Shown here in pieces: positions 1 to 38,952 of a stretch of DNA of 38,952 nucleotides. Made by a program: the position numbers and the translations under genes. Source of the stretch: a virus; the UHGV virus genome UHGV-0201407; one strand, given 5' to 3'. The notes beneath the pieces are model-generated. The model was not told where the DNA came from, did not search any database, and saw only the letters and a program-made list of their open reading frames with translations. Position 1 is the first letter of the stretch, and each line of letters opens with the position of its first letter.

Positions 1-63
1 ATATCGTACAAAGGAATCAAGGAAAGGGCGAAAAGGTCGCCCCCAAAGAAGAAAGGGGAAAAA

Positions 64-303
64 ATGAACAAACAGAGCGTTTTAACATCATTAAGAGCAT
101 GGGGAATTTCTTACAGGCTTTTAAAAAAAGCCGAACGTTCGGAAATGTTCTTTCCGAGAATTGCGCTTTTATGTAAAAGCGAAAAGTTCTCCACCGCGAA
201 CGCGGGAAAAGGCTTTTATTTGACGGGGAATAACTGGCAAGAGGTTTACGACCTCTTCTTGAAGTATTATGTCAGCGAATACGGGACGCATGGAGCGGCA
301 TAA
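64..303 (+). CDS. hypothetical protein
   Basis: 79-aa ORF with AAGGGGAA RBS, first gene after the junction-spanning promoter. Confidence 0.7.
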   Translation: MNKQSVLTSLRAWGISYRLLKKAERSEMFFPRIALLCKSEKFSTANAGKGFYLTGNNWQEVYDLFLKYYVSEYGTHGAA

Positions 304-359
304 CAAACAACAAGGGGCGTGGCGTAACGCCCGCCCCGCAGAAGAGAAAGGGAAAAAAA

Positions 360-599
360 ATGACAAATGCGGAAAAATTAAAAGCGATTCGGCTGATTCT
401 CGGTCTGAACCAGATTGAAATGGCGGAAAAGCTCGGCTGTTCGCAAGCGTGGGTATGGAAAACCGAGAACGGAAAGGTCGAAGCGACGAACGACTACCAG
501 CGCGCCGCCGTCGATTTGTTGCGTGCGAATCAGTCGCGCGTCGTTGAAATAATCACGATGTGCGCCGCTTTGATCGAACCGTCGGGAAAAGTGTCGTGA
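360..599 (+). CDS. XRE-family helix-turn-helix regulator
   Basis: LKAIRLILGLNQIEMAEKLGCSQAWVWKTENG fits an HTH_3 pattern; AAGGGAA RBS. Confidence 0.85.
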   Translation: MTNAEKLKAIRLILGLNQIEMAEKLGCSQAWVWKTENGKVEATNDYQRAAVDLLRANQSRVVEIITMCAALIEPSGKVS

Positions 600-1360
600 A
601 ATACGAAGAAGCGAAAAAGGCTTTCATCAAGACGATTGACTCGATCGCCCGCCGATACACGCCCGAACAGGTCTTCACCGACTTCGTGACCATGGCGGCT
701 ATGAGCATTTCCAACGCCGTTGATTTCAAACAGGAACGGGAAAAGAAGTATAACGACCTGATCGGGAAATACGAACCCGACGAACAGGCGCGGTTCCCCG
801 AACTGCTGGCGATTGCAACAGAGGGATTCGAGTCGAGATTCGGCGATTTTTTGGGCGAATGCTTTGAAGTTATCGGGTTGTCGAACAGCAAGACGGGGCA
901 ATTCTTCACGCCGTACAACGTCGCCCGTGTTTGCGGGCAAATAACCTTTGACAAGGAAGCCGTCGATTCGGCGATTGCGGAAAAGGGCTATGTCGGCATA
1001 AACGAACCAGCGGCGGGCGGCGGCGCGATGATTGTCGCTTTCTTGGAAGCGATGAAAGAAAGCGGGTATAACTTTCAGACGCAATCGCTGACGGTGGCGC
1101 AGGATATTGATTATCGGTGCGCTTATATGTGCTATGTGACGCTTTCGCTTTTGGGCGCGCCCGCTATCGTTTATATAGGCGACACGTTGACGCTTGATAT
1201 ATGGGACGAATTGCACACGCCGTTTTATGTGCTGAATTATCTGAAATTCAAGCGGCATGACAAGGATCCCGTTGCTGACGAACCGCCAGCGGTGGAAAAT
1301 AAAATGAAATCCGTTCCCGTTTTCAAATCGGGGAATGACGGGCAGTTTTCACTTTTTTGA
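596..1360 (+). CDS. N-6 DNA methylase-like protein (HsdM-type N-terminal half, no NPP[YF] motif)
   Basis: GQFFTP and motif I INEPAAGGGAM, QDID, GDTL present; GTG start overlaps the upstream TGA (GTGA). Confidence 0.8.
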   Translation: MKYEEAKKAFIKTIDSIARRYTPEQVFTDFVTMAAMSISNAVDFKQEREKKYNDLIGKYEPDEQARFPELLAIATEGFESRFGDFLGECFEVIGLSNSKTGQFFTPYNVARVCGQITFDKEAVDSAIAEKGYVGINEPAAGGGAMIVAFLEAMKESGYNFQTQSLTVAQDIDYRCAYMCYVTLSLLGAPAIVYIGDTLTLDIWDELHTPFYVLNYLKFKRHDKDPVADEPPAVENKMKSVPVFKSGNDGQFSLF

Positions 1361-1375
1361 AAGGGGAAAGAAAAA

Positions 1376-2290
1376 ATGACGGTGTACGGATATTTGCGAG
1401 TATCGACGGATAAGCAGGACTGCGACAATCAGAAAATCGGCGTTGAAGCTTTGGCAAAGCGGCGCGGGCTTGTCGTTGACAAATGGATTGAAGACGACGG
1501 CGTGTCGGGAACGAAAGAACCTGAAAAACGCGCGCTCGGCGGTGTTCTGAAAAAGCTGAAAAAGGACGACGTGATTCTTTGTTCTGAACTGTCGCGACTC
1601 GGTCGTAAATTGTTTATGATTATGCGTATTCTTGAACACGCAATGACAATCGGGGCGCATATTTTCACGGAAAAAGAAAATTACGAACTGGGCGACAACG
1701 TGCAGAGCAAGGTACTGGCGTTCGCTTTCGGATTGGTCGCCGAACTGGAACGGGAAATGATCAGCAAGCGCACCAAAGAAGCCCTCGCCGCAAAAAAGGC
1801 AAGAGGGGAAAAACTCGGCAGAGCTTTGGGCGCAAAAAACAAAATTCACAAATACGATGGTTTCTCTTTGGAGAAGTTCGAAAGAGATTATCAAAAAACT
1901 TATTCCCTTAAATACTGCTTGGGGAAACAAAACCTGTCTACTTCGTATTTTTACGGCGGAGGTTTCAACGAAACATTAAGAGCCAAAATAAAGGAGATGA
2001 TCGAGAAACACAATAAAGATAAACCTATCGGTATTTACTGTGTAAATACTAAACATTTTCAGAAAAATGTTCTTAAAGCGTTTGGAACAACAGAAATAAA
2101 ACCGATTGTCCGGCTCTCCGATTTTAAGGTTTATAAATCGATTCGTTCTCTTTGGTATGATAACTTTTCAAAAGAACTGAACCCGACTATTTATAATCTA
2201 AAAAAACTGGCGGAAAGCATAGAGAGCGGGGACGAGTTCCACGGAAAGTTTTTTGAAAACAAAGACTTTTATGACGGGAAAACAGACTGA
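1376..2290 (+). CDS. small serine recombinase (resolvase/invertase, Mpi-like) with AT-rich C-terminal extension
   Basis: YGYLRVSTDKQ catalytic Ser motif, SELSRLGR, SKVLAFAFGLVAELEREMISKRTKEALA..KLGR. Confidence 0.92.
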   Translation: MTVYGYLRVSTDKQDCDNQKIGVEALAKRRGLVVDKWIEDDGVSGTKEPEKRALGGVLKKLKKDDVILCSELSRLGRKLFMIMRILEHAMTIGAHIFTEKENYELGDNVQSKVLAFAFGLVAELEREMISKRTKEALAAKKARGEKLGRALGAKNKIHKYDGFSLEKFERDYQKTYSLKYCLGKQNLSTSYFYGGGFNETLRAKIKEMIEKHNKDKPIGIYCVNTKHFQKNVLKAFGTTEIKPIVRLSDFKVYKSIRSLWYDNFSKELNPTIYNLKKLAESIESGDEFHGKFFENKDFYDGKTD

Positions 2291-2303
2291 AAGGAAAGAA
2301 AAA

Positions 2304-2777
2304 ATGACTAAAAAATTGAAACCTTGTCCTATTTGTGGAGAAACTGCATACTGGTTTTTTCTCAAAAGGAGTACAAAAATCAAATGTACTGTTTGCGGAA
2401 AATCTCTTATTAAAAGAGGGATCGGCGAAGAGTGCCAAAATGAATTGGCTGATCTTTGGAACGGAATGAAAGAAGATCCCAACAAGCAAAGAATCTTAAA
2501 TCTTGTTTTGACAGATCATTGGTTCGACGAAATCAAAAGCGGACGCAAAACACACGAATACCGGAAATGCTCTGATTTTTGGTATAAGCGGTTAGGATTA
2601 TACACACAACCCCACAATCACAGATTGATTGTACGCTTTTTGAAAGCGTACAGAAAAAATCCGGAGCGCATGTCGTTTTACGTTAAAAGCGTAACGATTA
2701 TTGACGGACGCGATTCCGACCTGCATATCGATGACTATGTTTTTGATATCGAACTGGGCGAAAAATTAACTCAATAA
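2304..2777 (+). CDS. Lar-like Zn-ribbon fused to ASCH domain
   Basis: N-term KLKPCPICG..IKCTVCG..WN (Lar restriction-alleviation-like); C-term ILNLVLTDHWFDEIKSGRKTHEYR (ASCH GxKxxExR). Confidence 0.75.
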   Translation: MTKKLKPCPICGETAYWFFLKRSTKIKCTVCGKSLIKRGIGEECQNELADLWNGMKEDPNKQRILNLVLTDHWFDEIKSGRKTHEYRKCSDFWYKRLGLYTQPHNHRLIVRFLKAYRKNPERMSFYVKSVTIIDGRDSDLHIDDYVFDIELGEKLTQ

Positions 2778-2787
2778 AGAAAAGCAA

Positions 2788-3012
2788 ATGTTGAAGTGGA
2801 AAAAAATCAAAACGGAAAAACTGACGTACTGGACGGCGGGCGTTTTTCGCATAAGCAAAATCGGGGCGCGTTCGTATGCGCTTGTAAGCGTTGAACCGAT
2901 TAAAATGTCAAAGGGCTATTCCTTTTTGGCATATCTGGATTTCACGCTTGCGGGCGCAAAAGACGAAGCGCAAATTCACGCTGACAATCAAGATGAAAAA
3001 AGCGATCATTGA
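2788..3012 (+). CDS. hypothetical protein
   Basis: 74-aa ORF in operon context. Confidence 0.65.
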   Translation: MLKWKKIKTEKLTYWTAGVFRISKIGARSYALVSVEPIKMSKGYSFLAYLDFTLAGAKDEAQIHADNQDEKSDH

Positions 3013-3053
3013 CGTTGAAACACTGGAAATATTGATTGATTGGAGAAAATGAA

Positions 3054-3638
3054 ATGCTCAAAAAAGAACAGATAGCCGCTATCAAGGCGGTAGGCAAGGC
3101 GTGCGATACGACCAAATACCAGTATCCGCTTTGCAAATATGTTTTCAGCGACGGCGCGAAAATTTACGGAACGAACGCGCATATTCTTTTTATGGAACAA
3201 AACGTCAGCGCGCCGAAAGGGGCTTACCTTCCTAAATCGGCGGAAATGATAGACCCAAAAATTTTATTCCTTGGTGAAGATTTGGACAATTTCTTAAAAA
3301 GACTCCATGAGTGCGAAGCGCGCGACCTTTACTCTTACTCTGACAATGGTCATCACGTTTATTTTCGGGCGAAATACGCCTTTGACGCGGAATCCAAAAA
3401 GGAACTTTATCAAATCACCTTTGCCCACGAGGGGCATTTTCAAAGAGAAGCTCTTTTCTTAAAGAGATTGATCAAACAGGCGATTTCCTTTGTTGGAAAA
3501 GGATTTTCGCTCTATCAAAGCGAACTTGAAGAAACGTGCTTTTTTGAAAGCAAAGACAAAAAACGTATAGCCATTGTTATGGGTTGGTTTAAAACCGCCG
3601 CTATTAAGCTTTTGAACGACGTTGACCTGAAAGGGTAA
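3054..3638 (+). CDS. hypothetical protein (weak resemblance to beta-clamp ATDGHRL region)
   Basis: ORF with upstream GGAG; motif VFSDGAKIYGTNAHILF. Confidence 0.65.
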   Translation: MLKKEQIAAIKAVGKACDTTKYQYPLCKYVFSDGAKIYGTNAHILFMEQNVSAPKGAYLPKSAEMIDPKILFLGEDLDNFLKRLHECEARDLYSYSDNGHHVYFRAKYAFDAESKKELYQITFAHEGHFQREALFLKRLIKQAISFVGKGFSLYQSELEETCFFESKDKKRIAIVMGWFKTAAIKLLNDVDLKG

Positions 3639-3642
3639 TAAA

Positions 3643-3780
3643 ATGGAAAATCTTAAATATTTGGCATACGCCGTGCCGTCCTGCATGGCACTTGTCGGAA
3701 CGAAAGACGCGATTGAAGTGTCGTTCGTGACAACAATTATGTTAACCGCCGCCTTTTTCATCTGGGAGAAAATGAAATGA
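3643..3780 (+). CDS. small membrane protein (45 aa, not in ORF track)
   Basis: MENLKYLAYAVPSCMALVGTKDAIEVSFVTTIMLTAAFFIWEKMK*; AAGGG RBS; ATGA overlap with the next gene. Confidence 0.6.
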   Translation: MENLKYLAYAVPSCMALVGTKDAIEVSFVTTIMLTAAFFIWEKMK

Positions 3781-4076
3781 CGATTTGCAGGAAAATCAAA
3801 GACAGGTGCGCCGAATTGGGAATCACCTATTCCGCCTTTTACCAGCGGATAACCGTGTACGGTTGGGATTACGAAAAAGCCCTGACGACGCCGAAAGGAC
3901 GCGACGGGAGAAAACCGAAAGAATTTTACAACGGCGAACCCCTCGCCGACGTTCTGAAACGAATCGGCATGAATTACACAACGTACTGGAATCGCGTTCA
4001 CCTTTACAAGTGGACGCCGAAACGGGCGATTGAAACGCCCGTTAATAAGAAATGCCATAAGAAAGGAAAAAAATGA
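3777..4076 (+). CDS. tandem HTH-repeat DNA-binding protein
   Basis: Two internal repeats GI.Y..F/Y.R...Y.W....A..TP typical of HNH-associated phage HTH repeats. Confidence 0.7.
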   Translation: MTICRKIKDRCAELGITYSAFYQRITVYGWDYEKALTTPKGRDGRKPKEFYNGEPLADVLKRIGMNYTTYWNRVHLYKWTPKRAIETPVNKKCHKKGKK

Positions 4077-4306
4077 AAAATTTTCTTGTTTCTCTCGTCG
4101 TTCTTTTTATTATCGGCGTATCCCTTTCGGTTGGAATTGTTCTGTCCGCATTTGGCGCGGTGATTGCCGGAGTGTTTTATTTTGTCGAAATTATCGCGAC
4201 GGTGATAATGACGGTGATAATGACGCTTATCGTCATTATTGGCGGGATTTTTGCGGTTTTGTTTTCGCCGAACGAAGAAAAAAAGGAAAAAGACAATGCA
4301 GGATAG
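4073..4306 (+). CDS. small membrane protein
   Basis: Long hydrophobic stretches, AAGGA RBS, overlaps neighbours. Confidence 0.65.
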   Translation: MKNFLVSLVVLFIIGVSLSVGIVLSAFGAVIAGVFYFVEIIATVIMTVIMTLIVIIGGIFAVLFSPNEEKKEKDNAG

Positions 4307-4667
4307 ATTTCGGTTTCGTGTATGGGATAAAGTAAGAAAAGTATACGATTGTTCGCCTTATGGCGAAAACGCTTTGACTGAAAACGGGGACCTCTTCTGG
4401 AAAGAGGGAGCTTCTGATTGTAGCGAAGTGAACGAAGAATACTTTACCGTCGAGCAGTGCACTGGCTTAAAGGACAAAAACGGAAATCTGATTTACGAGG
4501 GCGACCTTGTCGAATTGGGCGGATACGGTGTTTGTCAAGTGATTTGGTCGGACGATACCGCCGAATTTATGTTCAAGAATCTGAACGAGGATTTGAGCAA
4601 ACACGTTGACATGATGCTTATGTACGATTGGGAAGTCGTCGGCAACATTCACGAAAATAAGGATTGA
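4296..4667 (+). CDS. YopX family protein
   Basis: RFRFRVWDK..EQCTGLKDKNGNLIYEGDLV..EVVGNIHEN signature. Confidence 0.9.
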   Translation: MQDRFRFRVWDKVRKVYDCSPYGENALTENGDLFWKEGASDCSEVNEEYFTVEQCTGLKDKNGNLIYEGDLVELGGYGVCQVIWSDDTAEFMFKNLNEDLSKHVDMMLMYDWEVVGNIHENKD

Positions 4668-4726
4668 CGACACGGCTTTGAAAAAGCTATTCTGAAATTC
4701 CTCTGGATAAGAAGATTGACGATGAG

Positions 4727-4761
4727 AAAAGGGGGCGGGTAAAATCCGCCCCCTTTTTTTT
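4727..4761. terminator. bidirectional intrinsic terminator
   Basis: AAAAGGGGGCGG-gtaaaat-CCGCCCCCTTTTTTTT between convergent genes. Confidence 0.85.
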
Positions 4762-4774
4762 GTTTTAATCTCGG

Positions 4775-5083
4775 TTATTGTTTCGTGACCTTTTCGAATT
4801 TTTCCAAAGCCGCCGCCGCTTTCGGATTGCGCCGTTTAAACAAAGCGATAAACGGGGCGAAGTCAAAAGCCGTCCCCTCGATTACGGCGTAGAACCGTTC
4901 AGCGAATCGATCGTCTTTTTCGGTCTTTGTTTTTTTTACCGCCCAAAAAACAACCGGCTTAATGATCGTGGCGATCAGAACGACGCCGCCGATCACAGAC
5001 AAAATCAAGGCGACGGTCGGATATTGATCCGCCAGCCCCAACAGATAAACGATCACTGCGTTTAAAATATCCTGCATTTTCAT
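4775..5083 (-). CDS. putative holin
   Basis: 102 aa, N-terminal hydrophobic helices, KTKTEKDD motif, directly after the endolysin. Confidence 0.6.
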   Translation of the reverse strand: MKMQDILNAVIVYLLGLADQYPTVALILSVIGGVVLIATIIKPVVFWAVKKTKTEKDDRFAERFYAVIEGTAFDFAPFIALFKRRNPKAAAALEKFEKVTKQ

Positions 5084-5448
5084 TTTTCCTTACTGTAATA
5101 ATCCCAGATGACGCCCCTGCTTTTCGTCAGGTCGTCGTCAACGTGGATAAAGTTGCGCCCTATTCCAATCCTCTGGAAACCGACTTCCAGCAACGCCGAC
5201 AAAATCTTGAAACGACTCCAAGCGTCCGTGCATTTGATATCCACGGCGCACCCCGCCAAGTGTGAAGACGTAACCGATCCGCCGACTTCCTGATTGTGCT
5301 TTTCGCATCGGAAAGCGGAAGTCAGAATAAACGGAATCCCCGCAAGTTCCCGCGCTTCGTTTAATTTGTCCCGAAAGTCGGGGACAAGACCGCCGCACCC
5401 GCAACAACGGCAGGATTCCTCTTTTCGTGAAAAATAGTTTTTCGTCAT
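5080..5448 (-). CDS. endolysin, peptidase M15 family
   Basis: YFSRKE..CRCCG, SAFRCEKHNQEVGG, SSHLAGCAVDI, FIHVD Zn-peptidase motifs. Confidence 0.9.
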   Translation of the reverse strand: MTKNYFSRKEESCRCCGCGGLVPDFRDKLNEARELAGIPFILTSAFRCEKHNQEVGGSVTSSHLAGCAVDIKCTDAWSRFKILSALLEVGFQRIGIGRNFIHVDDDLTKSRGVIWDYYSKEK

Positions 5449-5969
5449 AAGCACCACCATAACAACAAGAACACGCAACCGCCCGCCAACAGTTCGCCGA
5501 TGCGGGTATCCTGTTTAAATCCCGCGGGGACGTAACACAAAGCGACGACAACGCCCGCCAGCATAAACCAAGCGTTCGGGATAAACAGAGCAACGCCGAT
5601 TGACGTAAGCGTATATCTGATACACATACCAAGCGCGTTTCCCCAGAACGTACGGGAATTGTCAACACCCACCAACGCCCAAAGGATTTTGTCAATTACA
5701 GGTTTGCGCCCCTCCGCCGAATCGGACTTGTCCCAGTAACAAAACCACGCCCCATGCGAAATGCTGAAAAATATCATAAAGCACGCGATGACGGTGTACA
5801 TTCGCCAATTCGACCAGTCGAGAATCCCCTTTACGGCATTCATTGAGAGGACGATAGCAATCAACATAAGGTACTTCCAAAAACGGGACATATCACCGAG
5901 TTTTCCGAATCCCCCGCCGTAGAGCCTCCGCCAAAGCGCGCCCGTGACAAAAATCAAAGCTTCCGTCAT
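5445..5969 (-). CDS. multi-pass membrane protein
   Basis: MTEALIFVTG... several hydrophobic segments; ATGA overlap with the upstream gene, ATGA overlap with the endolysin. Confidence 0.7.
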   Translation of the reverse strand: MTEALIFVTGALWRRLYGGGFGKLGDMSRFWKYLMLIAIVLSMNAVKGILDWSNWRMYTVIACFMIFFSISHGAWFCYWDKSDSAEGRKPVIDKILWALVGVDNSRTFWGNALGMCIRYTLTSIGVALFIPNAWFMLAGVVVALCYVPAGFKQDTRIGELLAGGCVFLLLWWCL

Positions 5970-6217
5970 TTCTTTTTTTCCTCGATTAAAATACGGTAGA
6001 TGTCCTTCACGTCGTTTTTCGTTTCCGTCGTCTGGTGCAAAACGGTGTCGAGTTTTACCTCTATCATTGATACTTTGCCCTCTGTAATGGCGGCGCGTCG
6101 TTCCAGTTCCGTAACGCGCGGAGAAAGCTGGATCAATGTTTGAACGAAGCAGGACACGGTGAAAATCGTCATTATCACCCAGCCCCAAGCCTTTATTTTT
6201 TCAATCAAACTTTCCAT
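5966..6217 (-). CDS. small TM plus coiled-coil protein (holin/XhlA-like, lysis region)
   Basis: One N-terminal TM helix then heptad-rich tail; GGGG RBS. Confidence 0.6.
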   Translation of the reverse strand: MESLIEKIKAWGWVIMTIFTVSCFVQTLIQLSPRVTELERRAAITEGKVSMIEVKLDTVLHQTTETKNDVKDIYRILIEEKKK

Positions 6218-6218
6218 A

Positions 6219-6518
6219 TCACGCCCCCGTCGTTTCAACGAAAACGCAAACGGGCGCGTCCGACGCTTTCAAATAAACGTGGTCGCCCGTATCGGCGGCG
6301 ACAGGAATATCGGAAAAAGCGGGATATTCCGCCCCTCTGATAGAATCGTCGGGCGTCGGTGTTTTCCCCTCTGGGTCGGGCGTCTGTTTCATATACTGCA
6401 AGCAACCGTTGCCTATGCGGTTGACGTGAATATTATAGGCATGCGCCGTTTCGTAATCGTTACCCATTATATCCGTCAGAGGTTGCCAAGCTTTCGTTTT
6501 TATTATGTAATTCGGCAT
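6219..6518 (-). CDS. hypothetical protein
   Basis: 99-aa ORF with GAAGGA RBS. Confidence 0.7.
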   Translation of the reverse strand: MPNYIIKTKAWQPLTDIMGNDYETAHAYNIHVNRIGNGCLQYMKQTPDPEGKTPTPDDSIRGAEYPAFSDIPVAADTGDHVYLKASDAPVCVFVETTGA

Positions 6519-6577
6519 AACGAATCCTTCGTCTGAAAATGCGCCCTGTTCTTTTCAGAATATCACGGGAAGAAGAT

Positions 6578-6606
6578 AAAAAAAAGCCCGCAAAATCAGC
6601 GGGCTT
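6578..6606 (-). terminator. intrinsic terminator after tail fibre assembly gene
   Basis: Minus strand AAGCCCGC-tgatttt-GCGGGCTTTTTTTT. Confidence 0.8.
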
Positions 6607-6610
6607 CTTC

Positions 6611-6970
6611 TCATTTCGCTTTATTCCATTCGTCGAACGTCAAAATCGTTTCGTTCCACCAGTTTTCCGCCACCGTGAAGTCCCTCAAATACTGCATATA
6701 AATCAATAAAGCCTTGTACGTTTCTGCGTTGTCGAAAGTGTCGATTCCCGCTTCAATTTGATTGCGGTAGCGGTCGATTCTATCCAGCGTCACGGACATT
6801 TTAGCGTCACGCTCGGCGCGTTTTACGGATTGCAACGATTCAATGCTCGGTTCAGGCGGATTGACTGCTTCCAAATAATCGCCAAAATCTTCAATGACTA
6901 TGCCATTCTCATTGCAATAAATTGCGAGATTGGCATACTGAATGCCTGTATAGGGTTTGTTTAGTCTCAT
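6611..6970 (-). CDS. tail fibre assembly/chaperone protein
   Basis: Follows the fibre; KRAERD..Y.QYLRD pattern typical of fibre assembly proteins. Confidence 0.75.
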   Translation of the reverse strand: MRLNKPYTGIQYANLAIYCNENGIVIEDFGDYLEAVNPPEPSIESLQSVKRAERDAKMSVTLDRIDRYRNQIEAGIDTFDNAETYKALLIYMQYLRDFTVAENWWNETILTFDEWNKAK

Positions 6971-6982
6971 TGTTTAATCTCC

Positions 6983-8779
6983 TTAATAACCGAAAACCGA
7001 CCAATATGCACTGGGTAATGTATCATAAGATACAAGCTTAAAGCTACTTGTTGTTTTACTTGACATTAATATAGAGGGTGTATTTGATGTGAAGGAAGTA
7101 AAGACTGTCGACATATTTATTGTATAGTTGATATCTGTGAAGGGCACTAGTAAATTTACAGTCTGTGTTAATCCAGATGAAAAATTTAAAGCTCCCCCCT
7201 GTTCGATAAAGCCGTCTGACCATATCCTGTACCAGCTTGTTCCGACGTGAAACGTTTCTTGAATAATCGGCTGCATCGGGGCGTTTAGAGTCGACTGGAA
7301 ACAGTCAACGCCCGTTATAAATTTATTACCGTTGTTTGTAGCATAGACTATCCCCATAGGACAAAAATCTAGGGGAGTAGATCCTGCTTCGCCGTTTTGT
7401 ACCAGAGAGTTTGTTTGTAAGTTAAATGCTTGTGCGCCTGTTGAAAAGCCATAGTTTGTGAACCCAATGATCATTTCAAGGTCTGTCATACGATAGACTC
7501 TGTTTGAAACCGCCCCTGTTCTTGACAATTTAACCCCGAAATAGTTTCGATCTGCTGCGTAAATACTACTAGCAGCATAACCACCTGTTTCAAAAAGCGT
7601 CGGGACTTTCTTAACTTCCCTATTGAAAGAGGAAGTACCAAAAACACCCGTTATTTCTCCGAAAGGCAAGCAGATAAGAGTTGTGTCCATAAATGAAACA
7701 GAATAGCATAAGTGGCATTCTGTTACACTGATATTCCCCAGATTGTCCTTTTTTGTGCCAAAAGACGCCAAGGGAAATGAAGCGTAACAATCCGTCCAAG
7801 TTTCGCCTTTATCCACAGACTTTTTCATCAGGTTATTAGTAGCGTCGTACCAGTAAATCAGATCGCCGTAAAAACTGTTTTTTCTCGGTGTGTTTTCAGC
7901 ATATACCAATGCACCTATTTCACCAAAGTCTAAGCTGACTAACTGTCCGCCATCTTTCAGCAAAACAAATTTTGCCGCTTCGGTTACTGGCTCGCCATAG
8001 TAATTGTTAGTTGACCACCTGATTTTTGCAAAGCTCAAACCATTTTCATCAGTCGTTATATCCTTGATCGTTCCCGTGTTTTCGCCATAGGTAAAAGTCG
8101 AACCAACTACCAGCGTTGAGTTTTTGCCAATAGGGTAGATAGCTTCGCTGTTGTCAAACAAATTCGGCTTGTATTGGTTATAGTTCTCAACGCTCAAAGT
8201 CATTGAGTAATTGACAGGGAATTTTGAGACATGACTGGTGAAGTTTGTACTACTGACATCAAAATTTGATGTATAATCCTTAATCGCCTTCGAAGAAGGA
8301 TATTTATCCGCGGCGTCAGATATCGTTTGTTCCATATTGGAAATCAGCTGGATATTTGTCGGGTCAAACGCCAGTGTCCAGTTGTCCGTATCCTGCGGCG
8401 GCGGATTTGTCCCATTCACACCCGTTTTGTTTATGTACAATTTCGGCAGTTCGTCGCCCGTCTGATACATAACGATGCTTTGCAACGCCTTTACGGGCGC
8501 ACCCGCTTGCCAGAACGTCACACCGTCCCGCCATTGATTCCAAAGCATTTCCGCAAAGACGCGCTGGACGCCGTTCATTTCCTCTAAGCGCGGCAACAGC
8601 AAGCCGTTGTCCACGGCGTTTCCCCAGCCTGCTTTCCAAGCGGGCAGGGACTGGATCAGGTCGGGATCGGTCGTCTTCACGCCATCGCCAATATTTCCGC
8701 CTGTCGACTGAAAAGAGCCAAACTGCCCCACGTCGTTCGTTTCGCTTGCGAATTTTTTAAGCAAAAATCTGTCAGCCAT
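6983..8779 (-). CDS. tail fibre / receptor-binding protein
   Basis: Position after DUF2612; N-term GQFGS..IQSLPAW.AGW..PRLEEMNG; C-term gp53-like WYRIWSDGFIEQGG. Confidence 0.85.
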   Translation of the reverse strand: MADRFLLKKFASETNDVGQFGSFQSTGGNIGDGVKTTDPDLIQSLPAWKAGWGNAVDNGLLLPRLEEMNGVQRVFAEMLWNQWRDGVTFWQAGAPVKALQSIVMYQTGDELPKLYINKTGVNGTNPPPQDTDNWTLAFDPTNIQLISNMEQTISDAADKYPSSKAIKDYTSNFDVSSTNFTSHVSKFPVNYSMTLSVENYNQYKPNLFDNSEAIYPIGKNSTLVVGSTFTYGENTGTIKDITTDENGLSFAKIRWSTNNYYGEPVTEAAKFVLLKDGGQLVSLDFGEIGALVYAENTPRKNSFYGDLIYWYDATNNLMKKSVDKGETWTDCYASFPLASFGTKKDNLGNISVTECHLCYSVSFMDTTLICLPFGEITGVFGTSSFNREVKKVPTLFETGGYAASSIYAADRNYFGVKLSRTGAVSNRVYRMTDLEMIIGFTNYGFSTGAQAFNLQTNSLVQNGEAGSTPLDFCPMGIVYATNNGNKFITGVDCFQSTLNAPMQPIIQETFHVGTSWYRIWSDGFIEQGGALNFSSGLTQTVNLLVPFTDINYTINMSTVFTSFTSNTPSILMSSKTTSSFKLVSYDTLPSAYWSVFGY

Positions 8780-8780
8780 T

Positions 8781-9419
8781 TTAAACCTCGTCATTATATG
8801 TTGCAAAACGACCCGCTCCAAGCGGCTCTCCGTTGTACGTCCCAAATCCTACCGTTATCGGGCTTTCAGTATAGCTTTCATAGCGTCCAAATCCGAAAAA
8901 CTTTTTATCGGACGTGATAATTTTTACTCTCGCCCCGATTCCTGCCGGACGCGGCAAAATATCGAATTTGTCGAATAAAGCTTTTTCGTTTTCCGTCAGC
9001 GTGAATCCGATAATAAAACGGATATAAGTCATATCCTGCGAATCGACGCCGAAAAACGAACCGCGCCCCGCAAACAAGCCGCGGAAAAACTCGTTCAGGC
9101 TTGCAAGCGTTCCGTCCCAAGAAAAAAGCTTGATCTGTATGACTTCCCGAAACTCGTCGTCCGTCAGCGTGTATTTGTTGCCGTCTTCATCTTCAAAAAC
9201 GCGGGAAATGTTCAGCAGTTTCCCCCAGTAGTTATCAAGAGCTTGCGCCGTGCAAGTCCTGATGTCGAAAAACTGCCCCATTAAATCGGTGATGATATCG
9301 CCGATCAGCGTGTCGTACACTTCCGCCCGCTTCATCATCAGGGCGGCGACGTTGGTATAACCGAACTGCCGTTCCAAAATGTTCAGCGATACTTGTTCAT
9401 ATCTGCCGAGTTCCGCCAT
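8781..9419 (-). CDS. baseplate wedge protein (DUF2612-like)
   Basis: FDIRT...LDNYWGKLLNISR, LTDDEFR, DILPRPAG. Confidence 0.8.
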   Translation of the reverse strand: MAELGRYEQVSLNILERQFGYTNVAALMMKRAEVYDTLIGDIITDLMGQFFDIRTCTAQALDNYWGKLLNISRVFEDEDGNKYTLTDDEFREVIQIKLFSWDGTLASLNEFFRGLFAGRGSFFGVDSQDMTYIRFIIGFTLTENEKALFDKFDILPRPAGIGARVKIITSDKKFFGFGRYESYTESPITVGFGTYNGEPLGAGRFATYNDEV

Positions 9420-10594
9420 TAAATCACCTCAAAAGAAATGTTTTCAGCCGAAACCGTCGGGATTTGATTCGCGTCAACATTGACGTAAATCGACCATTCG
9501 CCCGCCGAGTCGCTCCGAACCGAAACAGAGTAAATTTCGGCATAAAGAAAATCTTTCAACGCCTGATTGATCGTAAATGTTGAAATGTTTTCCGCAATCT
9601 GCAAGGTGTTCAAATTGAAGTAGGAAACGATTTTTTCCTTAATCAAATCCTGCACGTTCGACGGCGTCGTGTCCGTCGGGTGATACGATACTTTGATGAA
9701 AATCGGCAACTCCGCCGGACGTTCGATCTGGTAGTTGTTGTTATATTTCGACAAAATATCGTAATAGGTGATTAAGGTGTTGCCCGTCATAGGACACCCA
9801 AGCGTTTTTGTTTTCGTCAGCGTTTCGGCGATAGCGTCGCCCGTACCGCCCAAAGCGGCGACGTAAATGGAATACGGCGGCATGACAACGCCGCGAATCA
9901 CGTTTTCAACATTGACGGGGTTTTCCTGCACGAAAGACGAAACAACACCAGCCGTCTGCCCGACGTTCGCCGCAATCGCGCCCAAAAGCGTTCTTGACCG
10001 CATTTGCAACAGAGTCCCTAAAATCCTCTGCCTGAAAACGTTGTCGGATTCCGTATCGACGCCGACAATCCCGTTCGTCAGATTGGTGACGCTTTCCCAG
10101 CCAATCACGTTTGAAACGATTTTGTTTAAGTTTCCCGCCAGACAGGGAATCGCCCCGCCGACCGTACATTGAAATTCAGCCGTCGCTTTTCCGTTATCGC
10201 CGAGTACGACAACGTTTGTAAGCGCGAAAGTGTTTTCTCCGTCTGACGCCAGCGCGCCGATAGGGACAATCGCGCCAGCCGTTCCCGTAAGAACCGCCGT
10301 AACGACGGTTTGAGTCTTTTTCTTGCGGTAGTACCCGAACCGCGCGCCGACGCTGTCCAAAGCGTTTCCCGTCGCCGTGAAAATGTTGTTTGCGTTCAGC
10401 AAAAGTGCGATATCGTTCATAAACGTGACGACCGTTTCCGTGTCGTTCAAAATCAGCTGTTTCTGCACGCCGTCATGGACATTCAGCGTCGCACCTAACG
10501 CCGCCTTATAAGCTTCCTCAAACTTTTCTTTAACGGTTGACGTATCGACCGTGAAAACGCCGTCGGCATTGACTTCAAAGAAAGGATTAGACAT
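9419..10594 (-). CDS. baseplate J/gp47 family protein
   Basis: ATGNALD, GWESVTN..G.D.ESD..FRQR motifs. Confidence 0.9.
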   Translation of the reverse strand: MSNPFFEVNADGVFTVDTSTVKEKFEEAYKAALGATLNVHDGVQKQLILNDTETVVTFMNDIALLLNANNIFTATGNALDSVGARFGYYRKKKTQTVVTAVLTGTAGAIVPIGALASDGENTFALTNVVVLGDNGKATAEFQCTVGGAIPCLAGNLNKIVSNVIGWESVTNLTNGIVGVDTESDNVFRQRILGTLLQMRSRTLLGAIAANVGQTAGVVSSFVQENPVNVENVIRGVVMPPYSIYVAALGGTGDAIAETLTKTKTLGCPMTGNTLITYYDILSKYNNNYQIERPAELPIFIKVSYHPTDTTPSNVQDLIKEKIVSYFNLNTLQIAENISTFTINQALKDFLYAEIYSVSVRSDSAGEWSIYVNVDANQIPTVSAENISFEVI

Positions 10595-10922
10595 TTGTCA
10601 CCCCGTAAATTGTTTTGATTTCCGCATTGACCGAAAAAGACTTATCGCCCCTGACGATTTCGATATTCGCAACCTCGGTTATATCGTCGGATTTCCCGAT
10701 TTGTTTTGAATAAACGTTTTTTATGTATTCTTCACCGCCGAATTTGCCCAAAAGATCGCCGTCGTAATTTATCCCGTCCGTCAAATCATACGGATTTTCC
10801 CCTTGATTGAACAGGACGCGGGACTGCACGTCCTGCACGCAAGCGTCGAGTCCGTCCAGCAATTCGATATTGCCGTTTTTATCCAGTTCAATGCCTTTCT
10901 CGTTCGTCTTGATCGTTATCAT
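10587..10922 (-). CDS. baseplate protein (gp25/gp46-like)
   Basis: LDKNGNI, QGE.PYD..GINY, KTIYG C-terminus; synteny. Confidence 0.75.
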   Translation of the reverse strand: MITIKTNEKGIELDKNGNIELLDGLDACVQDVQSRVLFNQGENPYDLTDGINYDGDLLGKFGGEEYIKNVYSKQIGKSDDITEVANIEIVRGDKSFSVNAEIKTIYGVTNV

Positions 10923-11710
10923 TGAGCTGTCACCTTTGAAGATCCCGCCGTTATCGTTCCCGTCCATTCGCCCGCAGAAGAACCACTGGCGACCGTCACG
11001 GATACGGCGTCGCCCACTCTTGCAACCGCCGCGCCGCCAGCCCCTCCCAAACTGACGGCATCAGCTGTAACCGTCGCGGATTTCGCCGATACGTCCACCG
11101 CTTCCGTTGCCGTTATTGTAGCAGATTTTGCGGAAACCGCAACCGCTTCCGTTGTCGTTACCGTTGCCGACTTCGCCGATACCGACAAAGCCCCAGTTGT
11201 CGAAACCGTGATTCCCGCGTCGTCTAAAACAATAGAAGACGTCGCCGCTTCCGACGTCGTTCCCGTCCGTGAAAGAGTGAGCTTCGTTCTTTTCGTCGGG
11301 AAAAAGTCGATCGGCAGGAAAAAGCCGTTTGACGGGCTGAATTGACGCAAGCCGCCGACCGCTTCCGTATGCAAAGCGGCGTATTTCGTCACGTCGCTTT
11401 TACAGGCGATCAATAATCCGAAATCACCCGCCGCCGCTTCAAAGGATAATTCCGTACCGCCGCCCAGAAAATACAACGGGCGGACGTTGCAGATATCGTT
11501 GTCCGAACCGATTGAAAGCGTTTCCCCGCTTGTCGTTTCCTGTTTGACAACAGGACGGACTGTAAGATATCCGTCCGCTCCGACTTCAATCACTTTGACC
11601 GGATCGGCGGTAAAAACAAAATCGGATAAGTACGTTTTGACAATCTGCCGGAACGCCGTGAAAACGTCGCTTGAACAAGCCGGATTTGTGTTTGGTGTGT
11701 TGCTTTTCAT
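10919..11710 (-). CDS. baseplate spike (Gp138/gpV-like)
   Basis: OB-fold-like N-term, 3x VSAKSAT[VI]T beta repeats, ARVGD..G.ITAGS C-term. Confidence 0.8.
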   Translation of the reverse strand: MKSNTPNTNPACSSDVFTAFRQIVKTYLSDFVFTADPVKVIEVGADGYLTVRPVVKQETTSGETLSIGSDNDICNVRPLYFLGGGTELSFEAAAGDFGLLIACKSDVTKYAALHTEAVGGLRQFSPSNGFFLPIDFFPTKRTKLTLSRTGTTSEAATSSIVLDDAGITVSTTGALSVSAKSATVTTTEAVAVSAKSATITATEAVDVSAKSATVTADAVSLGGAGGAAVARVGDAVSVTVASGSSAGEWTGTITAGSSKVTAQ

Positions 11711-12594
11711 TGCCGATAAAGCCCCTCTTTGACAAGCCACAATTCGTTTTTCCAATCGTTGCCGCGCGTATCAAAAGACGTCCCGATCGTTTGAACGATA
11801 AAAACTTCGCCGGACAACTGCGGGAATTTCACCGAAACAAGCCGGACTTTTTGTCCCGTCCTGATCGACGGGTCAAGCCGGACTCTCACCCGCGCGCCCT
11901 CGTTCGTCGGGATAGGCGATCCGATCATATTCGACGAGTCGATCTTGTATGTTCTCGCCAACGCCATGGCTTCGCCGCTCTTTTTTGCGACGACCATATC
12001 GTTTTCGACAAAGCAATCAATCCCCGCGATTTCTGCCAAATACCGCAAGTGATTTGTGATCGGCTGATTTTGCAGTGAATAATTCGCAACCGTCATCAGT
12101 TTGACAGACGAACTGACGCGCGGCAGATACCCAAGTTTCGCCGCTATGCGGGCAACAATGACGGAAACAGGCGTTATCCCGCTGAAACTCAAAGAAACGA
12201 CGCTGTTTAAAGTTTCGGCAAAGCTCCCCATGCACTTCAATTTCACGGAATAATTCTCATTGTCCAGCGACGGCAGGGCTTCGGTGATCGTTCCGTTGAA
12301 CATAATACCGTGATTGTTTTCGTATCCGATATCAAGCACTATTTCGTTGCGTATCTGATTGACAACCCAAGTGGAAAAGCTGGTCGAAAGAAACGCCATT
12401 TTGTCGAGCTTCAGACCGTAAAGCGTGAAGTTCGCTTCCGCCGCCGCGCCCGAAACCGTCGCCGATATGTCGCCCGTGATTTTGAAATAATCGTCCAGAT
12501 TCGACAATACCCGCTTGTTTGTCGTGACGACGCGCCCGTCGTACAGCGTCAGGCGTAAATACCGTTTCGGAATCGTCCAATCAATTCCCCGCAT
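11707..12594 (-). CDS. baseplate hub protein
   Basis: GY....IMFNGTI, MIGSP, FDTRGNDW; synteny. Confidence 0.8.
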   Translation of the reverse strand: MRGIDWTIPKRYLRLTLYDGRVVTTNKRVLSNLDDYFKITGDISATVSGAAAEANFTLYGLKLDKMAFLSTSFSTWVVNQIRNEIVLDIGYENNHGIMFNGTITEALPSLDNENYSVKLKCMGSFAETLNSVVSLSFSGITPVSVIVARIAAKLGYLPRVSSSVKLMTVANYSLQNQPITNHLRYLAEIAGIDCFVENDMVVAKKSGEAMALARTYKIDSSNMIGSPIPTNEGARVRVRLDPSIRTGQKVRLVSVKFPQLSGEVFIVQTIGTSFDTRGNDWKNELWLVKEGLYRQ

Positions 12595-12922
12595 CGCCTG
12601 AACTCTCGAAAACATAGGCGTCGTCGTACACCAAGATAAAGCGGTCGTTGAACTCCGAATATCGCGGATCGTCGTTACCCGTTTTATCCATAAAATACAA
12701 GTTGCCCTTGCCGGATTTCCACGGAGTTTCCCACAATAGCGGGGACAAGTTCACACACGACCGACCGCCGATCTTGTTTTCTCTCTCCCCGTCGTTCGTA
12801 GTGATGTCGCAAATCATCGATCCGTCGCGTAACGTCCGCCAGCTGAAATCAACGGCGATTTCGTCAAGATCGAAAGAAACCGATCCGTTTGGTGTAACGG
12901 GTAAAACAATCTGGTATTTCAT
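12581..12922 (-). CDS. baseplate plug protein
   Basis: GNLYFMD..G.DDPRY..F.DRFILVY; synteny. Confidence 0.7.
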   Translation of the reverse strand: MKYQIVLPVTPNGSVSFDLDEIAVDFSWRTLRDGSMICDITTNDGERENKIGGRSCVNLSPLLWETPWKSGKGNLYFMDKTGNDDPRYSEFNDRFILVYDDAYVFESSGDAGN

Positions 12923-13485
12923 CAGCCGATTCCTATTTTAGAGCAAATCCCGCCGAAAATCGTTTTTGCGTCGGCTATGTGTTTCAAAATCTCGTTGTCC
13001 GCCGTCGGTACAAGATTTTGTTGAAAGTCCATAATCACTTCAAAATAGCCGAAATTTTCCAAAGATTCGGGTATTTCGTAACCGATCAGGGAATAGTTTT
13101 CATACAAGCCGCTTTTTGTCTGAATATCCAAGCGGCAGATAACATCTATGTATTGTTCAAGTTGCGCCTTTGTCCGGTCGATAAGCGATTTCCCGCCGCC
13201 TAAATATGACAACAAAGCCCGCGCCGCTTGTCCCGCCAAGGACGGGCGTTGAATAATTCCTCTGACGGATATGACGTTCGGATCCCGAAACTTCCCGTCC
13301 GTCCTGTATTCGTTCGATTCCGTCGGATAGGTCGTCATCGTTGACGACGCTTTAAGATTCACTTCTTGGATCGAATCGAAAGCAAGAACAACCTTTTTTT
13401 TGCCCAAAGAGTCAACGTGCATAACGGCGTAAGGATTCGCCCCCATGATCAATTCTTTGAACGAGTCAAGATACGTTGTCGCCAT
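12922..13485 (-). CDS. Dit-like baseplate/tail-tube initiator protein
   Basis: TTYPTE..Y..D.K..P..I; follows the tape measure. Confidence 0.7.
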   Translation of the reverse strand: MATTYLDSFKELIMGANPYAVMHVDSLGKKKVVLAFDSIQEVNLKASSTMTTYPTESNEYRTDGKFRDPNVISVRGIIQRPSLAGQAARALLSYLGGGKSLIDRTKAQLEQYIDVICRLDIQTKSGLYENYSLIGYEIPESLENFGYFEVIMDFQQNLVPTADNEILKHIADAKTIFGGICSKIGIG

Positions 13486-14888
13486 TATCTAACCCCCGTC
13501 GCGCCTTGTTTGACAATCGAAACCAGCTTGTCTTGCATTTCGTCGGACGTTCCGTTGAAATTGAAAGTCTGATTGACCGTTGAAGATTTGTTATTGTTCG
13601 TCGTTGCCGTGGACGCCGAGTTGTTCACCGTCGAATTGACGATTTGCGCGTTTTGAGCGGCGGACACTTCGCCCGAACTCCGCAACTGACCTTTAAACGC
13701 TTCCCTGTTTTTCCTGATTGTCCGCGCCTGTTCAACGGATATTCCCTGCTGGTCGGCGTATTCCTCATCGGTCATTTCTTCGATCGGCTTTTTCACGCCG
13801 CCCGATATTTTCGCCGTAACCCAGCCGATAGCTTCGCCAAGCTTATTGATCGGCGTCAACACCAGATTGATATCGTCGATCAATCCGCGGCAAAATTCCG
13901 AAAAAGGCGTACCCGTTGCCAGAAAACGATCCATCGCCGCTTTGATATCGTCAAAATAGACGATTCCCAAAGCGATAGCCGCGATTGTCGCCGTAATCGG
14001 GTTTGCGGCAATCAGTGCAAAAACAAGCTTCAACGGCGCAATCAGTCCGACAATGCCCGATTTCAAGAAAACGAAAACGTCAACGGCGGGTTTGAACAAA
14101 AGCAAAGCCCCGCTGATTCCGACAAACAGTTTTTTTGTCGTTTCGCTCTGATTATTAAACCAAGACAGAAACACCGCCGCCTGTTGAAGCGGCTTCAAGA
14201 CGAAATCCAGAATGACCGTTCCGACGCCGTACCACTGTTGTTTCATTGTCGCCAAAATGCGGGAAAGTTGAGTCACCTTGTCCGCCGTTCCCTGATTGAC
14301 GACGTTCATCTGCTCCGCTTGTTTTCGGATTTTCCCGTATTCCTCATCGGACGCGCGCAACATCTGCAAAGTGGCGGGAGAGGAAAGCCCCAATTCCTGC
14401 GCCACTTTCAACTGCGCCGATTGTGACAATCCTTTGAATTTTCCCCGCAAATCGTCGATTACCTGCATCGACGTTTTTATCGATCCGTCGGCGTTCGTGA
14501 GCGATAAACCGACTTGCGCCGATACTGACCGCAACGCGCCGCCGCCTGTCGTCTTAAAATCAGTGATCGCCTGCTGTAATTGCTTTAAATCGTTTATGCT
14601 TTCGTCGGTATTTCCGCCAAACATTGAAAGAACGTTGGAAAAGCGGGAAACTTCCTCTACCGGCAGGGAAAAAGTGCTTGAAAAATCCGCCAGCTTTTTT
14701 GTCTGGGTATAAATATCGGCAAGGGCTTTTACACCCCCGCCGATAGCGGCAATCCCGCCGAATTTACCGATAAATGTCTGGCTGATATCGGTCGCGGTTT
14801 GCTTGATCGTGCCTTTAAAATCGGCAATCTGCTTTTTCGCAGATTCCGCATTGACAAAGAAACTAATGACCGCGCGACTGAACGCCAT
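13485..14888 (-). CDS. tape measure protein
   Basis: 467-aa Ala/Gly-rich helical protein after the tail chaperones. Confidence 0.8.
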   Translation of the reverse strand: MAFSRAVISFFVNAESAKKQIADFKGTIKQTATDISQTFIGKFGGIAAIGGGVKALADIYTQTKKLADFSSTFSLPVEEVSRFSNVLSMFGGNTDESINDLKQLQQAITDFKTTGGGALRSVSAQVGLSLTNADGSIKTSMQVIDDLRGKFKGLSQSAQLKVAQELGLSSPATLQMLRASDEEYGKIRKQAEQMNVVNQGTADKVTQLSRILATMKQQWYGVGTVILDFVLKPLQQAAVFLSWFNNQSETTKKLFVGISGALLLFKPAVDVFVFLKSGIVGLIAPLKLVFALIAANPITATIAAIALGIVYFDDIKAAMDRFLATGTPFSEFCRGLIDDINLVLTPINKLGEAIGWVTAKISGGVKKPIEEMTDEEYADQQGISVEQARTIRKNREAFKGQLRSSGEVSAAQNAQIVNSTVNNSASTATTNNNKSSTVNQTFNFNGTSDEMQDKLVSIVKQGATGVR

Positions 14889-15111
14889 TTGAAAGACTCC
14901 TGTTATAGGACGCTATTTCGTTTTGCGTCCGAACGTATTTTACCACATACGAAAGCCAAAAATCAAACAGGTCAAGCGTCGCCAGCTCCCGCGCCGACAC
15001 CTCCGGATTTATCAGGCTTCCGATTTCGTTTCTGACGCCGAATTGAGAGTAGCTGACAAGTCTTTTGCTTTCTTGGTCAATTTCCGGAAGACTTCGTATC
15101 CCTCTAAAAAA
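14863..15111 (-). CDS. tail assembly chaperone C-terminal extension (-1 frameshift product, gpGT-like)
   Basis: Slippery T TTT TTA at 15111-15105; -1 frame open to TAG at 14865-14863, encoding ...GSLINPEVSARELATLDLFDFWLSYVVKYVRTQNE... Confidence 0.7.
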   Translation of the reverse strand, partial: FFRGIRSLPEIDQESKRLVSYSQFGVRNEIGSLINPEVSARELATLDLFDFWLSYVVKYVRTQNEIASYNRSLSNGVQSRGH

Positions 15112-15422
15112 CCTTGCTGAAATTCCAGTACCTCCGTCGCCAGCTGCAACAAAGCAATCGGATTTTCAAACTCGTTCAAAGCGTCTTCAATCGTGTAATC
15201 CGTAATCGTTACCTTTTTCCCCTCGGCGTCCATAGGCGCGGCAAGCGGAATCAATTCGGGCAAGAAATCCTTGATCGACACCTTGCGCCCCTGCATAACG
15301 TCCTGCGCCGCTCCCGCGATTTTGTCGATCATATCCAGCCCCTCGACGACTCCCATCGCGCGGATTTTGAAGTACCGGACGTTTTCCAAATCCTGAATTT
15401 TCACGATTTTTGTTTTTTGCAT
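15012..15422 (-). CDS. tail assembly chaperone (gpG-like)
   Basis: Between tube and TMP; GGAG RBS; contains slippery site. Confidence 0.8.
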   Translation of the reverse strand: MQKTKIVKIQDLENVRYFKIRAMGVVEGLDMIDKIAGAAQDVMQGRKVSIKDFLPELIPLAAPMDAEGKKVTITDYTIEDALNEFENPIALLQLATEVLEFQQGFLEGYEVFRKLTKKAKDLSATLNSASETKSEA

Positions 15423-15522
15423 TTTTGCGCTCCATAAAAAAACGCGCTCTTAATTTGCGGGGAAAGAAGAGAGCGCGTTACTTCCTTGTCGGTCGGCTAA
15501 TAACCTATCCCCGCAAACCTCG

Positions 15523-15990
15523 TTACAACGGCAGAATGACCGGAACGCCCGCGAATTTGAAGGCGTACTTTTTCGACTGCTGACCGTCGTCAAGCGTTGC
15601 GGAATTTCCGCCCGCCGCAGTCGTCACTTTGCCGCCCGAATAAATCGTTTTCGTTCCGAGCATACGGTTGACTTCCATATAAGTCAATTCGTAATCCGTC
15701 GGCTGGACACCGAACGAAACAGACGAAAGAGCGATAATCCGATCCAAATATTTTCTGGTCGAACTGTTCGGCTTAAACGTCATCGTCGCCGTTCTGACAA
15801 CCGGCTTCGTGTTGGTCGTGCTTAAACCGTCCGCGCCTACGTCGATCGTTGCGACTTCAACGTCGTCCCAAACGATACCCGCTTTATCCAGACCCTCGCA
15901 TCGGAACGACGGAAAAATCGGGGCGGCGGTAAAAACGCCCGTGATTGTCGAAAAGCCGTTTTCCTGACCTTGTACATTTTCGAAAGCCAT
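15523..15990 (-). CDS. tail tube protein
   Basis: Follows sheath; VGADG motif, size ~155 aa. Confidence 0.8.
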   Translation of the reverse strand: MAFENVQGQENGFSTITGVFTAAPIFPSFRCEGLDKAGIVWDDVEVATIDVGADGLSTTNTKPVVRTATMTFKPNSSTRKYLDRIIALSSVSFGVQPTDYELTYMEVNRMLGTKTIYSGGKVTTAAGGNSATLDDGQQSKKYAFKFAGVPVILPL

Positions 15991-16005
15991 TTTTTTCACT
16001 CCTTG

Positions 16006-17562
<1,557 letters not shown>

Positions 17563-17575
17563 TTAAACTCCGTTG

Positions 17576-18067
17576 TTATTTCGCAATATCAACCGCCGCC
17601 GTCGCAACCTGTTCAAGCGCGGGTTGATTCTCATCTGTCCATTCGTCCATAATGTAAAAGGACATTCGGAAAGAATACCGTTCAAGATAGCGTTTATTAT
17701 CCAGCAAATCGCTTAAATTTTCAATATCCGTAACCGTTTTGAGATTAAAAAGCGTGTCCGGCGTATCGTAGAAAAAATCTTTCAACCGCTGTTTCAGCAT
17801 CAAAGCCGTGTCCAGCGCGTCAGCCCCGAAACAATCAAACTGAACCGTATAAATCCGCTCTTGCGAATAAGTGACCGAAACCGTCCCCGCTTCGGCGTCG
17901 TATGCCGTTGTCCGGTGTTGCGACGCCGCGACATCTTCAACGGGCAAAATGTTCAGAGATACAAAATCGCCTTTCGGTAACGGAACGTCCGACAGGTACG
18001 GATCGACAAACTGGATCCCTGCGGGCGAGTGCTTTTGGATATAATCGAAAATATCAGACCGTTTCAT
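17576..18067 (-). CDS. neck/tail terminator protein
   Basis: VQFDCFG..A, RY.ER motifs; synteny. Confidence 0.7.
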   Translation of the reverse strand: MKRSDIFDYIQKHSPAGIQFVDPYLSDVPLPKGDFVSLNILPVEDVAASQHRTTAYDAEAGTVSVTYSQERIYTVQFDCFGADALDTALMLKQRLKDFFYDTPDTLFNLKTVTDIENLSDLLDNKRYLERYSFRMSFYIMDEWTDENQPALEQVATAAVDIAK

Positions 18068-18455
18068 CTTTCGCCCCCGCTTCGATCAAATAGGCGTATC
18101 CCTGCCGCCAGCCGTTTTGAATCCAGTCGGACTTTGCGACAAGCTGATATTTGTCGCCGTTTTCCGTCGTGAAAACGTCCGCGCCCAACTGCCGCAATCG
18201 GTCGATCTGCGTAACGTCGGCGGAAATGAAGACCGTGAAATACTGATAGGCGTTCACGTCAAAGCCAAGCTTTGCGACGGTCTGCAAATCGGCGGGCTGG
18301 ATTTTGCCTTTAAGCGATATTTCCGTTTCCGTCACCGTCGGCGTTCGGGCGTTCGTTGTCCATTCCGTCACCGTCTTTTTAAACGTCAAATCCTGCCAAG
18401 GATTTATAACCGCCAGAGCGTCCGCAACCGTGTTGTGTAAATTCAATCCCTGCAT
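18054..18455 (-). CDS. head closure/virion protein
   Basis: GLNLH..V..A...INP, QP....L, GAD; synteny. Confidence 0.7.
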   Translation of the reverse strand: MQGLNLHNTVADALAVINPWQDLTFKKTVTEWTTNARTPTVTETEISLKGKIQPADLQTVAKLGFDVNAYQYFTVFISADVTQIDRLRQLGADVFTTENGDKYQLVAKSDWIQNGWRQGYAYLIEAGAKDETV

Positions 18456-18916
18456 TATTTCACCTCGAAAGCGGGTTTCCGCAACCCGTTGCCCGTGTCA
18501 ACCAGAGTGTGAGAGCTTTTCTTTTTCGCAATCGTTGCGGGGGCGTTCGGCGGAGGGATATTCTCATTGATCGCCCTGACGATATCGTCGCGCATTTCCG
18601 CCCCGACTCGGCGTAAAACCTGATCCATTGTCCGCCCCTTGTCCAATTCCGACTCGGCAATTTTTTCCCACTTGTCCGAATTTTTAGCGGCGTTCGTCAT
18701 AAACGGACGCGGCGGGATTCTCCCGTCTGGCGTTCCGTATTCTTGGATCATCGCGTTTTTCGCAAATTCAAGACCTTTCGCCTTTCCCTTGTCGGGGTAG
18801 GATTTACCCTCGAAATATCCCGCCATCGCTTCGGTCGCGCCTGACAACTGCTTGTCAATTTGAGCAAGCATCTTGTCGATTTCGCCGAAGTCGATTGAAC
18901 AGGAAAAATTAGACAC
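18455..18916 (-). CDS. neck protein (HK97 gp10-like)
   Basis: EYGT...IPPRPFM, PPNAPATIAKK..LVDTG; GTG start. Confidence 0.8.
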   Translation of the reverse strand: MSNFSCSIDFGEIDKMLAQIDKQLSGATEAMAGYFEGKSYPDKGKAKGLEFAKNAMIQEYGTPDGRIPPRPFMTNAAKNSDKWEKIAESELDKGRTMDQVLRRVGAEMRDDIVRAINENIPPPNAPATIAKKKSSHTLVDTGNGLRKPAFEVK

Positions 18917-19337
18917 GCCAGCCCCCCGTCGTATAATACGGATACGGATCACTGCTCTTTTCGGGCAACGGCGGCTGGATCAGCTGTAAAATCTGCAACA
19001 GTTCCAAACCGTACTCCGTGCGGCTCAATGCCCAGTCCCTGATAGAATTGACGGGGACGGATTGAAAACCCGCCGATACGCTCCCCTCTGTCGCGCTTGT
19101 CAAGCGTCCGCCCGTCTTGTCGGGATTCTTCAACAAAAAGAGAACGTGAGCCGTCGCCAGATAAACGCCCTGCGTCTGTAAATCCTTTTCAAGCAGGATT
19201 TCGCCCACAACGTTGGAAATGTATGACTTCGCCCGCGGTTGAGCGTTGTCCAAGTCCCCCTGCGTCAGATTCAACACCGCCAGATCGGGAAACCGCTTAT
19301 TGAACTCGTCGATTATCGGGATAATGATTTCAGGCAT
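18909..19337 (-). CDS. head-tail adaptor (DUF4054)
   Basis: F..RFP, LATAH, GRLTSATEGSVS, TEYG. Confidence 0.85.
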   Translation of the reverse strand: MPEIIIPIIDEFNKRFPDLAVLNLTQGDLDNAQPRAKSYISNVVGEILLEKDLQTQGVYLATAHVLFLLKNPDKTGGRLTSATEGSVSAGFQSVPVNSIRDWALSRTEYGLELLQILQLIQPPLPEKSSDPYPYYTTGGWRV

Positions 19338-19770
19338 TTTTTTCAGCTTCCTTTACCGCTTCCGTCAGTTGCGCCCGTCCCCATTCGCGCGGCACTTTCA
19401 CGCCCAAGGACGCGGCGTATTTCTTCAATTTCGCCCATTTCATACCGTCAACGGACGCTTTCACTTCAACGCCTGCGACCGCCTTTTTCGCTTCGGTCGC
19501 CGTCAGCCGTTCGCAACCGTCCACACCCTCGGTATAAGCCAGCTCGCGCCCCGCCGCTTCCGCTTCTTTCGCCTTTTCGTTCCAAACAAAAAAGCCCGTC
19601 GGGTTTTTGTCCGAAAAAGTGTTTTTTCTGATAAAATCACCGTAATTCTTTAAAATATATTCCCATTCGTCATCGGGAATACAGGTTTGAACCAACCCGC
19701 CTTTGACAATATAGCTTCGTTTAAAGCCCTGAAATTCAATGTCTGAAACTTGTTTGTTAATGATAATCAT
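19330..19770 (-). CDS. hypothetical virion protein (possible C-terminal HeH/LEM-like domain)
   Basis: GGAG RBS; between capsid and adaptor. Confidence 0.7.
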   Translation of the reverse strand: MIIINKQVSDIEFQGFKRSYIVKGGLVQTCIPDDEWEYILKNYGDFIRKNTFSDKNPTGFFVWNEKAKEAEAAGRELAYTEGVDGCERLTATEAKKAVAGVEVKASVDGMKWAKLKKYAASLGVKVPREWGRAQLTEAVKEAEKNA

Positions 19771-19828
19771 TCTTTGCGCTCCGTTGTTTGTGCAAGGGCG
19801 GGTTTTTGCACCCGCCCCCGCTGTTTGA

Positions 19829-20872
19829 TCAGATTCCCGTGTAGCGGACAATCATCATCGGCAACTGGGCAACGCAACCCGAAGTCGCCGCGCTGATTTT
19901 CTGTGAAGTGACGCTGTCCTTGATGAAGATCGGATAGACGCGCGCCATTTCAATATAGCTGTTCAGCAAGGCTTCCACGCCGTCGCCGTCGATCATCAGG
20001 TAGAAAACGTCGCTGTTGGAGTTCGCTTTCGCCATTTGCGGAACGGCGATAATTTCCAGCGATTCGCCGAAAGAGCCTTTCAGGTTTTCCATAGCAGAAC
20101 GCCCGAACTCGTTGGACTTTTTCAGCAACGCTTCGGACGAGGGCGAAACCAACAGTTTCAGCTTTTTACCGCCAGCCAAAGACAAGGCGGCGTTGCCGTC
20201 GCTCTGCTGTTGCATTTTCGCGTAAGCGTCCACAACGTCGTTGGCGATTTCTTCAATCGTCTTGTCCGTCCACTTAGACGATCCGCTTTTGCCCTGCTTC
20301 GCGACAACATACGGCGTCAAGCCCGGTTCGTTCAGCAAGCCATAAACGGGGGCTTTCAGGGATTTGTCCTTAACGCCGCTGAAAAAGAACGCGTTACGGT
20401 CAATCGCCATAGAACGCATAGCCGCTTCGGCTTTGTCGGCGCGGATATTTTCCTGAAACGCTCCGGCGGTCGCTTCTTCGCGATCGGTCGAACGCCAGCC
20501 GCTCATATAGTAATACGCGCCGCGCGTTTCGTTGGAATATTTCACACCGGACAAATAACCGTCAGATTCCTGACCGTCATCGGGGGAAGTCTTACCCATG
20601 TATTCTTTCGTCTTGATGACCAGAACTTCATCGCCCCAAGTGCCGTTTTTGCTGGCGGCGGCGATTTTGTCGGCAACGCGCGGAGCGGTCAAAGCATCGA
20701 CCGCTTTCGGGCGAATATACGCCAGCGCGCCGATCGGAGCGTTGATGTTCGCGGGGAAAACGGCGTTCGCGTCATTGTCAACGCGGATAATGCCTTTTGC
20801 GTTCAAAGCGCGCAAATAATCGGAATGACACCTGTCACCGATCGATTTGTTGTTGTAAGTTTTGAAACCCAT
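19829..20872 (-). CDS. major capsid protein (DUF2184 family)
   Basis: [16 protein letters not shown]....P..I....GI C-terminus; 347 aa. Confidence 0.88.
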
Positions 20873-20885
20873 TGTTTTAAACCTT

Positions 20886-21668
20886 TCACTTCTTGATTTC
20901 GGCGACGCCGTTCACGTCCGACGCCGTATAAACGACAAAGCCCGTGTCGACGGTGGCGTTTCCGCCAGCGACTTCAACGACGTTGCCCGACGTTCCGACG
21001 CCCAGCAATTCGGAAATCGAACCGCCTACATATTTGACGGCGGAAGACGCGCCCGTCGTTTTGGACGTGAAGACCAAGCCCGTTCCCTCGCTGTTGACGG
21101 CGCATTCCGCGTCAGCGGTCGTCTTGGCGGCGATAACGGCGGCAACGTCGGTCAAGCTTTCCGCGCCGGAAAAATCCATGCCCGTGTATTCTTTGTCCGC
21201 ACCGTCAACGTTCAGCGTCAACGTACCCGCGTTTTCCGCTTTCCAATCGTCAGCGGCGGAAACCGTGATAAAGTTCAAAGAACCTGCGGTAGCCGCTCCT
21301 GCGGCGGAACCCGTGGAGATTTTGCCCGTGGTCGGATCGACCAGAACCTTGTCGCCTTCCGCGGCGTCGCCCGTCTGGGCGAGCATAAAGCCGTCTTCAT
21401 AGACGGAGACTTCTTCGCCCTCGTTGATCGTCATTGTATTGTCGCCCGTCAAATTCGCCTGATAGCGGTCGAAAATGACGAAACCGACGGGGGCAGTACC
21501 CGCAACCGCCGTACCTTTGACTTTGCCGTCAGTTCCCGCAAAAGCGAAACCGCCAGCTTTCAAATCGTGACCCTCGACAATGTGGGGCGTATGGACGGCG
21601 GGCAGATCGCGGGACAACGTACCCGCGCGACCGATCGGCTGTTTCTGATAAACCTGATTTTGAAACAT
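20886..21668 (-). CDS. capsid cement/decoration protein with inserted sheath-like domain
   Basis: MFQNQV..GRAG start, between scaffold and capsid; aa ~142-224 resemble sheath aa ~108-201. Confidence 0.75.
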
Positions 21669-21686
21669 TTGTTTTGCTCCTGTTTG

Positions 21687-22916
21687 TTAAACTTCGCGTT
21701 CGACGGCTTCGGAATCCGAAACAATCGACGGCTTGAAAGAATTGTCAACGCGGACGGATTTCAGCGTTTCGACAACGGCTTTCATTTCTTCAACGGATCT
21801 GTTTTCGGCGCGAATGCCGCGTTCCGTCAAAGCGTGGGCGTAAATTTCAGCGGCGGACATACCCAAACCGTTAAAATCGCCCGTCAGACCGCGCACGTCA
21901 TCATAAGCCTGACGCGCCGCTTTCTGATTTTCAGCGATCGTTTTCAAAACCGCCGCGTTCGCCGCTTTGATTTTTTCGCCTACGTCTTCACCGTCTTCTT
22001 TGTCGGCTTCGGGCGCGGGCTTGTCTTCGCCGTCTTCGTTCTTGGATTTCCAAGGACAACCGTTGTCAGCCGTTCCCGCTTCCGATTTGTCGTAAGACAG
22101 TTTTTCCGCCATACCGATAACGGCGCGGATATCTTCGTCGGACAATCCCTTGTCTTTCAACAATCCGCCGATTTGGTCGATAACGGCGCGCTTGTCGATT
22201 TCGCCTTCGGCGTTGTCGGTAATCGCGCCCGTGTTGGCATGCGCGTCCTCTTGCTGTTCCTGTGCAAAAAACTGCTCCAAGTCAATTTTTTTGCCATTGA
22301 CCAACAAGGCAACTTCATTACTCGTTTTTGTCATAAGTCCACCTTTACTGTTGTACACTCGAACATCAGAACCACAACGCCCGTTTTCAACAAGTGCAAC
22401 GTGATTCCCAATTATATCGACGGCGACAAAATCAGCCTTGCCCGTTTCGTCGGGTAAAAGGTTGTGTTCATAGCTCGCCGATAATTCCTCGACGCCATTC
22501 GATAAATGGCGCAAAATCTCTTTGCCCGTGAATTTCAACGGGACGTATAATTTGCCGTCTACGACTTCCGCTTTTTCTCCGGTCGTTCCCTCTTGGTATT
22601 CTTTCGGATCGGCGTCGGCATTGTTTCGCGCGTCGCCAGAAAGCCATTTATGCCCGTCCACCAACGGCAACAGGCAAAACGACGGCGCGGCTTTTTCCAG
22701 CTCTTCAATCGGAATACGGACGGTATAAACCTTGTCGGGTTCCACCATTTTTCCCGCGATTTCGCGCGGCTGACGGTCGCCAAGCAATTCAAAGCCCATG
22801 TATTCCAGCGGCTCGGTATTCAAAATCGGAGATTTTTCAACGGTCAGATAACCGTTTGTGTCGTAATGACGCAAGGACGGCGCGTTGTTAATCCTGCTTT
22901 TTTGACTAATAATCAT
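21687..22916 (-). CDS. DUF2213 head maturation protease/scaffold
   Basis: D.NGYL.V..SPI, ELSASY, GNHVALVENGRCG.DV.V. Confidence 0.9.
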   Translation of the reverse strand: MIISQKSRINNAPSLRHYDTNGYLTVEKSPILNTEPLEYMGFELLGDRQPREIAGKMVEPDKVYTVRIPIEELEKAAPSFCLLPLVDGHKWLSGDARNNADADPKEYQEGTTGEKAEVVDGKLYVPLKFTGKEILRHLSNGVEELSASYEHNLLPDETGKADFVAVDIIGNHVALVENGRCGSDVRVYNSKGGLMTKTSNEVALLVNGKKIDLEQFFAQEQQEDAHANTGAITDNAEGEIDKRAVIDQIGGLLKDKGLSDEDIRAVIGMAEKLSYDKSEAGTADNGCPWKSKNEDGEDKPAPEADKEDGEDVGEKIKAANAAVLKTIAENQKAARQAYDDVRGLTGDFNGLGMSAAEIYAHALTERGIRAENRSVEEMKAVVETLKSVRVDNSFKPSIVSDSEAVEREV

Positions 22917-23830
22917 TCCCTAACAATCCTGTAACATTCGTCAGAGGAAGACCATTTAGCCTGATAGCCGTCCATTATGAAAACAGATAACGCCGTACAT
23001 CGGCAGTTCACGCGCTCGGCGGGCAAACCCCTATGCCCGTAACTGTCGATAATCGGGTAGCGGTCTTTTTCACCGTATCGGTAAATCTTGCCGTCAAGCT
23101 GTTTATGCCCGCCATAACCAGTACTCACGCGCTCGTCTTTACTGGTCGACCATTCAAAATATTCCGCCCCTGCTTCCCGCTGCATAAAAATGTTTATCGC
23201 TTCGGACGCCTTGGCGGTCTGGTCGCGGGCTATGCGCTTGATACGCCGTTCCGCTATTCCCGACTCGGTTTTGAGATTGGACTCGATATCCGCCCAACCT
23301 CTACCCGTCGTCATTGCATTGTACACGATATTTTCAACTCTATCAATCGTTTCTTGCGCCGTTTTTTTTAGCAAATTAACATTCCATTGAACAATCGCGC
23401 GGGTGATTTCGTCGTATTTGGAAACATTGAACTGAATCGCCCCCGCCCCGTAAAATCGGGACAACGCCGCTTCGGTGTCCTTTTTTGACGATTTCGTCAC
23501 TTTTCGGACGTATCGGAAAACGATCTTTTCCGCCGCGTCTTTGAACAAATCCAGCTGGCGGGAACGCAAGGACTGAAACACTCGCGCGACTCTTGACGGG
23601 CTTTTCTTTGCATTGGAAACGGCGGCGTTTTCCGAATAAATCGCGTCATAGCTTTCCCGAACTTCACGGACGGCGCGCCGAAAGAAAGCCTGCAACAGGT
23701 TATTCGCCGACTTCCTGTAATAAATATCCGCCGCCTTGTTCTTTCCGATCGGTTGCATAACGGCGTAACCCCCGAACGCTTTGGCGCGGGAGTTATACCA
23801 TTTCGCCTTTTTATTCGTCATTTCCGACAT
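22913..23830 (-). CDS. head morphogenesis protein (MuF/SPP1 gp7)
   Basis: RIARDQTAK, W.TSKDERV, H..LDGKIY, NCRC. Confidence 0.9.
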   Translation of the reverse strand: MSEMTNKKAKWYNSRAKAFGGYAVMQPIGKNKAADIYYRKSANNLLQAFFRRAVREVRESYDAIYSENAAVSNAKKSPSRVARVFQSLRSRQLDLFKDAAEKIVFRYVRKVTKSSKKDTEAALSRFYGAGAIQFNVSKYDEITRAIVQWNVNLLKKTAQETIDRVENIVYNAMTTGRGWADIESNLKTESGIAERRIKRIARDQTAKASEAINIFMQREAGAEYFEWSTSKDERVSTGYGGHKQLDGKIYRYGEKDRYPIIDSYGHRGLPAERVNCRCTALSVFIMDGYQAKWSSSDECYRIVRE

Positions 23831-26360
23831 CTGCCCACGTTTCCCCGTTGTCCGTTGAAACCCGCAAAACGTAATTGTCAATCGAGTAGATCGGATCGTT
23901 AGCCGAATTTGAAGATTTCATTTTTTCATTTTCGCTGTTTGCGTCTTCTTCATCATTATGGGATAAGTCGATAAATCCGAACGAATGACCTTTGAACGGG
24001 TGTTTGTCAATGTAGAATCCGCCCATTCCCGCGTATTTGTCTTTGATTTCTTCGATCTTCTTTTCCAGAATCCAAGTGGGAATATTCCCGTTCGGCTGAA
24101 TAACGGATTTCGGGATAAAGATTCGGTGACGGCGATTTTTTTCTACATTGTAAAAATCCAAATCCAAATCATACCCGTAAGCCTTATCGGATTCCCAATC
24201 CGCTTTGGCAGGACGTTCAACACCTCTTTCCCGATCAGCCTTTTTCTTTTCCTGCCGCGCCTGTTTCTCGGAATCCGTTTCCGCTTCTTCATACGCCTTT
24301 TGTCCCGCCGCCGTCAGCGTCCCGTCTTCACGCAACCAGCGTTTTTGAACCCAAAATGTTTTGTCGCCTTTTCGCAACAAAGCCGCTTTCGCCGTCGTTC
24401 GTTCAACTGTGTAATCGCCCGCGCGCTTTTGTGTTTCTTCAACGTCTTTTTGAGCGCGCACCTCTTCTCTGCGCTTGTCAACATAACTGATCCGCTTTTC
24501 CTCATCACTCCAAGAATCGGGATAAGCGGAAGGATCAAAGCCTTTTATCAAATTTTCATACGAAAGCGGATTGTCCTTTTTTTCCTTTGTTTTTACGTCC
24601 GATTCCGCTTCCCGCTCTTGTGGTGCTTTGTCTGTTTTTTTCAACCGTCCTTTGTCAGACAAGAACCGTTCGACGGCTTCTTTTTTCGTTTCGCCGTCTT
24701 TCAGAGGAACTTTTGATTTTTTCATCGTGATGAAAGTGTCTGGATTGTCAATCCAGATATTCTGGCTTTTTAAACCTTCGGTTGCCGTTTCGCTAGGGAT
24801 TTGTCCCATAGCGTCCGCCGTCAACTCGCCATTCGGTTGCATTTCAGCGTCAAAATCGGATTCGTCGAATCGTTCGGCGTCAAATTCAACAGAGTCGATT
24901 TGCAGATTGTCGTCTTTCCGCAGCCAGTCAAAGACGTTTTCAGCGTTTCCGCCCACTTCGATAAGGGCTTTCGCAACTTCCAGATTTGCCTTGTTGATTT
25001 CCGCCCGTTCGGCTTCCGTCGGCGTTTCAAGCAAATTGAAAACGTAATGGATTTCCTGAAACGCGCCATCGCTGATTTGTCCGGCAATAATGCCTAAAAC
25101 GGTTTCCCACTGTTCACGGACGCTTTCCCTGATCGAATTGACTCGGTCGTACCAAGAGCGGCGGTCGCCCTCGCCCGTCGCGTTCATTCCCTTTGCGGTC
25201 GTTCCCAGCAGTTCGGTTAAAGGAATACCCGTTTTCGCCGCGACGACTTCATACAGAAATTCGGTTGTTTCAGAAAATCCCGTTAAAGCCGTCGTTTGTT
25301 GGAGTACGTCTTCGGTCGTTTTCAGCGGCGTGAACATATGATTGTCCTGCATTTTGGACATCACTTCCAAGCGCGCGCGGAAATCCCGAATCGCTCCCGT
25401 CTGATAAGAGTTATCGTCTGTTTTCAAGAAAAGGAAACGGCAACGATTGATAAGGTTTGCCAGCCCTTGCGTCGCCAGATTGCTGTTCGCGATATCCTGT
25501 TTGATCAGGTTGGTGAGCGGCGTACCGAAATACATGCAGAGCGGCTTCAACAACAGTTCGGGGACGTTCGCTTCGAATTTCAGGAACCGTGACGCGTGAA
25601 CCGCGCCCAGTCCGACAACGTACCAAACCGACGGATTCATATAATCCGATTTCGCAGGCTCTGACGTGTTGACGCTGATCGCCGTAACATTGATCGGGTC
25701 GATATGCACAAAGTCGGTGATATCGTTCATATTTCGGCTTTTCAAATCAAGCGGCTCCGTCAGATCGGCGTCGTTCGTTTGCAGATAGAGCAAACACCCG
25801 CCGACGGCGTACATTGACCTGATCGCTTTGACAAACTTCCGCGTCAGCTTCTTCTTTTCCGCCGCGTCAAGGATTTTGTCCGCTTCATCTTTATCCTTGT
25901 TTGCGATTTTTCCGCCTTTGGAAAACGGCGTTTCGGAAAGGATCGTAAGCACTTTCGCCATAAGCGGGTCTTGCGCTTGCAACATGCAGTCGTAGTAGTT
26001 CACGGACTGAAACAGGTAATAGGACAACTGCGCCGTTGAAAATCCCGCATTGACCGACTGCGGGACGTTTATCCATTGATTTGACGATCTGGCGCGGGAA
26101 GTTATGGCGGACACGGCGAAAGCCCCCCACGCTTCGTTTTTGACGACTTGCTTATCGTTGTACGCTCTGACGGTCGTCATTCCGTAATCGTCGGCGTTTC
26201 CTTGCAGTCGAATTGTCGCGTTTGTTTCAGGCGTTTTGAAAACACCCGCCAAGAACCGCTCGGCATCATCAAAAGAAACGGCTTCATCGTTCATCAGTAC
26301 GCTTTCCCAACTGACGAAAGGCTTTTTTTCTTCTTTCTTTTTCCGCTTAAAAATTTTCAT
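23811..26360 (-). CDS. portal protein (DUF1073 family) with ~320-aa C-terminal extension
   Basis: VHASR, GIPLTELLG.TAKGMNATGEGD...YD; 849 aa, longer than the core domain. Confidence 0.88.
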   Translation of the reverse strand: MKIFKRKKKEEKKPFVSWESVLMNDEAVSFDDAERFLAGVFKTPETNATIRLQGNADDYGMTTVRAYNDKQVVKNEAWGAFAVSAITSRARSSNQWINVPQSVNAGFSTAQLSYYLFQSVNYYDCMLQAQDPLMAKVLTILSETPFSKGGKIANKDKDEADKILDAAEKKKLTRKFVKAIRSMYAVGGCLLYLQTNDADLTEPLDLKSRNMNDITDFVHIDPINVTAISVNTSEPAKSDYMNPSVWYVVGLGAVHASRFLKFEANVPELLLKPLCMYFGTPLTNLIKQDIANSNLATQGLANLINRCRFLFLKTDDNSYQTGAIRDFRARLEVMSKMQDNHMFTPLKTTEDVLQQTTALTGFSETTEFLYEVVAAKTGIPLTELLGTTAKGMNATGEGDRRSWYDRVNSIRESVREQWETVLGIIAGQISDGAFQEIHYVFNLLETPTEAERAEINKANLEVAKALIEVGGNAENVFDWLRKDDNLQIDSVEFDAERFDESDFDAEMQPNGELTADAMGQIPSETATEGLKSQNIWIDNPDTFITMKKSKVPLKDGETKKEAVERFLSDKGRLKKTDKAPQEREAESDVKTKEKKDNPLSYENLIKGFDPSAYPDSWSDEEKRISYVDKRREEVRAQKDVEETQKRAGDYTVERTTAKAALLRKGDKTFWVQKRWLREDGTLTAAGQKAYEEAETDSEKQARQEKKKADRERGVERPAKADWESDKAYGYDLDLDFYNVEKNRRHRIFIPKSVIQPNGNIPTWILEKKIEEIKDKYAGMGGFYIDKHPFKGHSFGFIDLSHNDEEDANSENEKMKSSNSANDPIYSIDNYVLRVSTDNGETWADVGNDE

Positions 26361-27801
26361 AGAGCACCTTTTCCCAATCGACGATCGACGCCTTGCGCGC
26401 CGTCTTCAAACCATAAATAAACGCATCGACGTAATCGTCTTTTTCGTCCTGATTCCCGCCCGTGAACGCTTCGCATTGTCGCAAAAAATCATTCACCCAT
26501 GGCGCGCTCTCGGGAATATGGACAAGACCGTTTTCAACGTCCGACTCGACTTCCAGCCACCTTGTGAATTTATCAGATACAACGTCCTTTTTCAACTGGG
26601 CGTTTTTCACCGTCGGATAAAGCTCTTGTATCGGCAGACCGTCCTCTTTCAACTGTTGGATCAGCGATATGCCGCTTGCCTTGTTTTCGATATAAACGCA
26701 AGACAGATTCGGCGTCCGCTCTTTCGCTTGCAGGTAAAAGGATTTTAGATCGCGCCGCAAATTCGGAAACGTGACCTGTTTCCAGTATCCGTTAAGAACA
26801 TATACCTTTCCGCCGGACACGCCGAAATGCAGAAACGCGCTTCCGTCCGCCTTTTTCTTTTCGGAAAACGCCGTATCCGCCGTGATGAAAGAGTAGGCGA
26901 AAGAGGACGGGAAAGAGGTAACGCGGTTGAATTTGTTTGTATGGATCAGATTCCCGCCGTCGACAATCGGGTTTTGCTGATACAACGCCGACCATTCCGC
27001 CGCGGACATCGTCGCTTTCATTTCAAGCAACTGGTCGATCGGGTGCAGGGACGGGACAAGCGCGCGCCCGTCGTCGTCAATCGCTTTGAACGTCAGGACT
27101 TTAAGCCGCTCGTTGCCCTTGTTCTTGGCTTTCAGATACCCGACAAGGTCGTTTATATGCCAGCGGGTCATCATAATCAGCTGACCGCTTTTTGCAGACA
27201 GACGGGTTGAAAAGACGGTGTTATACCAGCTTTCGATAAACGCCCGCGTCGTCGGGGAACGGGCTTCCTGCATATTCTTCACGGGGTCGTCAATGATGCC
27301 GATATCGACGGATTTACCCGTAAGCGCGCCGCCTACGCCCGTCGCGAAATATCGCCCTTTATGCCCGACGATTTCAAACATTTCACTGTTTCGCGTTGCT
27401 TGGCTGTCCTGAAATGCGTATTTTTTCGCATACAAAGCGGATTCGGGGAATATCGCCCGATATTCAGGGGAAAGCATGATCTGCTGAACATCTCGGTTAA
27501 TCATTGTTGCCAGATCGGACGAGTAAGAACAGGCGGCGATTCGGTAGTCCGGATTACGCCCAAGAGCAAAGGCGGGAAACAGGCGGGAAACAAGCGTTGT
27601 CTTTCCGTGCTGTGCGGGTGCTTCTACGATCAGGATCGGACGGCGGGATTCGGATACGTCAGCAATGAATTGATTTAAGGTATCGGCTACCTGATTTGAG
27701 AAAGCGGAAAAGTGAAAGTTCGGGAAAGCCGCTTTGATGAAGTAGCGAAAATCCCGCCGCGCCAGTTCGTTCAGGATTTCACTTTTCGCCAGCGTTATCA
27801 T
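26347..27801 (-). CDS. terL: terminase large subunit
   Basis: Walker A APAQHGKT, Walker B IIDDP, MTRWH, YQQNP, nuclease ADTA..DDYVDA; start codon uncertain. Confidence 0.95.
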   Translation of the reverse strand: MITLAKSEILNELARRDFRYFIKAAFPNFHFSAFSNQVADTLNQFIADVSESRRPILIVEAPAQHGKTTLVSRLFPAFALGRNPDYRIAACSYSSDLATMINRDVQQIMLSPEYRAIFPESALYAKKYAFQDSQATRNSEMFEIVGHKGRYFATGVGGALTGKSVDIGIIDDPVKNMQEARSPTTRAFIESWYNTVFSTRLSAKSGQLIMMTRWHINDLVGYLKAKNKGNERLKVLTFKAIDDDGRALVPSLHPIDQLLEMKATMSAAEWSALYQQNPIVDGGNLIHTNKFNRVTSFPSSFAYSFITADTAFSEKKKADGSAFLHFGVSGGKVYVLNGYWKQVTFPNLRRDLKSFYLQAKERTPNLSCVYIENKASGISLIQQLKEDGLPIQELYPTVKNAQLKKDVVSDKFTRWLEVESDVENGLVHIPESAPWVNDFLRQCEAFTGGNQDEKDDYVDAFIYGLKTARKASIVDWEKVLYENF

Positions 27802-28348
27802 CGGCAACACCCGCCGCTTTTGCCATTTCGATCAGTGTCGCCGTGTCCACCTTGGACAGGTCGTTTTTCGGGACGTCGTTCCCTAAGGTGTCCGTCTGGG
27901 CGACTCTGGCTACGGGTTTCTGTCCCGCCGTGTCGCGCAAGAACTCCAAGAACTTCACCAAATCCGTAAGCTTCGCTTGATTGCCGAAACAAAGCTGTTC
28001 CGCTTTTTCAATCAGGCTTTCCTGTACGGTCTTTCCGTTTGAAAGCTTTTCATTCAGGCGTGCTTCGATAACTTCGCGCATCGCTTTGCGCTCGCGTCTG
28101 CTCTGGGCGGATTTAATACCGCCGATACGTCCTACGATTTTTGCTTTTTCGGAAGTCAGCGGCGGAAGTTTGACGCGCGGGCGTGTCTTGTATCGCCACT
28201 TTTCACCGTCAAAAACAACGTCGTAATCCTTTTTTTCGGGTAACGGCTCTAAAAACGTGTGAAAAGGCGGCAAATCAGACTCCGATTCGCATTTCCGCGC
28301 CCCGTTCCATTTCCCTGTTTTTTTGTCGTATGAATAAGCTATAAACAT
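27779..28348 (-). CDS. putative terminase small subunit with Tfa-like N-terminal domain
   Basis: Directly upstream of terL; GRIGGIKSAQSRRERK and LRDTAGQKP motifs. Confidence 0.7.
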   Translation of the reverse strand: MFIAYSYDKKTGKWNGARKCESESDLPPFHTFLEPLPEKKDYDVVFDGEKWRYKTRPRVKLPPLTSEKAKIVGRIGGIKSAQSRRERKAMREVIEARLNEKLSNGKTVQESLIEKAEQLCFGNQAKLTDLVKFLEFLRDTAGQKPVARVAQTDTLGNDVPKNDLSKVDTATLIEMAKAAGVADDNAGEK

Positions 28349-28376
28349 ACCGCGACTCCGTTATTTTCCGCCGTTT

Positions 28377-28404
28377 ATTATAACAGAAAACAGATATTTT
28401 TCAA
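28377..28404 (-). promoter_or_regulatory. sigma70-type promoter for the packaging/structural operon
   Basis: TTGAAA-16-TATAAT with extended TGn on minus strand. Confidence 0.7.
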
Positions 28405-28406
28405 GC

Positions 28407-28447
28407 AAAAGAAAACCCGCCGGAAAAAGAACAAACCGGCGGGCTTT
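28407..28447 (-). terminator. intrinsic terminator
   Basis: CCCGCCGG-N12-CCGGCGGG followed by TTTTCTTTT on minus strand. Confidence 0.75.
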
Positions 28448-28502
28448 CGTTTCTAAGAAAGGGAAAGAAACAATACCTGTATAATCCCTTTCCCGTAGGG
28501 AG

Positions 28503-28781
28503 TCAATCTTTTCTTTCTTCGATTCCCGTTATTTCCGCTCCGCAAGCGGCATATCCCGCAATATCGACCCACGAATCTTCGTGTTTCGGATTTCCTTTAA
28601 GACGCGCCGTTTTGAACAAAATCATCATCACGGCGACATCGGCGGCGGTCAGTTCAACGTCGAGATACGCCGACCAAGCTTTTGCGATTCGTTCAAACGT
28701 TCCGTTCGGGTTTCCGTGCGCCTGTTCACGACTTCCGCATACTGTTTCAGCGGCTTTCTGTAAAAGTTCTTCGCGTGTCAT
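28503..28781 (-). CDS. DUF6378 domain protein
   Basis: RE.LL..A...V.G.R...HG.P, DVA.MM...K.AR, DSWVDIAGYAACG. Confidence 0.85.
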   Translation of the reverse strand: MTREELLQKAAETVCGSREQAHGNPNGTFERIAKAWSAYLDVELTAADVAVMMILFKTARLKGNPKHEDSWVDIAGYAACGAEITGIEERKD

Positions 28782-29146
28782 TAGTGATGATAGCTCCCGT
28801 CAGCTTGTTTTTTCCAATCGCCACGCCGAGTCCGTTCCTTGTTCACTTCCATTTTCGCGACAATGGCGTCGTACATTTTGGCGTTACAGTGATGCCACAC
28901 AATCATCTTGCAGATGAACATACCGATAGCCGCGCCAAAGCGAAACCACAGAGCGGCGGCGACGATAAAGCAGTCAGCCAGTTCCGTGATTTGCTTTTCG
29001 GGATTGTCTGTTTTCGCTTCTGCCAACCATTCGTTAAATTCTTCATCGAGCTTCAAAAGCTGTCCCGTCTTGTCAGCGTCTTTGAACGTGACCGCATGCC
29101 AATCGGCGATTTCTTTTGCCAAGTCGTAAAATTCTTCTAACCTCAT
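28781..29146 (-). CDS. MazG-like/DUF550 dNTP pyrophosphohydrolase
   Basis: KLDEEFNE...ELADC...KMEVNKER all-alpha NTP-PPase motifs. Confidence 0.75.
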   Translation of the reverse strand: MRLEEFYDLAKEIADWHAVTFKDADKTGQLLKLDEEFNEWLAEAKTDNPEKQITELADCFIVAAALWFRFGAAIGMFICKMIVWHHCNAKMYDAIVAKMEVNKERTRRGDWKKQADGSYHH

Positions 29147-29331
29147 TTCAAGTCGTCTTTCATCTTGTAAGCTTTAATTTCGCAAAAATCATACCGCTGT
29201 TTTTGACACAACTGGTTCACGACCCGATTATCTGCCGTATCGCAAGCAACGACAACCCCACAAAAAATTCCAAGAACAGCCGCGGCAATCGTCATCACAG
29301 CCGTACCGAACAGGTCTTTATCCATTTTCAT
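29143..29331 (-). CDS. small membrane protein
   Basis: One TM helix, ATGA overlaps on both sides. Confidence 0.6.
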   Translation of the reverse strand: MKMDKDLFGTAVMTIAAAVLGIFCGVVVACDTADNRVVNQLCQKQRYDFCEIKAYKMKDDLK

Positions 29332-29918
29332 TCCCTTTCAGCCGTAATCAAATCACCATACGGCAGTTCTGTTTTAATCCAAGCGCAAAAGTCGCGCCAT
29401 TGTTTGAGCTTATGTTCACGCCGCTGGAAATACATATTCCGCAAACACTTTGCGTTCACGTTCAAAAGCCGCGTCTGCAAGTACCCGTCGGGCAAATTGT
29501 TCACAATCACCTTTTCAAGAAACTGTTTCCGATCAGCCGTGACAATCGGGGAACCGTATTCCCTGATTGCGTCATTGAGCGCGTCCAAAGTGCTTTGAAA
29601 AACGGGGTATTCAAACATTTCTTGCGTCAGTCCGTTTTTCCAGCTTTTGTGCATGGTACTTTCGGACGACTTTGAGATTCCGACTCGATAGGTGTCGGCT
29701 TGTTTCCACCAGAACAACGGAGCTTGCACCAGAATCCAGTATTGGATTTGTTCAAGAAATTTGTTGTGTCCGCCGTCCTTGGGCGCGAGTTTAGCCGCCA
29801 ATCGTTCAACATCGCTATAATTAGTTTTGAAATTATCGAACGACGTTTTTCCGAATGACAACATCATTCCATAGACAGCCGTTTCGTATCCGGCGCAGTG
29901 TAAAAATTTATATCTCAT
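29328..29918 (-). CDS. ThyX-like (thy1 fold) protein
   Basis: HNKFL..I, APLFWWKQADTYRVG..S.STMH, N..CLRNMYFQRREHKL..W..FC. Confidence 0.7.
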   Translation of the reverse strand: MRYKFLHCAGYETAVYGMMLSFGKTSFDNFKTNYSDVERLAAKLAPKDGGHNKFLEQIQYWILVQAPLFWWKQADTYRVGISKSSESTMHKSWKNGLTQEMFEYPVFQSTLDALNDAIREYGSPIVTADRKQFLEKVIVNNLPDGYLQTRLLNVNAKCLRNMYFQRREHKLKQWRDFCAWIKTELPYGDLITAERE

Positions 29919-29934
29919 TTTTCCCTTTTCCCTT

Positions 29935-30525
29935 TCAATTAGTCCGTTTAATCGCCGCCGCCGTCAGATTTTCGATCTTCAAAAGCATTTCGGCGTCCTT
30001 TTCCTCGGCGATTCTCAATCGGTCGTCTGACGGAGCGTTGTAATGTTCTTTGAACTTGTCCTGAATGCGCCGAATCGTCCAGTCCGCTTTTTCGTTAATG
30101 AAAACGCCGTCCTTTCGGCATGCGCCCCAAAGAGCCGTTAAACCACCCAGAGCGGATAACGCGGCAACTTCCGACGCCGTCAGCGAATCGTTGAACTCCT
30201 TGATCGCCTGTTTTGTGTTGTAATCGCTGTTCACCAGTTCCATAACTTTGTCTTGGAACGCCTGACGCGCGATGAGAAAAGCCGAGTCGCCGCTTTTCTT
30301 TTCCGCTTTCTTCTTTCGAGCCGTCCAAAGCGAAATATCGGGCATTTTGCCGTAAAAATTTTCGTTCAAAACCACGTCCTTTGTGATTGCCGTAAATTCC
30401 TCGTCAGTGAACTCGTCCTTTACGATATCATACAGGAACGCCAGACATTCCTTGTCGGTAGGGGAAAACCCCTTTGCGACGCACGCCCCGATAAAATTCC
30501 GCCGAAAACAATCTTTTGTAAGCAT
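29935..30525 (-). CDS. replication-associated protein (helicase loader/inhibitor-like)
   Basis: Follows the initiator; Y...D...EEF, MP motif, ALGG...W. Confidence 0.55.
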   Translation of the reverse strand: MLTKDCFRRNFIGACVAKGFSPTDKECLAFLYDIVKDEFTDEEFTAITKDVVLNENFYGKMPDISLWTARKKKAEKKSGDSAFLIARQAFQDKVMELVNSDYNTKQAIKEFNDSLTASEVAALSALGGLTALWGACRKDGVFINEKADWTIRRIQDKFKEHYNAPSDDRLRIAEEKDAEMLLKIENLTAAAIKRTN

Positions 30526-30538
30526 TTCTTTCCTTTCT

Positions 30539-31072
30539 TCAAAAATCCCAAACTTCCGCGACCTGATCCATTACGGACGGCTTCTTTACGCCGCTCCCGC
30601 CGTTCCGCTTCTCCCACGTCCTGACCGCCGCTTTCCAGTCTTTCATTGGCTCTTTCCCGATGCGCCAGCCTTTCGATTCGTAAAAATCGAAAAATTCCTC
30701 CGGATCAACGGCGTTCCCGCGTTCCCGACAATAAGCGGAAACCTCTTCAACAGACGGCTTGATAAAACGCCCTTTCTTTTTTGTTTTTTCATCTTGATTT
30801 TCATCTTGATTTTCAAGTTGAAAATCATCTTGCTTTTCAAGATGATTATTTTTTGGCTTTTTTCCGCTGTTTTTGCGACTTCCGCCCCATTTTGAAAAAT
30901 CTCTAACATCAACCAGAGTTGACAGATATTCATCAATCAAAGAGTCGCCCGTCGGTTCAAATCTCTGTGTTTTGATAAGGGACAACAAATTTTCATCAGA
31001 AACGCCCAAACGAATAAGCGTGTCCAATTTCCGCTTATCGATAACGATTTTTACGTTTGTTTGATATTGCAT
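30539..31072 (-). CDS. replication initiator / replisome organiser
   Basis: C-term FIKPSVEEV.AYC.ER...DFYESKGW.IG..MKDWKAAVRTWE; internal iterons. Confidence 0.8.
   Translation of the reverse strand: MQYQTNVKIVIDKRKLDTLIRLGVSDENLLSLIKTQRFEPTGDSLIDEYLSTLVDVRDFSKWGGSRKNSGKKPKNNHLEKQDDFQLENQDENQDEKTKKKGRFIKPSVEEVSAYCRERGNAVDPEEFFDFYESKGWRIGKEPMKDWKAAVRTWEKRNGGSGVKKPSVMDQVAEVWDF
30786..30845. repeat. iteron-like 12-bp repeats (putative origin)
   Basis: TTTTCATCTTGA, TTTTCATCTTGA, TTTTCAAGTTGA, AAATCATCTTGC, TTTTCAAGATGA in 12-bp phase. Confidence 0.65.
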
Positions 31073-31089
31073 TTTTTCCCTTTAAGGCA

Positions 31090-31760
31090 CAGAACGTCGG
31101 GCGCGACCCCGTAAGGTTTGCCTTGTACTACAAAACGCCGTTCTGCATAAAAAAGGATTTTCCGTACAAGTTTTTTCGCACCCTCTATAAAACACCCGCT
31201 TTTCCCGATTGTCCAGAAAAAAAGCTTTCTGCCATACATTTTTTTACACAAAACCGATTCTGACAATATCGGGGAATATAACTTATGACACCACCTCACG
31301 CATAAGCTATTTGATTGATCCACTTAAACCTGACAAGATTTTCGTCGCTTTGTTATCAGCGCGGATTTTTCGGTATCCGTCGGGACTTCTCCCTTACCTC
31401 CCGTCATTTGCGTTTTAAGCTGTTTCAACATAAGGCTTGTCAACCCGATATTCTCTCCATTCCCCGCGCGACCGATAAACTGATCGCCAAGAGAGTGCGA
31501 CACCTCAAAATTTGTTTTCCGCTATTTAGAGGATTGCGGTTGTCTTGTTTTTGGCGGAAAGGCAAACAAGCCAAAGAAAACCTTTTCGCAATCAGTTCTT
31601 TCGCTTGATTCTGAAAAAGTGGATAATTTCAGACAAAACTGTTTGCGTTTCAGCTGTTTGAATAAATTAAAAAGGGCGGGTTAAACAGCTTAAAAAAAAC
31701 CTGCAAGGTAGCTACTCCCTGCATTTTTTCGCCCTTTCTTTCAGAAAAGACGCGCTTTTC
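31090..31760. ncRNA. hairpin-rich non-coding tract (possible structured RNA/leader)
   Basis: No credible ORF; many nested inverted repeats. Confidence 0.4.
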
Positions 31761-31791
31761 GATTTTTGCAAGAAAAAAATGAAACGGACGC

Positions 31792-31820
31792 AAAAAAAAA
31801 CGGCGGGGAGTTCCCCACCG
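31792..31820 (-). terminator. intrinsic terminator after VRR-NUC gene
   Basis: Minus strand CGGTGGGGA-ac-TCCCCGCCG-TTTTTTTTT. Confidence 0.85.
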
Positions 31821-31825
31821 CTCTT

Positions 31826-32152
31826 TTACAGCTCCGATTCGCACCATTTCACGGCGTCATCGACAGACCGCCAAATCAGGTAATTGAACCCCAGCGACTC
31901 GACGCGCCGCTGAAATTCTTTCTGTTCGTCGGACTGCCGCCCCTTTTCTGTCTTCACCTCGACAAAGAGCGCGTTTCCGATCGGCAACAGGATTTCCAAG
32001 TCGGCGACGCCGGCATTCGCTCCCTCCGCTTTAAGCTTCGCTCCGGTGACGGCATCGCGCCGCCCCCCGTTCGGAATGGCGAAAACCTCAAAGCCGCGGA
32101 GTCGCAAATATCGGACAATCGCCACCTGTATGTTGTGTTCCTCTTGCCGCAT
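31826..32152 (-). CDS. VRR-NUC domain nuclease
   Basis: EH.IQ, FAIPNGG.R, GVADL, FVEVKT.KGRQS.EQ. Confidence 0.92.
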   Translation of the reverse strand: MRQEEHNIQVAIVRYLRLRGFEVFAIPNGGRRDAVTGAKLKAEGANAGVADLEILLPIGNALFVEVKTEKGRQSDEQKEFQRRVESLGFNYLIWRSVDDAVKWCESEL

Positions 32153-32155
32153 CGG

Positions 32156-32455
32156 TCAAATCCCCAGCGCGCGCCGGTACTGTTCAACAACGTATTCTTG
32201 CGACTCGCGTTCCTGATCGTCCATTTTGCGGATTTTCAGCAGTTCCTTAATCGCCTTTACGTCGAATTTCGCCGCTTTGGCTTCTTCAAAGATTTCTTTG
32301 ATATCGTTTTGCAGGACTTTCTTTTCTTCTTCGAGATGTTCGATCCGTTCCAGATAGGACAAGAGCCGATTCGCGTCAACGCCGTTCACGATTTCCAATC
32401 CGTTCGCTTTATCCGCTTCTTTGATAAATTCCGCCGAGTCTTTTGTGTCAGTCAT
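32156..32455 (-). CDS. gapR: GapR/DUF2312 nucleoid-associated protein
   Basis: LLSYLERIEHLEEEKK...DIKEIF.EAK...FDVKAIK.LLKIRKMD. Confidence 0.88.
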   Translation of the reverse strand: MTDTKDSAEFIKEADKANGLEIVNGVDANRLLSYLERIEHLEEEKKVLQNDIKEIFEEAKAAKFDVKAIKELLKIRKMDDQERESQEYVVEQYRRALGI

Positions 32456-32654
32456 TTTTTTCACCTTTCAACATTTTTTTGAAAACGAAAAATTCGTCTT
32501 TTTTCAACAGTTTTGCGATTTTCCGAATCGACTTCGGAATCGCGATTCCCTCGTTGCACCAACGCCACGCCTGCGCGTCCGTGATACCGATCTGATCGGC
32601 AAGCTCCTTATACGACAATCTGTTTTTTTGCCGATATGCTTCTAAAAGATTCAT
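32448..32654 (-). CDS. Cro-like HTH regulator
   Basis: YRQKNRLSYKELADQIGITDAQAWRW; GGAGG RBS; first gene of a divergent operon. Confidence 0.8.
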   Translation of the reverse strand: MNLLEAYRQKNRLSYKELADQIGITDAQAWRWCNEGIAIPKSIRKIAKLLKKDEFFVFKKMLKGEKND

Positions 32655-32732
32655 ATTGTCACCTCCTTTTTCCTTGATAGGTATACTTTTAAAAAAAAGA
32701 AACAAAAAAATACATTTTTTGTAAAAAAAATC

Positions 32733-32761
32733 TTGACGGCGGTCGCGGTATGTTGTAAAAA
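32733..32761 (+). promoter_or_regulatory. sigma70-type promoter for the rightward operon
   Basis: TTGACG-17-TAAAAA preceded by an A-tract UP-like element. Confidence 0.55.
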
Positions 32762-32958
32762 TGGATTTGTAAGGACGGGAACGGACTTACAAGCCACCCC
32801 GCAGACCGGCGGCTAAACGGGCAGGGGAACGGAACGCTGAAAAAGCGAGGTTTTAGCCTACGGTTGCGCGGTCGGCTTCGGTCGGTGTCGGCAAGGGAAA
32901 AAATAAAACGCTGGCGGTCGCCGGATTGGGTGAAAATCCCGTGATGTCAAAAATTTTG

Positions 32959-32983
32959 AAAGGGGCGAGAGATTGCCCCTTTT
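32959..32983 (+). terminator. leader terminator/attenuator
   Basis: AAAGGGGC-N8-GCCCCTTTT just before the first rightward gene. Confidence 0.6.
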
Positions 32984-33009
32984 ATAATTTCTGGCAAAGG
33001 AGAAAGAAA

Positions 33010-33270
33010 ATGAAAGAAAGAATGTTGAAAATAAAAATCGCCGATTTGCCGACTACGGGCAACCTCTGCGGTCTGATCCGTCAGCTGGCGGGCGTGAGCG
33101 GTCAAAAATACCGCGACGCGCATCGTTGCCGCGCTAATGCGGCGGAGGGCGACAACGTCGATCTGAACCCCGCGAATCGTCATATTGATGAACAACGCGC
33201 GGCGGTGGAAGCCTTCCGCGCGAAGTACGGTCAAATGACCGTCGGCGAATATTTGGCTCTTAAAAATTAA
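33010..33270 (+). CDS. hypothetical protein
   Basis: AAGGAG RBS; 86 aa. Confidence 0.7.
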   Translation: MKERMLKIKIADLPTTGNLCGLIRQLAGVSGQKYRDAHRCRANAAEGDNVDLNPANRHIDEQRAAVEAFRAKYGQMTVGEYLALKN

Positions 33271-33284
33271 GAGGGAGAAAGGAA

Positions 33285-33476
33285 ATGGCTAGTTTGAATT
33301 CTTACGAGAACAGAATCGTCAAAAATTATTTGGCAAACGGCGGGAAACGCCAGCGCGTTTTTATGTACGATTTTGTCCCAAACGGGGACGGGACGTATTC
33401 AAAACGTCGCTGCGGATCGCGAGTCGAAAACAACATTGAGCTGTATTATCGGCTCACTCATGAAATCGACCAATGA
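33285..33476 (+). CDS. hypothetical protein
   Basis: GGGAG/AAGGA RBS. Confidence 0.7.
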   Translation: MASLNSYENRIVKNYLANGGKRQRVFMYDFVPNGDGTYSKRRCGSRVENNIELYYRLTHEIDQ

Positions 33477-33622
33477 ATCTGGTTGATTATCTCGTCGATC
33501 AGCTCGACGGCGTCGCCCGGTCTTTGAAGAATTTTAAAGACCTTTCCGATTACGAGAGGTCTTATAAAATCGGGGAGCTCACCTATCTTGTTGGTGAGCT
33601 GAAAAAGGAAATCAAAAAATGA
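33473..33622 (+). CDS. hypothetical protein (49 aa, not in ORF track)
   Basis: MNLVDYLVDQLDG...KKEIKK*, ATGA overlaps at both ends. Confidence 0.6.
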   Translation: MNLVDYLVDQLDGVARSLKNFKDLSDYERSYKIGELTYLVGELKKEIKK

Positions 33623-33777
33623 AAGAAATGTTTTTTGCTGGTCTATGCGGCGTCTTGTTGACGTTCGCGCTGGTGTTCAGCGTCGACGCCGAAGTCGCCC
33701 GCATTGATCGGGCGAACGGAATCGCGCCGCGTGATTGCGTGTTTAAAACGAACTGCTGGAAAGGGGATTTGACATGA
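33619..33777 (+). CDS. small signal/TM protein (52 aa, not in ORF track)
   Basis: MKEMFFAGLCGVLLTFALVFSVDA...; ATGA overlaps at both ends. Confidence 0.6.
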   Translation: MKEMFFAGLCGVLLTFALVFSVDAEVARIDRANGIAPRDCVFKTNCWKGDLT

Positions 33778-34442
33778 CGGCAGAAAAAAAAGCGATTGAC
33801 GTTCTGGGCGAAATCCAGAGCGAATTAAAAGCCCCGAAAGGGCAATACAACAAATTCGGGGGATACGCCTACCGTTCCTGCGAGGACATTTTGGAAGCGG
33901 TCAAACCGCTTTTGAAGAAAGCGGGGGCGGCGTTGACGATTTCCGATTCGGTCAATTTGTGCGGGGATCGTGTTTATGTCGGGGCGGTCGTTCGTTTTCA
34001 TTTCGGCGGAGAAGTGATCGAAACACACGCTTTCGCCCGTGAACCCTTGGAAAAGAAAGGAATGGATTCCAGTCAAATCACGGGCGCGGCGTCGTCATAC
34101 GCGCGAAAATATGCCTTGAACGGTATGTTCTGCATCGACGATACCAAAGACGCCGATGCGACAAACACGGGCGACTTTCAGAAAAAACAAACCGCCCCCG
34201 CCCCTGCCGCAAAACCCGCGCAAACGGCAAAAAAAGAACCGACTTTGAAAGAGCGGTTCGATCGTTGCAAAAATTATTTTGCCCAAGCACCCGACGGATC
34301 GATTTTGATTAACGCCCCCGCGAACGAAAAACTGGTTAAAGGCGCGAACGAAATCATCAGCGAGCTGAAACAGGCGGGCAGAACGAACGAAGCCGTCGAG
34401 TTGGAAAAGCTGATCAATTCGAAGTTGAAAAAGGGAGAATGA
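33774..34442 (+). CDS. erf: ERF family single-strand annealing protein
   Basis: IQSELKAPKGQYNKFG.Y.YRSCEDILEAVKPLL, QITGAASSYARKYAL.G.F.IDD..D.D. Confidence 0.93.
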   Translation: MTAEKKAIDVLGEIQSELKAPKGQYNKFGGYAYRSCEDILEAVKPLLKKAGAALTISDSVNLCGDRVYVGAVVRFHFGGEVIETHAFAREPLEKKGMDSSQITGAASSYARKYALNGMFCIDDTKDADATNTGDFQKKQTAPAPAAKPAQTAKKEPTLKERFDRCKNYFAQAPDGSILINAPANEKLVKGANEIISELKQAGRTNEAVELEKLINSKLKKGE

Positions 34443-34443
34443 A

Positions 34444-34938
34444 ATGGCGTATATGGAAAAGGACGTGGCGGACTTATTGTCCGCAATGGACGCGAGCTTT
34501 GACGAGGAAACGGGCGACTGGCGCGAATGCGACGAACTGGCGTTTCAGCAGTTGGCTGACGAATGCGTCCGTCCGAAGTTGGAACGGATGCAGAAAGCCC
34601 GCGTTGCGCTGGCGGGCGATATCGCCGCCGTTGATGCCGAAATCAAACGGCTTCAAGAAAGAAAGAAATCGTTGCAGAGAAACGACGACCGCTTGGCGAA
34701 TCGTATTCTTTTCGGCTTAAACGCCGTCTATGACGGAAAGCTGAAAACGCCGTTGTTCACGTTTTCCCGCCGCCTGTCGGAGCGTCTGATCGTTGACGAC
34801 GAAAAAGCCGTTCCGCCCGAATTTTTGAAAACGAAAACCGAGGTCGACAAGGCGGCATTGAAAAAGCACATCAAGGAAACGGGCGAAATTTTCAACGGCG
34901 TTCACTTTGAAGAAACGGAAAGTCTTTCCGTCCGATGA
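34444..34938 (+). CDS. siphovirus Gp157 family protein
   Basis: Coiled coil AEIKRLQERKK, KTPLFTFS.R, VPPEF..VDK..LK. Confidence 0.85.
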   Translation: MAYMEKDVADLLSAMDASFDEETGDWRECDELAFQQLADECVRPKLERMQKARVALAGDIAAVDAEIKRLQERKKSLQRNDDRLANRILFGLNAVYDGKLKTPLFTFSRRLSERLIVDDEKAVPPEFLKTKTEVDKAALKKHIKETGEIFNGVHFEETESLSVR

Positions 34939-35360
34939 GAATTTATTTTCATCAGAACGCCACCGCCGCCGATGTTGAACAGCGGCTTTTAAAGCCGTTT
35001 TACGCAATGTTGACGGCGGCGAAAAACGGCGTGGACGTGGAATTGTCAGAACATAAACACCGACGTTCAACGGCGCAGAACGCTTTTTACTGGTCGAATA
35101 TGACCGATGTTGCGGTCGTTTTGAACGAAGCGGGTTGCGGATACGGGGAATACAGAATCCCGTACACGGCGGAAGTTGTCCACGAAATCAATAAAACGAT
35201 TTTCGGGCAAAAAACGACAACAAAAATGGCGGTTGCGGAATTTTCCGCATATATGACCGCCGTCTTTGATTTTTGGATTGAACGGACAAGAGGTTTTTTC
35301 GTTCCGAAAGAATCGGCGGAAAGCTACCTAGACCGTTCCGGATATTTGAAAGGAGAATAA
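34935..35360 (+). CDS. NinB-like recombination protein
   Basis: RRSTAQNAFYW, TTKM...EFS.Y. Confidence 0.65.
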   Translation: MRIYFHQNATAADVEQRLLKPFYAMLTAAKNGVDVELSEHKHRRSTAQNAFYWSNMTDVAVVLNEAGCGYGEYRIPYTAEVVHEINKTIFGQKTTTKMAVAEFSAYMTAVFDFWIERTRGFFVPKESAESYLDRSGYLKGE

Positions 35361-35363
35361 AAA

Positions 35364-35831
35364 ATGGCGGGATTAAATCGCGCGATGATTATCGGGAACG
35401 TCGGAAACGCGCCCGAAATCAGGACGGCGGCGGACGGACGCAAAGTCGCCACTTTTTCGCTGGCGACGTCCGAGTCTTGGAAAGACAAGGAAACGGGCGA
35501 AAAGAAAGAAGCGACAGATTGGCACCGCGTCGTTTGTTTCAATCAGAACCTTTGCGGCGTGATTGAACAATACGTCAAGAAAGGATCAAAGTTGTACGTC
35601 GAAGGTCAGATGAAGACTCGGAAATGGACGGACAACAGCGGCATTGAACGCTATACGACCGAAGTCGTCTTGTCGGCGTTCCGCGGCGAAATTCAGTTAC
35701 TGGACAGCAAAGGTAACGGTGGATCGTATCCGCCTGCTGCGGAAGCGTCCGACTATGACGACAAAACGACGGGCGCGGCATACGCTCCGTCTAATGCGCC
35801 GGGATTTGACGACCAAGTCCCTTTTGATTGA
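35364..35831 (+). CDS. ssb: single-stranded DNA-binding protein
   Basis: LNRAMIIGNVG, WH.VV.F, KGSKLYVEG...TRKW, acidic DDQVPF tail. Confidence 0.97.
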   Translation: MAGLNRAMIIGNVGNAPEIRTAADGRKVATFSLATSESWKDKETGEKKEATDWHRVVCFNQNLCGVIEQYVKKGSKLYVEGQMKTRKWTDNSGIERYTTEVVLSAFRGEIQLLDSKGNGGSYPPAAEASDYDDKTTGAAYAPSNAPGFDDQVPFD

Positions 35832-35878
35832 AGCCGTATAGGCGCGGCTTAAAATAAAGCCTTGATAATTTGATAAAA

Positions 35879-35907
35879 GATGATATACCTGTAAAAGGTA
35901 TATCATC
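35879..35907. repeat. perfect 12-bp inverted repeat (operator or minus-strand terminator)
   Basis: GATGATATACCT-gtaaa-AGGTATATCATC; followed by TTTTAT on minus strand. Confidence 0.7.
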
Positions 35908-36027
35908 GAGCGAGGGACTTATGGCAAGTCCTTAAAGGTAAGGAAAATCCTAATTATAAAACGGGTTATTGTGCAAATCGTTTAAATCAATCGTTCGCCG
36001 CCGCAGAACGGGCAAGGTTTAAGAGGT

Positions 36028-36120
36028 TCAGTCATCGCAACCGCACCCTTTCTTTTTTTTGTTCTTAACAACCGCAATCACACCGCCGACAAGGGCGGAC
36101 AAACCCAAAAATTCAAGCAT
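36028..36120 (-). CDS. 30-aa hydrophobic peptide (type I toxin-like)
   Basis: MLEFLGLSALVGGVIAVVKNKKKKGCGCDD*; extended -10 TGTTATAAA 6 nt upstream of ATG. Confidence 0.5.
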   Translation of the reverse strand: MLEFLGLSALVGGVIAVVKNKKKKGCGCDD

Positions 36121-36203
36121 TTTCTTTTTATAACACATGCATAATTTTACGCATGTTCCAGACGGAGAACATACTCGAAAAAAGAATTCAGTTAATCTCA
36201 AAA

Positions 36204-36609
36204 ACAGGGTGTTTGCGGAATAAAAGAATACGCAAAACGGGCTTCGTAACCCGCAGTGAGTCGCCCTGTCTAACAGGTTGTCGCTGAATATGGGGAATAA
36301 AGCGACGTTGCCCGTGTGAAATTGGAAATAAGCACGGGATAACAAAATAGTACCGACCTGCCCTTTTGGACGGCGTCGAATATCAAATAAGACGCGACCG
36401 CCCGACAAGCCGAGAAACGAGTCGGGGCAACGGTTGAATGTTGTACAAGCGTCCTACATTGGGGATTTTGCCGAATATCGGGCGAATAAGGCAAAGCATT
36501 TTGGGAAGTGCAAACATGAAATCCCCGCCATTTTAAACGCCGATTTCCGCCGAATAAGCAAAAGCGAATAAGCGGAAAGCCGTCAGAAGCTTGTTGAGAG
36601 TCGGCGTTT
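36204..36609 (+). ncRNA. putative structured RNA: five tandem three-way-junction modules with GAAUA double loops
   Basis: Five closing stems, each enclosing a hairpin with GAATA-Nx-(G)AATA(A) loop plus a second hairpin; G-U pairs favour the + strand. Confidence 0.65.
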
Positions 36610-36630
36610 TCTTTTTATAAGGGAAAAAGA

Positions 36631-36789
36631 ATGGCGGAAAAAGACGAAAAGGACGCGGAAATCGCCCGTTTGCGCGACGCGTTAGATACGATCGTCGGAT
36701 TGTTTGAAATTAACGGCGGTTTTTGGGCGGTTGCTGAAAAAATGCACGAAACGGCGAAACAAGCATTGAAGAAAGGAAAAGAAGAATGA
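36631..36789 (+). CDS. hypothetical protein (52 aa, not in ORF track)
   Basis: MAEKDEKDAEIARLRDAL...KEE*; AAGGGA RBS; ATGA overlap with the next gene. Confidence 0.65.
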   Translation: MAEKDEKDAEIARLRDALDTIVGLFEINGGFWAVAEKMHETAKQALKKGKEE

Positions 36790-37499
36790 AACATTTTAAA
36801 CTTAGAACCGATTTAACGGCAGAATTTTTCGGAAAAACACTTTTTCGCATTGAAGCGACGCGCGATATCGAAAAATTAGGTGTCAAAAAAGGCGAATTGG
36901 GCGGCTTTGTTGAAAGCGAAGACAATTTGTCCGGCAACGCGTGGGTGTACGGCGACGCGCGGGTATCCGGCGACGCGCAGGTGTACGGCGACGCGCAGGT
37001 GTACGGCGACGCGCAGGTGTACGGCGACGCGCGGGTGTACGGCGACGCGCGGGTATCCGGCAACGCGCAGGTGTACGGCGACGCGCGGGTGTACGGCGAC
37101 GCGCGGGTGTACGGCGACGCGTGGGTGTCCGGCAACGCGCAGGTGTACGGCGACGCGCAGGTGTACGGCGACGCGCGGGTGTACGGCGACGCGTGGGTGT
37201 CCGGCGACGCGCGGGTGTACGGCGACGCGCAGGTGTACGGCGACGCGCGGGTGTACGGCGATAAAATCGAAAAAGAAAACGATTTGATCAATATCACTTC
37301 CAACGTCGGATCGTACAATATCACGATTACGCCGAAGCATATCAAAATTGGGTGTCAGTACCATTCAAAAGTTGCGTGGTTTAATTTTTCCGACAATGAA
37401 ATTGAAAAAATGGACGGCGAAACCGCCGTTAAATGGTGGAAAACGTGGAAGCCCCTTTTGAAGGCGATTTGCGACGGTTTGAAAGAAAAAAACGAATGA
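36786..37499 (+). CDS. hexapeptide-repeat (left-handed beta-helix) protein
   Basis: GKTLFRIEA, GELGGFVESE.NLS, ~18x [WRQ]V[YS]G[DN]A, C-term IKIGCQ.H. Confidence 0.88.
   Translation: MKHFKLRTDLTAEFFGKTLFRIEATRDIEKLGVKKGELGGFVESEDNLSGNAWVYGDARVSGDAQVYGDAQVYGDAQVYGDARVYGDARVSGNAQVYGDARVYGDARVYGDAWVSGNAQVYGDAQVYGDARVYGDAWVSGDARVYGDAQVYGDARVYGDKIEKENDLINITSNVGSYNITITPKHIKIGCQYHSKVAWFNFSDNEIEKMDGETAVKWWKTWKPLLKAICDGLKEKNE
36930..37262 (+). repeat. 18-bp coding tandem repeat (~18 copies)
   Basis: Consensus CGGGTGTACGGCGACGCG with variation at few positions. Confidence 0.95.
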
Positions 37500-37828
37500 A
37501 ATATATGGTAACTTTGAAAAGCGCAAAAAATGCGCCCGTCGGGTGGAATACGCCCGAACAGGCGGTCGCGGACTTCCTGCTGACGTGTACGAAAATCACG
37601 CCTGACGGGGTTATCGCCGAAATGAAACGGCGAATGAAAAAGCCGTCCCCGTTGAAAAAGACAAGCACGAAAGGAAAAGGACGCGCCGTTGTATGCGTTG
37701 AAACGGGCGTTGTTTATGACTCCGTTTTTCTGGCGCAAGCCGCCGTCGGTTCTGGCATTTGCAAAGCATTAAAAGCCGGAAAGCCGTTCAAAGGCTTTCA
37801 CTGGAAATACAAGGATTCAGTGAAATGA
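37496..37828 (+). CDS. NUMOD1-like DNA-binding protein
   Basis: RAVVCVETGVVYDSV..A....G...ICKAL.....GFHWKY. Confidence 0.7.
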   Translation: MKYMVTLKSAKNAPVGWNTPEQAVADFLLTCTKITPDGVIAEMKRRMKKPSPLKKTSTKGKGRAVVCVETGVVYDSVFLAQAAVGSGICKALKAGKPFKGFHWKYKDSVK

Positions 37829-38379
37829 TACCGTTTCCGAATAAAAAATATGGCGTAATTCTTGCCGATCCGCCGTGGAAATATAAGAATTGGTCGGATA
37901 AGGGATTTCAAAAAAAGGGAGCGGCTGGACAATATTCCTGTATGCCGATTGAAGAAATCCAACAGATGCCCGTTGCCGACCTTGCAGACAAGGATTGTTT
38001 TTTGTTTATGTGGGCGACGTTTCCGCTTTTGCCCGAAGCGTTGGCGACAATGGCGGCGTGGGGATTCAAATACAAAACGGGGGCGTCGTGGCATAAGACG
38101 ACGAAAAACGGAAAGGACGCTTTCGGCACGGGATACGTTTTCCGATCTGCGGCGGAATTGTTGCTTGTCGGAACGCGCGGAAAGCCGAAAGTGCTTAACC
38201 GTTCGACGCGGAACGTCATTCACGGCGTTGTCCGTGAACATTCCCGAAAGCCAGATTCCCAATACGAAATGATCGAGTCGCTCTGTTCCGGCGAACGAAT
38301 CGAGCTTTTCGCCCGTCAACATAGGCAAGGCTGGGACTGCTGGGGAAACGAAACGGACAAGTTTGGAGTCTCATTTTAA
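37825..38379 (+). CDS. MT-A70 family N6-adenine methyltransferase
   Basis: YGVILADPPW, LFMWATFP, WGFKYKT..W.K, GTGY.FR...E.LLVGTRG, REHSRKP, IELFAR. Confidence 0.93.
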   Translation: MIPFPNKKYGVILADPPWKYKNWSDKGFQKKGAAGQYSCMPIEEIQQMPVADLADKDCFLFMWATFPLLPEALATMAAWGFKYKTGASWHKTTKNGKDAFGTGYVFRSAAELLLVGTRGKPKVLNRSTRNVIHGVVREHSRKPDSQYEMIESLCSGERIELFARQHRQGWDCWGNETDKFGVSF

Positions 38380-38490
38380 AGAATGATTGGCAAAAATAAG
38401 CCAAAAGCTGTTTTGATTTTTCCGTCTCGTTGAAAAACAAAAGTGTCGAATCGCTCCGTCATTTCGATTGACGGGAATAATTCCGAAAAC

Positions 38491-38526
38491 AGCCCGACGG
38501 CGCAGACGATGCCCGTTGGGCTTTTT
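38491..38526 (+). terminator. intrinsic terminator of the rightward operon
   Basis: AGCCCGACGG...CCGTTGGGCTTTTT. Confidence 0.65.
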
Positions 38527-38539
38527 AGCTTAAAAAGCG

Positions 38540-38761
38540 TCATTTGCACTTCAAAAAAAGAATGTTGTTCACGTCGATCTGGCGGATCGTTTCCGGCGTG
38601 TCTTTTTCATAATCGGGATAGATCGGCTGATACAGATCGCAAAAGTCACCGTTTAAAACGGTCGTGCAACCCACGCAAAACATCAGGATCGCCAAGAGTA
38701 TCCCGAACGCGGCGGGCTTCTTCAAACGCTTTCTGCTTTTTTTTGAACGATTCGTTTTCAT
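38540..38761 (-). CDS. o-spanin-like lipoprotein (Rz1-like)
   Basis: Basic N-terminus, hydrophobic signal, lipobox VGC, DFCDLYQPIY; overlaps the upstream TM gene in another frame. Confidence 0.65.
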   Translation of the reverse strand: MKTNRSKKSRKRLKKPAAFGILLAILMFCVGCTTVLNGDFCDLYQPIYPDYEKDTPETIRQIDVNNILFLKCK

Positions 38762-38846
38762 ATTTTCGCTTTCCTAAACTGTAAGAAACGGCGCAAAGAC
38801 CGCTTATAAGCGCGGCGATTAAGCCAAAAGTCGCAAAGTTTTGCAT
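38646..38846 (-). CDS. i-spanin-like protein (Rz-like)
   Basis: N-terminal TM then charged helical tail; overlapping downstream lipoprotein. Confidence 0.6.
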   Translation of the reverse strand: MQNFATFGLIAALISGLCAVSYSLGKRKYENESFKKKQKAFEEARRVRDTLGDPDVLRGLHDRFKR

Positions 38847-38869
38847 CACTTCACCCATTTTTTTTGTTT

Positions 38870-38898
38870 ATCGTACTGATTTTAATCGATTTTGTCAA
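38870..38898 (-). promoter_or_regulatory. sigma70 promoter for the spanin-like pair
   Basis: TTGACA-17-TACGAT on minus strand. Confidence 0.75.
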
Positions 38899-38935
38899 AT
38901 TTCGGGGAAATTTCCTTTTTACTACAAAAAAAGTA

Positions 38936-38952
38936 TTGCAATTAAGTTTTAA
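38936..38952 (+). promoter_or_regulatory. -35 box of a promoter completed across the window junction (TTGCAA-17-TACAAA at 7-12)
   Basis: 11 nt at the end plus 6 nt at the start give an exact 17-bp spacer; A-tract upstream. Confidence 0.5.

Follow-up and report, generated by a model that had tools for sequence, protein, structure and literature searches.

A tandem array of five RNA three-way junctions behind the ssb gene of a myophage, with probable kinship to sRNA-Xcc1 and C4-type antisense RNAs

The RNAs closest to the element described here are those of the sRNA-Xcc1 family (Rfam RF02221) and the C4-type antisense RNAs. The founder of the sRNA-Xcc1 family is described as an 88-nt RNA, identified by Northern and RACE (PMC2996969). 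In Xylella the family is listed next to C4 and isrK and treated as an Hfq-type sRNA (PMC12189769), and it is also reported upstream of symE and ORF6N (bioRxiv 2025.06.18.660453; 2020.03.17.996009). So far sRNA-Xcc1 has been regarded as an sRNA that acts in trans and is linked to virulence, its targets being predictions only. An a1/a'/a2 control logic is known for C4 (PMC5320573) and for the P4 CI RNA (PMC4825925). We found no literature ascribing C4-type action to sRNA-Xcc1, and an earlier remark to that effect may stand in Chen 2011 or in the supplement of PMC5737381.

Five three-way junctions in the early operon

The window, by which we mean the whole stretch of 38,952 nt that was analysed, carries at 36204-36609 on the plus strand five consecutive three-way junctions (M1 to M5). 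The phage is a myophage of ~39 kb, and the junctions come shortly after ssb in its early operon. The array is real and conserved. The features referred to throughout are as follows, with E values from the covariance model R2 introduced below.

33774..35360, plus strand: erf, gam-like and ninB genes of the early operon, 5' of the array (PHROGs 155, 253 and 72)
35364..35831, plus strand: ssb gene (PHROG 44); in relatives an array or a single module lies directly behind it
35824..36198, no strand assigned: variable insert outside the element, skipped in the X1, X2 and X4 contigs
36204-36269, plus strand: module M1 (E 1.6e-4)
36242-36249, plus strand: loop of the M1 third hairpin CGGG-CTTCGTAA-CCCG, a target(a1)-type hairpin
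36274-36360, plus strand: module M2 (E 0.11; fold z -4.3)
36368-36454, plus strand: module M3 (GAATA/AAATAA), third arm extended (E 0.0045); a related module occurs in genome G004
36461-36526, plus strand: module M4 (E 3.9e-4)
36500-36507, plus strand: 8-nt loop of M4, TTTGGGAA, unchanged although its stem is rewritten
36535-36609, plus strand: module M5 (E 0.032), followed by a T-run
36581-36588, plus strand: loop of the M5 third hairpin, CGTCAGAA, compared with host leader loops
36631..36789, plus strand: 52-aa ORF 3' of the array, without Pfam match

The modules are 66-87 nt long and stand head to tail with spacers of 4-8 nt. All five closing stems and GAATA hairpins reported in a previous sequence-only reading are present in the sequence at the sites given there, the second number of each pair being the start of the 3' strand and not the end of the module. 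RNAfold returned the five expected multibranched domains, the minimum-energy fold of M4 pairing part of its loop differently, and the modules folded better than shuffled controls, with z values between -2.1 and -4.3 on the plus strand. Folding energy is no guide to the strand (z = -2.39 on plus, -2.61 on minus); we keep the plus strand proposed before because it is that of the operon and of the homologous leaders described below. The pattern GAATAN{1,12}RAATA had seven matches in the window where 1.9 were expected; five of the seven lie inside the 400 nt of the array itself, and none of 100 shuffles gave seven matches.

The motif itself has to be described somewhat differently than at first. 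Exact GAATA occurs nine times, not about ten, the second motif of M3 being AAATA, and an extra GAAAT pair of M2 is absent from the related phage L001. What had been taken for double GAAUA loops is better seen as GAAUA and GAAUAA facing each other in a symmetric internal loop than as paired hairpin loops, because several homologs close both motifs with a helix; M5, with GAATAA-helix-GAATAA, is built in this way, like the host leaders. The UAA/GAN motif is a cross-strand A-stack with long-range contacts (PMC10484739), and by its geometry GAAUA/GAAUAA may be a doubled loop of that type, which would dock on a helix. The loop of the third hairpin, the one previously called variable, is likely the specificity element of the modules, and GAAUA is likely not.

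A boxB or nut site is a GNRNA pentaloop closing a short stem. The comparison of GAAUA with such a pentaloop fails, as GAAUA makes up one side of an internal loop or of a loop of 13-19 nt. We consider it highly unlikely that the array is an antitermination element (boxB/put-like) or a single-stranded DNA element linked to ssb, the latter having been suggested from the adjacency of this gene. The array does lie behind ssb with a terminator-like site nearby, and three of the five modules beat shuffles when folded as DNA; M3 and M4 as DNA are no better than shuffles, the two modules of G004 do not adjoin ssb, and the homologs are promoter-leader-terminator units whose founder is an 88-nt RNA (PMC2996969). 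Four sequencing runs whose RNA label is uncertain covered the whole phage thinly and behaved like DNA.

Other parts of the window were also inspected. Near 35994-36057 the variable insert contains part of a Lar-like (CPFCG) gene in inverted orientation, recognised by short Lar-gene matches, and in run X1 the same piece lies 3' of the array in the opposite orientation. At the head of the early operon (32735-33010) a promoter-like site precedes a structured-looking leader of ~230 nt and a terminator-like hairpin (32961-32984), and this region matched neither Rfam nor R2. A YdcK beta-solenoid repeat protein is encoded at 36786-37499, its repeat number being variable and the protein much longer in L001. 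A serine recombinase, invertase- or integrase-like, lies at 1376-2290, and together with the prophage relatives it suggests that the phage is temperate. The search of the 63 window ORFs against PHROGs gave no reverse transcriptase.

Relatives of the array and kinship to sRNA-Xcc1

The array was compared with those of its relatives. L001 has six modules, the extra one between M2 and M3, and its stems are rewritten yet still paired, which bears out the internal covariation claimed from the window. Its counterpart of the M1 loop is ATTCGTAA, and the loop on the long third arm of M2 is not conserved there. The array normally begins right behind ssb, since the X1, X2 and X4 contigs lack 35824-36198. 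Among the 14 differences of X1 across the array are a compensatory change at 36468/36494 and alterations in both strands of the third stem of M4, the loop remaining intact. M4 is also the module type that stands alone after ssb in L327 and in prophages of genomes G022 and G153, which share 79% DNA identity with part of 33774..35360. G004 has an M4-like module with a different loop. Copy number is thus 1 (L327, G022 and G153), 2 (G004), 5 (window) or 6 (L001). The junction strands of M1-M4 differ among the window, L001, L327 and X1.

BLAST of the array region against phage and plasmid collections returned short chance or Lar matches only. A two-module pattern matched at least 121 loci in 34 of the 64 parts of IMG/VR, and within that portion only the contig of L001 had two or more stem-closed motifs. 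The stem variant CGC/GCG gave 34 loci, those of L229 and of the L001 contig being genuine, and none of the 69 loci with GCG/CGC or GCT/AGC was convincing. The M4-loop pattern was drowned in chance matches (no R2 module in 80 of 118 loci), and none of the three loci matching an M1-like module was confirmed.

The module occurs widely. One stem-specific pattern, allowing linkers of 2-12 nt, matched 75 IMG/VR loci, 29 of them with a 4-nt linker, and 67 loci in genomes, 36 of which lie in genomes that we took to be gut Alphaproteobacteria or relatives of them; many of these carry the label Ca. Enterousia. The same junction could be parsed in 29 of 33 loci chosen by eye from the viral and genome matches. 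These modules lie between small early genes with no neighbour gene in common, and no cis target was found near 18 of them. Among the 75 IMG/VR loci (L124-L198), the 29 modules with a 4-nt linker stand singly, have UGCC/GGCA stems and lie between small early genes of many unrelated phages, with neither target nor terminator beside them.

Across ~29 single modules of unrelated phages, nothing is constant except P2 and the fold of the junction. This constancy, at loci that lack targets and terminators, could mean that nothing but the P1-P2 arm matters, as a processing or stability signal (an RNase P-type cut) or as a protein site, the copies cutting or protecting the early mRNA or titrating a host factor that handles leaders. 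The range of copy number from 1 to 6 fits this explanation, as does the cutting of C4 by RNase P at the 5' end of P1 (PMC5320573). It leaves unexplained the target-type loops described below and the M4 loop, which stays the same on three stems that differ; nor was a partner protein identified, and we regard this explanation as fairly unlikely.

Analysis of the window with Rfam gave no match, neither at gathering nor at E <= 10. The RF02221 model found no match at its gathering score (53) in the window modules, G001 or G004, RF03163 matched none of these three, and the modules gave no direct match to the C4 model. The view that the array is unrelated to known families is not supported, as the RF02221 matches on the host side and the model R2 point to a distant sRNA-Xcc1/C4-type fold. 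The RF02221 consensus has the P2 arm aAUACAAuA-helix-GAAua, and its three-way junction with an A-rich AUA...GAAUA P2 loop is present in the window modules. A chromosomal module (L279) matches RF02221 with 34.9 bits (E = 1.5e-4), in a genome (G002) with 21 such matches, one of them above gathering, and L452, with GAAUA...GAAUAA in P2, scores 56 and hence above the threshold.

In the case of our own covariance models, R1 was built from 25 chromosomal copies only and placed four window modules within its top six matches, at E values of only 0.6-1.8. R2 was built from 29 sequences with the window and its relatives left out, and ranked the five modules 1-5 in the window (E = 1.6e-4 to 0.11); its phage members had been found through GAAUA words, so that part of the R2 score arises by construction. 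Covarying pairs occur in both alignments, the second of which (A6) was fitted to the model. Taking these results together, the modules very probably have an sRNA-Xcc1/C4-type three-way junction fold, and we read each as a GAAUA/GAAUAA variant of the sRNA-Xcc1 scaffold. Formally the array belongs to neither RF02221 nor the C4 system, because the model score fell short and cis targets are absent.

Leader RNAs of the likely host group and the loops of the array

The order of G022 is the likely host group, because two genomes there carry prophages 79% identical to the phage over erf-ninB. RF02221 matched 25 of 28 genomes of this order (123 matches) and none of 14 controls, and R2 matched 20 of the 28. 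The chromosomal units share one order of parts: a promoter-like site, two hairpins, a hairpin competing with P1, then the module, and lastly a terminator that overlaps with the P1 end. The 8-nt loop of the second hairpin was complementary over at least 6 nt to the junction strand of its own unit in 42 of 46 cases; of 2070 crossed pairs 102 were so, and 10,000 permutations gave a maximum of 11. The 46 units were parsed from 56 loci and hold 37 different loop strings, and they are related, not independent. In APSE-1 the same pairing of loop and junction strand links C4 and the isrK/c4-a1b1 hairpin. In 17 of 33 leaders of the inferred host order the code appears again immediately 5' of the start codon, against 34 of 602 crossed pairs, these leaders having been parsed from 120 loci and belonging mostly to one subfamily. 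Inspection of leaders of this order by eye also shows a second pairing, with the third arm. The host-side leader RNAs thus work like C4, because their a1/a'/a2 logic is that of C4 and P4 CI.

Genes 3' of the leaders encode mostly predicted exported proteins or BRO-N-like proteins, and one of four downstream genes tested was an outer-membrane beta-barrel. The 1-Mb genome G002 (L279, L300-L319, L400) has at least 39 such leaders among 42 candidates scored; these and the Ca. Enterousia leaders L236-L298 consist of promoter, a1 hairpins, competing hairpin, module and terminator, carry diverse codes and lie mostly 5' of signal-peptide proteins or small HTH genes. At L246:3250-4360, L261 and L264, three to five complete leader units are stacked at ~240-nt spacing 5' of a small gene, each with its own promoter-like site and terminator and with differing codes. 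Leaders L404 and L409 (G111) precede genes starting with GRSMVEML, which we take to be a pilin-like motif. In related prophages a C4-type cassette lies 5' of a BRO-N-like gene (L327:5730-5960, G022:C5, G153:C66), its P2 being a tetraloop in L327 and GAAUA in G153 while the a1 loop is similar.

The array lacks the promoter, target hairpin and overlapping terminator of the host-side units, and an upstream a1 complementary to the junction strand with an a2 at a controlled gene was found neither in the window nor in its relatives. What it does have is loops of the target type. M1, M4 and M5 carry 8-nt NNU-NNN-RA loops on stems of at least 4 bp, the consensus of the target hairpins, and M2 and M3 do not. 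Such loops occur in three of the five modules; among single modules the figure is two of 29, and among hairpins of the window 76 of 1829. The comparison is post hoc, its pattern having been noticed only after the host loops had been seen. The M5 loop, CGUCAGAA, is the commonest target loop of the inferred host order (19 of 33 parsed leaders); CGTCAGAA was read by eye as the target loop in 11 of 30 R2 matches, and as a hairpin loop of the window it occurs once, in M5. GCCGT before this loop also starts the host third stem, so only about five letters of the match are independent and the first letters of the loop may be inherited from that stem. The M1 loop is one letter off the second host code (11 of 33 leaders). 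Host leaders with the exact M1 or M4 code were not found, pattern counts being at or below the reversed control; no leader was among the 30 of 41 matches to these codes that were checked, and the pattern used to list codes was too noisy, its sole M4-code candidate not being a leader. M4 is the most widely kept module despite this lack of a host leader with its code.

Our leading guess, and a tentative one, is that the array consists of decoys titrating C4-like repressor RNAs of the host, a decoy role having been among those proposed earlier. The array RNA would be transcribed together with the erf-gam-ninB-ssb operon and may be cut into units of 66-87 nt, as RNase P does for C4. The M5 loop would then pair with the UUUCUGA strand of host RNAs and the M1 loop, with one mismatch, with UUUCGA, the kissing-loop decoys capturing the mature repressor RNAs. 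Repression might in this way be lifted from host genes for exported proteins, or from antirepressor cassettes of resident prophages sharing the code.

The junction strands allow the opposite polarity, in which the modules are orphan C4-like antisense guides whose junction strands, and third-arm loops, bind target hairpins of the host or of rival prophages in trans and silence genes. The junction strand acts so in every complete cassette, L246 uses a loop code to which the M5 strand is complementary, and by eye an A near the end of the strand, the partner of the invariant U of targets, is present in many single modules and in the window. This reading seems unlikely to us: the M1-M4 junction strands vary among relatives, the 18 single modules are without cis targets, and complementarity to target hairpins of the window and its relatives was at chance (one of 21 own pairs against nine of 199 crossed).

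The same loops could also bind tRNA anticodon loops, the A-rich P2 loop steadying the duplex in a T-box-like manner, and the array would then sense, shield or sequester tRNAs. Matching by hand to tRNAs of the host order, the M4 loop pairs over 7 of 7 nt with the loop of tRNA-Gly(CCC), M5 over 6 nt with tRNA-Gln(CUG), and M1 over 6 nt, one of them G-U, with tRNA-Arg(ACG). These complementarities speak for such a role, which also accounts for M4, the module whose code was found in no host leader. As the U-NNN-AA consensus is almost self-complementary, many such loops match some tRNA, by our estimate over half of them. The host target loops include UGA and UAG triplets, which have no cognate tRNA, and GAAUA lies outside the T-loop pattern, which is NGNRA. 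Overall we hold tRNA binding to be unlikely.

Returning to decoys, a broader picture is possible rather than likely, in which gut Alphaproteobacteria address dozens of surface-protein and regulator genes by C4-type switches with a 6-nt code, and the phage array jams chosen codes through loops that can be swapped. New here, in our view, are the head-to-tail orphan array, the mimicry of targets that it probably shows, and the interpretation of sRNA-Xcc1 as a C4-type RNA. This family gains a concrete and testable mechanism, namely antisense control of the C4 type in which a 6-nt code covaries. Switches of this kind are greatly expanded in small gut alphaproteobacterial genomes, mostly 5' of exported-protein genes and including serial stacks. 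A phage RNA array may reprogram such switches of the host; if true, this would be RNA-against-RNA counter-regulation in an expandable multiplex, programmable through the swap of one loop, and the modular loop code would offer a ready set of orthogonal RNA regulators.

Comparison with described RNA arrays and C4-type RNAs

Several described systems were compared with the array. A CRISPR array is rejected, in keeping with the sequence-only reading: self-comparison of the region revealed no repeat shared by the modules, identical repeats separated by unique spacers are absent, and no Rfam repeat matched. A T-box riboswitch has no Rfam match, the likeness being the loop-anticodon complementarity read by hand. 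TIGR arrays, which consist of Box C/D-like 36-nt units with a Tas gene, differ in unit size and motifs. The ncRNA arrays of UG27 reverse transcriptases are likewise prophage arrays conserved in structure, diverse in sequence and with units gained and lost (bioRxiv 10.64898/2026.09.22.753630). Their units, however, are ~149-167 nt long beside a reverse transcriptase, and GAAUA is absent from the preprint text available to us, whereas the window has units of 66-87 nt and no reverse transcriptase among its 63 ORFs; without an adjacent reverse transcriptase or ~150-nt units this assignment was rejected. STAXI is also a set of tandem RNA repeats near ssb, sometimes near c4 RNAs, but its units are pseudoknots with UUCG loops (PMC2864571, Weinberg 2010), and the window has no Rfam match. 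The Group 1 C4-like sRNAs of Acinetobacter have many chromosomal copies per genome with variable a' loops, as do the gut Alphaproteobacteria here, but they are dispersed and of the tetraloop type and form no phage tandem array (PMC5320573).

The closest likeness is with sRNA-Xcc1 and C4. Like the window modules, sRNA-Xcc1 has a three-way junction with a third hairpin and a short junction strand; in both, P1 stacks on an A-rich P2 loop whose 5' side contains AUA and whose 3' side contains GAAUA. The P2 of the window is shortened or symmetric (GAAUA/GAAUAA) and its modules stay below any model match, and the five copies in Xylella lie ~380 nt apart (PMC12189769), whereas the spacers here measure 4-8 nt. 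The same junction topology is found in the group of the C4 antisense RNA of P1/P7 (RF01695), with its c4-a1b1 (RF03163) and isrK (RF01394) elements, and the P4 CI RNA. C4 differs in having a tetraloop P2, where the array has a GAAUA-type P2 and no a1 or a2 partner; the host-side homologs share with C4 the a1/a', b1/b' and a2 code logic, and the target-type loops of the array sit on the arm that carries b' in C4.
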